Assembly (NCBI GenBank): GCA_965209035.1
Contig: OZ242372.1
Location: 1,856,001-1,920,000 of the forward strand
Source of the DNA: Gammaproteobacteria bacterium
GTDB lineage: Bacteria; Pseudomonadota; Gammaproteobacteria; CBDBNL01; JAAOII01
Direction: 5' to 3'
DNA length: 64,000 nt
Part shown: piece after piece, positions 1 through 64,000 of the stretch
Position numbering within the stretch: position 1 is the stretch's first letter
Layout of the letters: every line of letters starts with the position of its first letter
Program-made: the position numbers and the translations under genes
Notes under the pieces: model-generated
The model's database searches: none
What the model saw: the letters and a program-made list of their open reading frames with translations, nothing else
Told to the model about the DNA's origin: nothing

Positions 1-1596
1 TTTAAGACCCTGCGTCTGATGAACGGCTTATATCTGCAAACTCATGCGCCGATGTTACGGGTTGCCATTCCTTACGGTCTTTTGTCTGCCGAACAACTGC
101 GTAAACTGGCATATATTGCCCGCAAGTTTGATAAAGGATTTGGTCACTTCACCACGCGCCAGAACATTCAGTACAATTGGCCGAAACTGGAGGAGGTGCC
201 GGATATTCTTGCGGAATTGGCCGAAGTGGAGATGCACGCCATTCAGACCAGCGGGAACTGCATCCGAAATGTGACCAGCGATCATTTGGCGGGAGTCGCC
301 CCGGATGAGACGGATGACCCGCGCATTTATTGCGAACTGATTCGTCAGTGGTCAAGTTTTCATCCGGAATTTTCTTTTTTGCCGCGCAAGTTCAAGATAG
401 CCGTATCCGGTGCCGAGTATGATCGGGCGGCGACTCAACTTCACGACATAGGACTTTACATGCGCCGAGACGATGCGGGGGAAATTGGGTTTCAGGTGCT
501 GGTCGGCGGCGGGCTGGGGCGCACGCCTGTTATCGGCAAGACGCTGCGCGAGTTTTTACCACAAAAGCATCTGTATTCTTATCTGCACGCGATCATGCGT
601 ATTTACAACGAACAAGGGCGAAGAGACAACAAGTATAAGGCGCGTATTAAGATCCTGGTCAACGCGTTGGGCATCAATAAGTTTCGCAGTCTGGTGGAAG
701 ACGAATGGCGCAGAATGCTGGCGGATGACTCAAAACTGGAATTAAAAGAGGAAGATGTGCAACGGGTGCGGGAATTCTTTGCGCCGCCCCCCTATCGCGC
801 CGAGGCCGCTCTGGCGGAGTCCTCGAAAACCCCGAAAACCCCGGAAGCCCCGGAAACAGATGAGCGGGGCGATGCGGCCTATCTTGCCTGGTTTCGCAAC
901 AATACGGCGACACATAAGGTGGCGGGTTATCGGGCTGTTTATCTGTCACTTAAGCATCCGCAGGCCGTGCCGGGCGATCTGAACGCGGCCCAAATGGATG
1001 CGGTAGCCGATCTTGCCGATGCATATTCTTTTGGCGAGCTGCGTGTGACTCACACTCAGAATTTGGTTTTTGCCGATGTGGAGAAGAGGCACTTGACCGA
1101 ATTGTATTCAAAGTTGGAGAAACTAAACTTGGCGACGCCAAATATCGGCGGTCTCACGGATGTCATCTGCTGCCCCGGTCTGGATTACTGCAGTCTTGCC
1201 AATGCCGGCACCATTGAAATAGCGGACCGCATCAACCGACTTTTTGATGATATGGACTACATTCACGATCTGGGCGACCTGCGAGTTAACATGTCCGGTT
1301 GCATGAATGCTTGCGGTCATCACCATGTTGCGGCCATAGGCATTCTGGGTGTGGAAAAGAAGGGAGTAGAATGGTATCAGATTCAGTTAGGCGGGAACGC
1401 TTCCAATGCGGCGGCTCTCGGCAAGGTTCTTGGTCCGTCCGTGCCGAAGGAGCGGGTCGCCGATATGATTGGCGAAATTCTTGAGGTATTCAAAGAGAAG
1501 CGAGAAGGGGAGGAAACTTTTTTGGATACATTCGGCCGCATCGGAATTGAACCGTTTAAGCAAAAGGTATACCACACCAACCCGGCCGCTCCCTGA
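1..1596 (+). CDS. cysI: Sulfite reductase hemoprotein (nitrite/sulfite reductase family), 5'-truncated by window edge
   Basis: Frame is open from base 1 (FKTLRLMNGLY). Motifs HFTTRQNIQ, TSGNCIRNV, LPRKFKIA, CCPGLDYCSLA and SGCMNACGHH (siroheme/4Fe-4S ligands). Followed by DUF934 and cysG. Confidence 0.92.
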   Translation, partial: FKTLRLMNGLYLQTHAPMLRVAIPYGLLSAEQLRKLAYIARKFDKGFGHFTTRQNIQYNWPKLEEVPDILAELAEVEMHAIQTSGNCIRNVTSDHLAGVAPDETDDPRIYCELIRQWSSFHPEFSFLPRKFKIAVSGAEYDRAATQLHDIGLYMRRDDAGEIGFQVLVGGGLGRTPVIGKTLREFLPQKHLYSYLHAIMRIYNEQGRRDNKYKARIKILVNALGINKFRSLVEDEWRRMLADDSKLELKEEDVQRVREFFAPPPYRAEAALAESSKTPKTPEAPETDERGDAAYLAWFRNNTATHKVAGYRAVYLSLKHPQAVPGDLNAAQMDAVADLADAYSFGELRVTHTQNLVFADVEKRHLTELYSKLEKLNLATPNIGGLTDVICCPGLDYCSLANAGTIEIADRINRLFDDMDYIHDLGDLRVNMSGCMNACGHHHVAAIGILGVEKKGVEWYQIQLGGNASNAAALGKVLGPSVPKERVADMIGEILEVFKEKREGEETFLDTFGRIGIEPFKQKVYHTNPAAP

Positions 1597-1627
1597 CCCG
1601 ACCAGCCGGAAAAACTAATATTGCTTT

Positions 1628-2188
1628 ATGCTCATTGACGGAAACGGGGATCCCATATCGGCGGATCCTTGGCATTTATTGCCGCTGCCGACAGAAGAAA
1701 AACCCGCGAGTACCACAAAGGTTCCGGGGGCGGGTGCCACACCGGCATCTGCGGCATCAGTTAAGGCATCCCATCTCACCGAACACACAGTCCTTCCCCT
1801 TGCTGTTTGGAAGGATTGGGATGTGGCAGAGCGAAAAACTTTTTTGAAATTACGGCATCCGGGACTTTTAATTCCCGGCGAACTTACCCGCGAAGAATTC
1901 TTGGAAGAACTGGGAGATGCCTCCGTTATTAAGCGTTTCGGTCTTCTCGCGGTGAGAATCCCCGGATTTGCCGATGGTCGGGCGTTTAGTTTGATCAGAC
2001 GCATTCGCGAACAGGACAAGTATGCCGGCGAATTGCGTGTGATGGGCGAATACTTGACAGATCAATTATATTTTTTGCGGAGATGCGGTGCGGACAGCTA
2101 TGTCCTGGGCGAAAAAGATAATTTAACCGACATCAAAAGACTGCTGTCTCCGTTCAGTAACAATTATCAGAATCTTCCGTCCTCGTAA
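1628..2188 (+). CDS. DUF934-family protein (usual companion of cysI)
   Basis: Motif PGFADGRAFSL..R......GELR..G....DQL.FLRRCG.D; directly downstream of the sulfite reductase. Confidence 0.85.
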   Translation: MLIDGNGDPISADPWHLLPLPTEEKPASTTKVPGAGATPASAASVKASHLTEHTVLPLAVWKDWDVAERKTFLKLRHPGLLIPGELTREEFLEELGDASVIKRFGLLAVRIPGFADGRAFSLIRRIREQDKYAGELRVMGEYLTDQLYFLRRCGADSYVLGEKDNLTDIKRLLSPFSNNYQNLPSS

Positions 2189-2228
2189 TAAAACGATGCC
2201 GGGCAAAGCGGGCTGCTTGTTTTCGTAA

Positions 2229-3605
2229 ATGAGATACTTTCCCGCTTTTTTGGATATTCGGGGCAAGAGCGTCCTGATTGTCGGCGGCGGAACAATTGCC
2301 GGCCGAAAAATTAAACTCGTACTCGCTGCCGGTGGCATCCCCAAAGTAGTCGCGCCGGAAATTCATACGGACATTGCCGTCCGGGTGCGTGATGCCGCCG
2401 GCAGTTTGCACCAACGCAAGTTTTGTGACGAGGATCTGGACGGAATGTTTATGGTATTTTCCGCAACATCGGATAAAAAACTCAGCCGGCATATTTATCG
2501 TCTGGCATCCGCCCGCCAGATCCCCGTTAACTCGGTTGATAATAAAGAGATGTGCAGTTTTATTGTGCCGGCATTGGTTGACAGAGACCCTTTGGTTGTC
2601 GCCTTTTCCAGCGGAGGCGAGGCGCCCGTTCTTGCCAGGCGTCTGCGCGCCAATACCGAAGCCGAGTTGCCATCCAACTACGGTAACCTGCCGGTGTTCT
2701 TGGGCGGTTTGCGGGCGCGTGTTATGAAAGCCCTGCCCGAAGAACAACGCCGTGAATTCTACGAAAAATTGCTGGACAGCCCTGTTCCTCATCTTGTTCT
2801 GGAAGATCGCCGGAAAGAGGCAAGTCAAATGGCAACAAGGCTTCTTAAAAAACACTCAAAAAAGTTATCGGGCGAAGTCTGGTTGGCGGGTGCGGGGCCC
2901 GGCGGTGCGGAGTTGCTCACCTTAAAAACCTTGCGTTTGATGCATCTTGCGGATGTCATTCTCTATGACCGCCTGGTTAGCCAAGACATTTTGGAGATGG
3001 CTCGCCGAGATGCCGATATGATTCCGGTCGGCAAGCCGGGCATGACCCAATCGGAGATTAACCGATTGCTCGTCGCGGAGGCGAGAAAAGGCAGGACAGT
3101 GTTACGTCTCAAAGGAGGAGATCCCGGCATCTATGGCAGACTAACCGAAGAAACGGATGCCCTAAAAAAGGCGGGCATTACTTTTCATATTGCTCCGGGA
3201 TTGACCGCCGCCTTAGCCTGTGCCGCTTACGGTGGTATCCCCCTGACGGATCGCCGATTTGCACATGGCGTCAGTTTTATTACTCTGCAGACCGCGGGCA
3301 CTGAATCCAAAAGTGAAGGCAAACCGATGTTGAGCGAGCAGACCCTGCAATCATTGCGGGCATTGTCCGGCGGCGAACAGACGCTGGTGATTTACATGGG
3401 AGTGGAATTGATAGAACCGGGTATTCGGGAGCTCCTGAAATGCGGCATGCCTGTTTCCATGCCGGCAATGATTGTGGAGTCCGTTGGGTTTGGCAACCAG
3501 CGGGTGATTAAGTGCCGTCTGAGCCGCTTGCCAAAATTGGTCCGAGAAAAGAAGATCAAATCGCCCGCTACTTTTGTCATTGGACATGTATGTGGCGCTG
3601 ATTAA
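2229..3605 (+). CDS. cysG: Siroheme synthase (precorrin-2 dehydrogenase/ferrochelatase plus uroporphyrinogen-III methyltransferase)
   Basis: N-terminal VLIVGGGTIA.RK and SGGEAPVLAR; C-terminal GAGPG, YDRLVS and RLKGGDP. Confidence 0.95.
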   Translation: MRYFPAFLDIRGKSVLIVGGGTIAGRKIKLVLAAGGIPKVVAPEIHTDIAVRVRDAAGSLHQRKFCDEDLDGMFMVFSATSDKKLSRHIYRLASARQIPVNSVDNKEMCSFIVPALVDRDPLVVAFSSGGEAPVLARRLRANTEAELPSNYGNLPVFLGGLRARVMKALPEEQRREFYEKLLDSPVPHLVLEDRRKEASQMATRLLKKHSKKLSGEVWLAGAGPGGAELLTLKTLRLMHLADVILYDRLVSQDILEMARRDADMIPVGKPGMTQSEINRLLVAEARKGRTVLRLKGGDPGIYGRLTEETDALKKAGITFHIAPGLTAALACAAYGGIPLTDRRFAHGVSFITLQTAGTESKSEGKPMLSEQTLQSLRALSGGEQTLVIYMGVELIEPGIRELLKCGMPVSMPAMIVESVGFGNQRVIKCRLSRLPKLVREKKIKSPATFVIGHVCGAD

Positions 3606-3634
3606 AGTCAGGTATTTTTAAGTAAGATATCGGT

Positions 3635-4888
3635 ATGCTTTTTGTTCAAAAATACGGCGGAACTTCTTTGGCGGGAATCGAACGCCTGCGTGCCGTAACT
3701 GAGCAGATTTGTCGCGATCACGCAGCCGGGCATTCCGTCATAGTGATCGTATCCGCAATGGGAGAGGAAACGGATCACCTGCTTGAACAGTCTGCGGCAT
3801 TTGGTGTGCCGCCGCCGCGCGAGTTGGATCACCTGCTCGCATGCGGCGAGCAAAAAAGTGCGGCACTGCTCAGTATGTCATTGAACGAGAAGGGCGTCTC
3901 GGCGCGTGCCTATGCCGGCTGGCAAGTGCCGTTGCAAACCGACGACCATCACGGTCGGGCGCGTATTCGTAAAATAGACACCAAAAGGTTGCGTCGGGAC
4001 ATCCGAGATAAAACAGTCCCCATAGTCACCGGGTTTCAGGGGGTGAATGAAAACGGAGATATCACCACTCTCGGCCGTGGCGGCTCGGACACCAGTGCGG
4101 TTGCCATAGCGGCGGCATTCGGTGCGGACGAATGTCAAATTTATACGGATGTTGACGGAATCTATACGGCGGATCCTCGCTTGGTACGAGATGCGCGACT
4201 GCTCGGTCAGATTTTCATGGAGGAGATGTTGGAATTGGCGGCTCTGGGTTCGCGGGTGTTGGAACCGCGCTCCGTGGCATTGGCGGCAAAGAATAATGTG
4301 AACCTGCGAGTTCTCTCGGCATTTGGAAAGCCGGGAGAATCGTCGGGGACCTTAATAATGAAACGACAAGTTAGACAAGTTAAAGTTAAAAGAGGAGATA
4401 AAAATATGGAAGAAAGTATAGTATCCGGTATCGCGCACAATAAAAGCGAAGCCAAGATTACGGTCAATCATGTTCCGGACAAACCGGGCGTGGCGTCGCG
4501 TATCCTTGATAGGATTAGCGAAGAAAAAATAGAGGTGGACATGATTGTTCAAAATGTGGGCAGTCACGGATCCACCGATTTTACCTTCACCCTGCATCGC
4601 AATCATTACAGACGGGCTTGCAATGCCCTCAAAGAACTCCGGGAGGAATTGTCTTTTAAGAGTATATCCGGTGATACCAAGATTGCCAAGATTTCTTTGG
4701 TCGGTCTGGGGATGCGCTCGCATTCGGGAGTGGCTGCGCGTATGTTCGCCGCTCTTGCCAAAGAAGGGATTAATATTCAGGTAATTTCCACATCCGAAAT
4801 TCGGGTTTCGGTGATTATTGAAGAGAAGTACACCGAGTTGGCGGTGCGTTGCCTGCACGAAGAGTTTGGCCTGAACAAAAAGCCTTAA
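3635..4888 (+). CDS. lysC: Aspartate kinase
   Basis: VQKYGGTS, VSAMG, TTLGRGGSDTSA, IYTDVDG; two C-terminal ACT domains. Confidence 0.95.
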   Translation: MLFVQKYGGTSLAGIERLRAVTEQICRDHAAGHSVIVIVSAMGEETDHLLEQSAAFGVPPPRELDHLLACGEQKSAALLSMSLNEKGVSARAYAGWQVPLQTDDHHGRARIRKIDTKRLRRDIRDKTVPIVTGFQGVNENGDITTLGRGGSDTSAVAIAAAFGADECQIYTDVDGIYTADPRLVRDARLLGQIFMEEMLELAALGSRVLEPRSVALAAKNNVNLRVLSAFGKPGESSGTLIMKRQVRQVKVKRGDKNMEESIVSGIAHNKSEAKITVNHVPDKPGVASRILDRISEEKIEVDMIVQNVGSHGSTDFTFTLHRNHYRRACNALKELREELSFKSISGDTKIAKISLVGLGMRSHSGVAARMFAALAKEGINIQVISTSEIRVSVIIEEKYTELAVRCLHEEFGLNKKP

Positions 4889-4999
4889 ATTTGGCGAACT
4901 TGCCGAACTCGGAGAACTTTTTAAGAACTTTGGGATCTCACGATTAACGACAAACCGGGTAACCGGGGCAACCCCGGCAATTTTGGAAGTTTTCTTTAA

Positions 5000-5365
5000 T
5001 TAGCCAAAAAGAAAGGTATGCAGAATCCGCCCCGGCATGGCAGTCGCCAGTACGCCCGCAATGACCAGGCCGGCATAGGTCCCCTGCATGAAACGACGGT
5101 GGCTGCCGATGCGTTTTTTTCGAATGGCAAGCAAAGCCAAGACAATACAGATAAATGTCCAGGCGGTCAGAATATGGATGGGCGTGAAGTTGCCGTTCTC
5201 GTCGCGAATTGCCAAGGAGGTAATACAGGCAAGTAGTATGAGACCGCAGTAGGTTTTGCCAACGGCCTTGTGCAAAGCGTCTCCTTTGGTGCGCATCAGG
5301 CTATAGCCACCTAACAACATTGCTGCAAGAGCCGAGAACAGGTGTAATCCGATAAAGAGGTTCAT
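5000..5365 (-). CDS. Small membrane protein, DUF2306-like
   Basis: Several hydrophobic helices with KG..LHK..GK.Y, IHIL and H.RFM.G.Y motifs. ATG at 5365 preferred over the upstream GTG at 5434. Confidence 0.7.
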   Translation of the reverse strand: MNLFIGLHLFSALAAMLLGGYSLMRTKGDALHKAVGKTYCGLILLACITSLAIRDENGNFTPIHILTAWTFICIVLALLAIRKKRIGSHRRFMQGTYAGLVIAGVLATAMPGRILHTFLFG

Positions 5366-5579
5366 ATGAGTTTGTATTTTAGCACGGGATTTTAGAGCAT
5401 CCCGTTTGTGCCTAATCTCAAAAGGATGAGGCACTCAGCGTATGGGGTTCTATTCCGACGACTTGAACGGATGACTTATAATTACCGAATATATTGCATA
5501 AAGCACTTTCGGCAGAGAGCAGACTCTACTCGCCGTATTTATATTTAGATTTAATGGATGTATTCAATTTGGACAATTT

Positions 5580-7277
5580 ATGAAAGATCAGTCTAACATT
5601 AGTAAGGTTTCTCGAATGATGCCTTGGATTAAGAACTTAGTGGGTTTTAATCTTCTATATTTTGTATTTATCGCAGTCTGTATTGCAGTAATGGGGTATT
5701 GGTTATCTTTATCCTTGCTTGGAGAAATATTTTCCGGGTTGATTGGTCCGGCACTAAAATTTTTGATTAAGAAAAATGTGGCTCCGGGTTTGGCTGTGAT
5801 GATAGGGGTATTTGGCTTTCTTATTTTGTTGTATTTACTAATAAGATGGCTTTATATCGGTAGGACAGTGATTAAACCGTTAAAGAAGGCGATAGTCGGA
5901 ATTACGAATGAAAAAAAACTTGCCGGGCAGTTTGAAACCATAGACCAGGACTTATTAAAGTCCAATGAAACAGTCGCGCATGTATGGAAAGAATTTAAAG
6001 AAACTCTGATTAAGTCGCAAACTGGCGAGGATGATGAAGCGAGTATTTATCAAAATACGGTGAATCCCGCCGAATATTTTTACCCGGCCGCTTTTGGGGC
6101 GGAACTTAACTTTTTTCGTATCTGGCCCAATGTTTTTGTTGGTATTGGTTTGGTTATTACTTTTGCCGGCATTATTTCCGCTCTCACGGCCGCATTGGGT
6201 GGAATTGCTTCCGACACTGCAACAATTAACGAATCTCAAGAAGCCTTGCGTACTCTTCTCAACGCAACATCCGCAAAATTTTATGCTTCTATGGTAGGTT
6301 TGTTCTTTTCTATTGTTATAGCCATTTCAATCAGATGGTATAGTCGTTGGGTTCGCGGTGCATTTAATAGCATTTGTCTGGCATTGGAAAAGGGGCTGCG
6401 TAGTATCAGTCCGGAGGATTTGGCCGCCAAACAACTGAAAGAACTTCGTAACCAAACAAGGCAACTGGAAACTTTTGGTACCGATCTCGCGATGCAGGTG
6501 GGCAAAGAGGTAAGAGAGGCAATTGGCGGTGGCGCTCAACAGGTGGTTGAAAATGTTGCAGGAGAATCTTTTACTGCCATGGCAACAGAACTTAGTGAGG
6601 TAGTTAAAGCATTGGGCACCCTGCCGCAAAATATTAGTAAGGGAGGTGAAAAATTTGAAGAGAAAATGCAAGATTTTTTAAACAACTTTACCAAAACACT
6701 TGATGATATGAAAGAAAGATTGGATAAGAATTCTGAGGAACGTGATAGGGCTTATGCAAAACAAATGTCCAACTTCTCGGAAGGAATGACTAAAGTGGTT
6801 GATGAAAGGATTGGCAGTATCGGGCAGGCGATAGGAGAACTGAATGGACCGATTGACAGGTTAAAAGAAAACTTGGAAAGCAGTGCCAAAGAAATTGGTG
6901 ACGCAACCCAACAGACAAGAGAAGTAACCGAGGAACTAAACCAAGCCTTGACTAAGATGAGCTCAATTTTGGAAGTGACACGAGAAGCCGCTTTTAATGC
7001 CGCAAAAGGAGTGGAGAACATTAAGGACCCTCTTGAAGAAGTTGTTGAGTTCTGGAAGACACACCATTCTCGAATAGAAGAAACGGATAAAAAACTGGGA
7101 GACTATTTAAAACAAATTAATGATAATACTGCGAAGGTCACTACGAAATTGAATGATTTTGTAGCAAAACTGGACAACAAGTTTGGTTCTTCCATAAGTT
7201 CTTTGGAGACGGTCATAGAAGATTTACAGGAAACATTGGAAAAAAAGCAAAAAAAGGACAAAAGAATAAAAAAATAA
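5580..7277 (+). CDS. zorA: Zorya ZorA (MotA-like membrane subunit with long coiled-coil tail)
   Basis: PNVFVGIGLVITFAGII and AKFYASMVGLFFSI MotA/TolQ-type helices, then a long heptad-rich tail; immediately upstream of a MotB/OmpA-domain gene. Confidence 0.85.
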   Translation: MKDQSNISKVSRMMPWIKNLVGFNLLYFVFIAVCIAVMGYWLSLSLLGEIFSGLIGPALKFLIKKNVAPGLAVMIGVFGFLILLYLLIRWLYIGRTVIKPLKKAIVGITNEKKLAGQFETIDQDLLKSNETVAHVWKEFKETLIKSQTGEDDEASIYQNTVNPAEYFYPAAFGAELNFFRIWPNVFVGIGLVITFAGIISALTAALGGIASDTATINESQEALRTLLNATSAKFYASMVGLFFSIVIAISIRWYSRWVRGAFNSICLALEKGLRSISPEDLAAKQLKELRNQTRQLETFGTDLAMQVGKEVREAIGGGAQQVVENVAGESFTAMATELSEVVKALGTLPQNISKGGEKFEEKMQDFLNNFTKTLDDMKERLDKNSEERDRAYAKQMSNFSEGMTKVVDERIGSIGQAIGELNGPIDRLKENLESSAKEIGDATQQTREVTEELNQALTKMSSILEVTREAAFNAAKGVENIKDPLEEVVEFWKTHHSRIEETDKKLGDYLKQINDNTAKVTTKLNDFVAKLDNKFGSSISSLETVIEDLQETLEKKQKKDKRIKK

Positions 7278-7350
7278 AAAAAGATAAGAAAGATGAACAG
7301 ACGGGTGAATAGGTGACCTGCTCCGGAACTTTGGGAGCATCTGAAACACA

Positions 7351-8169
7351 GTGAACAGCAGCCATACACAGCGTGAAGAATCTGAAGATTCTTATTTCGT
7401 TTCCATGACCGATATTATGGTCGGTTTGTTGTTTGTGTTTATTTTGATGATGACTCTTTTTATTTATCAGGTGCGGGACGATCTGAATCAACGCACCAAT
7501 GAGTCCGAAGCCGCCGAGCATCGTAAAGTGATTCTTGATGAACTGCAAAAATTCTTGCGAGAGAATAACATAACACAGGTATCAATAGACGAGGAACACG
7601 GTATATTGCGCTTGCCGGAAGGCGTTCTGTTTGATTCGGGGGAGGCGGACATAAAGCCCGGCACGGATGCAAACAGAGTTGCCCGAGTTCTGTCCCGGGC
7701 GTTTTATGAAGTTTTGGATTGCTCTGTTTTTGCAAGGCTGGAAATTCCGTTTAATGCTTCCCAAGAATGCTTGTCCCGGAACGAGAATAGAATTTTTGTG
7801 GAGGCTATATTTGTGGAAGGGCATACGGATAATGTGCCGATCCATTCGGGAGGCTTGTCGGGCTACAAGAATATAGATACTAATTTGAAACTTTCAGTTT
7901 TTCGTGCCGCACATACTTATGAAATCATGGTCAATGAATCTCCCCGACTCGTTGACTTTTTTAGCCCAAGCGGTTATCCTATTTTTGCTTCCACGGGTTA
8001 TGGGGAAACTCGCCCTCTGGGTGATAATTTGTCCAAAGAATCCAGAAAGCGCAATCGGCGGATAGACATCCGAATTTTGATGCATGTGCCCAAGTCAGGG
8101 AAAGAGTTTAGACAATTTCAACAACGCTTACAAAAAGATTACACGAATAAGATAAATGAAACTAACTGA
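7351..8169 (+). CDS. zorB: Zorya ZorB (MotB/OmpA peptidoglycan-binding domain)
   Basis: YFVSMTDIMVGLLFVFIL transmembrane helix with conserved Asp; LFDSG, VEGHTD, N.KLS..RA, GYGE.RP, NRRIDIR. Confidence 0.9.
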   Translation: MNSSHTQREESEDSYFVSMTDIMVGLLFVFILMMTLFIYQVRDDLNQRTNESEAAEHRKVILDELQKFLRENNITQVSIDEEHGILRLPEGVLFDSGEADIKPGTDANRVARVLSRAFYEVLDCSVFARLEIPFNASQECLSRNENRIFVEAIFVEGHTDNVPIHSGGLSGYKNIDTNLKLSVFRAAHTYEIMVNESPRLVDFFSPSGYPIFASTGYGETRPLGDNLSKESRKRNRRIDIRILMHVPKSGKEFRQFQQRLQKDYTNKINETN

Positions 8170-9523
8170 TTTTTTCTCTCGCCGCCACTTGCCGGAACCG
8201 GCACTTCCGCAACCGCCGACAAGTCCGGTAAAAATGAACAAAACACATGCAAGAATCTTGCAGAAATGGGGCGAGGGTACAATTCAAACGAATGGTAACC
8301 TTGCAGAAGAAGTGTGGGTTTACTGGCAAGAGAAGCGTTTGGCGGAACTTGGTGGGCGAAAGATCCGAAAAATTGCCAACTTGATGTTTGGTGCGGATGC
8401 CGCGGCGGAGAGACTGCGTCAGGACCGAGAGTTCATTAGAGAGTACTTAAAAATGATCGAACAGCAAGACAGTCGCACCATCTGGCGGGCTTTGATCATT
8501 TCCTACCTCACAAACTACAAACCTGAAAGCAAGCCGATCGCGATGATTGCCAAGTGTTTGAGTGAGAATCGGACGCTGTTGCCGAATGGATGGCCGAAGG
8601 TTATTGACGAGGTAAATCTGTTTGATGTTCGGCAAGCACCGCAACATGTTGCCGATTTTATTTTTTCACGGGATGACAAAATTGCATCATTGCTGGATGG
8701 CATCGCTTTGGATGATAGGTCGGCCGGTATGATGGAATATGTAAGAAGACAAATTGCCGAGAAAATAAGAGATGAAGTGATAAAAAGAGGACAAAGTAAG
8801 TTTGAGAATATGAGCCGATTTCACAAATGGATCACAAACGAGAGTAACAAAATTGGAGATGCCTTTCGCGAAGCCTCCATGATAGGCTTAATAGGTCCAA
8901 TGGTAAAAGGCGAGAGTCATTCTTTGATGTCTAAAAAAAGTGAAAAGTTACTTTTGGAAACCTACGGTGATCCTCGCATTCCCGAAGAAAGAGTGGGCTG
9001 GCCGGGACCCGAAGAATATATTCGGATGTTTATTCGCAGACTGAATTCGGGTATTTTGGAACGATTCTTAAGGATTATTCAACGGACGGTTCATGAGAGT
9101 TCGGCTGTGGGCATGTGGACAGCCAGAGAAGAATTTTGGCGGGCAAAGTATCTGGATAAGATAGATGATGCACTGATTATTTGTGGAAGAGCAGCAAGAG
9201 AACTGTTGGAACAAGAACGAATGATGGACCCTGACGATTACGACTTACCTTACAGTCGTTTACAGGGAGGTGAAAGAGAGCAATCCGTATTGTTGATGAA
9301 AATTGGTGATATGACAGTGGCGGAATGGAGTCATAACGGCAGCTGCAGGATATGGAAAAAAGGAAATAGATCTGCCCCGGAATTTACCAGGGATGAGGAA
9401 TTATCACACGATACTCTTTCTTCGAGAAGAAGTAACAGCGATTGTAGGATTCCACATCTGGGAGGAACTTGGAAATATAAGATTCAGTCCTGTTTGGATA
9501 ACACAGATTACAAATGTTCGTGA
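8156..9523 (+). CDS. zorC: Zorya ZorC (EH-signature domain protein)
   Basis: YGDPR, W.AREEFW and VAEWSHNGSCRIW (E..H signature); overlaps the zorB stop. Confidence 0.85.
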   Translation: MKLTDFFSRRHLPEPALPQPPTSPVKMNKTHARILQKWGEGTIQTNGNLAEEVWVYWQEKRLAELGGRKIRKIANLMFGADAAAERLRQDREFIREYLKMIEQQDSRTIWRALIISYLTNYKPESKPIAMIAKCLSENRTLLPNGWPKVIDEVNLFDVRQAPQHVADFIFSRDDKIASLLDGIALDDRSAGMMEYVRRQIAEKIRDEVIKRGQSKFENMSRFHKWITNESNKIGDAFREASMIGLIGPMVKGESHSLMSKKSEKLLLETYGDPRIPEERVGWPGPEEYIRMFIRRLNSGILERFLRIIQRTVHESSAVGMWTAREEFWRAKYLDKIDDALIICGRAARELLEQERMMDPDDYDLPYSRLQGGEREQSVLLMKIGDMTVAEWSHNGSCRIWKKGNRSAPEFTRDEELSHDTLSSRRSNSDCRIPHLGGTWKYKIQSCLDNTDYKCS

Positions 9524-9564
9524 TGCCTAATGGGAATAAAGGTTATTCCAAGTTTTAATTAGCG

Positions 9565-12500
9565 ATGCAGATGTTAAAGAAATTGACGAAATTGATTAGG
9601 TATCGTTTTAGTTGGAAATTTTCGGATTCGGCACCCGGCATAGAAGTTTATCTGCACAAAGATACTCGTACTTTGTTGAGTAGATTTCGCAATGACGATT
9701 CTACCAAAAAAGAAAAACTTCGAGACTGGCCGTCTTTTAGTGAAAACATTACACGGGCGGGTGCTCTGGCTTTGATCAGACAGTTGGCGTTGGAAGACGA
9801 ACAACAGGTGCAAGAATTACTATCGCAAGACGGATACTACCTCTCGCACCAAACTGTGGCAAACCTGAATGAAATGATGGCACGGAGTTTGGGGCTCCCG
9901 CCTGCTATTCCTTATATGCTTCGGATTAATACTGAGGACATTATTCCATATTCTCGTTTTAAGATATGGTTCTCCTTGAGAAACAGAGGAGAAGAGCGAG
10001 ACATCGATTTTCAAAGAAGGGGGGCAATAATAGAAATAAACGGAATTGGGGACTACCGACTCCCGGATCCTTTTTACCGTATTGCCGAAAAGATTTCCGA
10101 GTTACGCGATCTGCGTAACTCGACTGGTGATACTTATGATACCCGTTTGGCACTGGTATCCGAATTACAAGATATTCTGTCGGAGATGACAGGAGAAGAA
10201 AATAGAAGTTTTCAAAACAGCCAAACTTTGAATAATACCGAATTGCTACATGCCACTGCTTTTTCTTTGGATGTGAAGAAAATACAAACCGAGCAAGGTG
10301 ACGAGGATTATGAGATGAACCCAATTCTTTTTGGTCGCTCCGTAACGGATAACATTAATCTGAATGGGCAAGCTTTAGATCAAGATGAACAGATGTTGGA
10401 TGACCTGGAAGGGGCAAGGTTTATCGAGCAATTTTCGGGTGTTCCCGAAGCACGCCGCACCTATGTGTTGGAAGGAGGCAGATATGTGGTGATAGACAAA
10501 TCTCTGAAACCCGCACTTGATCTGGTGCGGCAAAAGCAGCGGGGAAGCCCGGCCGAACGCAAAGCGTTTATTCAAAATCCTCGCGAATCTCTGTGCGAAC
10601 ACTATCACTTGGATAACGAAGAGACTGAAAGATTGGAAAAGTTATTTATAGAAACGAAACAGTATTCGGAACGAGTGATCTCCTTCGGTGTTTGGCAACC
10701 GCCGAATTTACCTTGGCTGCATATCCCCCCGTCTGACTGGTTGCCGGATCATTATCAGTTTTTGATTCAGAAAAAAATTCTCAATATTCCGACAGATCAA
10801 TTGGAGTATGCCGTAAAGCAAGTTAAGGATGCTCTGAATGAAGGAAAACAACAAATTGAACTGTTTGGTGTCAGCGTTACACCAACACCTAAGTTACTCA
10901 GTTCACTACAGGCTCCCCTACCTGCCAGGCCGGAGGTTCAACAGCCAAACGGCAATGGTGATCACACCGGGGGCGGACAACCCGAGAAACCCCTTTATGT
11001 GCCGTTGATAAAAGAGAATTTTGAAGTTCTGGATTATGTCTCGCGTTTTCAACCTCGCCAGCCGTTGGATCAAAATTATACTCTTAAAGGAGACTTTGTA
11101 CTTAAAGAACATCAACAACAGGGCTTGAATTGGTTGGAGTCAGTTCACCGAATGGGTCTGCCCGGTTGTTTGTTGGCGGATGATATGGGGCTTGGAAAGA
11201 CACTGCAAGTGTTGGTTTTTTTACAAAAGTGGGTTGCCGCCGAGAGGAAGCCACATTTGATAGTAGCACCTGTGGGAGTGTTAAAAAATTGGCACGAGGA
11301 ACACGATAAGTATCTGGCAAATGAAGGACTCGGCCCGGTATTTCGTGCTTACGGACGACATCTGCAAGGAATACGCGTTACCCCGGGCAATAACATCAAC
11401 CCGGTACAACAAACTTCGGATTGGATACAAGAGGCTCAAAATTCTTCTTGGATATTAACAGGTTATCCAACCCTTAGAAATTATCAGAGCGTCTTTGCGG
11501 CTATCCGGTTTTCATGTGTAGTGTTTGATGAGATACAGACTGTAAAGAATCCGCGCAGTTTGAATTGCCATGCTACGAAGACACTGAACAGTGAATTTCG
11601 TCTTGGATTATCCGGCACCCCGATTGAAAATTCTTTGTGTGATCTGTGGACGATTATGGATATTGTTGCTCCGGGATTTCTAAAAGATTTACGCTCTTTT
11701 ATGCGGGCTTATCCTCCCAAGGATCTTGCGGGTTTGGAAAAGTTGACGCGTATTCTTACGAAACCCCAAAAAATTAACACCGATGTACAGATACCACCTT
11801 TTGTATTGAGAAGGCTGAAAAAAGATGTCTTGAACCCACAAGTGATTCCGCGCAAAACGATTTGCCCTATCAACGAGACTACGGAAGTCATGCCGGCAGT
11901 TCAGGCACAAGAATTTACAAATGCTTTTGAACGATATCGGACAAAAGAAATTAATATGTTGCAGGCCCTGTGGGCGTTTAAAAATATTTCATTGCATCCG
12001 ACTTCTGTTACACGAGAAGAAATAACCAATCATAAAAAATATATTGCACAATCTGCCAGATTAAAAAAGATGATATCCATATTGGATAGAATTAAGGAGC
12101 AAAATGAGAAGGCCTTGATATTTTTACAATCGCGCGAGATGCAACCTATTTTGGCGGCTATCATTAAGACGCGTTACGAAATGCAAAGAGAACCATTAAT
12201 TATCAATGGCTCTGTTAGCGGAGACAGAAGGATGGAAATGGTTCACAGGTTTCAATCAGAAAACGGATTTAATGTTCTCATCATTTCGACTCGGGCGGGC
12301 GGTGTTGGCATTAATTTGACCGCAGCCAATCATGTACTGCATTTGGAAAGATGGTGGAATCCGGCCGTAGAGGATCAATGCACAGGACGGGCATATCGTT
12401 TGGGGCAAACAAGAGAAGTATTTGTTTATCTTCTTTTGGCGCAGCATGCCAAATATGGCCCGCGTTCTTTTGATTTTATTCTGGATGATCTATTCAGGCG

Positions 12501-13002
12501 AAAGAGAGAACTGGCGGAGTCTGTTTTTGTGCCTGTTCAAATTAGTAAAATTGACCTTGCCGGTGCCATGGATTTGGAAGAGATTAGCATGGATGACATT
12601 GCCATAATGGACTCGTTAGAATTTGAGAAGTTGATTATGCGGAAAATTAAACAGGATAATGAGCAACTCACTGCACAACTAACTGTGTCAAGCGGCGACA
12701 AGGGAGCGGATATTATTGTGAGTACTTCGGACGATAGTCAGGGGATTATCATTCAATGTAAGCATACAAGTAATCCGAACAAGAAGGCAAGCCCAAATGC
12801 GGTGATGGATTTGATGAGGGCCCGCGATTATTATTTGACGGGTTGCTCTCAAAAGCATTTATTTGCCGTGACCAATGCCAAAGGATTTAATGACAAGGCA
12901 ATAAATATGGCACGAGAAGAAAAAGTCAGATTAATCTGTGGAGATGATATTCTCAATATAGGGACGATAGTAAAAGAAACATTGGAATCCCCGGAAATCT
13001 AG
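9565..13002 (+). CDS. zorD: Zorya ZorD (SNF2 helicase with C-terminal Mrr-like nuclease)
   Basis: LLADDMGLGKT, DEIQ..KN, SGTPIEN, AGGVGINLT.A, WWNPAVEDQC..RAYRLGQ; C-terminal FEKL...GDKGADII...IQCKH. Confidence 0.88.
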   Translation: MQMLKKLTKLIRYRFSWKFSDSAPGIEVYLHKDTRTLLSRFRNDDSTKKEKLRDWPSFSENITRAGALALIRQLALEDEQQVQELLSQDGYYLSHQTVANLNEMMARSLGLPPAIPYMLRINTEDIIPYSRFKIWFSLRNRGEERDIDFQRRGAIIEINGIGDYRLPDPFYRIAEKISELRDLRNSTGDTYDTRLALVSELQDILSEMTGEENRSFQNSQTLNNTELLHATAFSLDVKKIQTEQGDEDYEMNPILFGRSVTDNINLNGQALDQDEQMLDDLEGARFIEQFSGVPEARRTYVLEGGRYVVIDKSLKPALDLVRQKQRGSPAERKAFIQNPRESLCEHYHLDNEETERLEKLFIETKQYSERVISFGVWQPPNLPWLHIPPSDWLPDHYQFLIQKKILNIPTDQLEYAVKQVKDALNEGKQQIELFGVSVTPTPKLLSSLQAPLPARPEVQQPNGNGDHTGGGQPEKPLYVPLIKENFEVLDYVSRFQPRQPLDQNYTLKGDFVLKEHQQQGLNWLESVHRMGLPGCLLADDMGLGKTLQVLVFLQKWVAAERKPHLIVAPVGVLKNWHEEHDKYLANEGLGPVFRAYGRHLQGIRVTPGNNINPVQQTSDWIQEAQNSSWILTGYPTLRNYQSVFAAIRFSCVVFDEIQTVKNPRSLNCHATKTLNSEFRLGLSGTPIENSLCDLWTIMDIVAPGFLKDLRSFMRAYPPKDLAGLEKLTRILTKPQKINTDVQIPPFVLRRLKKDVLNPQVIPRKTICPINETTEVMPAVQAQEFTNAFERYRTKEINMLQALWAFKNISLHPTSVTREEITNHKKYIAQSARLKKMISILDRIKEQNEKALIFLQSREMQPILAAIIKTRYEMQREPLIINGSVSGDRRMEMVHRFQSENGFNVLIISTRAGGVGINLTAANHVLHLERWWNPAVEDQCTGRAYRLGQTREVFVYLLLAQHAKYGPRSFDFILDDLFRRKRELAESVFVPVQISKIDLAGAMDLEEISMDDIAIMDSLEFEKLIMRKIKQDNEQLTAQLTVSSGDKGADIIVSTSDDSQGIIIQCKHTSNPNKKASPNAVMDLMRARDYYLTGCSQKHLFAVTNAKGFNDKAINMAREEKVRLICGDDILNIGTIVKETLESPEI

Positions 13003-13186
13003 GCAGTCCCGGAATACTAAAAACAGGAAGGTTCATATGGTTCCTTGTCAAGAAACGATATGTTGGTAATGACTTTGTAATTATTCTCACCGAATATATA
13101 AATATATCAAGTACCGAACCGGATGTAATGATACAGAGCGGTGGCTGTGGAAAGTGCATTTCATAAAATAACATTAAATACATTAA

Positions 13187-14383
13187 ATGATGCAAAAAAT
13201 TCAAGATATCGGTTTGACCGGTGAGATGCGTGTTCTGTTGCGTGCGGACTTCAATACGCCGATGCAAGCCGGCAAAATTACGGATGATACGCGTATTCGG
13301 GCGGCATTGCCGGGAATCCGCCGGATCCTGGAAACAGGCGCGTCTTTGATCATGGTATCCCATTTGGGGAGACCGGATGCAAACAAGCCGCCGGCTGAAC
13401 AGCCGCAGTTTTCGCTGGCACCGATTGCCGGCTATCTGGAGCAAGCATTGGGACGACCCGTGGAGTTGCTACCCACTCCCGCATCTGTTCCGCCCAAAGG
13501 CGCGACAGCCGGATCGCAAAAATGCTGTCTGTTGGAAAACATTCGTTTCTTTCCGGGTGAGACCGCGAACAGCCCCGAATTGTCCAAAGAATTGGGGGGG
13601 CTATGCGATGTGTTTGTGATGGATGCTTTTGGCAGCGCCCATCGCGCCCATGCTTCTACGGTGGGTATTGTTCGCTTCGCACCGCAAAGTTGTGTCGGGA
13701 TTTTGGTGCAACGGGAAACGGAAGCCCTGGACAAGGTCCTGCGTAATCCGCCGCGTCCGTTGGTGTCCGTTTTGGGCGGTGCCAAGGTGGGGGATAAATT
13801 GAAAGTTCTCGGCCCTTTGGCGGAGATTTCAGATTTCTTGATTGTCGGCGGGGGCATTGCCAATACCTTTATGGCGGCTGCGGGCCGGGAGGTTGGCAAT
13901 TCCCTTTATGAACCCGAGTTACTGGAAGAAGCCCGTCAATTGATGAAACTCACCAAGATCCCTTTGCCGACAGATGTTGTAGTGGCATCTTCTCCGAATG
14001 ATGCCGAGGGAACACACAAGCACTTGGCGGAAGTTGACAAAAACGAAATGATTTTGGATATTGGCGGCGACACTTTGGTGGCATACGCAAAGATTATTGA
14101 GCGTGCCAAGACCATTCTTTGGAACGGTCCTGTGGGTGTGTTTGAAAAAGAGGCATTTGCCGCGGGGACACAAGAATTGGCGCGGATGATTGCCGGCAGT
14201 TCCGCATATACTCTTGCGGGCGGCGGCGATACGATTGCCGCCATTAATGCGTTTGTGGGCGAGAAGGCTATGGATTATATTTCCACCGGGGGCGGGGCAT
14301 TCTTGGAATACATCGAAAAAAGAGGAAAACTACCCGCGTTGGAAATGCTCCGAAATTCGCGCCCCGGTAGCTCAGCAGGATAG
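13187..14383 (+). CDS. pgk: Phosphoglycerate kinase
   Basis: RADFNTP, SHLGRP, LLENIRF, DAFGSAHRAHAS, GGAKV.DK, WNGPVGVFE, GGGDT, ISTGGGAFLE. Confidence 0.97.
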   Translation: MMQKIQDIGLTGEMRVLLRADFNTPMQAGKITDDTRIRAALPGIRRILETGASLIMVSHLGRPDANKPPAEQPQFSLAPIAGYLEQALGRPVELLPTPASVPPKGATAGSQKCCLLENIRFFPGETANSPELSKELGGLCDVFVMDAFGSAHRAHASTVGIVRFAPQSCVGILVQRETEALDKVLRNPPRPLVSVLGGAKVGDKLKVLGPLAEISDFLIVGGGIANTFMAAAGREVGNSLYEPELLEEARQLMKLTKIPLPTDVVVASSPNDAEGTHKHLAEVDKNEMILDIGGDTLVAYAKIIERAKTILWNGPVGVFEKEAFAAGTQELARMIAGSSAYTLAGGGDTIAAINAFVGEKAMDYISTGGGAFLEYIEKRGKLPALEMLRNSRPGSSAG

Positions 14384-14434
14384 AGCGACTCCCTCCTAAG
14401 GAGTAGGTCGGGTGTTCGAGTCATCCCCGGGGCA
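14361..14434 (+). tRNA. tRNA-Arg (anticodon CCT), CCA end not encoded
   Basis: Cloverleaf: acceptor GCCCCGG/CCGGGGC, D-arm GCTC..GAGC, anticodon arm ACTCC-CTCCTAA-GGAGT, T-arm GGGTG-TTCGAGT-CATCC, discriminator A. Confidence 0.93.
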
Positions 14435-14467
14435 GTTTTTATTACGCTTGTAACAGGTTTTTCGGTT

Positions 14468-15727
14468 ATGCGGCGTTTTCTTATTTTGTTACCGCTTGTT
14501 GCGGCATCCGCTCTTTTGGCTTTTGAGCGCGTGCCGACACCCGAAACGAGTCAGCCGGTAAAAGAAATCCTGTGGGAAAGGGTATCCGGTGATAACAGTT
14601 CCGTGGAAGGGGCGGCGGCGGACAGAGTTCTTTACGGGTTTGATAAGTCACCCGGCGTGCGTGTCACACCGGATATCAGTTCTCCTTCTTATATGGTGGC
14701 GGACCCGCATACGGGGTTTGAAATTCTTGCGCACAACGCGGATGCGCCGCGACCTCCGGCAAGTTTGACAAAAATTATGACCGCCTTTGTGGTGGCAAAG
14801 AAACTGGCGGCCAAGGAAGTTGAACTTACCGAAGAAGCGGAGGTTTCGCCCAAGGTTCTCGCGGTGCCGGGGTCCCGTATGTTCATTCAACCGGGATTGC
14901 CCGTGACCCTGGATCAACTGCTGTTTGGTCTTATCGTATCCTCCGGTAATGATGCCGCTCTTGCCATCGCGGAGCATATCAGTGGCAGCGAAGAAGAATT
15001 TGTCAATCTGATGAATCAGGAGGCGCAGTTACTTGGCATGAGCGATTGTCGTTTTTTGAATAGCAACGGTTTGCCGCATCCGCTGATGCGCTGCTCTTTG
15101 CGCAGTTTGATGATCCTCTGTAAGGAATTAATTGTGCGTTATCCGGCATTTTACAAACGCTATTTTGATGTCCGCAGGTTTACTTATAACGGTATCACGC
15201 AACGCAGCCGCAATCAATTGTTGTTTTGGGCGAGCGATGAGGTGGATGGCATTAAGACCGGTAACACGGAAGAAGCCGGATACAATGTCATCGTTTCGGG
15301 TGTCCGGGAATATCGGTTGATTGTGGGGGTCATGGGGGCGAAAAGTACATACTTGCGTGCCAGCGATGCCGCCAAACTTCTAAACCATGTTTATATTTAC
15401 TACAAGCGTTATATCCATTATCACGGTCACGAGCCAATCTCCCGGGTGCGTGTTTGGAAAGGAGACAAATCTTCTGTCCCGGTGGGTTTGGAGCAACATC
15501 TTTATACGACCCTTCCTTATCGTAAGCGCGAGGACTTCACAACTGCGATCATATTACCGGGCAGATTGCGCGCGCCCGTGGCGAAAAACCAAGTTGTCGG
15601 TGAGTTGATCTTGACCTTTCAGGGAGGAGAAATTCTCGCGCGGCCGTTGATTGCTTTGGAGTCTGTCAAACCGGCGGGGCTATTAAAAAATTTCTGGCAT
15701 GAAATACTGATTTCTTTCGGCGGATGA
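14468..15727 (+). CDS. dacA: D-alanyl-D-alanine carboxypeptidase (PBP5/6 family)
   Basis: Signal peptide; PASLTK (SxxK), SGNDAA (SxN), IKTG; C-terminal PBP5 beta domain; upstream of lipB-lipA as in other gammaproteobacteria. Confidence 0.9.
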   Translation: MRRFLILLPLVAASALLAFERVPTPETSQPVKEILWERVSGDNSSVEGAAADRVLYGFDKSPGVRVTPDISSPSYMVADPHTGFEILAHNADAPRPPASLTKIMTAFVVAKKLAAKEVELTEEAEVSPKVLAVPGSRMFIQPGLPVTLDQLLFGLIVSSGNDAALAIAEHISGSEEEFVNLMNQEAQLLGMSDCRFLNSNGLPHPLMRCSLRSLMILCKELIVRYPAFYKRYFDVRRFTYNGITQRSRNQLLFWASDEVDGIKTGNTEEAGYNVIVSGVREYRLIVGVMGAKSTYLRASDAAKLLNHVYIYYKRYIHYHGHEPISRVRVWKGDKSSVPVGLEQHLYTTLPYRKREDFTTAIILPGRLRAPVAKNQVVGELILTFQGGEILARPLIALESVKPAGLLKNFWHEILISFGG

Positions 15728-16389
15728 ATTGCGGGGGGTCTCTTGCCGACAATTTACAAGTCACCGACAAAGGCGTGACCGATTACGCCGATCTGTGTCG
15801 TCGGATGGATCATCGGACGAGCGAGCGTCTGCAAAACAGATATGCCGCAACGGACGAATGCTGGATTACCCGACACCATTCGGTTTATACGCTCGGGCGC
15901 CGGGCGGATGCCCGGCATCTCAAAGAAAATCCGGAACATATCCCGGTGCTTCGGACAGACAGAGGCGGTGGCATCACCTGGCATGGTCCGGGACAAATCA
16001 TTTTTTATCTGCTGCTGGATATCAGGCGAAAGGGGTGGAGTGTGAAACACCTGGTGTCCTTGACCGAAGAGGCAATCATTTCGTTTTTATCCCGACTTGG
16101 CATCAGCGGGCACAGACGACCGTCTATGCCGGGGGTCTATGTTTGTGAAGAGAAAATAGCATCTCTCGGATTTCGCATTAGGCAGGGTTGCTGCTATCAC
16201 GGTCTTAGTTTTAATCTCTGCCCGAACTTGAAGTATTTTGCCCGGATGGACACTTGCGGTTACGCGGGCCTGCGAGTGACTTCGCTTGCAAAACTCGGTG
16301 CCGACCTCTCGCAAGCGGAATGCGAAAGGGGGATCCTTGCCGGGATATCCTCTGTGATGTGCTACAATATTCGTTATGAAACCGATTGA
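15724..16389 (+). CDS. lipB: Octanoyltransferase
   Basis: H..VYTLG, TDRGGGITWHGPGQ, KIASLG, HGLSFN, CG motif. Confidence 0.93.
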   Translation: MNCGGSLADNLQVTDKGVTDYADLCRRMDHRTSERLQNRYAATDECWITRHHSVYTLGRRADARHLKENPEHIPVLRTDRGGGITWHGPGQIIFYLLLDIRRKGWSVKHLVSLTEEAIISFLSRLGISGHRRPSMPGVYVCEEKIASLGFRIRQGCCYHGLSFNLCPNLKYFARMDTCGYAGLRVTSLAKLGADLSQAECERGILAGISSVMCYNIRYETD

Positions 16390-16430
16390 AGATCCGTTTG
16401 AATAAGCCTTAATTAATTCTTGAATAATCC

Positions 16431-17471
16431 TTGAATAATAGAAGCCGAACCGAGCAGTACATCACAGTGCATCAAAAAAAAGAAATAACCCAAGCAGCCA
16501 AACCAACCGAGAAATCGCATTTTGGTATCCCAACTTCCGCGGGCAAGAAACTGCGCGGAGCCGAAAAGGTGGCGCGCATTCCCATTAAGATTCTTCCGAC
16601 TGTGAATCCCTTGCGTAAACCGGATTGGATCCGGGTGCGAGTTAGTTTGAGTCCCAATGTGATGCGCATTAAAAAACTCTTGAGGCAGAAAAAATTGCAT
16701 ACTGTGTGCGAAGAAGCGGCATGCCCCAATTTGAACGAATGTTTCGGCGGCGGAACGGCGACCTTTATGATTATGGGTGATATCTGCACTCGGCGTTGCC
16801 CTTTTTGTGATGTGGCACACGGCAGGCCGCTCCCGTTGGATGCCGAGGAACCGCGCCATCTTGCGGAAGCAATTGCGGACCTGGGCTTGAAATATGTGGT
16901 CATCACTTCCGTGGACAGAGACGATCTGCGCGACGGCGGGGCGGGGCATTTTGCGGAATGTATTACCGAGATTCGCCGCACCTGCCCGGGCACCGTCATA
17001 GAAGTGTTGGTGCCGGATTTTCGCGGGCGAATGGAAGTTGCTTTGAACCTCATGGAAACCGGTCTGCCGGATGTGTTTAATCATAATCTCGAGTCAGTCC
17101 CGCGTCTGTATAAGCGGGTTCGGCCGGGTTCGGATTACATTGGGTCCCTAAAACTGTTGCATTTGTTCAAGCAAAGAATGCCGCATGTTCAAACCAAATC
17201 CGGTATTATGTTGGGCTTGGGCGAAACCGCGCAAGAAGTGGAGCGGGTACTTTTGGACCTGCGCCGGCATTCGGTTAATATGGTAACTCTGGGGCAATAT
17301 TTGCAACCGAGTCTTTCGCACTTGCCTGTTTCCCGTTATGTTAGACCCGCAGAATTTGACTATTACGCACTTTTGGGCAAAAAGATGGGGTTTGACAATG
17401 TCGCCAGTGGGCCGATGGTGCGATCGTCTTATCACGCTGACAAGCAACATCTCAAGCAAGAGGTGGCTTAG
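16431..17471 (+). CDS. lipA: Lipoyl synthase
   Basis: [37 protein letters not shown]. Exact start codon uncertain. Confidence 0.96.
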
Positions 17472-17486
17472 AACCGGCTCCTCTAT

Positions 17487-17540
17487 GAGTGAGGGGGAGT
17501 GAGGGGGAGTGAGAGGGAGTGCGGGGGAGTGCGGGCGGGA
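17487..17540 (+). repeat. G-rich 10-bp tandem repeat (GAGGGGGAGT-like, ~5 copies)
   Basis: gagt gagggggagt gagggggagt gagagggagt gcgggggagt gcgggcggga, read directly. Confidence 0.85.
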
Positions 17541-17751
17541 ACGAAAAAGAGTTTAAGAGTTTGGCATGTGTGATTTTGAACGGCAAGAACTTCCGGCAGT
17601 CAATTTTTTAGCGGGCATAAACGAATGAACGAATGAACGAACAAAATAAGTACTTAATTTTCTCCAAACCAATACAAGGAATGATCGGTTTCCGGTTAGA
17701 ATTCTGTGCGGGCGGTGCGGGCTATGCTATCTAAGGCGGAGCGGATGATAA

Positions 17752-18545
17752 ATGATTAATTGGTGTGATTTCTCGGCCGCCGTTTGGCAAACCGAAGAAA
17801 AGACCTTGCGACCGGTGCGTCGCCCGGACAGAGTCAATCTTGCCGACCTCATCGGTGTGAAGGAACAGGCACAGCAACTGTTGGAAAATACGCAAGATCT
17901 TCTTGCCGACCGGTCCGCGGAAAATGCCTTGTTGTGTGGGGCGCGCGGCAGCGGCAAGTCGGCACTCATTAAGGGGGTCTTTACCGCACTGGCGGATCAC
18001 TATCCCTTGCGTCTGATTCAGTTGGCACGCGAAGATATGGCATCCTTGCCCGTTATTGCCGAAATGATAGAAGACGGACCTTACAAGTTTATTATCTTTT
18101 GCGATGATCTGGTGTTTGGCGATGACAGCGACGAATATCGGGCATTGCGTGTCTTTTTGCCAGGCTCCATTAGGGCTCCATAGAATTGCCGCCGTCAAAT
18201 ATGGTGGTTTATGCCACTTCCAATCTGCGTTACATCTTGCCGCAAGACCCGGAGGAAAACCGAAAGGTCATTCTGCGCGATATGGAGCCGCAATACAGTC
18301 AACAAACGGAAGACAGACTGGCTCTTGCCGACCGATTTGGTATTTGGTTAAGTTTTTACGCACCCGGCATGCAAGATTACCTTGCTAAGATAAAAAAGGA
18401 ACTCGGCACTTCGTCGCGCATCTCGGATGCCGCCGAAGCGTTTGCCCGGCGACGGGCGCTTCATAATTACCGCACCGCCGAGCAGTTCATTCGTCAATAT
18501 AGACGCGGGGATCTCCGTCGAAACCGACTGCGGGAAAAAGGATAA
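17752..18545 (+). pseudogene. DUF815-family AAA+ ATPase, frameshifted
   Basis: 5' part has LL.GARGSGKS and FIIFCDDL; 3' part, in another frame, has (GSIE)LPPSN.VVYATSN and LADRFGIWLSFY. The break coincides with a duplicated GGCTCCAT(T)AG at 18163-18183. Confidence 0.8.
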
Positions 18546-18549
18546 TCGC

Positions 18550-19869
18550 TTACTTGTTCGGGCGGATGTCTGCGGGTAACTTGCGGTAACATCCGTTCTC
18601 ATTTGAAATCAAACCGTGAAGTTCCAATTCCGTCAAACAACTGTCAAGTTGCGCGATGTCCGTGCCGTCCGGTTGTGCCAGTTCGTCCGGATGTGTGGGG
18701 CGGTAGTTGAGCGTTTCCAACAACTTGTATGCGGCATCCGACAACAAAGAGCGATTCACAATTTTTGTTGAATGTGCGGCGGAAACCTGAGTGGCTTCCG
18801 GTGTTTTTTGTTTGTTTGTTTCCGCCCCCCGGTCACTTTCCCTTTTTCTTTCCCTTTCCCTTTCAGTGCCGGTCCCCGCTTTGTTGTGAATACGATGTGT
18901 CGCCTGTTTTTGTTTTTTAGGATCCGCGTTTTCCGCGAAGCCAAGCGGGAGATTCCGGGGATTTAAGGTATTCGGGGCATCCGGGCTATCCCGACTATCC
19001 AGGCTATTCGCATGACTTCTGTAGATTGCCGGCAGATGCGCGGTGATATCTTCGGTAGTTTCGGTTAGCAGAGCCCCGTCCTTAATTAATTTGTTACACC
19101 CTTTTGACAAGGGTGCATGAATTGAACCCGGAATAGCAAAAACATCCCGTCCCTGTTCGCCGGCAAGCCGGGCGGTGATCATGGCACCGCTGCGAAGTCC
19201 CGCTTCTATGACCAGGGTTGCCATGCTAATTCCGCTGATAATCCGGTTGCGTCTGGGGAAGTTACCGGGAAGGGGGCTTGTTCCGCGCCGAAAGATGGAA
19301 ACAATCGCACCGCGACCGCTGCCGATCATTTTTTCGGTGAGTGATATGTGCCGGTGCGGATAAACGCGGTCTATGCCGGTGCCGATAACGGCAAGCGTTC
19401 TGCCGTCTTTATCCAAGGCACTGCGGTGTGCAACGCCGTCCACTCCTTCGGCGAGTCCGCTGGTGATACACAAACCGTGCACGGCAAGTTCGGCGGAAAA
19501 TATGCGCGCATTATAGATCCCTTCACCGCTGGGTTTGCGCGGTCCGACGATTGCAAGAGAAGGAAATTTTAGGAGTGTGGGATCGCCCAGGACAAAGAGA
19601 GCACAGGGGGCGTCCTGTATTTTTCCAAGAAGCGGGGGGTAGTATTCGCTGTCATAAGCAACAAGATGATGACCGCTTTTTTGAGACCACTCCAAATCCT
19701 CTTCAATAGATTGACGCAAGACACCGTCCCCCCGGGAACCAGACAGGTAGGCATCCAATTGTTTTGGCAGACGCCCGGACCTTCCCTTGTTGGCATTATT
19801 TTGAATTTGTAATGCCTGTCGGGCGGATAGGTTAGAGTGAAAACAAGCCAGCCACTGCTCCAACCGCAT
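18550..19869 (-). CDS. dprA: DNA-processing protein DprA
   Basis: YPPLL..I.D.P, LAIVGPR, SGLAEGVD..AH, FPRRNRIISG, A.LRSGAMITA, PGSI....S.GCNKLI; C-terminal winged helix after a low-complexity linker. Confidence 0.93.
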   Translation of the reverse strand: MRLEQWLACFHSNLSARQALQIQNNANKGRSGRLPKQLDAYLSGSRGDGVLRQSIEEDLEWSQKSGHHLVAYDSEYYPPLLGKIQDAPCALFVLGDPTLLKFPSLAIVGPRKPSGEGIYNARIFSAELAVHGLCITSGLAEGVDGVAHRSALDKDGRTLAVIGTGIDRVYPHRHISLTEKMIGSGRGAIVSIFRRGTSPLPGNFPRRNRIISGISMATLVIEAGLRSGAMITARLAGEQGRDVFAIPGSIHAPLSKGCNKLIKDGALLTETTEDITAHLPAIYRSHANSLDSRDSPDAPNTLNPRNLPLGFAENADPKKQKQATHRIHNKAGTGTERERERKRESDRGAETNKQKTPEATQVSAAHSTKIVNRSLLSDAAYKLLETLNYRPTHPDELAQPDGTDIAQLDSCLTELELHGLISNENGCYRKLPADIRPNK

Positions 19870-19908
19870 GTCAGTTAAAAACCGTTAGAAGCCATTAGAA
19901 ACCGGGCA

Positions 19909-20490
19909 TTACTTCATTCTTTGGGCAACGTACTCCCAGTTCACCAGGTTCCAAATATGTTGCAGGTATTCCGGCCGCCGATTGCGGTAGTCCACATAAT
20001 AGGCATGCTCCCAAACATCGACGCCAAACAAGGCGTTTTTGCCGTTACGCAAAGGGTTATCGGCGTTGGAGCAACTCATTAACTCCAACTTGCCATCCGT
20101 GTTTTGTGCCAGCCATGCCCAGCCGGCACCAAAAGTATTCGCACCGCAGGCTTCAAACGCTTCTTTGAATTGATCCAAACCGCCAAAATCGCGGGCAATG
20201 GCGTCCGCAAGATTCCCCTGAGGTTCGCCACCGCCGTTTGGGGCGAGCATTTTCCAAAATTCACAGTGATTCCAGTGTTGGCCGCCGTTATTGAAAATAG
20301 GCCCCGCAGGTGCCTTTTGAACGAGTTCTTCGAGACCCATATTCTCATACTCCGTCCCTTTGATGAGAGCGTTGAGTTTGGTTACATAGGTTTGATGATG
20401 TTTGGTATGATGCAGCTGCATTGTTTCCTCCGAAATATGAGGAGCAAGAGCCGAATGTGCATAGCCAAGTTCGGGTAATTTGTGTTCCAT
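19909..20490 (-). CDS. sodB: Superoxide dismutase (Fe-type residue pattern)
   Basis: HHTKHHQTY, FNNGGQHWNH, FG.GWAWL, DVWEHAYY.DY. Confidence 0.92.
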   Translation of the reverse strand: MEHKLPELGYAHSALAPHISEETMQLHHTKHHQTYVTKLNALIKGTEYENMGLEELVQKAPAGPIFNNGGQHWNHCEFWKMLAPNGGGEPQGNLADAIARDFGGLDQFKEAFEACGANTFGAGWAWLAQNTDGKLELMSCSNADNPLRNGKNALFGVDVWEHAYYVDYRNRRPEYLQHIWNLVNWEYVAQRMK

Positions 20491-20731
20491 AATAATAAGT
20501 TTCTCTTGTAGTTGATAAAAATAATTAAATAAGTAGTATTATTATAACCGAATGTATTGGCAATTCGAGTAATCTTGCCCATTCTTTGAAGGGGATTCAT
20601 CGGGTTTTGTATTTGCTCCAATATTTATTTTGTTTGTTTTAAGGTTTGTTTGCCGCACCAAAAGTTCAAATTTAATCGCAGCATAATAAAATAACAAAGA
20701 TGTTCGTTACATTCTTAAAAAATATGGAAAT

Positions 20732-22015
20732 ATGAAACGATTGATCATCACTATATTAGTTCCGGTTACATCTGTTATAGTACTCGCTTCCCTTGTATTG
20801 TTTTATTCTATCTTGGAGAGCAATAGGATTTTTGTCGGGCAGTATTTGGGCAACAAACTCAAGCATACGGAAGTTCGGAAAATATTTGACGAATTTGAAA
20901 CACAGAGCAATGTCCGATTACAATACAAGTTCTTTTCAAGTAAGGGGGGTGTTCAAAAAGATATTTCAAAAAAGAGGTTGCGGGATGTTTTAATTTACTC
21001 GGCGGGGGTGCGAACAGAGGAACTTGCGGCCGCCGAACGCCTGCTGCCGACAGAGGCTCTGTGGGAAAAATATAAGTTGGACGCTCTTGTCCCCCGGCCG
21101 CTTGCTGCCGTCGGTTTCTATCAAGGCAAACGTTATATGATCCCGTTTGGTTATCATTATTCGGGTATTTTCTACAACATCAAGTTAATGCAAGAAACCG
21201 GTCGGAGCGGACTGCGGGGTACCCGGAATACTCCGGATACTTGGACCCAATTTTTGAATGCCTGCGCCGGATTAAAGTCCAAGGGGATTACGCCGTTTTT
21301 AATTGATGTCCGGGACACGCATTCCGCCCAACTCTGGTTTGACTACATCATTGCCCGCACAGTCGGCGCCGAATTCAGAGAAAGACTAATGAACGGAAAG
21401 ATTTCCTATGCGAACAGGCGGGTGCGCGAAGCGATGTTTTTTTGGCGTGATTTAATAGATTATGATTGTTTTGAGTTGCACCGCGGTTCCGGTGATTTCA
21501 CCGAGGTTGCCGCAAAGGTCGCTCGGGGCAAGGTGGCAATGATCCTGACCGATAGCCGGGTGATTAACTATTGGGATGGCATTGAATTTAAGCAAGGCAC
21601 CGATTACAAATTTTTCCCGTTTCCGTCCATGAGCAGGCATGGGTCGCGTGCGACTGTGGGCTCGGTCGGCGGCTGGCTTGTTTCCGCGGATGTCCGTAAT
21701 AAGAAAAGAATGGAAGACTTCTTATCTTATGTTGCGGCCGATGCCGATACGCAACTGCAATGGAGTCGGGCTGTGGGCATGACCCTGGCGGTTCACCCGC
21801 TGGCAGGCGAAACAGCTTATTCGGATATGAACAAACGAGCCAAAAGAATAGTCGCAAGATCCGATGTTTTTTTACTTAATTATGAACAATCCACACCGTC
21901 TGCGGTTGCCGAGATCGGTCTTTCAATGTTCGGAGAATTCTTGGAAGAACCAAGTGAGTTACATTCTATTTTGGACGAAGCCGCCAAAAAGATTGAAGCG
22001 GAGTTTAAAAAATGA
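20732..22015 (+). CDS. ABC transporter extracellular solute-binding protein (carbohydrate-type), no adjacent permease
   Basis: N-terminal anchor; GKRYMIPF, IFYN..L, P.TW..FL.AC..LK..GI.P, G..AM and FPFP motifs. Confidence 0.75.
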   Translation: MKRLIITILVPVTSVIVLASLVLFYSILESNRIFVGQYLGNKLKHTEVRKIFDEFETQSNVRLQYKFFSSKGGVQKDISKKRLRDVLIYSAGVRTEELAAAERLLPTEALWEKYKLDALVPRPLAAVGFYQGKRYMIPFGYHYSGIFYNIKLMQETGRSGLRGTRNTPDTWTQFLNACAGLKSKGITPFLIDVRDTHSAQLWFDYIIARTVGAEFRERLMNGKISYANRRVREAMFFWRDLIDYDCFELHRGSGDFTEVAAKVARGKVAMILTDSRVINYWDGIEFKQGTDYKFFPFPSMSRHGSRATVGSVGGWLVSADVRNKKRMEDFLSYVAADADTQLQWSRAVGMTLAVHPLAGETAYSDMNKRAKRIVARSDVFLLNYEQSTPSAVAEIGLSMFGEFLEEPSELHSILDEAAKKIEAEFKK

Positions 22016-22023
22016 CAGGGTGT

Positions 22024-22103
22024 ACAATCTGTCCGCAACTGTCCCGGGTAAAGACCGAATATGTCCGCCAGAGGAATGGCAGTATCTTCCAATGGTGTTA
22101 TAA
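22024..22103 (+). repeat. 80-bp direct repeat, left copy (putative long target-site duplication)
   Basis: Aligns without gaps to 28825-28904 with 8 mismatches by manual count; abuts the left terminal inverted repeat. Confidence 0.9.
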
Positions 22104-22143
22104 CTTGACTTCGGAAAGAATTTTTTAGATTTTTAAAAACTCT

Positions 22144-22208
22144 TGTATGATCCCACCGATTTTCGGACTTTTGTTGTTTTTGTAAAAACCGGATCGGCGA
22201 GAGTTGTT
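22144..22208 (+). repeat. 65-bp direct repeat, left copy, bracketing the adhesin gene
   Basis: TGTATGATCCCACC...GGATCGGCGAGAGTTGTT; matches 27853-27917 with 3 mismatches. Confidence 0.9.
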
Positions 22209-22422
22209 AAGGGAAAAACGCGTATCAGCCGGCATAAAAGACCCGGGTGCCTGCCCATAGATTTCGAATAACAGAGATGAGAGGCAGAGACTAAGAATAA
22301 GTTGGAAGTTGGGCCGGCAGCCGTCTTATTTGTCGTGCTCTGCCTTGCCTCGTCCTGTCCCGCCCCGATCTGCCGGTCCGTTCCGGGGCTTCCCGCTTGC
22401 CGGCCTCTCTTACCGGCCCCTC

Positions 22423-25400
22423 TTACCGGCCTTGAGCCGAAAGGCCGCCCGGCAGGCAGTTCAGAGCCGGGTATTGGCTGCTCGTGCCGAGATCCCAGAC
22501 GCGGATGAAACCGAGTGGTTGGGAAGAACTTGTCATTTCCTCGCCCGTGTTCGGGTTGCACCAAGCATTGCCCCAGTCGGCATAGATGCTCCCGGCAAAG
22601 TCGGTCGGCGATTGCAATGCTGTCGTGTTATGACCCTCACCGAAATTACCGTCACTCATAGACTGCATGGTGGTTTGATTGTCCCAATAGGTGGCAATGA
22701 CATTGGTCTCAATATTGGCGCTGCCGATCAATCCGCCGACAGTACCCTCACCTGAAACAAGCCGGGGGCGGCATAAGAATAATTAATTTGAGCTTTTTCT
22801 CCATACCCAACCAGGCCGCCAGCAGCACCATAAGTCTCGCCGCCGCTCCCGGAAACAATTCCGCCGCGCACATAGGCATAGCGAATATCCGCATTCCTAC
22901 CAAACCCAACCAGGCCGCCAACATGAACAAGCCCGGAAACATTTCCGCCGGACACGGACGCATAGCGAATATCCGCACCCTCACCACGCCCAACCAGGCC
23001 GCCAACATAATCCCCGGAAATATCCACACCGGACACGAACGCATAGCGAATATCCGCATTTAGACCATACCCAACCAGGCCGCCAGCTCTATTCTCGAAA
23101 GCATTCCCGGCAACACTTCCGCCGGACACGGACGCATAGCGAATATCCGCATTCTCACCATACCCAACCAGGCCGCCCACACCCACATTAGTGGCATTGC
23201 CTCTGACATCCGCATTCAAGAGATGCAGATTTTGGATATCGCCGGTTAAGGCACCAAACAACCCCACTCCATAGGCAGTATTGTTCGCAGAGATGAACAG
23301 ATCGGCAATACGATAACCCCCGCCGTCAAAGATTCCGGTATAAGAGGTGCAAACATCCACAGCGGAACAAGAGCCGATCGGCTGCCAACCGCTGTCGCTG
23401 AGATTCGTCCAAACAACTTGATTGCCACTGCCCGCGGCATAGGAAGCATCATCACTAAAATTGAACGAGCGAGTTAATTCATAACCCACACAGCCGCCGT
23501 CATCGTCATCCGGGCAGCCCATAGAGCCCACAGAGGTGATCTCGGGGATACGGTCATCATCCTCACCATCGCCGTTCAGATCATCGCGCAGCCGCGCCAA
23601 GTCATCCAAAGTGTGGATCTCTATCAAGCCATTATTATTGTCATCCACATCCTCATCGTTATCCCGACAACCGTCACGGTCATCGTCCGTCCCCGCCGAA
23701 GAAGTCCAGCCGGTAACACCGGTCGGACAAGTATCCGCAAGATCCTCCACACCGTCATTGTCATCGTCATCATCACAGGCATCACCGCCGTCAGCCGCAT
23801 TGTCCGTGTTGGCTTGGTCCGCATTGGCAACCAACGGACAATTATCGTTATCATCATCCCTATCGTCATTGTCATCGTCATCATCACAGGCATCACCGCC
23901 GTCATCCACATTATCCGTGTTGGCTTGGCCCGCATTGGCAACCAACGGACAATTATCGATCGGATCCAGCACGCCATCATTGTCATCGTCCGGATCTTCA
24001 TCTGTGTCGCGACAGCCGTCACCGTCATGGTCCGCGGACGCATTGGAAGTCCAGCCGGTAACACCGGTTGGGCAAGTATCCGCAAGATCCTCCACACCGT
24101 CATTGTCATCGTCCGGATCTTCTATTAAGGTGGTATTCACATCGGTCGTGCAGGCGGCAGATAATCTGTCCGGCATGCCGTCCTCATCCGTGTCGGCACT
24201 CGCACAGGCATCCGTCGGAAACGCATCTACGTCATTCAAGGTATCATCATCGTCAATATCTGTGCCTACACCCGCATCCGCTCCCGTTGTGCCAGACACA
24301 GGAGGTGAGGTCACGATAGTGCCGCTCTCATAACGCACCGCAATCGTGATGTTGTAGGCGGTGTTATTGGTTAAGCCCGTAATGTTGTAGATGACCCGAA
24401 CAAGAGGCGCAACATCCGCCACGGTAGAATTAAGTTCTTTTCTGCCGCCATCGCTCGCATCGTCACTGCGTGTGGTAATAACGAACCTGTCGATATTATC
24501 CGCAGCCGGATTAGTCCAACCCACGAGAATATAATCCGCACCGGCCAGAGTCTGGATATTGGAAACAGCCGGGGAATTCTGAGGAGCGGGAAGGCCTCCC
24601 GGCAGGCAGTTCAGGGTCGGGTATTGGCTGCTCGTGCCGAGATCCCAGACGCGGATGAAACCGAGCGGTTGGGAAGAACTTGTCATTTCCTCGCCGGTGT
24701 TCGGGTTGCACCAGAAGTTGCCCCAGTCGGCATAGATTCCCGTGAAGTCGGTCGGCGATTGTAAGGCTGTCGTGTTATGACCCTCGCCCAAATTACCGGC
24801 ACTCATAGACTGCATGGTGGTTTGATTGTCCCAATAAGTGGCAATGACATCGGTGCCACTATTGGTGATGCCGATCAATCCACCGACAGCACCGGAACCT
24901 GAAACAAGCCCGGGGGCGGCATAAGAATAATTAATTTGAGCTTCTTCCCCATACCCAACCAGGCCGCCAACAGAATTACCCGCATTGTCCTCGCCAACAA
25001 AACTCCCGGAAACACTTCCGCCGGACACGGACGCATAGCGAATATCCGCCCTTCCACCAAACCCAACCAGCCCGCCAGCATAAAAACCTGCCCCGGAAAC
25101 ATTCACACCGGACACGGACGCATAGCGAATATCCGCATTCTCACCATACCCAACCAGGCCGCCAACAAAACTCCCGGCAACACTTCCGCCGGACACGGAC
25201 GCATAGCGAATATCCGCATTTGCACCATTCCCAGCTAGGCCGCCGGCAACATTCCCGGCAACACTTCCGCCGGACACGGACGCATAGCGAATATCCGCAT
25301 CCTGACCATTCCCAACCAGGCCGCCGGCAATACTCCCGGAAACACTTCCGCCGGACACGGACGCATTGTGAATATCCGCATTCTCACCAAACCCAACCAG

Positions 25401-27740
25401 ACCACCGGCAACATTTAGGCGAAATATATTCACGCCGCTAACAAGACGACTCGCCCCGGAAACATTCACACCGTACACGGACGCATAGCGAATATCCGCA
25501 TCCTGACCATTCCCAACCAGGCCGCCGGCAGCAATAATCCCGGCAACACTTCCGCCGGACACGGACGCATAGCGAATATCTGCCCTTCCACCATTCCCAA
25601 CCAGGCCGCCGGCAACAAACCCGGAAACACTTCCGCCGGACATGGACGCATTGCGAATATCCGCATCCTCACCATACCCAACCAGGCCGCCAACAGCATC
25701 ACTCCCGGAAACACTTCCGCCGGACACGGACGCATTGTGAATAGACGCATTCCTGCCATTCCCAACCAGGCCGCCCACATCAGCGGCACCACCACTGACA
25801 TCTGCATTCCGGAGATGCAGATTTTGAATATCGCCGGTTAAGGCACCAAACAACCCCACTCCATAGGCAGTATCGCTCGCAGAGATGAACAGATCTGCAA
25901 TACGATAACCCCTGCCGTCAAAGATTCCGGTATAAGAGGTGCAAACATCCACAGCGGAACAAGAGCCGATCGGCTGCCAACCGCTGCCGGTTGTCCAGAC
26001 AGTCGGGTTGCCACTGCCCGCGGCATAGGAATCATCATCACTAAAATTGAACGAGCGAGTTAATTCATAACCCATACAGCCGCCGTCATCGCCATCCGGG
26101 CAGCCCATAGAACCCACAGAGGTGATCTCGGGGATACGGCCATCATCCGTCCCATCGCCGTTCAGATCATCGCGCAGCCGCGCCAAGTCATCCAAAGTAT
26201 GGATCTCGATCAAGCCATTATTATTGTCATCCACATCCTCATCGTTATCCCGACAACCGTCACGGTCATCGTCCGTCCCCGCCAAAGAAGTCCAGCCGGT
26301 AACACCGGTTGGGCAAGTATCCGCAAGATCCCCCACACCGTCATTGTCATCGTCATCATCACAGGCATCACCGCCGTCAGCCGCATTGTCCGTGTTGGCT
26401 TGGTCCGCATTGGCAACCAACGGACAATTATCGTTCGGATCCGCCTCGCCGTCATTGTCATCGTCCGAATCTTCATCTGTGTCGCGACAGCCGTCACCGT
26501 CATGGTCCGCGGACGCATTGGAAGTCCAGCCGGTAACACCGGTTGGGCAAGTATCCGCAAGATCCTCCACACCGTCATTGTCATCGTCATCATCACAGGC
26601 ATCACCGCCGTCAGCCGCATTGTCCGTGTTGGCTTGGTCCGCATTGGCAACCAACGGACAATTATCGTTCGGATCCGCCTCGCCGTCATTGTCATCGTCC
26701 GGATCTTCTATTAAGGTGGTATTCACATCGGTCCTGCAGCCGGCAGATAAGCTGTCCGGATTGCCGTCCTCATCCGTATCGGTGCTCGCACAGGCATCCG
26801 TCGGAAACGCATCGTCCGTATCCGCCACGCCATCATTGTCATCGTCCGGATCTTCTGTTAAGTTGATATTCACACCGGTCGTGCAGGTGGCAGATAAGCT
26901 GTCCGGATTGCCGTCCTCATCCGTATCGGTACTCGCACAGGCATCTGTCCGGAACGCATCGACCGTATCCGCCACGCCATCATTGTCATCGTCCGGATCT
27001 TCTGTTAAGGTAGTATTCACACCGGTCGTGCAACCGGCAGATAAGCTGTCCGGCTTGCCGTCATTATCCGTGTCGGCACTCGCACAGGCATCCGTCGGAA
27101 ACGCATCTACGTCATTCAAGGTATCATCATCGTCAATATCTGTGCCTACACCCGCATCCGCTCCCGTTGTGCCAGACACAGGAGGTGAGGCCCTCCCGAT
27201 AATGCCGTTCTTATAACGCACCGCAATCGTGATGTGATAGGTGATGTCATTGGTTAAGCCCGTAATGTTGTAGATGACCCGAGCAAGCGGCGCAACATCC
27301 GCCGCGGTAGAATTAAGTTCTTTTGTTATGCCACCATCGCTCGCATCGTCACGGCGTATGGTAATAACGAACCCGTCGATATTATCCGGATCCGGATTAG
27401 TCCAACCCACGAGAATATGATCCTCACCGACCAGAGTCTGGGTATTGGAAACAGCCGGGGAATTCTGAGGAGCGGGATCGCCCGGGGAATTCTGAGGAGC
27501 GGGATCGCCGCCGCCACCGCCGCCACAACCTGTCAGGACCAAACCGAACATACCCGCCAGCAGCACACCGTAAAAACGAGCCGGTATGCGCATCCGTCGT
27601 GCCCTATTGGGTTCGGGAAAAGCCTTAAAGACATTAAAGGCATTAAAAGTATTATTAAGGAGACGCACAGATACCGTGCCTCTTTGTTCGCGGCGCATTG
27701 CTTTCACCGACCGCACAGGAAAAAAATTTAACTGATTCAT
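22423..27740 (-). CDS. Large repeat-rich surface lipoprotein/adhesin (FN3-like, thrombospondin type-3-like Ca-binding and GLUG-like repeats); 1-bp frameshift near the C-terminus
   Basis: Lipobox LVLTGC followed by a poly-Gly linker; W.NP...YNITGLTN...Y.I.IAV (FN3-like); DDDNDG..D..DNCP repeats; AGGLVG....ADIRYASVSGG repeats. ORFs 22728-27740 and 22423-22731 join if one C is restored at ~22762. Confidence 0.8.
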
Positions 27741-27852
27741 TATTTTCTATTGTTTATTATTGTTTTCTGTTATGATTAATGGGAATTAGATACTTTGTGA
27801 CCCATAAAAAAGTAAGTGCCATTATTATTACATTAAAAAGGAGAGTTAGAAG

Positions 27853-27917
27853 TGTATGATCCCACCTATTTTCGGACTTTTTTTATTTTTGTAAAAACCG
27901 GATCGGCGAGAGTTGTT
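27853..27917 (+). repeat. 65-bp direct repeat, right copy
   Basis: Matches 22144-22208. Confidence 0.9.
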
Positions 27918-28039
27918 TGAGAGCATAGTGGGGACGTCCGAGATGATACCAAGCCAGCCATGCGATGAACTTGGCGTTGAATGCCGGCATATCCTTTAAA
28001 CAGGAGATGCCGCACATGACAATCGAACTCTTCCCCCAA

Positions 28040-28205
28040 GGTTATTTTTTAAGGAGCGCGATTGAATCGTTCACAGCGTGCATTCATTTGCGGTTTCCCC
28101 AAAAACAACATAGTATGGGTATACCAGTGGGTGCTGCCGTTTGCTGTCACGACCCGGTGAAAGTCTTTGGCGAACTCACTGCCATTATCGGTGAGGACTT
28201 TCACT
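28040..28205 (-). pseudogene. IS481/IS3-type DDE transposase core fragment
   Basis: Manual minus-strand translation VKVLTDNGSEFAKDFH...KPQMNARCERFNR*, containing the TDNGSEF and N...ERFNR catalytic motifs. Confidence 0.75.
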
Positions 28206-28209
28206 GAGC

Positions 28210-28760
28210 ACCGCAGCAATCAACCGGGCGATGCAAGAAATCGGTCTCTATGGCGTGCAGGCCTCGGCAAATATTGACTACCAAGCCGCCCGCATTTACT
28301 ACAAACAACTGTATGCGATTGAACACGGCTTTCGGGATCTCAAAAGCGATCTGCAGATCCGACCGACCTTCCATTGGAAACCCGAGCACATTTCGCCCTC
28401 TGCTATCTGGCGTTTGCCGCCATCCGCCGCTTGCGGTATGTCTCCTCCGCCAACAAAAGCCGGCACCCACCACCGTGTGGACCACCGAAATGCTGCCGTT
28501 CACTGAGCTGGCGGACCGACCGAAGCCGCAGCAAAAAACAAGACCGAGGAAATCGTCACCACCAAGAAGATCCTCAAAGAACTGCGCAACTTCAAAGCAA
28601 CTATCCAACGCAATCCCGTCGGCAACTATTACAGCAGCCCACACCCACTCACATTAGTTTACCTTGGGGGACAGCAGTGCATTCTACAGGCCGTTCAACT
28701 AAAACCCAAACAACTTGCTCTGTTGGATCACAAACACTAAGCGCAAGCCAGGGCTGGCAA
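28210..28760 (+). pseudogene. IS1634-family transposase C-terminal remnant, frameshifted
   Basis: YKQLYAIEHGFRDLKSDLQIRPTFHW, then in a shifted frame RAHFALCYLAF. This is the Y..L..IE..FR.LK..L..RP.FH...RAH...C..A signature. Confidence 0.8.
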
Positions 28761-28824
28761 GGTATAAAAACGGCCCGCAAGCCCTTATAAGATCAAGATT
28801 TTTTAAGAAGTTTCCGAAGTCAAG

Positions 28825-28904
28825 ACAATCTGCCCGCAACTGTCCCGGGTAAAGACCGAATATGTCCGCCGGAGGAATGGCGATATCTTTCGGCGGTGTT
28901 ATAA
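28825..28904 (+). repeat. 80-bp direct repeat, right copy
   Basis: Matches 22024-22103; begins at the base after the right terminal inverted repeat. Confidence 0.9.
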
Positions 28905-28953
28905 TGAAGCTTATTAAACTTATTTTTTATTTTTATATTTTGTAAAGGAAATT

Positions 28954-29376
28954 ATGAAACTATCTTCTGTTAACTATGTGTCCGCGCTTGTTGCGGCTGT
29001 TGTGGGCTTTGTCTTTGGCTTTATATGGTATAGCCCGTTTTTGTTTGGTGATGTTTGGATGCAAGGGATGAATCTCAATCCGGAATCATTTGCTACCGAC
29101 GGGTTCGTCATTGCCATGGGCGCGAGCCTTGTTCTTAACTTAATTGTCGCGGTGGTGACGGCGGTTTTTGCAAATGCCTTGGGTTGCCGCGGCCTTGGCG
29201 GTGCTGTCTCGCTGAGTTTGTGGCTTGGCGGTGGGATCATTATCGCCAATATGATTGGCGGCTATATTTTTGTCCCCTTTGGTTGGCAAGTTGCCGCGAT
29301 AGACATTGTTTATGTCTTTTTAAGAACGGTTATTTTTTGCCTGTTTGCCTGCCTCTGGACCAAGAAGACCGCATAA
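28954..29376 (+). CDS. DUF1761-like membrane protein
   Basis: NY...LVAA...F..GFIWYSP.LFG..W motif; four hydrophobic helices; SD AAGGA upstream. Confidence 0.75.
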   Translation: MKLSSVNYVSALVAAVVGFVFGFIWYSPFLFGDVWMQGMNLNPESFATDGFVIAMGASLVLNLIVAVVTAVFANALGCRGLGGAVSLSLWLGGGIIIANMIGGYIFVPFGWQVAAIDIVYVFLRTVIFCLFACLWTKKTA

Positions 29377-29431
29377 CTTAACTTTCCGCCTTTCCCGTTC
29401 CGGGGTGCGGAGACATCGGCGAACTCCGGAT

Positions 29432-29462
29432 AAAAAGCCGTGAACTTTTCACGGCTTTTTTG
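29432..29462. terminator. Intrinsic terminator, probably bidirectional
   Basis: AAAAAGCCGTGAA-CTT-TTCACGGCTTTTT inverted repeat with A- and T-tracts. Confidence 0.75.
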
Positions 29463-29511
29463 TTACCGATGTTTTCGGTTGTAAAAGATCCTTGATAAGA
29501 GTTCATACATC

Positions 29512-29929
29512 ATGCAAAAGATTTCTCCCGACCATTCCGACGGGCTGATTCCTCCGTACGGAGGCGCATTAAAAGAGCCCTCACTTTTTTCAAAGGAAGA
29601 GGCAAAAGATACTCTGCACCGGGCATCGCGGGATAAATGGCCGCGTCTGCTACTATGACCCTTTTGCGGCACAGCAGATATTCACTTAAATTCCGCCGGA
29701 TACTTTACGGATTAAGCCGCTCAATATGGATTGGACTTTTTGGTGCTATGCTTGTGAAGGCATGGCGTCCGCCCGGAGTTGTCCGCATTCGGACAAAGAA
29801 AAACTGTTACTGTCCGGGACAAAATTGCGCGAACGACTGAGTGCGGGGGCTGAGGTGCCGCCGCAGTTTAGTCGGCCGGAGGTGTTGGATATTTTGCGTT
29901 CCTATTATGCCGGTTGTAAAAAAGCATAA
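29512..29929 (+). pseudogene. sat: Sulfate adenylyltransferase (Sat) remnant with a large internal deletion
   Basis: N-terminal GLIPPYGGALKE fused almost directly to the C-terminal YYDPFAAQQIF*...[20 protein letters not shown]...[10 protein letters not shown]...[10 protein letters not shown]; internal stop; only ~420 bp. Confidence 0.8.
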
Positions 29930-29987
29930 TTTCTTGGATAACGACAACCTCTTTATTTAAAGGAGAGACCGGTCTTTGTTCCGGCTT

Positions 29988-31487
29988 TCATTCCTTACCC
30001 TTGTACTCCTTTGCTCTTTTTCCCCGAAACAATAAGTTACAAAGCAAAGCAACCATACCGGCTGCGAGGGGAGCGCAAATAAAACTCAACAGCAGTAAGG
30101 TGTTGGGATTTGAGGCGATATCCGCACAACCGGCATTTTCGGGCGAGGGCGTCCAAAAGGAAAAGGAAAAGCAGATGATGTTTTGACTCAATTCGGGGAA
30201 CAGAGGACCGAATGAGGGAGAGATCATAAAAACAAGACCGCAAAGGATGCCGCATACCGCACTCACAAGCATGTGAGTTTGACTAAAACTCTTCTTATAT
30301 AAGCCGTAAAAGAGCGGAATCACCGTGCCGGCACAGATTAGATCCGCCAGTAAAAACAAATACAGGACGCTGTAACCGCGCATTGCGACCAATGCCGCAA
30401 GTAAGGCCAGAACGGATGTGACGGCGTATCGGATATATGCGGATGATTTGCCGGCCGCCGCGGCCGCGCGGCCGGAAACAAACTCGGTCGCGCACTCGGC
30501 AAGTGCGTTGAGGAGACTGTCCAAACTGCTCATCACCAGTAAGATAGCAACGAGCAACAGAAGGACGAGTAACCACTCCGGGGCGAGTTGTGCCATTACC
30601 AAAAACAACTCGGTCTCAGCCGTATCCGCAAGAATGTTAAGACGCAGGGCGAATATCCCGAAAGAGCCGGCTATTAAAATAATCGGTATGATCAGAAGAC
30701 CCGCCGAGAAAAAAGACCAACGCATCACCCGTTCATTGCGACAAGCATAGGCTCGTTGCCACAAGGTCTGGTTAAAAACTTGTGCCGCCAAAATGGCAAT
30801 AAACAAAGTCACGCCGAAACCCGCGCCAAATTGGGGGAATAGGGTTTCTGTCAGAACGAAATCTTGATCCGATTGAATATGTTCCGGCAGAGAGACAAGA
30901 ACGAAAACGAACATCAAAATTAGCAGAGGCACCAACATAGCAAACTGAATTTTATCGGTCCATACGACACTCCCGAAACCGCCTCGGTTGGTATATAACC
31001 AGGTACCAAATGCGACAGCTCCGACAGTGAGCCATCTCGGAATGTCTGAGATCAGTACTGCTGCCGTCCCTATGGCGGTTAGTTCGGCAGCCAGAAAAAT
31101 ACCCATATAAAAGAAACTGACGACAAGTGCGAACAGGGCCGCACCGCGTCCGTAGCGAATGTTCGCCCAGGTTGGCAGGCTGTAACCTTGCGGCAGCATT
31201 TTAAGCAATCGGGTTCCAAGGATGGCGATCACAAAGAAGGGGGCGGCTTGCCCTAACGCATAGCCGGATAACCCTTTCAGCCCCGCCCAACCCGCTGCTT
31301 GAGGAGGACTAAACAAAATCCATACGCCGGCGGCCGAGGCAACCAGAGTTGCCACCGAAGAGAAGAAGCCAAGTGAGCCGGCCGCAGCGGTTGTTTCGCC
31401 TTGTGTGTTTGGCACAAGGCGCAAACGAAATAAGGCCAGAGCCGCAAAAATCAGCGGAACCAGAATAATGACAAGAGAGAATTGCAT
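29988..31487 (-). CDS. Sodium:solute symporter (SSS) family protein
   Basis: About 13 hydrophobic helices; YT..GG...VVWTD.IQ, Q..WQR.YA, MSSLDS.LNA. Confidence 0.85.
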   Translation of the reverse strand: MQFSLVIILVPLIFAALALFRLRLVPNTQGETTAAAGSLGFFSSVATLVASAAGVWILFSPPQAAGWAGLKGLSGYALGQAAPFFVIAILGTRLLKMLPQGYSLPTWANIRYGRGAALFALVVSFFYMGIFLAAELTAIGTAAVLISDIPRWLTVGAVAFGTWLYTNRGGFGSVVWTDKIQFAMLVPLLILMFVFVLVSLPEHIQSDQDFVLTETLFPQFGAGFGVTLFIAILAAQVFNQTLWQRAYACRNERVMRWSFFSAGLLIIPIILIAGSFGIFALRLNILADTAETELFLVMAQLAPEWLLVLLLLVAILLVMSSLDSLLNALAECATEFVSGRAAAAAGKSSAYIRYAVTSVLALLAALVAMRGYSVLYLFLLADLICAGTVIPLFYGLYKKSFSQTHMLVSAVCGILCGLVFMISPSFGPLFPELSQNIICFSFSFWTPSPENAGCADIASNPNTLLLLSFICAPLAAGMVALLCNLLFRGKRAKEYKGKE

Positions 31488-32036
31488 TTGAGTCGCTTAA
31501 GAAATTAAGTGATGACAATCCCGGGCGGACTGCATATCTTTTTTTAATGAGAGCGGGACGCTCACTATTCCAAATATTTTTTGCGGAGGTTTTATTGCCA
31601 TGTTTTTATTTTAGGAATAATTAAACTACTGTGAGCCGGTTGGTTATTTCTATTACTGTCGCCGACAATATTTTTATTAAAGTGTTTGCGGTTTCGGTAT
31701 GTCTCTTTTTAATGTCTCTTATATATGCCTATTTGAGACACTTTCAAGCATACTCTATTTGCTATTCAACGATTTTCTTTGTCGATGCTTGCAAAAAAGA
31801 GGTTAAAAGAAACCGGAAGGAATTGGCAAAAAAGTACCAATATCTTATGAAGAGTGGTATAATACGATTTATGGTTTTGGTGATTATGTGTGTTCAGCCG
31901 AATACTCGAATATCGGGTCGTGCCAATATGATGATGCGACTTTCCAAATCACAGAGAAGAATCTTTTCACAGATAATTTTCTCCTCGATCAACTATTTAC
32001 TTGTTTATTATTCAATCATAAAGTGAGGTCATTATT

Positions 32037-33605
32037 ATGAACGCAAATACAAGCAATAAAACGGAATATTCCCGCACGCTTATCATAGTCAGCGGTGTTA
32101 TTCTGTTGTTATTTATCCTTTGGGGACTTCTTTCCCCAAAAAACTTTGCCTCTGTTTCTTCGGATACTTCCGGAGCAATTGTTGCCAATTTTCGTTGGTA
32201 TTACATCGGCATTGTTTCTATGTTTCTGTATGTTTGTCTGGCTTTGGCAATCGGTCCCTGGGGAAAGATTCGCATAGGCAAAGATTCGGAAGAGCCGGAA
32301 TTCGGCCTGTTATCCTGGATCGCGATGTTATTCGCGGCCGGCATGGGAATCGGTCTGGTATTCTGGAGTATCGCCGAACCAATGTGGCATCTTTCCGGGA
32401 ACCCTTATATAACCGAAGATCAAGCATTTACCGGGGTAGCCGCGGACTCGGCACTGTTACTTACCATATTTCACTGGGGATTGCATCCCTGGGCTATCTA
32501 TGGCATAGTCGGTCTGTGTATGGGCTATTTTACTTTTCGTAAGGGCCTGCCTTTGACGATCAGTTCCACGTTGAGCCCGATGCTGGGCACCAACACAAAC
32601 GGCTTATGGGGCGGGACGGCAAACGCCTTGGCAATCTTTGCCACGGTCGGCGGTCTGACCACTTCCTTGGGTCTGGGTGTTTTACAAATCAATTACGGAC
32701 TGAACACCCTTTTTGGTGTTCCCACAAACAAAGTGATGCAAGCGGTCCTGGTGATATCTATTTCGGCATTGGCAATCATTTCGGTTATTACCGGATTGAA
32801 AAAGGGGATCCTTTTTCTTAGCCGCCTTAATGTGGGACTGGCAGTCATCATGATGATTGCGATGCTACTTTTGGGCCCGACCATCTACCTGCTTAGCCTG
32901 TTTGTTCAACTTCTTGGCGATTACATTGTTAAGGTGTTTCCGTTGGGTAGCAACACTTTTGCCAACCAACCCGAACAAAACTGGCCCAACTTCTGGACTA
33001 CTTTTTATTGGGCATGGTGGATTTCCTGGTCGCCCTTTGTCGGTAGTTTTGTTGCGCGTATTTCACGCGGTCGCACCATACGCCAATTTATTGTCGGCGT
33101 TCTTTTGGTGCCGGCGTTGCTTTCCATCGCCTGGTTGACTGTGATGGGCGGAACGGCTCTCAATATAGAACTCTTGGCTGATGTTCCGGGAGAAGGGGGC
33201 ATATTCGCCGCGACAAAAGAAGGTTCCGAAAGGGCAATGTTTGCAACCTTTTCCGCAATGAATATTGGCGCTGTCCTTGAGTTCCTTTTGTCCGTAATAG
33301 GGCTGCTGCTGGTGGTGATCTTCTTTATCACTTCTTGTGACTCGGGTACTCTGGTGCTTTCCATGATTACTTCCAAAGGTAATCTGCACCCGCCCAACGC
33401 ATTGCGCCTGTTTTGGGGTGTTCTGATTGGCGGTGTCGCTCTGGTGCTTTTGCTAACCGGAGGTCTGGGTGCTCTGCAAACCGCCGCTATTGTTTCCGCC
33501 TTGCCTTTTTCGGTGGTGATGATATTGATGTTGGTTTGCCTCTTCCGCTCTTTGGGCGAAGAGACCATGGCGGCTTCTCGGATGAAATCGAGCAAGCAAT
33601 CGTAG
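32037..33605 (+). CDS. BCCT-family (betaine/choline/carnitine) transporter
   Basis: PEF...SW.AMLFAAGMGIGLVFW..AEP, FHWGLHPWAIY, WT.FYWAWWISWSPFVG.F.ARISRGRTIR. Confidence 0.95.
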   Translation: MNANTSNKTEYSRTLIIVSGVILLLFILWGLLSPKNFASVSSDTSGAIVANFRWYYIGIVSMFLYVCLALAIGPWGKIRIGKDSEEPEFGLLSWIAMLFAAGMGIGLVFWSIAEPMWHLSGNPYITEDQAFTGVAADSALLLTIFHWGLHPWAIYGIVGLCMGYFTFRKGLPLTISSTLSPMLGTNTNGLWGGTANALAIFATVGGLTTSLGLGVLQINYGLNTLFGVPTNKVMQAVLVISISALAIISVITGLKKGILFLSRLNVGLAVIMMIAMLLLGPTIYLLSLFVQLLGDYIVKVFPLGSNTFANQPEQNWPNFWTTFYWAWWISWSPFVGSFVARISRGRTIRQFIVGVLLVPALLSIAWLTVMGGTALNIELLADVPGEGGIFAATKEGSERAMFATFSAMNIGAVLEFLLSVIGLLLVVIFFITSCDSGTLVLSMITSKGNLHPPNALRLFWGVLIGGVALVLLLTGGLGALQTAAIVSALPFSVVMILMLVCLFRSLGEETMAASRMKSSKQS

Positions 33606-33625
33606 CATAAGAAATATCCGGCGCG

Positions 33626-33655
33626 AAGCGAGTGGGACTTCTGTCTCACTCGCTT
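33626..33655 (+). terminator. Strong hairpin between the BCCT gene and soxB (terminator or attenuator)
   Basis: AAGCGAGTGGGAC-TTCT-GTCTCACTCGCTT stem. Confidence 0.6.
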
Positions 33656-33706
33656 TTCGCGTTTGTATTAAACGATTAAACGGGCGACATATGTTTTTTA
33701 GTATTT

Positions 33707-34969
33707 TTGTTTTTGGCGGTGCGTTATTCTTTTTTTAATCTTCTAAAACAGTCTTTCCATAATCATACCACTTGGCAGCCCGCTTGGCGGGAAGCCAAAC
33801 TGGGTTCAAATTATGATGTTGTGATCGTCGGCGGCGGCGGACACGGTCTGGCAACCGCTTACTATTTGGCAAAAGAGCATCGTCTTCGTAATATTGCCGT
33901 TTTGGAGAAAGGTTATATTGGCGGCGGTAATACCGGACGCAATACGACCATCATCCGCTCAAACTACTTGCGAGATCCTTCCTCCAAACTTTACAATCAT
34001 TCTTTGGATCTTTGGCAAGATTTGACTCGTCAATTAAATTTTAATGTGATGTTCAGCCAAAGAGGGGTTTACAATCTTGGGCATAGTTTGCAGGATATGC
34101 GCGATATTGAACGGAGGGTGAATGCCAATATTCTCAACGGCATCGTTGCGGCAGTTGTCCTGCCGGATGAACTTAAACGCCGCATTCCGTTGTTGAACAC
34201 TTCATCCAACGCGCGTTATCCAATTTTGGGAGCTTCTTACCAAAAAGCCGGCGGAGTTGCACGACACGATGCGGTAGCATGGGGATTTGCCCGGGCGGCT
34301 TCGGCTCTGGGGGTGGATGTGATCCAAAACTGCGAGGTTACGGGGATGGACATCCGCAACGGAAGTATCACGGGATTACAAACCTCACAGGGGCCTGTGG
34401 TCACGGAAAAAGTGGGTGTAGTGGTTGCCGGACATACTTCGCTACTTGCGGCCATGGCCGGTTTGAAACTGCCCGTCGTCAGTCGACCTTTGCAAGCATT
34501 TGTTTCCGAACCGCTTAAACCTGTTTTGCATACTGTGGTCATGTCCGGGGCGGTTCACGGGTACATTAGTCAGTCCGACAAGGGCGATATGGTTATAGGC
34601 GCGGGCGTGGACGGATACGGCGGCTATTCGCAACGCGGGAGTCCGCAGATCATTGAGCATACCGCACAGGCAATGATAGAATTGTTCCCTTTTCTGAGCA
34701 GAGTGCGTATGAACAGACAGTGGGCGGGTATTGTGGACATATTACCGGACGCATGTCCGATTGTCGGTAAGACGCCGATTAAGGGGCTGTTCTTAAATTG
34801 CGGTTGGGGGACCGGAGGATTTAAAGCCACGCCCGGATCCGGTCATGTGTTTGCCCATACTATTGCCCGGGACGAACCGCATAAGTTGAACAGGGCGCTT
34901 TCCATGGAAAGATTTGTCACGGGGAACCTGGTGGACGAACACGGGGCGGCCGGCGTGTCACAGCATTAA
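33707..34969 (+). CDS. soxB: Heterotetrameric sarcosine oxidase beta subunit
   Basis: GGGGHGLATAYYLAK, GGNTGRNTTIIRSNY, ARHDAVAWG, GWGTGGFKATPGSG. Start may be GTG at 33719. Confidence 0.95.
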   Translation: MFLAVRYSFFNLLKQSFHNHTTWQPAWREAKLGSNYDVVIVGGGGHGLATAYYLAKEHRLRNIAVLEKGYIGGGNTGRNTTIIRSNYLRDPSSKLYNHSLDLWQDLTRQLNFNVMFSQRGVYNLGHSLQDMRDIERRVNANILNGIVAAVVLPDELKRRIPLLNTSSNARYPILGASYQKAGGVARHDAVAWGFARAASALGVDVIQNCEVTGMDIRNGSITGLQTSQGPVVTEKVGVVVAGHTSLLAAMAGLKLPVVSRPLQAFVSEPLKPVLHTVVMSGAVHGYISQSDKGDMVIGAGVDGYGGYSQRGSPQIIEHTAQAMIELFPFLSRVRMNRQWAGIVDILPDACPIVGKTPIKGLFLNCGWGTGGFKATPGSGHVFAHTIARDEPHKLNRALSMERFVTGNLVDEHGAAGVSQH

Positions 34970-35015
34970 TAGAAATAGAGTAATATAAGTTAGTGAATGA
35001 TCCGGTGAATCAAAA

Positions 35016-35312
35016 ATGTTATTAATCACTTGTCCCCATTGCGGAGAAAAACGCGAAGAGGAGGAATTTGCTTATGCGGATGAGGCATTTATTGTCCGCC
35101 CGTCGGACCCCGAGAGCCTGAACGACCAAGAGTGGGCGGAATATTTGTTTGTGCGCAATAATGTGAGCGGTCTCCAATATGAAAAGTGGGCGCATACGGC
35201 GGGTTGTCGCAAGTTTTTTATTGTCAAGCGAAACAACCTGACCAATGAAATTGAAACGACGATGACCATGCAAGATGCATTGGCACAGCGTAAGAAAGAA
35301 AAGAAGAAATAG
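35016..35312 (+). CDS. soxD: Sarcosine oxidase delta subunit
   Basis: MLLI.CPHCG.R.E.EF...W.H..GC zinc motif. Confidence 0.93.
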   Translation: MLLITCPHCGEKREEEEFAYADEAFIVRPSDPESLNDQEWAEYLFVRNNVSGLQYEKWAHTAGCRKFFIVKRNNLTNEIETTMTMQDALAQRKKEKKK

Positions 35313-35324
35313 GATCTGGGCACG

Positions 35325-38300
35325 ATGAGATTGAAGGCAAACCCGACAGAGTCTATTAACAGAGACAGACCGATTACCTTTTACTGGAACGGCAAGCCAC
35401 TGCCGGCATATGAGGGCGATGTGTTGGCATCGGCTTTGCTTGCCAATGGTGTGCGTCGTGTTGGCGCAAGTTTTAAGTATGGCAGACCGCGCGGCATTTA
35501 CACCGCTTGGAGCGACGAGCCTAACGCCATTGTGAGTTTGGAAAGTGGCGGTCTGCTCACGCCCAATGCCAGAGCAACCGAGGCGGAAGTTTATGACGGC
35601 ATGAACGCCCGGGCCACATCCGACGGGGGAGGAAACGGACTTTTGGGGATGGGGAATCTGAACTTAAAATCTCTGTTTCGTCCGTTGCACGGTGCCATGC
35701 CGGCGGGTTTTTACTACAAGACTTTTCAGTCACCGCAATTTCTTTGGCCTGTTTACGAAAAAGTCTTACGGCGTTTTGCCGGTTTTTCGATGCCGCCCGC
35801 GGTAGAGGATAAAGAATCTTACGATGCGGTGCATCACCATTGCGATGTTTTAATCGTCGGCGGGGGTGTTGCCGGCCTCACCGCCGCCCGTTCTCTCGTA
35901 AACTCCGGTCTTTCCGTCATTTTGGCGGACGATAGGCCGCATTTGGGCGGTCAATGGTGGACGGATGCCGAAGCCGAATTGGACGGCATGCCTGTTTATG
36001 AATGGGTGCAAGATAGCGAACAAGCGATACGGAAGACCTGTAAACTGCTCAAAAGAACGGTCGCATATGCACTGCATGATCATAATCTGGTATTGGCGGC
36101 GGAGCGTATTCAGGATCACCTTTCGCCCGGCCAACGTAATCCGGCGCGCCCCCGTCAGCGGCATCACCGAATTCGGGCAAAGGAGATCATTTTGGCAACA
36201 GGCGCCTATGAACGCGGTGTTACCTTTTCCAATAATGATCTGCCGGGTGTCATGCTGGCAAATGCGGTGCAGGCCTACTTGAAACTTTATTCCGTATTGC
36301 CCGGGGAAAATGTATTACTTTTTGTTAACAATGACGGCGGCTATGCTCTGGCAAGAGATCTGCATACGGCCGGTTGTAAGAATATTACGGTTGCGGATGC
36401 CCGCCCGCAAGGATCTCCGTCTTTACCCGAGGGGATTAAGTTTTTACCGGGGTATGTTCCGTTGCAGGCACAGTCGCGGGGGGGGCATCTCAGCGGTGTG
36501 CGTATGCAAAAAGTTGCGGATGACGGCAGCAGCATCGATAATAGCAACGGGGGCAACGGCAACGGGCAGACTGTGGGCACCGTGGGCACCATGGAGATTG
36601 CTTGTGATCTGTTTGCTCTTTCCTGCGGTTACGATCCGATTGTGCATCTGACCTGCCATAAGACAAATCGGCCTGTGTGGTCGGAGGAACTGGCGTGCTT
36701 TCTGCCGGGGGATTCCGCAGAGGAGTCTTGCCATTTGGCGGGAGCGGTTTGCGGCTACTTTCGCGCCGATGCGGCCAAACAAAGCGGATTGCGGGCGGCA
36801 CAATTTGCGGCGAAGCAACTGAACACCGAGATATCGGATAAGTTGCCGAATTCTGCAATGCTGGCAAGGCCAAAACGGGACAATTTTGGTATTGCTCCGC
36901 TATTTGTTACCGAAGGGGGCGGAGAAAAGAGGTTTGTGGACTTACAAAATGATGTGACCGCCGATGATCTGGAACTGGCTCTGCGCGAAAATTATCGCAG
37001 CATTGAACATGTCAAACGATATACGGCTATGGGCTTTGGGACGGATCAGGGAAAAACATCCAATGTAATCGGCTTTAATTATGTGGCAGAAAAATTGGGT
37101 GTGAGTGTGCGCGAAGTGGGCACTACCACCTATCGGCCGCCCTATACGCCCGTGGCGTTTGGAGTGCTTGCCGGACAGCATGTTCGGGGCCTGTATGATC
37201 CGATCAGGTATACGCCCATGCAGCAGTCGCATATTAAAAGTAATCCCGAATTCGAAAGAGTGGGACAGTGGATGCGTCCGCGTTACTTTCCGCGGGACGG
37301 CGAAGACATGCAACAGGCGCTAAACCGCGAGTGTCTGGCGGCTCGTCAGGCAGTGGCGGTGATAGATGCTTCGACCCTGGGCAAGATAGATGTGCGCGGA
37401 CCGGATGCGCGCGAATTTCTTAACCGGGTTTACACGAATTCTTGGACCAAACTTGCGCCGGGTAAGTGTCGCTATGGGATCATGTTGGACGAAAACGGCA
37501 TGGTTTATGACGACGGTGTCACAGCCTGTATTACCGACGAGCATTTTTACCTGACGACCACTACTCCGGGTGCCGCACCCGTGTATCAGTGGCTGGAAGA
37601 CTGGCTGCAAACCGAATGGCCGGATCTGCGCGTCTTTTTGACCAGTGTGACCGATCATTGGTCCACGACGGCGGTGGTGGGGCCGCACAGTCGTGCGCTC
37701 CTTGCAAAGGTCTGTTCGGACATTAATTTTTCACGCGAGGATTTTGATTTCATGGAATGGAAAGAAGGAATAGTCTGCGGTGTCCCGGCAAGAGTCATGC
37801 GGATTAGTTTTTCCGGCGAGTTGGCTTACGAGATTAATGTTCAGTCAAACTACGGCAGGCATGTATGGGACTCTGTTTGTGCGGCCGGCGAGGAGTTTGG
37901 GATTACCCGTTACGGCACCGAGACGATGCATGTTTTGCGAGCCGAAAAAGGGTTCATCATTGTTGGTCAGGATACGGACGGTTTTGTAACCCCGACAGAT
38001 CTGGGAATGGATTGGATCCTGCCAAAGAAGAAACCGTTCAGTTATCTGGGCAAGAGATCTTTGTCGCGCCCCGAAATGCTAAGCGAAGAACGGAAGCAAT
38101 TGGTGGGATTGTTCCCCAAGGACATGCAGAAGATCCTGCCGGAAGGTTGCCAGTTGGTGAATTCGCGCGAGACTGCGGATGATATGCAAGGACATGTCAC
38201 TTCTTCTTATTACAGTCCGATTTTGAAACGATCCTTTGCGCTTGCTTTGGTGAAGCGCGGTCTGAAACGCCAAGGTGAGACGCTCTTTGGCATGACCAAA

Positions 38301-38375
38301 GAAGGCGAACTCATTGAGACCGAGATTACCGATTCGATTGTTTACGATAAAAAAGGAGAGAAAAGGGATGGTTAA
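35325..38375 (+). CDS. soxA: Sarcosine oxidase alpha subunit
   Basis: LASALLANG, FKY.RPRG, AGFYYKTF, EHVKRYT..G.GTDQGKTSN; GcvT-like C-terminal domain. Confidence 0.95.
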   Translation: MRLKANPTESINRDRPITFYWNGKPLPAYEGDVLASALLANGVRRVGASFKYGRPRGIYTAWSDEPNAIVSLESGGLLTPNARATEAEVYDGMNARATSDGGGNGLLGMGNLNLKSLFRPLHGAMPAGFYYKTFQSPQFLWPVYEKVLRRFAGFSMPPAVEDKESYDAVHHHCDVLIVGGGVAGLTAARSLVNSGLSVILADDRPHLGGQWWTDAEAELDGMPVYEWVQDSEQAIRKTCKLLKRTVAYALHDHNLVLAAERIQDHLSPGQRNPARPRQRHHRIRAKEIILATGAYERGVTFSNNDLPGVMLANAVQAYLKLYSVLPGENVLLFVNNDGGYALARDLHTAGCKNITVADARPQGSPSLPEGIKFLPGYVPLQAQSRGGHLSGVRMQKVADDGSSIDNSNGGNGNGQTVGTVGTMEIACDLFALSCGYDPIVHLTCHKTNRPVWSEELACFLPGDSAEESCHLAGAVCGYFRADAAKQSGLRAAQFAAKQLNTEISDKLPNSAMLARPKRDNFGIAPLFVTEGGGEKRFVDLQNDVTADDLELALRENYRSIEHVKRYTAMGFGTDQGKTSNVIGFNYVAEKLGVSVREVGTTTYRPPYTPVAFGVLAGQHVRGLYDPIRYTPMQQSHIKSNPEFERVGQWMRPRYFPRDGEDMQQALNRECLAARQAVAVIDASTLGKIDVRGPDAREFLNRVYTNSWTKLAPGKCRYGIMLDENGMVYDDGVTACITDEHFYLTTTTPGAAPVYQWLEDWLQTEWPDLRVFLTSVTDHWSTTAVVGPHSRALLAKVCSDINFSREDFDFMEWKEGIVCGVPARVMRISFSGELAYEINVQSNYGRHVWDSVCAAGEEFGITRYGTETMHVLRAEKGFIIVGQDTDGFVTPTDLGMDWILPKKKPFSYLGKRSLSRPEMLSEERKQLVGLFPKDMQKILPEGCQLVNSRETADDMQGHVTSSYYSPILKRSFALALVKRGLKRQGETLFGMTKEGELIETEITDSIVYDKKGEKRDG

Positions 38376-38377
38376 AT

Positions 38378-38995
38378 ATGATTAATCCTATTTTTGAAAC
38401 AGCCCTGGAACATTACGACTTCCCGTGCGGCGGTGAAGCGTTTGCCGCCAAGGAGATGCGCGACCATGCCTTTGTGGTGTTACGCGGCAGAACCGAAGAT
38501 CGGGAATTCGTCAATGCTTGCAAGGAGAAACTGGGTATTGTTTTGCCGTCTCCTCTAAGTTTGGTAAGTTTGGTAAGTTTGACAAGTTTGACGAAACCGG
38601 GTGATGCGGAGTGCTTATGGATTGCATCCGATGAGTTTCTTGTTCTCCTGCCCCGGTCTCAAAAAGACAAGTTTTTGCAAACCGCAAAAGAGGCATTCAA
38701 CGGTGTGTTTGCCGCCGCGGTGGATAACTCCGGCACCTATTCGTACTTGCGTCTTGACGGTCGGCATGTGAAAGATGTTCTCGCCAAGGTGAGCTCCTAT
38801 GATGTTTCGGATGTCGGGCTGCCTGCGGGGAAAGTGGTGACGACTTTGGCGGGCAAGGCGCAGGTCGTTCTTTTCAGAGAGCCAAACGAATCCGGCACGG
38901 GTTTGTTGGTGCGTTTTTCGTTTGCCGATTATGTTTGGCGATCTCTTGTCCGGGCAGCCGGCGAATACCAAACCGATTTACTTATAAATCATTAA
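38378..38995 (+). CDS. soxG: Sarcosine oxidase gamma subunit
   Basis: LRG, LW...DE.L, VD.S, VR.SFADY.W motifs; last gene in soxBDAG order. Confidence 0.88.
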   Translation: MINPIFETALEHYDFPCGGEAFAAKEMRDHAFVVLRGRTEDREFVNACKEKLGIVLPSPLSLVSLVSLTSLTKPGDAECLWIASDEFLVLLPRSQKDKFLQTAKEAFNGVFAAAVDNSGTYSYLRLDGRHVKDVLAKVSSYDVSDVGLPAGKVVTTLAGKAQVVLFREPNESGTGLLVRFSFADYVWRSLVRAAGEYQTDLLINH

Positions 38996-39025
38996 TCTAA
39001 CAATCAATCAAAGAGGTACATCATT

Positions 39026-40204
39026 ATGTCAAAAATCTTATGTGTGTTATACGAGGATCCGGTTGCGGGCTACCCGCAAACCTATCCGCGTGATGATATC
39101 CCGCAATTAACGGGATATCCGGACGGCCAGACAGTTCCGTCTCCGTCCGGCTTGGGCTTTAAGCCCGGCGAACTATTGGGCTCTGTTTCCGGAGAATTGG
39201 GACTTCGGGAGTTTTTGGAGAAAGAAGGGCATAGCCTGGTAGTCACTTCCGACAAGGACGGCTCCGATTCCCTGTTTGCCAAAGAGTTGCCGGATGCGGA
39301 CATTGTCATTTCGCAGCCCTTTTGGCCTGCTTATCTGACAGCCGAACGCATTGCCAATGCGCCAAAATTGAAGTTGGCGGTTACGGCCGGTATCGGCTCA
39401 GACCATGTGGATCTGCAGGCGGCCATAGAAAGAAATATCACCGTCTGCGAAGTCACCTATAGCAATAGCCTCAGTGTGGCGGAGCATGTGGTGATGATGA
39501 TCCTGGCATTGGTGCGAAACTATATTCCTTCTTACAAACAGGTGATTGAAGGAGGATGGAACATTGCCGATTGTGTGCAGCGTGCCTACGATGTGGAAGG
39601 AATGCATATCGGCTCGGTTGCCGCCGGCAGAATCGGTCTTGCGGTGCTGCGCCGAATGCATCCTTTTGATGTCCGCTTGCACTATACGGACAGACACAGA
39701 TTGCCCGCCGAGACAGAGAAAGAACTTGGGTTAATCTTTCACGAATCCGCGGAAGATATGGTCCGGGTTTGTGATCTGGTCACCATTAACTGTCCCTTGC
39801 ATCCGGAAACCGAGCATCTGTTTGACAAAGAAATGCTCTCCAAGATGAAGAGGGGAGCCTATATTGTCAATACCGCGCGCGGTAAGATCTGTGACAGCAA
39901 AGCAATTGCGGACGCACTGGAAAGCGGACAACTTGCGGGCTATGCCGGCGATGTTTGGTTTCCGCAACCGGCACCCAAGGATCATCCCTGGCGCAGTATG
40001 CCATACCATAGCATGACCCCGCACACCTCCGGTTCCACACTTTCGGCACAGGCGCGCTATGCGGCCGGTGTGCGCGAGATACTGGAATGTTGGTTTCAGG
40101 GCAAACCCATTCGCGACGAGTACTTAATTGTCAGCGGCGGGAAACTTGCCGGCGCGGGTGCGCACTCTTACAGCGAGGGGGACACCACCGGCGGCAGCTT
40201 GTAA
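39026..40204 (+). CDS. fdh: NAD-dependent formate dehydrogenase
   Basis: KILCVLY.DP..GYP, PGELLGSVSGELGLR, SQPFWPAY, AGIGSDH, GRIG, GDVWFPQPAP, TPHTSG. Confidence 0.96.
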   Translation: MSKILCVLYEDPVAGYPQTYPRDDIPQLTGYPDGQTVPSPSGLGFKPGELLGSVSGELGLREFLEKEGHSLVVTSDKDGSDSLFAKELPDADIVISQPFWPAYLTAERIANAPKLKLAVTAGIGSDHVDLQAAIERNITVCEVTYSNSLSVAEHVVMMILALVRNYIPSYKQVIEGGWNIADCVQRAYDVEGMHIGSVAAGRIGLAVLRRMHPFDVRLHYTDRHRLPAETEKELGLIFHESAEDMVRVCDLVTINCPLHPETEHLFDKEMLSKMKRGAYIVNTARGKICDSKAIADALESGQLAGYAGDVWFPQPAPKDHPWRSMPYHSMTPHTSGSTLSAQARYAAGVREILECWFQGKPIRDEYLIVSGGKLAGAGAHSYSEGDTTGGSL

Positions 40205-40411
40205 CCTGTTTCCGGTACCCTTCGGGCTCTTCTTCTTCTCTTCGATGAGAAGTTGAAGGGCCTCGCGGTTGTTCGATAATAATGATCCGGTGTTAAATAA
40301 TATGACGCACGCACAATTTTTTGTTCGTTCGGTAGATTCTGCTTGGCAAGAAATTGAAGATCCTTGTGATTGTTTTATAATAATACGTACTTACAGTATT
40401 ATGATAGCGTT

Positions 40412-41185
40412 ATGACTTTTACACAAATTTTTGCTTTTATTCCGCATATCTCACAGGATCAATGGGTTGCCTTATTGATCGTTTTATTGGTGATGGTAGC
40501 TTGGTATATGAGGGGTGTTTATGAAAAATGGAAAAATGCGCCAAAGGATATCAAGCAATTACAGGGGCAATGGCAATCTGTGTCAACGGATGTTAAGCGA
40601 TTGGATGGACAATTGGCATCCGTATCAACGGATGTCAAGCGGTTGGATGGACAATTGCAATCTGTGTCGGCGAATGTCAAGGGATTGGAAAAAAGGTGGG
40701 ACAGAGACATACCCGTCTTACGGCACCAAATAAGCGCGATAATGGCCGCGTTATCATTATCGACTAAGAGTCCTTTATTGTGGGGCAAAAGTCCTCTCGG
40801 TCTTTCAGATGAGGGTGAAGAGGTTGCCAAAAAAATAAATGCCGATAAAGTCATAAATGATCATTGGGATAACTTATGCAAGTTAGTCTATGAGAGGAAT
40901 CCGACAGACGCTTATGAAATTCAACAAGCATGTTTTTTCGTTACAAGCAGCCATATGCCTTCTGTCCTTACAAAAGAAGAACTTCATAAGGTGAGAGAAG
41001 TGGCGTTCCAACAAGGAAGATCCTTGGAACTGATCCTAAATGTTTTTGCTATTTTGTTGCGGGATAAACTCTTAAAAGAAAAAGGGCTTGCCGGGGCTTA
41101 TCTTGATAAGATTGATAAGGAGAAAAACAAAAAACAAACAAACCCGAAAAAGCGTCTTAATAAAACCAAAACCAAACCAAAATAG
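40412..41185 (+). CDS. Hypothetical membrane-anchored protein with 14-aa coiled-coil repeats
   Basis: Single transmembrane helix, three to four 42-bp repeats (DVKRLDGQL.SVST), Lys-rich tail; ATG at 40412. Confidence 0.65.
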   Translation: MTFTQIFAFIPHISQDQWVALLIVLLVMVAWYMRGVYEKWKNAPKDIKQLQGQWQSVSTDVKRLDGQLASVSTDVKRLDGQLQSVSANVKGLEKRWDRDIPVLRHQISAIMAALSLSTKSPLLWGKSPLGLSDEGEEVAKKINADKVINDHWDNLCKLVYERNPTDAYEIQQACFFVTSSHMPSVLTKEELHKVREVAFQQGRSLELILNVFAILLRDKLLKEKGLAGAYLDKIDKEKNKKQTNPKKRLNKTKTKPK

Positions 41186-41226
41186 TCGGCCGGCAAGTCG
41201 GCCGGATACTTGGCGACTAAGAACTT

Positions 41227-42339
41227 TTATTCCAATTCCAAGTCGGAAAGTGGCAGACTGCAACAGGGCAGAATGTACCCTTGATCTACTTCGGATTGTC
41301 GAATGCCGCCCTGATGATTCATGTCCGCCTTGCCGGATAGCATGCGGGTTTTACAGGTTCCGCAGATTCCCTGAGTGCAGCCAAACGGGAGAGGCAGACC
41401 GGATTCTCGGCCGGCGGTTAGAACAGTTGTGTTTGCCGGGCAGTCTACAGTTTTGTTGAACTTCTTAAAAACCACCTTGTATATTTTTACTCCTTCTTGA
41501 GCGGCCTGCTGTTTGAAAGGTTCTTCCGCCTGAGCGGGGGCATCGGCTTCAAGCGTTTCAAAGGTAAAACTTTCTTGGTGATAATGCCGCATATCATAGT
41601 TGAGATCTTTCAAGATTTTGCGAGCATTATCCATATAGGGCTTGGGACCGCAGCAAAATACTTCCCGTTCGCAAAGATCCGGGACACAGCGCGAGAGTGC
41701 TGCCGGGCTTAAGAAGCCGATCTCACCGTCCCACTTTTGACCGGTCGGAGCACAGTCACAAAACAGGCGGGTTTGAAAGGACGGCAGACTCAATTCCATC
41801 ATTTCCAATTCTTTGGCAAAGATGATATCTGCCGGTGTGCGCGCGCTGTGACTAAACACAAGATCTCGGTTGTGTCGCAGATCCAACAGATAGCGACTCA
41901 TGGACATCAGAGGTGTTATACCGCTGCCGCCGGAAAGAAAGAGAAGTTTGTCGCGACAAGAATAATCCAAAAAAGTGAACTTGCCGCCGGGTGCCGTGGC
42001 GTTGATGACCTTGCCCGGCTCCAGCCAGTCATGCAAATGGTTGGAAATGATACCGCCGGGAACGCGTTTTACCGTGATTGAAATAAGATAAGGACGCGTC
42101 GGTGTGGCGGAAATCGTGTAGGTGCGGGCGATTGTTTTGTCTTCAACGGGAACTTCCAGGGTGATGAACTGTCCCGGCTTGTAAGAAAAAATACTGTCCG
42201 TGCCGCCGGTAAAAAAGAACGACTTGACATCATGAGTTTCCTGCCGGGTATCACAACATAGCAAGGGAGTTTCTCCTTGCCAGATGGTTGCATTGCGTCC
42301 GTCAGACGCTAACGGAGATGGTTTGGACAGTTTAGACAT
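41227..42339 (-). CDS. gbcB: Glycine betaine monooxygenase reductase subunit (FAD/NAD plus 2Fe-2S)
   Basis: PGQF, RTYTIS, SGGSGITPLMSM, CGP, CTQGICGTC...C; adjacent to the Rieske oxygenase. Confidence 0.85.
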   Translation of the reverse strand: MSKLSKPSPLASDGRNATIWQGETPLLCCDTRQETHDVKSFFFTGGTDSIFSYKPGQFITLEVPVEDKTIARTYTISATPTRPYLISITVKRVPGGIISNHLHDWLEPGKVINATAPGGKFTFLDYSCRDKLLFLSGGSGITPLMSMSRYLLDLRHNRDLVFSHSARTPADIIFAKELEMMELSLPSFQTRLFCDCAPTGQKWDGEIGFLSPAALSRCVPDLCEREVFCCGPKPYMDNARKILKDLNYDMRHYHQESFTFETLEADAPAQAEEPFKQQAAQEGVKIYKVVFKKFNKTVDCPANTTVLTAGRESGLPLPFGCTQGICGTCKTRMLSGKADMNHQGGIRQSEVDQGYILPCCSLPLSDLELE

Positions 42340-42445
42340 TGGGGCTTTGGGCATGTGGGCATTTAGGCATGTGGGCATTTAGGCATGCGGAGTTCAATTA
42401 CAATAACAGGTTTGGGTTTGAAACAGAACGGTCAGAGGCAAAACA

Positions 42446-43717
42446 TCAAGGAGCCATAGCCGCCGTTTTTTTCATTTCATCGACATACCAGGAGACGAAA
42501 TGATCTACGAACACTTCGGCGGGCGAATAGGGTCCCGGGCGGTAGCCGGCGGAGAGAATTCCCCGGTAGTTCCGCTCCGCCAATCGGCGATCCTGATCAT
42601 TGGTTTGAGTCCAGCAGTGGGCCAGATGCTTAATGTCATAATCTTTTCCTTCCTCGGCATTTTCATCCACCAGCCATTTGGTGCGGACCAGTGTTTTGTC
42701 CTTGGACAAAGGTATCACCTTGAAGGTGGTGATGTGATCGCACATAAAGTGATGCCACGAGTTCGGGTAGGTCCATACGGACAGACTGCTACTTTCCGCG
42801 GCTTTGAAGGGAGCGAGCAATTTCTTGCACCCCAGTCGTCCGTCCGTGGTATGAGAAACTGCATTGTGTGCCAGCGGCAGGCGGGCTGCGCGAAACCACA
42901 GGTCGTCCGGAAATTCTACCGCTTTGTATGGCAGACCGACCGCCTCCCATTCCTTGCACTTGGCATCAAACAGCTTGTTAAACTCCTTGTCTTCGGCACA
43001 AACCTTTCCTTGATCATCCGGCAAGCCGTAGCCGAAACCATAGTCATACAAAGGTACCATTAATTCCGGGTGATTGCTGTTGCAATGGTAGCATTCGCGG
43101 TTGTTTTCCATTACCAATTTCCAATTTGTATTTTCCACGAGATCCGAGGTAAAGGCAACTTTGGTGTTCTCCATCCGATAGATGTCCAGATACTTGGACA
43201 GAATCTCTTTGACGCGCTTAATGGAATTCGGCGGAGATTCGCTCAGGCAGACAAAGAGAAGCCCGCCGATATTCTCCAATGCAATCTCTTTGAGACGATA
43301 CTTGGATGCGTCAAAATCCGGTGGCATTTGCGGTGCGTACAAGAGTTTTCCGTCCAGGTCGTAGGTCCATTGGTGATAAGGACAAACGATTTTTGCAAAC
43401 TGCCCGTTCACCGCATCGCATAGTTTGGAGCCGCGGTGACAGCAGGTGTTGTAAAAGGCGCGAATGTGCCCGGCATCGTCTTTGATGATGATGATAGGAT
43501 TTTCGGACAAATTGAAACTATAGTATGAGCCCGGTTCTCTAATATCGGCAACACAGGCAACATATACCCAGTTTTCGCGAAAGACAGATTCCATATCCAC
43601 ATCAAACATTTCGGGTTCGGTGTAGAAGGGAGAGGGCAAACTGTGGTTTTTTTGGTATTCGCCAAGCAAGCCGGTGAGTTGCCCGTTTAATTTTTGTGCG
43701 TGTTTTAAATGTTTCAT
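42446..43717 (-). CDS. gbcA: Rieske oxygenase alpha subunit, glycine betaine demethylase type
   Basis: C.HRG...CPYHQWTY Rieske motif, NWKL..ENNRECYHC...HPEL, TNDQD; betaine-catabolism context. Confidence 0.85.
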   Translation of the reverse strand: MKHLKHAQKLNGQLTGLLGEYQKNHSLPSPFYTEPEMFDVDMESVFRENWVYVACVADIREPGSYYSFNLSENPIIIIKDDAGHIRAFYNTCCHRGSKLCDAVNGQFAKIVCPYHQWTYDLDGKLLYAPQMPPDFDASKYRLKEIALENIGGLLFVCLSESPPNSIKRVKEILSKYLDIYRMENTKVAFTSDLVENTNWKLVMENNRECYHCNSNHPELMVPLYDYGFGYGLPDDQGKVCAEDKEFNKLFDAKCKEWEAVGLPYKAVEFPDDLWFRAARLPLAHNAVSHTTDGRLGCKKLLAPFKAAESSSLSVWTYPNSWHHFMCDHITTFKVIPLSKDKTLVRTKWLVDENAEEGKDYDIKHLAHCWTQTNDQDRRLAERNYRGILSAGYRPGPYSPAEVFVDHFVSWYVDEMKKTAAMAP

Positions 43718-43730
43718 AATGTTAGATACC

Positions 43731-44564
43731 TCATTTATTATTGTGATGATTATTGTGATCGGAAGTACAAACCTTCCGTTCTTTTAATATATTATAGACA
43801 AACTGTGCTTTTGCGCGAGCGTCCCCTTCTTTAAGAATATTCCCGCCGCCGGTCTGCAGAGAGATTGCACGTTGCATACGCTCAAACCCGCTGCGGTTGG
43901 AACGGACGGATAACCTGGCGCGCTTCTTTTGGGCGGGCGCATAATGCCAATTCGCCGACAGAGGCGAATTGAAAGAGGCGGAGTCAGCGGTGCGGGTGCC
44001 GGTGGGGTTGGAGTTATTAAAAGAAACTTCCCGAATCTCACCTTTGTGTTGCCTTGCCCAAACATATTGAATTTTTTGGAATGCCCGGGGATGCACTGTA
44101 ACAAACAGAGGCGGTGCCACCGTAAAGTCTCTGCGCCGACCTTTGGGCAGATATTGAGAGCAGTGCAGTTTGCCTGCTGATTCCTTAATGGAAACGATGC
44201 CGGAAATGAGCGGATAGCCCAACCTTTCCGCCAGCATGTAGGGCAGGAGACCACTGCCTATGCCGCCAAGGGCCCGCATCCCGGCAACTACAAGCGCCGG
44301 TTTGTTTTTGGAAAGGTATTCCGCAAGAGAATGGACAGTCTCGTCCGTTTTTTCGGTCTTGATGACATCAAGCGCCGGGATGCCATAACCAAGATATGTG
44401 TGCAAAGCGGGATGCCCGGGGGCGCCGACATGCAGCGCGGAAAAATCCGGGAATGCCTCGGTCACCAAAGACAGAGCGCGCAGATCGTTGGGCGAACAAA
44501 TTTCCTTGCCGGACAAGGGGTGTTTTGCCAGGCTGAGCAGGACCAAAGGTTTGACAGGGTTCAT
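43731..44564 (-). CDS. etfB: Electron transfer flavoprotein beta-like subunit
   Basis: HP.SG....S.ND.RAL, YLGYG, G.GSG.LPY.LAE.LG; follows etfA in the dgc operon. Confidence 0.8.
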   Translation of the reverse strand: MNPVKPLVLLSLAKHPLSGKEICSPNDLRALSLVTEAFPDFSALHVGAPGHPALHTYLGYGIPALDVIKTEKTDETVHSLAEYLSKNKPALVVAGMRALGGIGSGLLPYMLAERLGYPLISGIVSIKESAGKLHCSQYLPKGRRRDFTVAPPLFVTVHPRAFQKIQYVWARQHKGEIREVSFNNSNPTGTRTADSASFNSPLSANWHYAPAQKKRARLSVRSNRSGFERMQRAISLQTGGGNILKEGDARAKAQFVYNILKERKVCTSDHNNHHNNK

Positions 44565-45700
44565 GCCACTTGTTTCTTGTGATGGGTTTCGCCGATCAAC
44601 TCAAGCATGGCATCCATCCATTCGCCGGCGTCACAAATGACAGCCAGATCCGCTCGTTTGACCATATCGCAACTGTCATCCGTATTGACCGCCACAACAT
44701 AGCGACAGTCTTTTATTCCTTGCAGATGCTGGACGGCACCGGAGATACCGACCGCGATGTAAACCCCCGCATTGACGGTGCTACCTGTGGCACCCACCTG
44801 ACAGGAACGCGGTAACTTGCCGTCATCTACCACAACCCGACTGCCACCGACCGATGCTTGCATCGCTTTGGACAATCGTAAAAACTTGTCAAAATCTTTA
44901 ATGCCGTTACCGCCGGCAAGAATGAAATTGGCTTCTTCCAAAGGCACCTCCGCGGCGGACAGGGTACGCATGCTCCCGGTGATACCGGCGGCGGGCGTTG
45001 CCGAGTTTGCCACCGTATCACTGTCGGCGGTTGCCAGCGGTTTGGCTTCGGTTTCAAAATCAAAATCCGTTTCCGCGGTCCCGCTGTTTAGAACCAAGAT
45101 GTCGGTGAGTTTGTGCGTGCCTTCCTGCCAACCGTTATCACAAAAACGCCGAACCGTTTCATCGTCCAGTTCAATGACACCCGGCGCGATACTCATTTGG
45201 GTGCGCACCGCCAAGCGGCGAGCGAGATCGCTGTCCCCTGCGTCGCTTTCGCCGAACAGGATATGTTCCGGTTTTATTTTTTTTATTAACTTTTCCAATT
45301 GGTCGATCTTTTCCTCCGGCGCATAGCCGTCGTACTTGTCTTCGTCCAAGCAAAGTACTCTGTCGGCGCCGTAATTTTTTAAGTCCGCCGCGATCTTGCC
45401 AAAGATAACCGCCGCCACCGCCGTATCCTGTGTGCGCCCCGCCAAGACACGACCGACATAAAGGACTTCGCGATCCAGATTGGAGAGGACACCATCCCGG
45501 CTGTGTAAGCAAACCAGGATATATTGTTTTGGCTCCCGAATAACGATTGTGGGTTTGTGTTCTTTCCGGGCGTGAGAAGACAGCGGGGCGGATGCATTTT
45601 GTGCGGTACGGCTTTTGCCGCGGGCAATGCGTTTGCGACCGCTTGAGCCGAGAAACCCCTTGTTTTCGGCGTGCGGATCCGGGCGTCTGAGGCGTTTCAC
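44561..45700 (-). CDS. etfA: Electron transfer flavoprotein alpha subunit
   Basis: LEEA.FI..GGNG, G.SRVVVD.G, QVGATG, YIAVGISGAVQHLQGI. Confidence 0.92.
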   Translation of the reverse strand: MKRLRRPDPHAENKGFLGSSGRKRIARGKSRTAQNASAPLSSHARKEHKPTIVIREPKQYILVCLHSRDGVLSNLDREVLYVGRVLAGRTQDTAVAAVIFGKIAADLKNYGADRVLCLDEDKYDGYAPEEKIDQLEKLIKKIKPEHILFGESDAGDSDLARRLAVRTQMSIAPGVIELDDETVRRFCDNGWQEGTHKLTDILVLNSGTAETDFDFETEAKPLATADSDTVANSATPAAGITGSMRTLSAAEVPLEEANFILAGGNGIKDFDKFLRLSKAMQASVGGSRVVVDDGKLPRSCQVGATGSTVNAGVYIAVGISGAVQHLQGIKDCRYVVAVNTDDSCDMVKRADLAVICDAGEWMDAMLELIGETHHKKQVA

Positions 45701-47622
45701 AGGCTAACCGCGCGTGCGGTAACTTCCGCGATGTCGGCAACTTCCGGACCGGGTTCTGTGACACCGTCTAACATAGTCATACAATTCGGGCAGGAAACAA
45801 CCAGTGTTTCCGCTCCCGTGCGTCTGGCATCTTCCATGCGCATGTCCGGTATCCTGCGTTTGCCCGGAATGTCCGAAAAGGCGGCACCGCCTCCCCAGCC
45901 GCAACAGCGCGAACGCATGCCGGAGCGTTCCATCTCGGTTGCATCCGTAACGATCTTTTGCAGTAGTTTGCGCGGCGCATCCGTAATACCGTTATATCGT
46001 CCCAGATAACAAGGGTCATGGTAGGTGTACTTTTTGTCGGAAATTTTTTCCCGAACGGTGAGTTTGTTTTCTTCCAGCAGTTGCAGTAGAAATTCGGTGT
46101 GATGATAAACATCATAATGACCGCCATATTGGGAATACTCGTTTTTCAGAGAGTGGTATACATGCGGATCCGCGGTCAAAATTTTCTTGAATTGATAAGA
46201 AGCAAGCAGTCGTATGTTCTTGCGGACCATTTTTTCAAACAAAGATTCTTCGCCAACTCTGCGGGCGAAATCGCCGATATCCGCTTCGCGCAGATCCGGT
46301 ATGGCGAATTCTGTGCCCGCTTTTTGCAGCAACTGCGCCACAAGTCTTAGCGTCTTTTGATGTCTTAATTCAAAAGCGGCTTCGCCCGGCCAGAATAAAA
46401 CTTCCGTTTCTTCGCCGTCCTGCAACACCCGCACTCCGAGATCCAAAGCCCAGTTGGCTCGCTGTTTGGGGTCATGTCCGCCGAGGTTTTCCGTGTGTCG
46501 CAGGTTTTCCAATACCTCAAAAGTTTTTTCGGGGATATTGCCGCGGCGCATTGTCAGATCACGGCGAATGTCTGTGATGGCATCCACATGTTCAATCATC
46601 ATCGGACATTCCCGGACACAGGCGCGACAACCGGTGCAAGACCAAATGGTATCCTCTTCCACAAGTTCGGAGACGATGGGGCTGTCCGCGTTGCCGCCGT
46701 GCTGTCCGAGGGCGATGCCCGGTGTCGGACTGCCCGCATAGGAGAGGTCATTGCGGTTCTCCATGCCGGCAACAAAATCTTGAATCAATTTTTTGGGGTT
46801 GAGCGGTTGTTCGGCCGCAAAGGCCGGACAGGCTTCCTCGCATTTTCCGCATTCCACACATGCGTCAAAACTGAGCAAGCGATTCCACTCGAAATCTCGG
46901 AGTGTTTGGACACCCGGGCTCTTGTCTTGGTCGGTCGGCCATTGCACCGGTTTCAGGGAGGCGGATAAAAATCCCTTTTTCTTAAATCTGTCTTGGCGCG
47001 GATGAAATGCCAGATGCAAGGAACCGGAAAGGAGATGCTTAAAAGGACGATTGAGCAAACTCCCGCCGGCAATTTCCAAAATACCCAACGCGGCAAGAAG
47101 AGACAACAGAATCGGAGTGAGTGGGTGCAGATTGTCGGTCGCAATATAGCCGGCATGAATGAGTGTTAAGCCGCCGAAACCCATGGCAAAAGAGAGGAGG
47201 GCAATTGGGACGCCGTTCCATTTGCCGCGCGACAACCGGGATGGCTTGCCGGCTCGCCGCTTCCACACAAAGACACCGCCGATGAGGGCGGACAGCAGGG
47301 CAATAAAAAAACAGGCATAAACAATTTGGGAATTCATACCGAATACATACAGAGGGATCATCAAGATGATCGATGCCACCACTCCGCCGGCTGCGGCTAC
47401 ATGTGTATGGGCGATATAGGGATCGCGCATCACAATGTGGTGCAGGTCAACCAGATACCGTTTGGGAATTCTTAACAGAAGTTTCCACTCCGGTTTGGGT
47501 TCCGGTCGCCCGAGTCGCCACAATCGGACGCGCTTTAGAATCCCGGCCGCAAAACCAAGCACTGCCAAGGCAAGCAGCAGGGCGGGCAGATAGGGCAGAT
47601 ATTGTGTTAGAAATCCTTGCAT
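45697..47622 (-). CDS. dgcB: Dimethylglycine demethylation protein DgcB (membrane Fe-S oxidoreductase)
   Basis: N-terminal transmembrane helices, two 4Fe-4S motifs (CVECGKCEEACP, CTGCRACVRECP), CCG domains. ATG at 47622 overlaps the dgcA stop. Confidence 0.88.
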   Translation of the reverse strand: MQGFLTQYLPYLPALLLALAVLGFAAGILKRVRLWRLGRPEPKPEWKLLLRIPKRYLVDLHHIVMRDPYIAHTHVAAAGGVVASIILMIPLYVFGMNSQIVYACFFIALLSALIGGVFVWKRRAGKPSRLSRGKWNGVPIALLSFAMGFGGLTLIHAGYIATDNLHPLTPILLSLLAALGILEIAGGSLLNRPFKHLLSGSLHLAFHPRQDRFKKKGFLSASLKPVQWPTDQDKSPGVQTLRDFEWNRLLSFDACVECGKCEEACPAFAAEQPLNPKKLIQDFVAGMENRNDLSYAGSPTPGIALGQHGGNADSPIVSELVEEDTIWSCTGCRACVRECPMMIEHVDAITDIRRDLTMRRGNIPEKTFEVLENLRHTENLGGHDPKQRANWALDLGVRVLQDGEETEVLFWPGEAAFELRHQKTLRLVAQLLQKAGTEFAIPDLREADIGDFARRVGEESLFEKMVRKNIRLLASYQFKKILTADPHVYHSLKNEYSQYGGHYDVYHHTEFLLQLLEENKLTVREKISDKKYTYHDPCYLGRYNGITDAPRKLLQKIVTDATEMERSGMRSRCCGWGGGAAFSDIPGKRRIPDMRMEDARRTGAETLVVSCPNCMTMLDGVTEPGPEVADIAEVTARAVSL

Positions 47623-49664
47623 AGTCTCAACGAATCGTAAAGGGCACCGTGGATGTTGTGCATGGAAATACAATCACCGACACGAAACAACACAAATCCC
47701 TTTTTTGCTCCCGCTTCCAAACATTTTTGCGGTCTGTTGGCATAGAGATCCTCAATGTCGGTAATCCCTTTGTTGTGCGATTCTTCCCGCAGAGCATGGT
47801 AGAGTGTTTCGTTTGGGACAATCCCGTTTTCTATGATCACCTGGTCTGTCTCGCGTTCCTCTTCGGCATCCGTGTATTCGTTTTGTATGACCGCGATGCA
47901 CTTATCTTTTTCTTTGTAAACTTCAATCAGCCAATAGTTGGGCGTGAGAATGACTTGCTGTGCATACAGACGCCGATACATAATCGGAAAAGTCGTTCCG
48001 CCGACATCGTCTGCTACCTTTGTTTCCGGCGTGATTATTTCTACCTGCGCGCCTTTTGCCGCAACAAAGTCTGCCAGCCCGGCACCGGCATGCTGTCCCA
48101 TACCGTCATAAATCAAAACATTTTTTGCCGGCTTCACCTTTCCGTTGAGGATATCCCAAGAAGAGACGGACAAACCTTCCGCATGCCCCCACTTTTTCTC
48201 CGAATGAATATTTTCCAGACCACCTGTTGCCAAAACAACAATATCCGGCTCTTCGGCTTTGATTGCCGAAGCATCGGCTGCTGTGCCGAGGCGAATATCC
48301 GTTCCCAAACGCTTAAGTTCCAAATCATACCAGCGGATAATTCCCGCCATCTGGTCTCTTTGCGGCACCCGCGCCGCCAGGTTCACCTGCCCGCCAATTT
48401 CCTCGTTCTTTTCAAAGAGGATGACCGCGTGTCCCCGCTCGCGGCTGACACGCGCCGCTTCCAGCCCGGCCGGTCCGGCCCCAACCACCAGAATACGCCG
48501 CATCTTTTTGTTGCTTCGGGCGATGATGTGCGGCATGGTTTGTTCGCGCCCGGTGGCGGCATTTTGAACGCAGAGAACATCCAAACCCATATACTGCCGA
48601 TCAATGCAATAGTTTGCCCCCACACATTGTTTGATGCGCGTTTCTTGTCCGTCGCGAATCTTGTTAATCAGATGCGGATCCGCGATCTGCCCTCTGGTCA
48701 TGCCGACCAGATCTACGAGGCCCTGTGCCAGAATCCGCTCCGCTTGTTGCGGGTCTCGCACACCCTGGGCATGCATGACCGGAATATTCACGCGGGAGCG
48801 AATCCCCGCCGCCAGATGCAAGAAGGGTTCGGGCGGCAGAGCCATGGGAGGCATGCAGTTCGCCAGGGTGTTATGTGTGTCCGCGCCGGAGCCGACAACA
48901 CTGATGAAGTCAATCATCTTTGTCTCTGCCATTTCTTGAGCGATGTCTTTAAGGGTATCGTGGTCCAAACCGTCCGGATGAAACTCATCGCCGCACATCC
49001 GCAGGCCCACACAAAAATCGGCGCCCACTTTTTCGCGAATGGCTTCAAATACCTGTTTGCCGAAACGCATCCGTTTTTTTAAGTCGCCGCCGTATTCGTC
49101 CGTGCGCTTATTGCTGCGGGGACTCCAGAATTGATCAATCAGATGTTGATGGGCCGCCGAGATCTCGACGCCATCCATACCGGATTGACGAACACGCTCC
49201 GTAGCATCCGCATAATCCTTAATAATTCTTTTGATCTCGTGTTTTTCGATGGTCTTGCAAAAACCGCGATGGACGGGTTCGCGAATCCCGCTGGGACTGA
49301 CAAGATGCGGCCAGTGGTTGCCGAAGTAATTGGTGCGCCTTCCCATGTGGGTGGCTTGGATCATGATTTTGGCTTTGAACTTATGCATGGCATCGGCCAA
49401 GTTCGCCAAATGGGGAATCACTTCGTCCGTTGCCAGGCGAACGGAACTCCACCATTCCCATGGACTGTCTTTGGAGACCGGGCTGGAGCCGCCGCAGATA
49501 GCAAGCGACAAGCCGCCTTTGGCTTTTTCTTCGTAATATTTGATATAACGCTCTTTGGGAAATCCGTTTTCTGCATAGACTTCCGCATGTGCGGTGCTGA
49601 TGATACGATTTGTAATCGTTACTTTGTTGAGAGTGATTGGAGTGAAAATGTGTTTGTAAGACAT
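47607..49664 (-). CDS. dgcA: Dimethylglycine demethylation protein DgcA (old-yellow-enzyme flavoprotein)
   Basis: NR..STAHAEVYA, QATHMGRR, AAHQHLIDQFWSP..N.RTDEYGG, CVGANYCIDR, GAGPAG. Confidence 0.92.
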   Translation of the reverse strand: MSYKHIFTPITLNKVTITNRIISTAHAEVYAENGFPKERYIKYYEEKAKGGLSLAICGGSSPVSKDSPWEWWSSVRLATDEVIPHLANLADAMHKFKAKIMIQATHMGRRTNYFGNHWPHLVSPSGIREPVHRGFCKTIEKHEIKRIIKDYADATERVRQSGMDGVEISAAHQHLIDQFWSPRSNKRTDEYGGDLKKRMRFGKQVFEAIREKVGADFCVGLRMCGDEFHPDGLDHDTLKDIAQEMAETKMIDFISVVGSGADTHNTLANCMPPMALPPEPFLHLAAGIRSRVNIPVMHAQGVRDPQQAERILAQGLVDLVGMTRGQIADPHLINKIRDGQETRIKQCVGANYCIDRQYMGLDVLCVQNAATGREQTMPHIIARSNKKMRRILVVGAGPAGLEAARVSRERGHAVILFEKNEEIGGQVNLAARVPQRDQMAGIIRWYDLELKRLGTDIRLGTAADASAIKAEEPDIVVLATGGLENIHSEKKWGHAEGLSVSSWDILNGKVKPAKNVLIYDGMGQHAGAGLADFVAAKGAQVEIITPETKVADDVGGTTFPIMYRRLYAQQVILTPNYWLIEVYKEKDKCIAVIQNEYTDAEEERETDQVIIENGIVPNETLYHALREESHNKGITDIEDLYANRPQKCLEAGAKKGFVLFRVGDCISMHNIHGALYDSLRLCKDF

Positions 49665-49676
49665 GGCTGTGTGTGG

Positions 49677-50333
49677 CTATGTGTGACCTATTTCGTATAA
49701 ACAAAAATCTTTTTCCGGTGCCGCGTCTTCCGGGGAAACTGTATCCTCACATGCGCTCCCGGAGGCACCCTCAAAGGCACCCCCAAATGCGCCCCCAAAT
49801 GCACAATGCGTCTCCCGGCATTGAAAGGCACGAAAATCATCCGGTTTATCGTCCTGTTCCGCCACCCAGTCCGCAGCCCCGGCAAACCAGCCGGCAAACA
49901 TATAGCAAAGCGTCTTGCCTTCGCTGCTTTTTTTGCCCGGTTCGGGAAACTTGCGCGCATGCAAAACAAAAGCGGAATAGTCCAAACGAATGACCAAAGG
50001 CGGATTGTGATGGTTATCCCGCCCCGCAACAAAAGAGAAACGCCCCCAACCGCGCAGGGATAGCCTTTGCAGATAATGCCGAAAGACATCCATTCCCTTC
50101 AACCCGTGTTGCCGGGCTTCGTGGGTGCACCATTGATAAGCGGATTTGTAACCGGCTTGCCCCAGAATTTTTTCATATTCTTCTCTGCCAATAATCCGCT
50201 CAATGGCATCGTGGTTATTGACGAAAAAATGCCGCGGGACATACAGCATCGGCAGGCCGTCCGTCTGCCATACGCCCGTCTTGGCGTCAACTTCAATCGG
50301 AAGAGACGGTTTATTCACCCCAGATTTCTTCAA
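49677..50333 (-). CDS. 4VR/DUF5943-type protein of dgc operons
   Basis: PIEVD..TGVW.TD.LPMLYVPRHFFVNNH, RLS.RGWG.F, YMFAGWFAGA. Confidence 0.85.
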   Translation of the reverse strand: MKKSGVNKPSLPIEVDAKTGVWQTDGLPMLYVPRHFFVNNHDAIERIIGREEYEKILGQAGYKSAYQWCTHEARQHGLKGMDVFRHYLQRLSLRGWGRFSFVAGRDNHHNPPLVIRLDYSAFVLHARKFPEPGKKSSEGKTLCYMFAGWFAGAADWVAEQDDKPDDFRAFQCRETHCAFGGAFGGAFEGASGSACEDTVSPEDAAPEKDFCLYEIGHT

Positions 50334-51288
50334 GGAGATTCACCCAATTCAATCCCATCAAGCGTTCAATCTTGGTTTCCGACCAGCCGGCCTTTTGCAT
50401 GGCCGCGGTGAGATTCGGAAAATCGCCTATGACACGCATACCCTCGGGGTTGACAATTTCGCCAAACTCCGTCAGTTTGCGTCCGTACCCTTTGTCGCGG
50501 GTAATCCAATCAAAGAAATCGGGACCATAACCCTGGGTGAAATCCGTGCCGATGCCAACCCGCTCCTCGCCGACGATGTTGACCACATAGTCAATGGCGG
50601 CAACATAGTCGCCGACTGTGGAATGGACTCCTTTGGGCAAGAACGGGGCGAACATCGTCACCCCCACAAAGCCGTCCCTTTTGGCGATGAACTTCAGATC
50701 TGCGTCGCTCTTGTTGCGCGGATGCTCCTTTAATCCCGCCGGCAGACAGTGCGAATAGCAGACAGGTTGGCGGGATGCTTCTATGATATCGCGGGCACTC
50801 TTGGCACCCACATGCGAGAGATCGCAAAGGATACCGACCCGATTCATCTCCGCCACAACATCTCTGCCGTAATCGGAAAGGCCTTTGTCTTCTTCGTAGC
50901 AGCCCGTGCAAATTAAATTTTGCGTGTTGTATGCCATTTGAACGATGCTGACACCGACCTGTTTGAACAGGTCTATGTAGCCAAGTTTGTCTTCAAACGC
51001 ATGCGCATTTTGAAAGCCGAGGATGATGCCGGTCTTGTTTTTTTGTTTTGCCGTTCGGATATCCGCCGCCGTTTTTACTTGCGACAGTATTTCCGAATGT
51101 TTGGCAATATGGCCGCGCATGGCGGCAATATTATTCATTGTTTCTTGGAAGCCTTCCCATACGGACACTGTGCAGTTGGCAGCGGTAATGCCGCCGCGTC
51201 GCATGTCCCGGAAAACGGATTCCTCCCAACGAGAGATGATCAAACCGTCTATGACGATGATCCGGTCGTGTAAATTGGTTGTGTTCAT
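50311..51288 (-). CDS. Membrane (renal-type, M19) dipeptidase family protein
   Basis: IDGL, G.TAANCTV, ILGFQN, CDLSHVG, YSHC, HPRNKSD, GIGTDF; first gene of dgc operons. Confidence 0.9.
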   Translation of the reverse strand: MNTTNLHDRIIVIDGLIISRWEESVFRDMRRGGITAANCTVSVWEGFQETMNNIAAMRGHIAKHSEILSQVKTAADIRTAKQKNKTGIILGFQNAHAFEDKLGYIDLFKQVGVSIVQMAYNTQNLICTGCYEEDKGLSDYGRDVVAEMNRVGILCDLSHVGAKSARDIIEASRQPVCYSHCLPAGLKEHPRNKSDADLKFIAKRDGFVGVTMFAPFLPKGVHSTVGDYVAAIDYVVNIVGEERVGIGTDFTQGYGPDFFDWITRDKGYGRKLTEFGEIVNPEGMRVIGDFPNLTAAMQKAGWSETKIERLMGLNWVNLLEEIWGE

Positions 51289-51579
51289 GTTTTTTTGTTT
51301 TTTATTTTTTAATGATTAAATATAGAGATTGGGCTTATTAAAGATAAAAGATTTTTCCATCCTGTTCTCTCGCCATAGAAGTGGAAAAGAGCAGTAGAAA
51401 AGAGCATGGAAAAGAGCATGGAGACGAAAGGCGAAATATAAAAAATAGGAAGACGGGCGCGACTGTTCGCATAAATCGTTTCTTCCCGGTTTCCAAAAAC
51501 ATCTCCAAAAATGTTTCCGGGAAAAACTGCTTCCGTAAAAGTCCATTGGGTTATTTTACCACTTTGGAGAATGTTTTAT

Positions 51580-52329
51580 TTATAAAGAATAAACGGAAAG
51601 AATTTCCGCCGCATCCAACGAGGATCCCCCAACCAGCAGGCCGTCAATGTTCGGTTGGCAGATAAACCCGACCGAGTTGTTGGCCTTGACACTGCCACCG
51701 TAAAGCACGGCCGGCTCATAATCTGTTTGCTGCCGAACATCTTGTTTGATGTTGGTATGAATCTTATTGACGAGTTCGGGAGATGCCGCCAGGCCGGTGC
51801 CAATCGCCCAGACGGGTTCGTAAGCGATCCGGGGCGGATGGGCAATCTTTTTGCCGGCCGACAAAAAACGCAGAAGCGGTCTGAGTTGCTCTTTAAGAAC
51901 GGCGTCCGTCTTGCCGGCACGATATGCGTCTTCTGTTTCTCCTATGCAGAACACGGAAGTGAGATGTTGACTTTCCGCCAGTTCCAATTTGGCAAACAAA
52001 AGGTCATCGTTTTCGTTGAACAGGGCGCGCCTTTCCGAATGTCCTGTGAGAACATAACGGCAACCGAGATCTGCGAGCATGCCGCCGTGCACTTCGCCCG
52101 TGTAGGCACCGCTTCCGTAGGGGCTGAGGTTTTGCCCGCCGAGAAAGATTTCCTGCCGTTCCAATAGTTCGCCGAGAAGTTCACGAAACAAGGAAAGATA
52201 CACAAAGGGCGGACAGATGACAAACCGTCGATCTTCGCGCGGTTCAAACTTTGCTCGGGTTAATTGACACCACTCGGCAATCGCTTGTTGATTGCCGTTT
52301 GATTTCCAGTTGGCGATGATGTATTTCAT
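51580..52329 (-). CDS. tpiA: Triosephosphate isomerase
   Basis: ANWK, GAYTGE, GHSERR, AYEPVWAIGTG, YGGSV, LVGG.SL. Confidence 0.96.
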   Translation of the reverse strand: MKYIIANWKSNGNQQAIAEWCQLTRAKFEPREDRRFVICPPFVYLSLFRELLGELLERQEIFLGGQNLSPYGSGAYTGEVHGGMLADLGCRYVLTGHSERRALFNENDDLLFAKLELAESQHLTSVFCIGETEDAYRAGKTDAVLKEQLRPLLRFLSAGKKIAHPPRIAYEPVWAIGTGLAASPELVNKIHTNIKQDVRQQTDYEPAVLYGGSVKANNSVGFICQPNIDGLLVGGSSLDAAEILSVYSL

Positions 52330-52342
52330 TTTTCGGTAAGGG

Positions 52343-52927
52343 TTATTTTACATTTTTTACGACAGAGGCGGCGGCATTGACTACCGCCCGGGATGTAATA
52401 GTGGCGCCTGTCAGCGAATCAAAATCTCCGCCGTTTTGTTTCAGTTGCCAGACAGTATCCGCGGTGCGGTCATTAAACTGCAGGACCCAGTCGGATTTTT
52501 CGCGGTCAATCTTGTCGCCCAGACCGGGCGTTTCCGAGTGAGCGGTGACGCGCAACGAGACAAGCGAGCCGTTGTTTGCAACGGCGGCGAGCATCTCAAT
52601 GTTACCGCTGTAACCCGCGTCCGTTCTTGCGGGAAGGATCGTCCCGACGGGCACGCCGTTTTTTAGAATGTCATACCCGGCTGTCGGGCTGCCCTTGCCT
52701 GAGAATTGCAACTCGTCCTCCTTGCCAAACGAGGAGCCCAGCACAAGCAGAATCTGCCGCTCGTATTCCGCTTTGCCGCGGGCAATCGGTTCCAGAGTGA
52801 GCACATAAAAAGCGAACACCAAACTCATCGTAAGCAGGGCAAACACACCGAGCGCGGCCGCGTTGGACAGGGGCGGGATGAACGGCGATGTTAATCCGCT
52901 TTTATTCTGTGAGTCTTTGTTTGTCAT
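52343..52927 (-). CDS. rnfG: Rnf complex subunit G
   Basis: N-terminal transmembrane helix, GYSG.I, H.ETPGLGDKI, FD..TGATITSRAV (FMN attachment site). Confidence 0.93.
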   Translation of the reverse strand: MTNKDSQNKSGLTSPFIPPLSNAAALGVFALLTMSLVFAFYVLTLEPIARGKAEYERQILLVLGSSFGKEDELQFSGKGSPTAGYDILKNGVPVGTILPARTDAGYSGNIEMLAAVANNGSLVSLRVTAHSETPGLGDKIDREKSDWVLQFNDRTADTVWQLKQNGGDFDSLTGATITSRAVVNAAASVVKNVK

Positions 52928-53010
52928 ATGTTCCGTCTATTCCATTCCTTTTGGGCTGCCTGTGTTCTTTTTAAATGTTTCAATTTTTTTCTGTGCGGAT
53001 ATTTTGTGTC

Positions 53011-54075
53011 TTATTTTTTGTCAGACTGCCGGGCCGTAGCGCGATAACCGGTCGGCAGAGGGCGCGTATACTTGTCAATGAAGGGGGCCGCCACATTAAA
53101 AAACAGAATCGCAAAAGCAATTGCATCCGCATATCCGCCCCATGTGCGGATGATATATGTCATGATGCCTATGCCGAACCCATAAATGAGCCGGGCCCTG
53201 TAGCCTGTGGCGGCGGATACCGGGTCCGTGGCGATGAAGAACGCGCCGTATAGCCCGGCACCGAACACCAAGTGAAACCAGACGGGCGGGAAAGCGGGGC
53301 CGCCCGACAGATCAAACACTAAACTCGGCAGCAGCAGCCCGGCCAAAAGTGCCAGCGGGATGTGCCAGGTGATGATTCTTTTCCAAAGTAGCCAGGCACC
53401 GCCCAGGACAGACATCAGATTCATTAAGAGAAACGCGGGCAGTGAATGTGCGGGGGAATGTGCGGGGGAATGCGCGGAGGAATGTGCGGAGGCATCTCCC
53501 GAACTCCACCATGTGCCAAATACCGGCTTCGCCTCCTGCTGAAAGACACCGCGATAAGCATCCAAGGCGGTAGCGCCTGTCATGCCGTCCGGTGCGGTCG
53601 CATCGCCGATCAATTTTAGTCGTAAGAGAGTCAGATCATTCAGGTAGATTAGCAATTTGGGTTCCAGCCAAGAAGTCATCGCAACGGGGAAACTTAAAAG
53701 AAGCATCGCATAGGCGAGCATGGCCGGATTGAACGGGTTGTTTCCCAGGCCGCCGTATATGTGCTTGCCGATCACTATCATAAACACGGCACCCAAGGCG
53801 AGTTCCGCAGGAGGTAACTGGGGAGGCAGACAAAGTGCGAGCAGGACACCGCCGACAAGGGCGCTCAGATCCGCAAGGGCGTCCGGGATGTTCTTGCGGG
53901 CGATGGCAAGGCAGGCGACCTCCGTGGCAAGAGCGACCGCACAGATCACGAGAATGTTGATTAGGACACCCCAGCCAAAAAATAAAATCTGTGCAACAGT
54001 TAAAGGCAGGACAGCCAGTAAGACATGCAGCATCACCTGTGTCACTGTCGTTTGTTTGGAAATTTTGCCCGGCAT
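53011..54075 (-). CDS. rnfD: Rnf complex subunit D
   Basis: KH.YGGLG.NPFNPAM, DG.TGATAL (FMN site), GAFFIATDPVS, IR.WGGY.D. Confidence 0.93.
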   Translation of the reverse strand: MPGKISKQTTVTQVMLHVLLAVLPLTVAQILFFGWGVLINILVICAVALATEVACLAIARKNIPDALADLSALVGGVLLALCLPPQLPPAELALGAVFMIVIGKHIYGGLGNNPFNPAMLAYAMLLLSFPVAMTSWLEPKLLIYLNDLTLLRLKLIGDATAPDGMTGATALDAYRGVFQQEAKPVFGTWWSSGDASAHSSAHSPAHSPAHSLPAFLLMNLMSVLGGAWLLWKRIITWHIPLALLAGLLLPSLVFDLSGGPAFPPVWFHLVFGAGLYGAFFIATDPVSAATGYRARLIYGFGIGIMTYIIRTWGGYADAIAFAILFFNVAAPFIDKYTRPLPTGYRATARQSDKK

Positions 54076-54206
54076 TTTTTATTGGTATTACTTATAAGTT
54101 ATAAAGGATTTTGATATGGGTTGTGCAAAACGCCAAGGGCAGTGACGGTAATCATTGGAAAAAGTGAGTGCCCGATTGATGATGTGTCTTGCTACCCGGT
54201 TGCGTG

Positions 54207-54314
54207 CAAGGACTTAATGCGTTAGGACGTTATGGTGTTAGGGTCAATGTCTTTGTGAGAAAGGCCACTGCCGATCACAAGGACTTAATGCGTTAGGACG
54301 TTATGGTGTTAGGG
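54207..54314. repeat. Perfect 37-bp direct repeat pair with a 34-bp unique spacer
   Basis: CAAGGACTTAATGCGTTAGGACGTTATGGTGTTAGGG at 54207-54243 and 54278-54314; the second copy contains the mcrC stop codon. Confidence 0.9.
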
Positions 54315-55759
54315 CCTGCAGGGGATGGATGTTGTGATGCCTGTTTGATGATTGTTTTCAGTTCCTTTTCTGTTTTTATTAGAACCTTATTGGCCGGTCC
54401 TGCCTCCAATGCCGATGACAGGTCGACCGGAACGATGTACAAATCAAGCCCGCGGTTCAAATTGTCGGCGTTTTGTTGTTTCATTTCTTCGAAAGGCTCG
54501 CGTAAATGAACAGTGTCCTGAAAGTTCTTGTTCTCCGGGTAAAGCAGTGCCAAGGACACAGGTCGTTTTTCCGCACGTGCATAACGCATACCATAAGAAT
54601 ACAGTTGATAAAGATCCGCCTGCGAGATGCCATAATTGCTTTCCTTGTTTTTCGTATTGATGATTTTCCACTTGGTATCCAGTATGAGGAGTGCCCGGTT
54701 GTCGGGTGAATTTTTGGGGGACCCGGGTCGCATCACCATATCCGGCCTCATTTGAAAACTGATTCCGTTACTTTTCTTTTCTTTCATTAAATAGTGACTT
54801 TGGTCTTGCGATTTGAGATTGTAGTTTTGATCTTGCGCGAAGCCGGACAACTTTTCGGCAACATAGCATTCAAAGACATCGTGCATCTGAAACAGAAGAG
54901 AATACAGTTTTTGTTGTGCCCGCCAACCGGCCGGATGCCATCTTGACAAAATAAGACGCGCCAGCTTTAGCGGGGTGGTGTAGTAATCGCGGATGTTGCG
55001 TTGCAGATGGATGCGTTTGTCCTCTTCCCGCCAATCCTGTGCCTGTGTATGTGTAATAGAGCGGACACCGTCAAAATAAGGAAGGATCTGCATCATCTTA
55101 TTGCGAGTCGCCGTATTCTTTGCCAACATTAATCCTACTTCTATGGCGGCCCTGATGACCCGATTGACCGGCCTGTCCGGGGTGAATTCGTCATACCGGA
55201 CATAAAATCGCTCCTTGTGTGCGAAGTTATGACGCAGATGTTGGTTCATATCCAACTTGCCTTTGAATCGGTATAGGTTATCTTCCCTGGTGACATAGGC
55301 ACGTGCCAGGCCGCGGCGCAGCAGTTTGGTAACCTCCGCATGCAACAGAATTAACAAGAAATCCATCAACGGCAAGTTCTTATGGGTCTCAATATGGACA
55401 TCGTCAATTTGAATCATCTTGTCTCTTGCCAAATAGGCAGCAAGCATCTTGAGAAAGATTTCGCGTGTGTCTTCGTCTTTTTCCGGTTGAGATTTCTTTT
55501 CCGCAGACTGTCCCAGATCAATTTTGGGCAGAACTTCTACCGACGTGCCACCCGGGGTTTCTATGGTGCCGACGAATCCGCGAGCTTGTAACTTCTGATC
55601 TCCTATGCCAAAGAGTTGTTTGGCGTGTTCGTCGTTATATTTGCAAAGACAAGTTTTTAATTCTTTAAAGCGTGTTTTGTTAAGGCGTTCTTTGCCAATG
55701 TTTTTACTGCTTGAATGAATGTACCCAAACTCTCTGACAGTTAAATGGAAGCCGCTCAT
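54293..55759 (-). CDS. mcrC: McrC-family PD-(D/E)xK nuclease subunit
   Basis: FVG.I.......EVLPKI, LRRGL...Y...E.NL...KGKL, YDEF..DRP.NR, LF.M..VFE.YV, RPD...ILDTKWK, ADLYQL.SY. Confidence 0.9.
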   Translation of the reverse strand: MSGFHLTVREFGYIHSSSKNIGKERLNKTRFKELKTCLCKYNDEHAKQLFGIGDQKLQARGFVGTIETPGGTSVEVLPKIDLGQSAEKKSQPEKDEDTREIFLKMLAAYLARDKMIQIDDVHIETHKNLPLMDFLLILLHAEVTKLLRRGLARAYVTREDNLYRFKGKLDMNQHLRHNFAHKERFYVRYDEFTPDRPVNRVIRAAIEVGLMLAKNTATRNKMMQILPYFDGVRSITHTQAQDWREEDKRIHLQRNIRDYYTTPLKLARLILSRWHPAGWRAQQKLYSLLFQMHDVFECYVAEKLSGFAQDQNYNLKSQDQSHYLMKEKKSNGISFQMRPDMVMRPGSPKNSPDNRALLILDTKWKIINTKNKESNYGISQADLYQLYSYGMRYARAEKRPVSLALLYPENKNFQDTVHLREPFEEMKQQNADNLNRGLDLYIVPVDLSSALEAGPANKVLIKTEKELKTIIKQASQHPSPAGPNTITS

Positions 55760-57894
55760 CCGTTGTCATCGTCCGATTTTTTGTTCTCTGCGTTTTTATA
55801 GATTTCTTGATAACTTCCCGGCTTATTTAAAACATCTTTTAACTCCTGTCCTTCGCGGAGCATCATCTTGCCTTCTTTTGTCTTGCAAAAACCCTTACCC
55901 AGAATCTCGGCAATATCATCGTCTTGTTCGAAATAATACTCTCGTAAAAGGGGGATGATGTTATGTTCAAAGATCTCTTGTAGTTTTTCGAAAGCGTCTT
56001 TTCCGGATAATTGTTTAAGTTTTAAAAAATAACTGTGACCAATTTGGTGATCCCGGTCCAGAAGTTTCTTAATTTTTTTATTGATCTGTTCGAGAAGTTT
56101 TTCGATTTCTATGCCTTCGATATTTACTTCTTTTAAGAGCGTAGGATCCGGCATCACTTCCTCAAAATGAAACCTGCGTCTTAGTGCCGTGTCCAGAAAG
56201 GCAATAGACCTATCCGCCGTATTCATCGTGCCGATTATATAGAGATTGTTTGGGACACCAAATAACTCCTGAGAATAAGGCAGAGTGACGCTTAATGCTT
56301 CGTCATTCCCGATGCGTTTGTCCTCTTCCAACAGAGTAATTAATTCGCCCAGAATTTTGGAAATGTTTCCGCGGTTAATCTCGTCAATAATCAAGACATA
56401 GTTTCCCGGTAAGACATCGCTTTGTTTATATTCTTTAAGGTCTAACTTCTCACGCATGTAATCATAAACTCCACGGACATAAGAAGGAAAATGACCGTCG
56501 TATTCACCGGTCATATATAGTGTTCTTACCCCTTCTATGGATACAGGTATGGGTACAGGGTTTGGATTATTGTTCGTGCTACTCTCGGGTATGATGTAAA
56601 AAGTGTTTTTACTTTTATCCACTATATTAAATTTTTTCTTGTGCCAAATAGTTGCAAAACCCGATAAAATCTTATTTTTGGATTCTTGGCGCAATTCTTC
56701 TATACTCTCAATTGCGTCGCCAAAATAATCTTCTTCGCCTCTTTGTGCAATACTACAAATTTCTTTGAATATACCCGGTTCAACTCTATAAGCAATATTC
56801 CCTTCAACCATCTTCGGCTTGATACCTTCCACAAAATCTTCATAGCCATAACTCTGATGAAATGTTACAAACCTAATCTTGCCTTCATCTCTTAGTTCTT
56901 CATAGCGAGTATTAATACTTTTTCTGTCTCCCGGGATATCCGGTCCGTCAATAATTTTTACCGCTATTTCTTTGGTAATATAAGTTTTGCCTGTCCCCGG
57001 AGGGCCTTGCAAAATCTGATTTAGCGGATATGCGATCTCCGTATCATGATTTTGTATCTCACCGGGTCGCCATTTCTTTTTTAATTCGGGCTGGTAAAAA
57101 GTAAAGCCATTTTTCCATTTTTCTTCTTTGGCAAGGTCATTTCTTATGTCAAAGAGCATACGATCAATCTCTATCTTGGTTTTGTGAGTGGCAGACTCTT
57201 TGGCAAAGGTTTTTACAATTTGACGCTTGGGATCAATGGCCACAATCGCTTCATATGTATCCGGGAACAGGGTGTAAAGAAGGGCATGGCGAGTAGTGCG
57301 GTTCATTGTTATGGGTAAACTTTTTTTCTCTTGTTCTTTTTCCCATCTCTCTAGATATTCTCCAAACTTCCACGCATCGCTTAGCAATGCCTCTTTTTCT
57401 GTCCGGTTTTTGGATGTCCATTTCTGAAAGAAAAGAATGAAATAGTAGAGTTCGCGATGGATATGTGTTTGGAAACCGGTCCCTATCCCTATGAGACCAC
57501 CCAGTGTGTCTGTCAAGTGATACTGTTGAATTTTTATTTTCTTGTCATCCAATTCTTCACCGGACCATCTCCAAATTTCTTTGATTTTTTTTATTTTTGT
57601 TTCCGGTTTTCCGTTTTTTAGAAGATACATGATCCAATAAATTTCAGCCATTAATTGCTTTACTTCTCCGGGGGCATATTCTAAATGAGATTTCAATTTC
57701 TCTATAAAAGTTCCGGTGCCGGTGTCCAAGTTTTCGATAAAGGCATTTTGCAAACCGACGTTAAAGTTCTCATGTGTCCAGAGTTCCTTGTCCGTGAAAA
57801 CAGATTTGTTGTTGAGGAGGCAGCGGTCTTTCCAGTATTCGGCTGCTGTTAATACGGGTGTGGAGTCTGCTCCTTCCCAAATGTATCGTGACAT
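55756..57894 (-). CDS. mcrB: McrB-family GTPase with uncharacterised N-terminal recognition domain
   Basis: NQILQGPPGTGKT, TFHQSY.YEDFVEG, LIIDEINRGN, GTMNTADRS, ALRRRF, IGHSYF; 4-bp overlap with mcrC. Confidence 0.92.
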   Translation of the reverse strand: MSRYIWEGADSTPVLTAAEYWKDRCLLNNKSVFTDKELWTHENFNVGLQNAFIENLDTGTGTFIEKLKSHLEYAPGEVKQLMAEIYWIMYLLKNGKPETKIKKIKEIWRWSGEELDDKKIKIQQYHLTDTLGGLIGIGTGFQTHIHRELYYFILFFQKWTSKNRTEKEALLSDAWKFGEYLERWEKEQEKKSLPITMNRTTRHALLYTLFPDTYEAIVAIDPKRQIVKTFAKESATHKTKIEIDRMLFDIRNDLAKEEKWKNGFTFYQPELKKKWRPGEIQNHDTEIAYPLNQILQGPPGTGKTYITKEIAVKIIDGPDIPGDRKSINTRYEELRDEGKIRFVTFHQSYGYEDFVEGIKPKMVEGNIAYRVEPGIFKEICSIAQRGEEDYFGDAIESIEELRQESKNKILSGFATIWHKKKFNIVDKSKNTFYIIPESSTNNNPNPVPIPVSIEGVRTLYMTGEYDGHFPSYVRGVYDYMREKLDLKEYKQSDVLPGNYVLIIDEINRGNISKILGELITLLEEDKRIGNDEALSVTLPYSQELFGVPNNLYIIGTMNTADRSIAFLDTALRRRFHFEEVMPDPTLLKEVNIEGIEIEKLLEQINKKIKKLLDRDHQIGHSYFLKLKQLSGKDAFEKLQEIFEHNIIPLLREYYFEQDDDIAEILGKGFCKTKEGKMMLREGQELKDVLNKPGSYQEIYKNAENKKSDDDNG

Positions 57895-58214
57895 AATGAT
57901 TTTTATTTTTCTATTTCTTAATGTTTAATCCGCCATTCAGTTAATGGCGGTGATAGATGTATTTTACTCGTTTTTCGGGGGGCAAGCATTTTGAGTGGCT
58001 TCTTTCATATATAACAAACTTTATTCGTTTGGCTTCATATATACCTCATATTCAAAGTATTTTTTCCAATGCAACTTAATCATGCAACCTACACACAACT
58101 TGGGGGGAGTTTTTACGCAAACAAACCGGAAACAAACGAAGCAAGATGCATCTGAACAAAACCGGTTTCTCGGTCTTTGGGTTTATTCACTTGAAGCGAT
58201 CACGAACAGGGTTT

Positions 58215-59168
58215 TTATGCCTTACTGCCATATAGTGCTTTATACAATTTATGCCACTTTTCCTTATATCCCGCTTCGTAAAAGTCAAAGCTTTTTTTCG
58301 CGCTGTTATTTACAAATAGTTTATTCTCTTCTTCTTTGCGTATCAGATACAGTAATTTGTCGTTTTCCAGTCTGTTCTCGCTCTTTTCTTTCGCCTCGTT
58401 TATTCTGCCCCATGCTATTATGATCGCCGCATGATGGCTTCGGTGCAGTATTCGTTCATAGTAATCCGGGAATAGGAGATACAACAGGGCGTGGCGAATT
58501 GCGGTGTTGTATAGTTTGATAGTTGAACCCTGTTGCCGCGTCTCCCGCTCCACCCGAACACTGTGCGATTCTTCCCATGTTTGCAAGTATTTGCCAAACT
58601 TCCAAGGATTGCAACATTCCCGTGGATCTCCCCATAACAAGTCCTCTTGTTCTGTCTGGGATTTTGACTTCCAATCCTGTAACCAAAGAGTGCAATAGTA
58701 TAGTCCTTGCCATGCATAATCAATAATGATTTTGAACTCGGCAATTCCATCCTGCAGACAATCAAGGAGCATCTTGTTTATTCGTCCTGTTTCGGGGAAA
58801 ATTTCCTTCGGGCCCGACCATTCCCATATTGTTTTAATGTCTTGGATTTTACTATCCTTTCTTTTGGTGTAGTTTGGCAACATTAACATCATGAACCAGT
58901 AGATTTCGGCGACCAGTTGTTTTACTTCCGGCGGGGCGGATTTTAACTGATTCTCCAAACTCCCAATGAAATGACCTCTTTTAATGTTCAAGTTTTCAAT
59001 ATAGTGGGTTTGCAAATGTTTAAAGTTCTCCGGCGTCCAGAGTTCCTTATCCGTGAAAACGGATTTGTTGGCGAGCAGGCATCTGTTTTTCCAGTATTCC
59101 ACCGCATTCAGAATAGGGGTTATGTTTTTGTCTTCCCCATTCTCATCTTTCCCAATGTAACGAGCCAT
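58215..59168 (-). CDS. Stand-alone paralogue of the McrB N-terminal domain (no GTPase)
   Basis: Colinear with McrB residues ~1-277: EYWK.RCLL.NKSVFTDKELWT.ENF, EVKQL.AEIYW, WKFG.YL..WE, RHALLY.LFPD.YE.I, F.FY......KW. Confidence 0.85.
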   Translation of the reverse strand: MARYIGKDENGEDKNITPILNAVEYWKNRCLLANKSVFTDKELWTPENFKHLQTHYIENLNIKRGHFIGSLENQLKSAPPEVKQLVAEIYWFMMLMLPNYTKRKDSKIQDIKTIWEWSGPKEIFPETGRINKMLLDCLQDGIAEFKIIIDYAWQGLYYCTLWLQDWKSKSQTEQEDLLWGDPRECCNPWKFGKYLQTWEESHSVRVERETRQQGSTIKLYNTAIRHALLYLLFPDYYERILHRSHHAAIIIAWGRINEAKEKSENRLENDKLLYLIRKEEENKLFVNNSAKKSFDFYEAGYKEKWHKLYKALYGSKA

Positions 59169-59429
59169 AATTTATATTCTTTTGTGATGTAAATGTATTA
59201 CTTAAATTCCCGGTTAATTTGCATCTGCGATATTGATGTAAAGCATTGTAAGAGGATAACGGCAAAAATCCGGCAAGATCCGACACAACATACTATCTGT
59301 GAAATGTCCCTGTGATACCAAATGGGAACAGAGTTTCGTCGTTTTAGCCATTAGGGCAATATTTTAGTTAAGTTAAAATGGTGTGATGGAATATAAAGTT
59401 TTCTACGCAAGACCCCTGTTTTATTATTG

Positions 59430-60395
59430 ATGAGCATTACATACCATAATCAACAGTTCGCTTCCGCTGGCTATCCGCAGGTCTTTGTGATTAATTTACG
59501 CCGTAGCGCGGAAAGGCGCGAGAGTGTCCGGGAGCAACTCGGCAAGGCGAATATTCCCTATGCTCTGGTTGAAGCCGTTGACGGTAAGGAGATAACGGCG
59601 GATACTCTGGCTGCTTATAACTATTTCAAGGGTCAAAGAAAAGAATTGCCGGCGAACAATACTGCCTACCTCAATGGCGGTAAGAACTATCAGATACTAT
59701 CTTCAATTCTGGATCACGATATGGCAACGGGGGAAATAGGCTGTTTTCTCAGCCATTGCAAGATATACGCTCATATCCTCCAACACAAAATCCCGCTGTC
59801 AGTGATTTTGGAAGATGATGTATTGCTATCGCCGGATTTTTGCAAGGCACTCCTCGGATTAAAAAATTATTATCATGAGTATGGGGTTATTTTTCTGGGG
59901 ACTCACTACTTCCGCCCCAAATCTTTTATAGAAAAAAACTGTCCTATGTCCTTGTGGGGAAGAAAGAAGGTAACATCCGCGACAAAACTGGGTCATTTTA
60001 TTGATATCCCGTTTGCTTCTCATGGTTATGCGGTTTCTTGGCAGGGGGCTTGCGGTCTGCTTTCTCTCGCCATGCCGATGAGTGTTCCTTTGGATTGGTT
60101 ATTCACTCTTGGTCTTTATGACGATCGCTATCAAATTGCAGGCGTGAAACCTGAGATCGCCATGCAAGATCCTTCGAAAAATTCTACGATAGAAAGACAA
60201 CCCCGAGTTAATTCGACTGACTATGGACCCGGGAGGATACCTTGGAAAAATTATTTGAAGAAACGGTTTCCGTTATTACATCGTTTCTGGCTGGCAGTCA
60301 GGCAGGCAAGGTTGGCGGTCAGGCAGGCGGTCAAGCACTTGTGCAAACGGCTGAGGACAACCATGCTTCAGATGCTTCCAATCCGGCAGGTTTGA
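59430..60395 (+). CDS. Glycosyltransferase family 25 (LgtB/Lex2-like), copy 1
   Basis: FVINL.RS.ERR, EAVDG, GEIGCFLSH, ILEDDV, P.D motif. Confidence 0.9.
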   Translation: MSITYHNQQFASAGYPQVFVINLRRSAERRESVREQLGKANIPYALVEAVDGKEITADTLAAYNYFKGQRKELPANNTAYLNGGKNYQILSSILDHDMATGEIGCFLSHCKIYAHILQHKIPLSVILEDDVLLSPDFCKALLGLKNYYHEYGVIFLGTHYFRPKSFIEKNCPMSLWGRKKVTSATKLGHFIDIPFASHGYAVSWQGACGLLSLAMPMSVPLDWLFTLGLYDDRYQIAGVKPEIAMQDPSKNSTIERQPRVNSTDYGPGRIPWKNYLKKRFPLLHRFWLAVRQARLAVRQAVKHLCKRLRTTMLQMLPIRQV

Positions 60396-60415
60396 GGCGG
60401 AATTGTTTTCATCGG

Positions 60416-61348
60416 ATGAGCATTACATACCATAATCAACAGTTCGCTTCCGCCGGCTATCCGCAGATCTTTGTGATTAATTTACGTAGCAGTGCGGAAA
60501 GACGCGAGAGTATCCGGGAGCAACTCGGCAAGGCGAATATTCCCTATGCTTTGGTTGAAGCCGTTGACGGCAAGGAGATAACGGCGGACACTCCGGCTGC
60601 TTACAACTATTTTAAGAATCAAAGAGAAGAATTGCCGGCGAACAATACTGCCTACCTCAATGGCGGTAAGAACTATCAGATACTATCTTCAATTTTAGAG
60701 CATGATATGACAACGGGAGAAATAGGCTGTTTTCTCAGCCATTGCAAGATATATGCTCATATTGTTGAACACAAAATCCCGCTGTCAGTGATCTTGGAAG
60801 ATGATGTGTTGCTATCGACGGATTTCTGCAAGACGCTCCTTGGATTAAAGCATTATTATCACGAGTATGGGGTTATTTTTCTGGGGACTCACTACTTCCG
60901 GCACAAATCTTTTATAGAAAAAAATTGCCCTATGTACTTGTGGGGAAGAAAGAAGGTGACATCTAAGACCAAACTGGGTCATTTTATTGATATCCCGTTC
61001 GCTTCTCATGGTTATGCGGTTTCTAGGCAGGGGGCTTGTGGTCTGCTTTCTCTTGCTATGCCGATGAGTGTTCCTTTGGATTGGTTACTCACTCTTGGTC
61101 TTTATGACAATCGCTACAAAGTTGCAGGCGTAAAACCTGAGGTCGCAGTGCAGGATCCTGCAAAAAATTCCACGATAGAAAGGCACCCCGGGGTTAATTC
61201 GGCTGATTATGGACCCGGGAAAATACCTTGGAAAAATTATCTGAAGAAACGGTTTCCATTATTACATGGTTTCTGGCTGGCGTTCAGGCACTTTCGCCGC
61301 CGGCTGATGACAACCATGCTCCAGATTTTTCCGACCCGGCCGGCTTAA
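60416..61348 (+). CDS. Glycosyltransferase family 25, copy 2
   Basis: Same motifs; near-identical to copy 1. Start set by homology at MSITYHNQQF. Confidence 0.9.
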   Translation: MSITYHNQQFASAGYPQIFVINLRSSAERRESIREQLGKANIPYALVEAVDGKEITADTPAAYNYFKNQREELPANNTAYLNGGKNYQILSSILEHDMTTGEIGCFLSHCKIYAHIVEHKIPLSVILEDDVLLSTDFCKTLLGLKHYYHEYGVIFLGTHYFRHKSFIEKNCPMYLWGRKKVTSKTKLGHFIDIPFASHGYAVSRQGACGLLSLAMPMSVPLDWLLTLGLYDNRYKVAGVKPEVAVQDPAKNSTIERHPGVNSADYGPGKIPWKNYLKKRFPLLHGFWLAFRHFRRRLMTTMLQIFPTRPA

Positions 61349-61368
61349 GGCGCAATGATTCCAATCGG

Positions 61369-62349
61369 ATGAGCATTGAATATCATAATCAACAGTTCGC
61401 TTCCGCGGGTTATCCGCAGGTGTTCGTCATTAATTTATCGCGCAGCGTGAAAAGACGCAAGAGCATGCTGGAACAACTTGGCAAAGTAAATATTCCTTAC
61501 GCTCTGGTTGAAGCCATTGACGGCAAGGGTATAACGGCAGATGCTCCGGCTGCTTATAACTATTTCAAGGATCAAAGAGAAGAATTGCCAACGAATAATA
61601 CTGCCTATCTTAAAAGTTTCATGCTGCCCGGCGGCGGAAAAAACTTTCAAGTGTCATCTTCAATTATAGATCGCGATATGACGAGAGGAGAAATAGGCTG
61701 TTTTCTCAGTCATTGCAAGATATACGCTCATATCCTTCAACACAAAATCCCACTGTCAGTGATTTTGGAAGATGATGTGTTACTATCGCCGGATTTTGGT
61801 GATGTGCTCCTTGGGTTAAAACATTATTATGATGAGTATGAAGTGATTTTTCTTGGCACTAACTACTCCGGTTACAGATCTTTGATAGAGGAAGGCTGCC
61901 CTGTCTCTTTGTGGGGAAAAAAGAAGGTGACATCCGCGACTAAAATAGGTCATTTTGTTGATGTTCCCCTTGGTAGTCATGCTTATGTTGTTTCTTGGCG
62001 AGGGGTTCGCTGTCTGTTTTCTCTGGCTATGCCGATGAGCATTCCATTGGATTTGATGCTTACTCTTGGTTTCTATGATAATCGCTATAAAATTACAGGC
62101 ATAAAACCGGAGGCTGTCATGATAAAAGAAGATTTACAGAAAAATTCTGCAATAGATGGAATAGATATACGGCCGATGCTGCTTGTCAGACCGCCCTGGA
62201 GAGACAGGCTGGAAAAATGGCTTCCCTTATTACATCATTTCCTACGTGTGCTCTGGCGCTTTCCCCGACGTCTGAGAATAACCATGCTCCAGGTTTTTCC
62301 AACCTGGCCGGCTCAAAAGACGAAATTATTCCAATCGGATGAGCATTGA
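61369..62349 (+). CDS. Glycosyltransferase family 25, copy 3 (more diverged)
   Basis: Same motifs; insertion KSFMLP; TAA changed to CAA at the homologous stop, extending the C-terminus. Confidence 0.9.
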   Translation: MSIEYHNQQFASAGYPQVFVINLSRSVKRRKSMLEQLGKVNIPYALVEAIDGKGITADAPAAYNYFKDQREELPTNNTAYLKSFMLPGGGKNFQVSSSIIDRDMTRGEIGCFLSHCKIYAHILQHKIPLSVILEDDVLLSPDFGDVLLGLKHYYDEYEVIFLGTNYSGYRSLIEEGCPVSLWGKKKVTSATKIGHFVDVPLGSHAYVVSWRGVRCLFSLAMPMSIPLDLMLTLGFYDNRYKITGIKPEAVMIKEDLQKNSAIDGIDIRPMLLVRPPWRDRLEKWLPLLHHFLRVLWRFPRRLRITMLQVFPTWPAQKTKLFQSDEH

Positions 62350-62383
62350 ATATCATAATCAACAGTTCGCTCCCGCGGGCTAT
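62339..62383 (+). pseudogene. 5' stub of a fourth GT25 copy
   Basis: ATGAGCATTGAATATCATAATCAACAGTTCGCTCCCGCGGGCTAT repeats the start of copy 3, then similarity ends. Confidence 0.75.
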
Positions 62384-62480
62384 TTTTTTGATATCGAATT
62401 CAAGAGTGCCGCATAGGGAGAGGGGAGTGTTATCTTATCCATAACTTAGGGCATGCAAATCCTTCCATAAAATAACAACG

Positions 62481-63407
62481 ATGATACCAAATCAGTTAGA
62501 AAAAACGCAAACAAAAGGCGCGGATTTCGTCACTCTGGAAGAGACCATCGGTGAGACACCTTTGGTGCGGTTGCAACGATTACCGGGGACAGCAGACAAC
62601 GCGGTCTTATTGAAATTGGAAGGTAATAATCCGGCCGGCTCGGTGAAGGACAGAGCGGCAATTAATATGATTCGGACGGCCGAGCGGGATGGGACCATCC
62701 GCCCCGGCGAGCGTCTGGTAGAGGCGACCAGCGGCAATACTGGGATTGCTTTGGCGATGGCGGCCGCATTAAAGGGATATCAAATGATTTTAATTATGCC
62801 CGCCAACGCCAGCCAAGAGCGTAAGGACATCATGGGTGCTTATGGCGCAGAATTGATAGAGGTGACACAAGAGGAGGGCATGGAAGGTGCGCGCGATCTT
62901 GCCGAAGAGATGTCGCGCCGCGGTGACGCCAAGAGACTGGACCAGTTCAATAATGCCGCCAATCCGTTGGGACATTATCACGGGACGGGACCGGAAATCT
63001 GGCGACAGACAGAGGGGCGAATCACTCACTTTGTCAGTTCTATGGGGACTACGGGAACAGTCACGGGATGCAGTAGGTTCTTTAAGGAGAGAAATAAGGA
63101 TATTCGGATTATCGGCTTGCAGCCGGCCGAAGGAGCAAATATACCCGGTATTCGCAAATGGCCGTCGGCTTATATGCCGGGTATTTTTGATGATACTTAT
63201 ATAGACGAAATCCGGGATGTCAGTGAAGAGGAAGCGGTTGAGACGGCAAAGCTGCTCGCAAGAAAGGAGGGTATTTTTTGCGGTATTTCTTCCGGCGGGG
63301 CGGCCAGTGTGGCTCTGCGAATTGCCTGCGAGAGTAAAGATGCTGTCATCGTTTCCGTCGTTTGTGACAGGGGCGACAGATATTTGTCCACGAGAGTATT
63401 CGGCTGA
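62481..63407 (+). CDS. cysM: Cysteine synthase B
   Basis: IG.TPLVRL, KLEGNNPAGSVKDR, EATSGNTG, SSMGTTGT, IPGIRKW, DRGDRYLST. Confidence 0.95.
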   Translation: MIPNQLEKTQTKGADFVTLEETIGETPLVRLQRLPGTADNAVLLKLEGNNPAGSVKDRAAINMIRTAERDGTIRPGERLVEATSGNTGIALAMAAALKGYQMILIMPANASQERKDIMGAYGAELIEVTQEEGMEGARDLAEEMSRRGDAKRLDQFNNAANPLGHYHGTGPEIWRQTEGRITHFVSSMGTTGTVTGCSRFFKERNKDIRIIGLQPAEGANIPGIRKWPSAYMPGIFDDTYIDEIRDVSEEEAVETAKLLARKEGIFCGISSGGAASVALRIACESKDAVIVSVVCDRGDRYLSTRVFG

Positions 63408-63486
63408 TTTTACGGTTTTTATAATAATGAACGATAATGAACAATAATAAATAATAATAAACAATAATAAACAATGAAAAGAAAAA

Positions 63487-64000
63487 ATGAAACAGTTATT
63501 GCAAAATAAAACGATATTGATTGTCGGGGTGGCAAGCAAATTGTCCATCGCCGCGGGTATTGCCGAGTCCATGAAGGAGTGCGGTGCAAAGTTAATCTTT
63601 GGTTATCAAAACGAGAAGTTACGCAGTCGGACCGAGGAGATAGCGGCCCTGTGCGGTAGCACCAAGGAGGACTGCTTTGAGTGTGACCTTGGCAGTGACG
63701 AGCATATCGGTGAAATGTTTGCGGCCATTAAAGATAAGTACAAAAATTTGGACGGGGTTGTGCATTCGGTCGGTTTTGCGCCTCAGGATCAACTAAGGGG
63801 TGATTTCACCGAGGCAACAACCAGGGAGGGATTTCGTATTGCACACGATATCAGTGCCTATACTTTTATTGCTTTGGCGAAGGCGGCCGCACCTATGCTA
63901 AACCCCGGTTCCAATCTGCTGACTCTGACCTATTATGGTTCTCAGAAAACACTGCCGAACTATAATGTGATGGGTCTGGCAAAGGCAAGTTTGGAAGCAT
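63487..64000 (+). CDS. fabI: Enoyl-ACP reductase, 3'-truncated by window edge
   Basis: Manual translation [25 protein letters not shown]...YQNEKL...[13 protein letters not shown]...AHDISAY...LTYYG.....[15 protein letters not shown]. Confidence 0.93.

Follow-up and report, generated by a model that had tools for sequence, protein, structure and literature searches.

A likely mobile insertion cassette of the IS1634 family with a surface-lipoprotein gene as passenger in a gammaproteobacterial genome

Analysis of a 64,000-nucleotide stretch of a gammaproteobacterial genome (contig OZ242372.1, positions 1,856,001 to 1,920,000; hereafter the window) revealed a nested element of 6,721 bp (22104-28824), which is most likely a transposase-less, cargo-bearing derivative of a resident IS1634-family insertion sequence, i.e. 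a mobile insertion cassette. Including its flanking 80-bp direct repeats, the structure extends over 22024-28904, and the list and order of parts given in the original prediction, from one 80-bp repeat to the other, matched the raw sequence base for base (Table 1). The solute-binding-protein and DUF1761 genes that had been named as its neighbours were confirmed by PF01547 and PF08570, respectively. Transposase-less cassettes between IS ends have already been described under the name mobile insertion cassette (excerpts of PMC3913671), and the window element likewise combines two IS inverted repeats, a passenger in place of the transposase and a target duplication, while the two complete IS copies that define a composite transposon were not found, the left end retaining only 45 bp and the right end 622 bp.

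Table 1 Features of the window element and its flanks (window positions; ISA, IS1634-family element; ISB, IS481-like element; G000:C1, genome coordinates)
Feature	Position	Strand	Evidence
Left flanking host gene, extracellular solute-binding protein	20732..22015	+	PF01547 2.3e-19, PF13416 9.6e-15; outside element
Left 80-bp target duplication copy	22024..22103	.	direct repeat D14, 90%; TTATAA at its end, against IS end
ISA left end, positions 1-45	22104..22148	+	97.8% to intact copy; inverted repeat I17 at 22104-22117
Left 65-bp repeat = ISB positions 1-65	22144..22208	+	90.8%; TGTAT overlap with ISA end
Surface-protein gene 3' flank	22209..22422	-	84.5-94.2% to 13 other loci; conserved in family
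GLUG/fn3/TSP3 surface-lipoprotein gene, double-length	22423..27740	-	PF07581, PF00041, PF02412
Surface-protein gene 5' flank	27741..27852	-	99.1% over 107 bp to G000:C1:738604-738710; 95.9% to 1371053-1371150
IS481-like fragment, 349 bp, truncated (element positions 1-321)	27853..28201	+	82.8% to full copy; first 65 bp = right 65-bp repeat
ISA right part, positions 1350-1971	28202..28824	+	87.1% to intact copies; right 14-bp inverted repeat 28811-28824
Right 80-bp target duplication copy	28825..28904	.	end + next base T = TATAAT, 50 bp upstream of DUF1761 start
Right flanking host gene, DUF1761	28954..29376	+	PF08570 4.5e-23; outside element

Elements of the IS1634 family are characterized by a variant catalytic motif, YREK mostly without the R, and by a long N3-C1 spacer. 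Both ends of the window element carry the 14-nt inverted repeat CTTGACTTCGGAAA, whose copies were 100% complementary in a repeat search of the window and are identical to the ends of six intact elements in the genome. The genome holds 22 exact matches to this 14-mer (10 forward, 12 reverse) against 0 and 0 for the reversed control pattern, placing the ends beyond chance, and most of the matches are paired at a distance of 1971-1986 bp around an IS1634-family transposase gene; a candidate third end pair at 523288/526064 was rejected, its left side being a chance match. The search for matching ends and intact transposases recovered six intact copies, each 1971 or 1986 bp long and encoding a transposase of 596 or 598 aa; with 301.9 and 307.6 bits on NF033559 (cutoff 100) and matches to PF01609, they bear out the proposed IS1634 origin of the shell. 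Their ends (CTTGACTT..., with C at position 1 and TT at positions 7-8) fit the terminal consensus C-----YT of the family, for which a length of 1500-2000 bp is given (excerpts of PMC2266710). Outside this genome, one metagenome contig encodes the nearest relative of the transposase (95% identity), followed by a protein with 44% and others with at most 32%, and the enzyme is very distant from those of the named family members. In the window, IS positions 46-1349 are gone and only 1-45 and 1350-1971 are kept, with a transposase remnant covering residues 419-596 (68% identity, one TGA stop), and the shell is non-autonomous as had been proposed.

Comparison of the flanking repeats across the genome supported the view that the 80-bp repeats represent a long target duplication. 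Those of the six intact copies are 100% identical and 159, 169, 190, 212, 247 and 561 bp in length, and a 429-bp miniature derivative is flanked by a 295-bp duplication with 99.7% identity. Taken together, nine of the ten elements examined are flanked by duplications (44, 80, 159, 169, 190, 212, 247, 295 and 561 bp), the tenth being a miniature copy without one; seven of the nine are perfect or show a single difference, and eight carry TTATA[AC] at their start or its reverse complement at their end, a site with a background of 0.45 occurrences per kb. The two 80-nt copies in the window (90% identical with 8 mismatches in the repeat search) abut the 14-nt inverted repeats without a gap in the raw sequence, exactly as originally described. 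Only these two full-length copies exist in the genome, all further matches being at most 28 nt long at E values up to 10; they are therefore not members of a dispersed repeat and, given the TTATAA at their end, which is also the edge used by this IS, were assigned as target duplication. With 8 differences in 80 positions between its flanking copies, compared with none in the duplications of the intact elements, the insertion in the window is old. A terminator-like hairpin is located at 28867-28882 within the right copy.

The long and variable duplications of IS1634 and IS1549, which the original prediction had treated as established, are indeed in print with a range of 8-514 bp, and the same source states that, as of 2008, no model had been proposed for them (excerpts of PMC2266710). 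The parent IS described here resembles IS1634 of Mycoplasma mycoides and IS1549 of Mycobacterium smegmatis in family, length range and C-----YT ends, and its duplications of 44-561 bp match these long-duplication members rather than the typical 5-6 bp majority; it would therefore join the two members reported with this property in the excerpted text. The fixed TTATA[AC] edge of its duplications may set it apart from both, and the copy in the window furthermore lacks a transposase and carries a passenger gene.

Inside the shell, the repeat search revealed two 65-nt direct repeats (22144-22208 and 27853-27917, 95% identical). While their presence was correctly predicted, they are not cassette ends of their own, but the first 65 bases of an IS481-like element for which 106 BLAST hits, including 20 full copies of 1299-1304 bp, were obtained in the genome. 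Identical 5-bp flanks were found at 14 of the 20 full copies, and the transposase gave NF033577 as best NCBIfam match (172.4 bits, below the cutoff of 224), with rve and HTH domains present. Positions 1-65 of this element, or 31-65 only, followed by [AG]AGG[AG]AAAA, occur downstream of 13 members of the surface-protein family, so the left 65-bp repeat corresponds to the module that normally forms the 3' flank in this family and is not peculiar to the cassette in the window. More generally, the IS481-like left-end fragments around the cargo gene, 65 bp downstream and 349 bp upstream, are the usual flanks of this family. The reading of 65-bp left end, gene and full IS481-like copy as an IS481-type transposon with a distal left end was rejected, because loci with a full copy upstream of the gene (e.g. 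527548) have no 65-bp copy downstream. Within the left 65-bp repeat, a consensus promoter (TTTACA-16-GAAAAT) is present on the minus strand (22186->22159).

The cargo gene was likewise found as predicted, but its extent had to be corrected from 22728-27740 to 22423-27740, since a 1-nt deletion splits it into ORFs at 22728-27740 (1670 aa) and 22423-22731 (102 aa). The frameshift was placed in a C5G3 tract at about position 22762 (plus-strand CC at 22762-22763) by comparison with three paralogues. The encoded protein features the lipobox LVLTGC and the family C-terminus ...GGLSAQGR, and the gene shows internal tandem similarity (repeats D6 and D8-D12). It belongs to a surface-lipoprotein family of 90 ORFs which accounts for about a tenth of the genome; the label 'adhesin' is a guess from the domain content (GLUG, fn3 and TSP3 repeats, with a lipobox). 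The parent IS inserts in and beside genes of this family, as illustrated by an intact copy located inside one of them at G000:C1:735886-737856.

A second shell of the same design was detected at G000:C1:563020-566682. It consists of IS positions 1-53, IS481-like debris, a family gene, IS481-like positions 1-144 and IS positions 1813-1971, i.e. the same parts in the same order and orientation as in the window, and is flanked by its own 44-bp duplication with TTATAA at the end. Over the last 163 bp, the two right IS ends agree at 93.8% and share indels, whereas no other copy, the intact ones included, exceeds 89.5%. The IS481-like fragments of both shells are 97.2% alike over 144 bp, the next best match being 95.1%. 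The internal junctions are never identical: the left IS part stops at 45 in the window and at 53 in the sister shell, and the right junctions join IS481-like 321 to IS 1350 and 144 to 1813, respectively. The right junction of the sister shell corresponds to the arrangement in the window after loss of 669 bp at a CCTT microhomology. A third locus (G000:C1:260148-260331) connects IS position 53/54 to the right tip of the IS481-like element by the same junction as the sister shell, which shows that IS copies already bearing IS481-like inserts were propagated. The shell lineage probably moved in trans, that is, without a transposase of its own, at least once, since the sister shell repeats the layout inside a separate 44-bp duplication. 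The six intact transposase genes, the miniature derivative with its 295-bp duplication and the sister shell together make mobilisation in trans plausible. The left IS end in the window measures 45 bp vs the 141 bp kept by the miniature derivatives, and with so short an end the element may no longer be a transposase substrate.

The same pair of shells could also have arisen by decay in place, which we consider unlikely. According to this explanation, two autonomous copies of an extinct third IS lineage inserted independently, each with its own duplication, and nothing non-autonomous ever transposed; at a later stage, each copy would have been hollowed out while IS481-like elements and family genes entered by recombination or gene conversion, a process that the 106 IS481-like hits and 90 family ORFs could drive. 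It would account for the fact that no internal junction is common to both shells, for non-sister cargo genes with different flank variants, and for the intact IS found inside a family gene. Yet two independent decays would have to arrive at four parts in identical order and orientation, and the IS481-like fragments of both shells would have to end up as mutual nearest relatives. A single 669-bp microhomology deletion is sufficient to turn the right junction in the window into that of its sister. The propagation of IS copies with IS481-like inserts seen at the third locus argues against it as well, as do the miniature derivatives with long duplications, which speak for trans-mobilisation in this genome.

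For the cargo itself, the two shells allow two accounts, each of which comes close to an even chance: the surface-protein gene may have been aboard the shell during a jump, or it may have been slotted into each shell later by homologous recombination at the IS481-like fragment. Neither cargo gene has the other as its closest relative: over 2.5 kb they agree at 85.7%, while other paralogues resemble their flanks and segments at 88-99%. The start codon lies 112 bp from the junction of 5' flank and IS481-like tip in the window, compared with 248 bp in the sister shell.

Most of the known transposase-less cassettes between IS ends belong to the IS231/IS4 group or come from resistance plasmids. Among them, MIC231 of Bacillus cereus is mobilised in trans by the transposase of IS231A, and MIC231 as well as the mic elements of qnrD and qnrS2 share with the window element the IS inverted repeats, the missing transposase, the target duplication and the passenger (excerpts of PMC3913671). 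In contrast to the MIC231 type as covered there, the parent here belongs to the IS1634 family and not to IS231/IS4, the duplication comprises 80 bp instead of about 10 bp, and the interior is a mosaic that includes pieces of a second IS as well as a dead transposase gene stretch of 622 bp. Furthermore, mobilisation in trans was demonstrated for MIC231, while we infer it for the window element. That IS1634-family ends can move host genes as cargo, as suggested for the window, is known from Tn6097 of Paracoccus ferrooxidans, a composite of two ISPfe2 copies of this family (excerpts of PMC3281130). In that text, Tn6097 is described with two complete IS copies and 6-bp duplications, whereas the window element has a 45-bp end, a 622-bp remnant, an 80-bp duplication and no working transposase. 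A literature search for miniature or non-autonomous elements of the IS1634 family returned unrelated MITE papers only. The original statement that no described adhesin-carrying element of this kind was known requires qualification, as both the cassette kind (PMC3913671) and IS1634-family cargo (PMC3281130) are known from the excerpted sources, while a surface-protein passenger in an IS1634-family cassette would extend what these describe.

The experimental capture of an IS1634-family composite with cargo (Tn6097; excerpts of PMC3281130) also raises a composite origin, in which chromosomal DNA with a family gene and its IS481-like debris came to lie between two direct complete IS copies, the unit moved by the outermost IS ends and the inner parts were lost later. 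Although the parent IS does insert in and beside family genes, we regard this origin as quite improbable: in both shells the left IS part meets a tip of the IS481-like element, namely the left tip in the window (at IS 40-45) and the right one in the sister (at IS 53), which points to insertion into one IS copy and not to random trimming of two, and none of the 22 exact end matches revealed a family gene enclosed by two full copies.

An assembly chimera, in which the repeats of two IS families and one gene family misled the assembler so that the nested structure was never one molecule, appears highly improbable. The region does consist almost entirely of multi-copy sequence that short-read unitigs cannot bridge, and the single-base frameshift lies in a homopolymer tract, an error-prone place; still, perfect inverted ends placed exactly against a TTATAA-ended duplication are not expected from such an error, the junctions IS 45 / IS481-like 1 and IS481-like 321 / IS 1350 each occur only once in the genome, and the contig spans 2.18 Mb. 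Unitigs from runs X1-X3, which represent one sample and possibly the source of the assembly, and whose contigs cannot span the repeats, break at the identical 37-bp core of the 80-bp repeat (22069 and 28841). Such breaks are expected if both diverged 80-bp copies are present in the sample, and they need both versions, which differ at 8 positions. A read joint across 22103/28825 was not found among the 15 of 50 joints listed, and the joints 22194->27903 and 22194->27911 were rejected as excision products because the letters between them match a locus near C1:139243, i.e. they stem from paralogous loci. Run X4 gave no depth on either unique flank in 12% of the run and is uninformative on the locus.

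The search for an empty site covered 40 relatives with the right flank as DNA query and returned only the two copies in the genome under study and weak DUF1761 matches; the genus contains no further genome, and the family relatives are without synteny. Accordingly, at the DUF1761 loci of two of them (G002 and G003), the 11 kb covered include neither a solute-binding-protein gene nor a SOD or symporter gene. No match was obtained for the exact 37-nt repeat core in metagenome contigs or for the junction between IS481-like fragment and IS in genome contigs, and none of the 121 pattern matches from a protein-guided scan with the solute-binding protein was confirmed.

With regard to the mechanism, one of the six intact copies would have provided in trans the transposase that joined one end of the cassette at TTATAA and the other 80 bp away, in the intergenic DNA after the solute-binding-protein gene, and repair synthesis would then have duplicated the 80 bp between the joined points. 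As the duplicated DNA lies upstream of the cut, the putative promoter would have stayed with the DUF1761 gene.

On a wider scale, one could imagine a two-tier system that shuffles the surface-protein repertoire and of which the cassette is one piece, a reading we offer with considerable doubt. In the first tier, family genes would be preceded by a domesticated left end of the IS481-like element, a portable module that acts both as promoter and as homology stretch, so that homologous recombination could excise, amplify and insert cassettes. In the second tier, transposase-less IS1634-type shells equipped with this module would bring cassettes to new sites; here, the parent IS would cut at TTATAA, often a -10 box (TATAA|T), and duplicate the upstream 44-561 bp, so that the promoter of the downstream gene would be intact after every insertion.

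The nine insertions with their exact duplications of 44-561 bp, eight of which share the TTATA[AC] edge, provide a clean data set for the mechanism, and the fixed edge, if true, would be the first sequence handle on the long variable duplications of IS1634-type elements. The window element, whose passenger is a host surface-protein gene, would bring mobile insertion cassettes to the IS1634 family, and the entanglement of this surface family with two insertion sequences represents a plausible route to surface variation.

A search of the source genome for intact IS1634 transposases sharing the ends of the window element, a possible source of mobilisation in trans according to the original prediction, returned six intact copies of an insertion sequence, here called ISA. 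In the 2.24-Mb genome, its terminal 14-mer was matched 10 times on the forward and 12 times on the reverse strand, 22 in all (0 and 0 for the reversed control pattern), and 12 of these occurrences form six pairs, spaced 1971 or 1986 bp apart, each around a 596- or 598-aa ORF. Against the NCBIfam model for the IS1634 family, which has a cutoff of 100, the ISA ORF reached 301.9 and 307.6 bits; it also matched PF01609. Size and end (C in position 1, TT in positions 7-8) agree with the IS1634-family table in PMC2266710. The outer shell is that of a genuine insertion sequence resident in this genome. Outside this genome, the nearest proteins to the ISA transposase are one at 95%, from a metagenome contig, a next at 44% and others at no more than 32% identity; it was not found in the four relatives from the same taxonomic family or in 35 of 36 further relatives searched, the sole match among these (G026) being 29% identical. 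Two miniature derivatives join ISA 1-141 to ~1700-1971.

All features listed in the original prediction were located in their places (see table), with the 14-nt inverted repeats directly against the 80-nt copies without a gap. The fragment of a second insertion sequence, ISB, is fused straight to ISA position 1350, and the left 65-bp copy is joined to ISA position 45 via a common TGTAT. As the window retains ISA 1-45 and 1350-1971 only, with a transposase remnant of residues 419-596 (68% identity, one stop), no transposase can be encoded inside and the shell is non-autonomous, as had been proposed.

Features of the window element and related loci (plain positions refer to the window, G000:C1 to the contig of the source genome)
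Feature	Position	Details
Solute-binding-protein gene	20732-22015	outside the unit
Outer 80-nt direct repeat	22024-22103 and 28825-28904	90% identical; repeat search and raw sequence
14-nt inverted repeat CTTGACTTCGGAAA	22104-22117 and 28811-28824	perfect; repeat search and raw sequence
ISA positions 1-45	22104-22148	97.8% identical to intact copy
Inner 65-nt direct repeat	22144-22208 and 27853-27917	95% identical
ORF inside the unit		1670 aa; GLUG, fn3 and thrombospondin type 3 repeats
ISB fragment, ISB positions 1-321	27853-28201	349 bp; first part is the right copy of the 65-bp repeat
ISA positions 1350-1971	28202-28824	87.1% identical to intact copy
DUF1761 gene	28954-29376	outside the unit
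Sister shell, L032	G000:C1:563020-566682	3,663 bp; layout as in the window; in order ISA 1-53, ISB debris, family gene, ISB 1-144, ISA 1813-1971
Miniature ISA derivatives, L034 and L033	G000:C1:1620642-1621270 and 1142281-1142911	429 and 431 bp
Intact ISA copy, L039	G000:C1:734475-739262 (element 735886-737856)	inside a gene of the surface-protein family
Tandem arrays of family units	G000:C1 ~718-733 kb and 1198-1210 kb	units parted by 65-bp ISB remnant

Direct repeats of 100% identity, 159, 169, 190, 212, 247 and 561 bp long, lie directly against the ends of the six intact ISA copies, and the perfect 247-bp duplication, which belongs to the copy inside the L039 gene, is made of coding sequence. 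One miniature copy has a 295-bp duplication (99.7%), which also holds an older, degenerate IS end, and the other has none. Genome-wide comparison of the duplications on the contig (loci L029, L030, L034 and L032) revealed that the duplication begins with TTATA[AC] or ends with its reverse complement in 8 of 9 elements that have one, at a motif background of 0.45 per kb, and that the next base is T in 6 of these 8, making TATAAT. The window element is among the eight, its duplication running into the insertion sequence as ...GGTGTTATAA with the motif at 22098-22103 and 28899-28904. The second edge lies 44-561 bp from the fixed one, and the duplicated stretch is the side upstream of the TATAA/T cut, so that the DUF1761 gene retains its complete putative promoter region. 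Only two full-length copies of the 80-mer exist in the genome, and it is thus not a dispersed repeat. Together with the TTATAA edge and the perfect long duplications at the six intact copies, this identifies the 80-bp repeat as a target duplication. Its two copies mismatch at 8 of 80 positions, so that the window insertion long predates those of the intact copies.

An empty site, as would be expected from the original prediction in related genomes, was not found among the available genomes, which include no second member of the genus; the family relatives G002 and G003 both carry a DUF1761 homologue (41% amino acid identity) without the window's neighbouring genes, and scans of metagenome and genome contigs for sequences of the locus or the element gave no confirmed matches. 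Unitigs of three read runs (X1-X3) end at 22069 and restart at 28841, the borders of a 37-bp identical core within the repeat, which fits two diverged 80-bp copies in the sample. No flank-to-flank joint was seen among the 15 joints listed, of 50, for these runs, which stem from one sample, possibly the source of the assembly, and whose reads cannot bridge the element. Another run, X4, had no depth on either unique flank with 12% of the run sampled and is uninformative for this locus.

A second, similarly built unit, the sister shell, carries an intact family gene of 800 aa in the same orientation as in the window, has one mismatch in the end of its ISA 1813-1971 part and is flanked by 44-bp direct repeats (97.7%) ending in TTATAA. 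Over the terminal 163 bp of ISA, the shells match each other at 93.8%, with indels in common, and no other copy exceeds 89.5%; the ISB fragments agree at 97.2% over 144 bp (next best 95.1%), and the first 45 bp of both shells share a substitution relative to the intact copies. On its right side, the sister shell has the junction that the window arrangement would acquire by losing 669 bp at a CCTT microhomology, and a joint in X1-X3 from 27992 to 28662 represents this deleted form, that is, the sister locus. At a third site, C1:260148-260331, ISA 53/54 meets the right tip of ISB as in the sister shell (83.7% over 123 bp). On this evidence both shells probably go back to a single ISA lineage, either gutted or invaded by the IS481-like element, of which no intact member survives and which reached at least two sites, making its own duplication at each. 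The third-site junction is followed by a repeat-rich ORF of 292 aa, and a degenerate ISA left end (positions 1-45) lies at C1:254648-257259 beside the 3' end of another family gene; a right end matching either was sought and not found.

Whether the gene travelled with the shell, a weak link in the interpretation, was assessed from the cargo. The two shells have no identical internal junctions, their cargo genes are 85.7% alike over 2.5 kb, and the distance from ISB tip to start codon is 112 bp in the window and 248 bp in the sister shell. The 5' flank of the window cargo is 99.1% identical to C1:738604-738710 and its 3' flank is 94.2% identical to C1:733857-734064 versus 90.7% to the sister shell; these closest relatives are the flanks of the ISA-interrupted L039 gene. 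A gene-bearing shell may have jumped, with the gene later overwritten by conversion from paralogues, a history to which we give slightly less than an even chance. With the same, not quite even, likelihood an empty shell of ISA ends and ISB fragment jumped and the cassettes recombined in later at the ISB fragment, where homologous recombination would force the same gene orientation. Both histories require about the same number of events.

The cargo belongs to a surface-lipoprotein family of 90 ORFs, amounting to 83,723 aa and ~11% of the genome, whose members show mosaic similarities to one another. Its N-terminus carries the lipobox LVLTGC, and the family C-terminus ...GGLSAQGR is present out of frame. 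The 5.3-kb gene is broken only once, where a C5G3 tract lacks 1 nt (CC at 22762-22763 of the plus strand vs CCC in three paralogues); frameshift and out-of-frame C-terminus together place the gene at 22423-27740. The gene is either a recent pseudogene or contains a homopolymer sequencing or assembly error, and the break could also mark a phase-variable tract. Like the paralogue at C1:1365596-1371052, it is of double length, an in-frame fusion of two family units. The label 'adhesin' is a guess from domain content.

The inner 65-bp repeats are present as predicted and correspond to the first 65 bases of ISB; they are not peculiar to this locus, as ISB left ends stand at many family genes. With a length of 1299-1304 bp and the ends TGTATGATCC.../...GATCATGCA, ISB gave 106 BLAST matches in the genome, including 20 full copies (e.g. 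L031, C1:459402-460710), 14 of them with identical 5-bp flanks. The 344-aa ISB protein contains rve and HTH domains; it matches the IS481-family model best, with a score of 172 bits that falls short of the cutoff (224). ISB 1-65 or the final 35 bases, followed by a [AG]AGG[AG]AAAA flank, were found 3' of 13 family members, among them all units of two tandem arrays. The left tip faces family ORFs from at most 300 bp upstream in 24 of 90 cases, versus 17 of 913 other ORFs of at least 300 aa, and both 65-bp copies contain an outward promoter-like pattern, TTTACA-16-GAAAAT (9/12 consensus matches), as a pattern match only. Judged from such arrangements, the ISB left end may provide family genes with a portable promoter and with a module for recombination.

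The hexamer AnnnTA, which reads TAnnnT on the opposite strand and there resembles a -10 box, occupies -34 to -29 outside the left tip in 12 of the 20 full ISB copies, and it lies at -35 in two further copies and at -33 in two (background 1.15% per position); ISB seems to insert with set spacing and orientation relative to a -10-like hexamer. Two oppositely oriented copies at C1:1179330 and C1:1182577 have swapped 5-bp flanks (CACTT left vs right), the signature of a recombinational inversion of the ~3 kb between them. At C1:381623-381986, the first 106 bp of ISB stand in three head-to-tail copies upstream of an 1874-aa family ORF.

Bounded by the inverted repeats of an IS within a target duplication, and holding a passenger gene but no transposase, the window element is, in layout and putative function, a mobile insertion cassette, plausibly mobilised in trans, and not a new kind of element. 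The type example in PMC3913671, MIC231, is moved in trans by IS231A. Cargo moved by IS1634-family ends is described in PMC3281130 for Tn6097, a composite transposon that differs in its two complete copies of ISPfe2 and its duplications of 6 bp. An IS1634-family cassette with a host surface-protein gene was not found in searches of the open-access literature. The original interpretation stands for the structure, while the mechanism it proposed is plausible. What rises above routine is the sister copy, the long duplications with a fixed edge, and the way in which two insertion sequences are interwoven with a family of surface proteins filling a tenth of the genome. Long, variable duplications (8-514 bp) are an oddity of IS1634 and IS1549, for which, according to PMC2266710, no mechanism model had been proposed as of 2008, and the exact, long duplications of the present set, with one edge fixed at TTATA[AC], offer a handle on this unexplained transposition mechanism.
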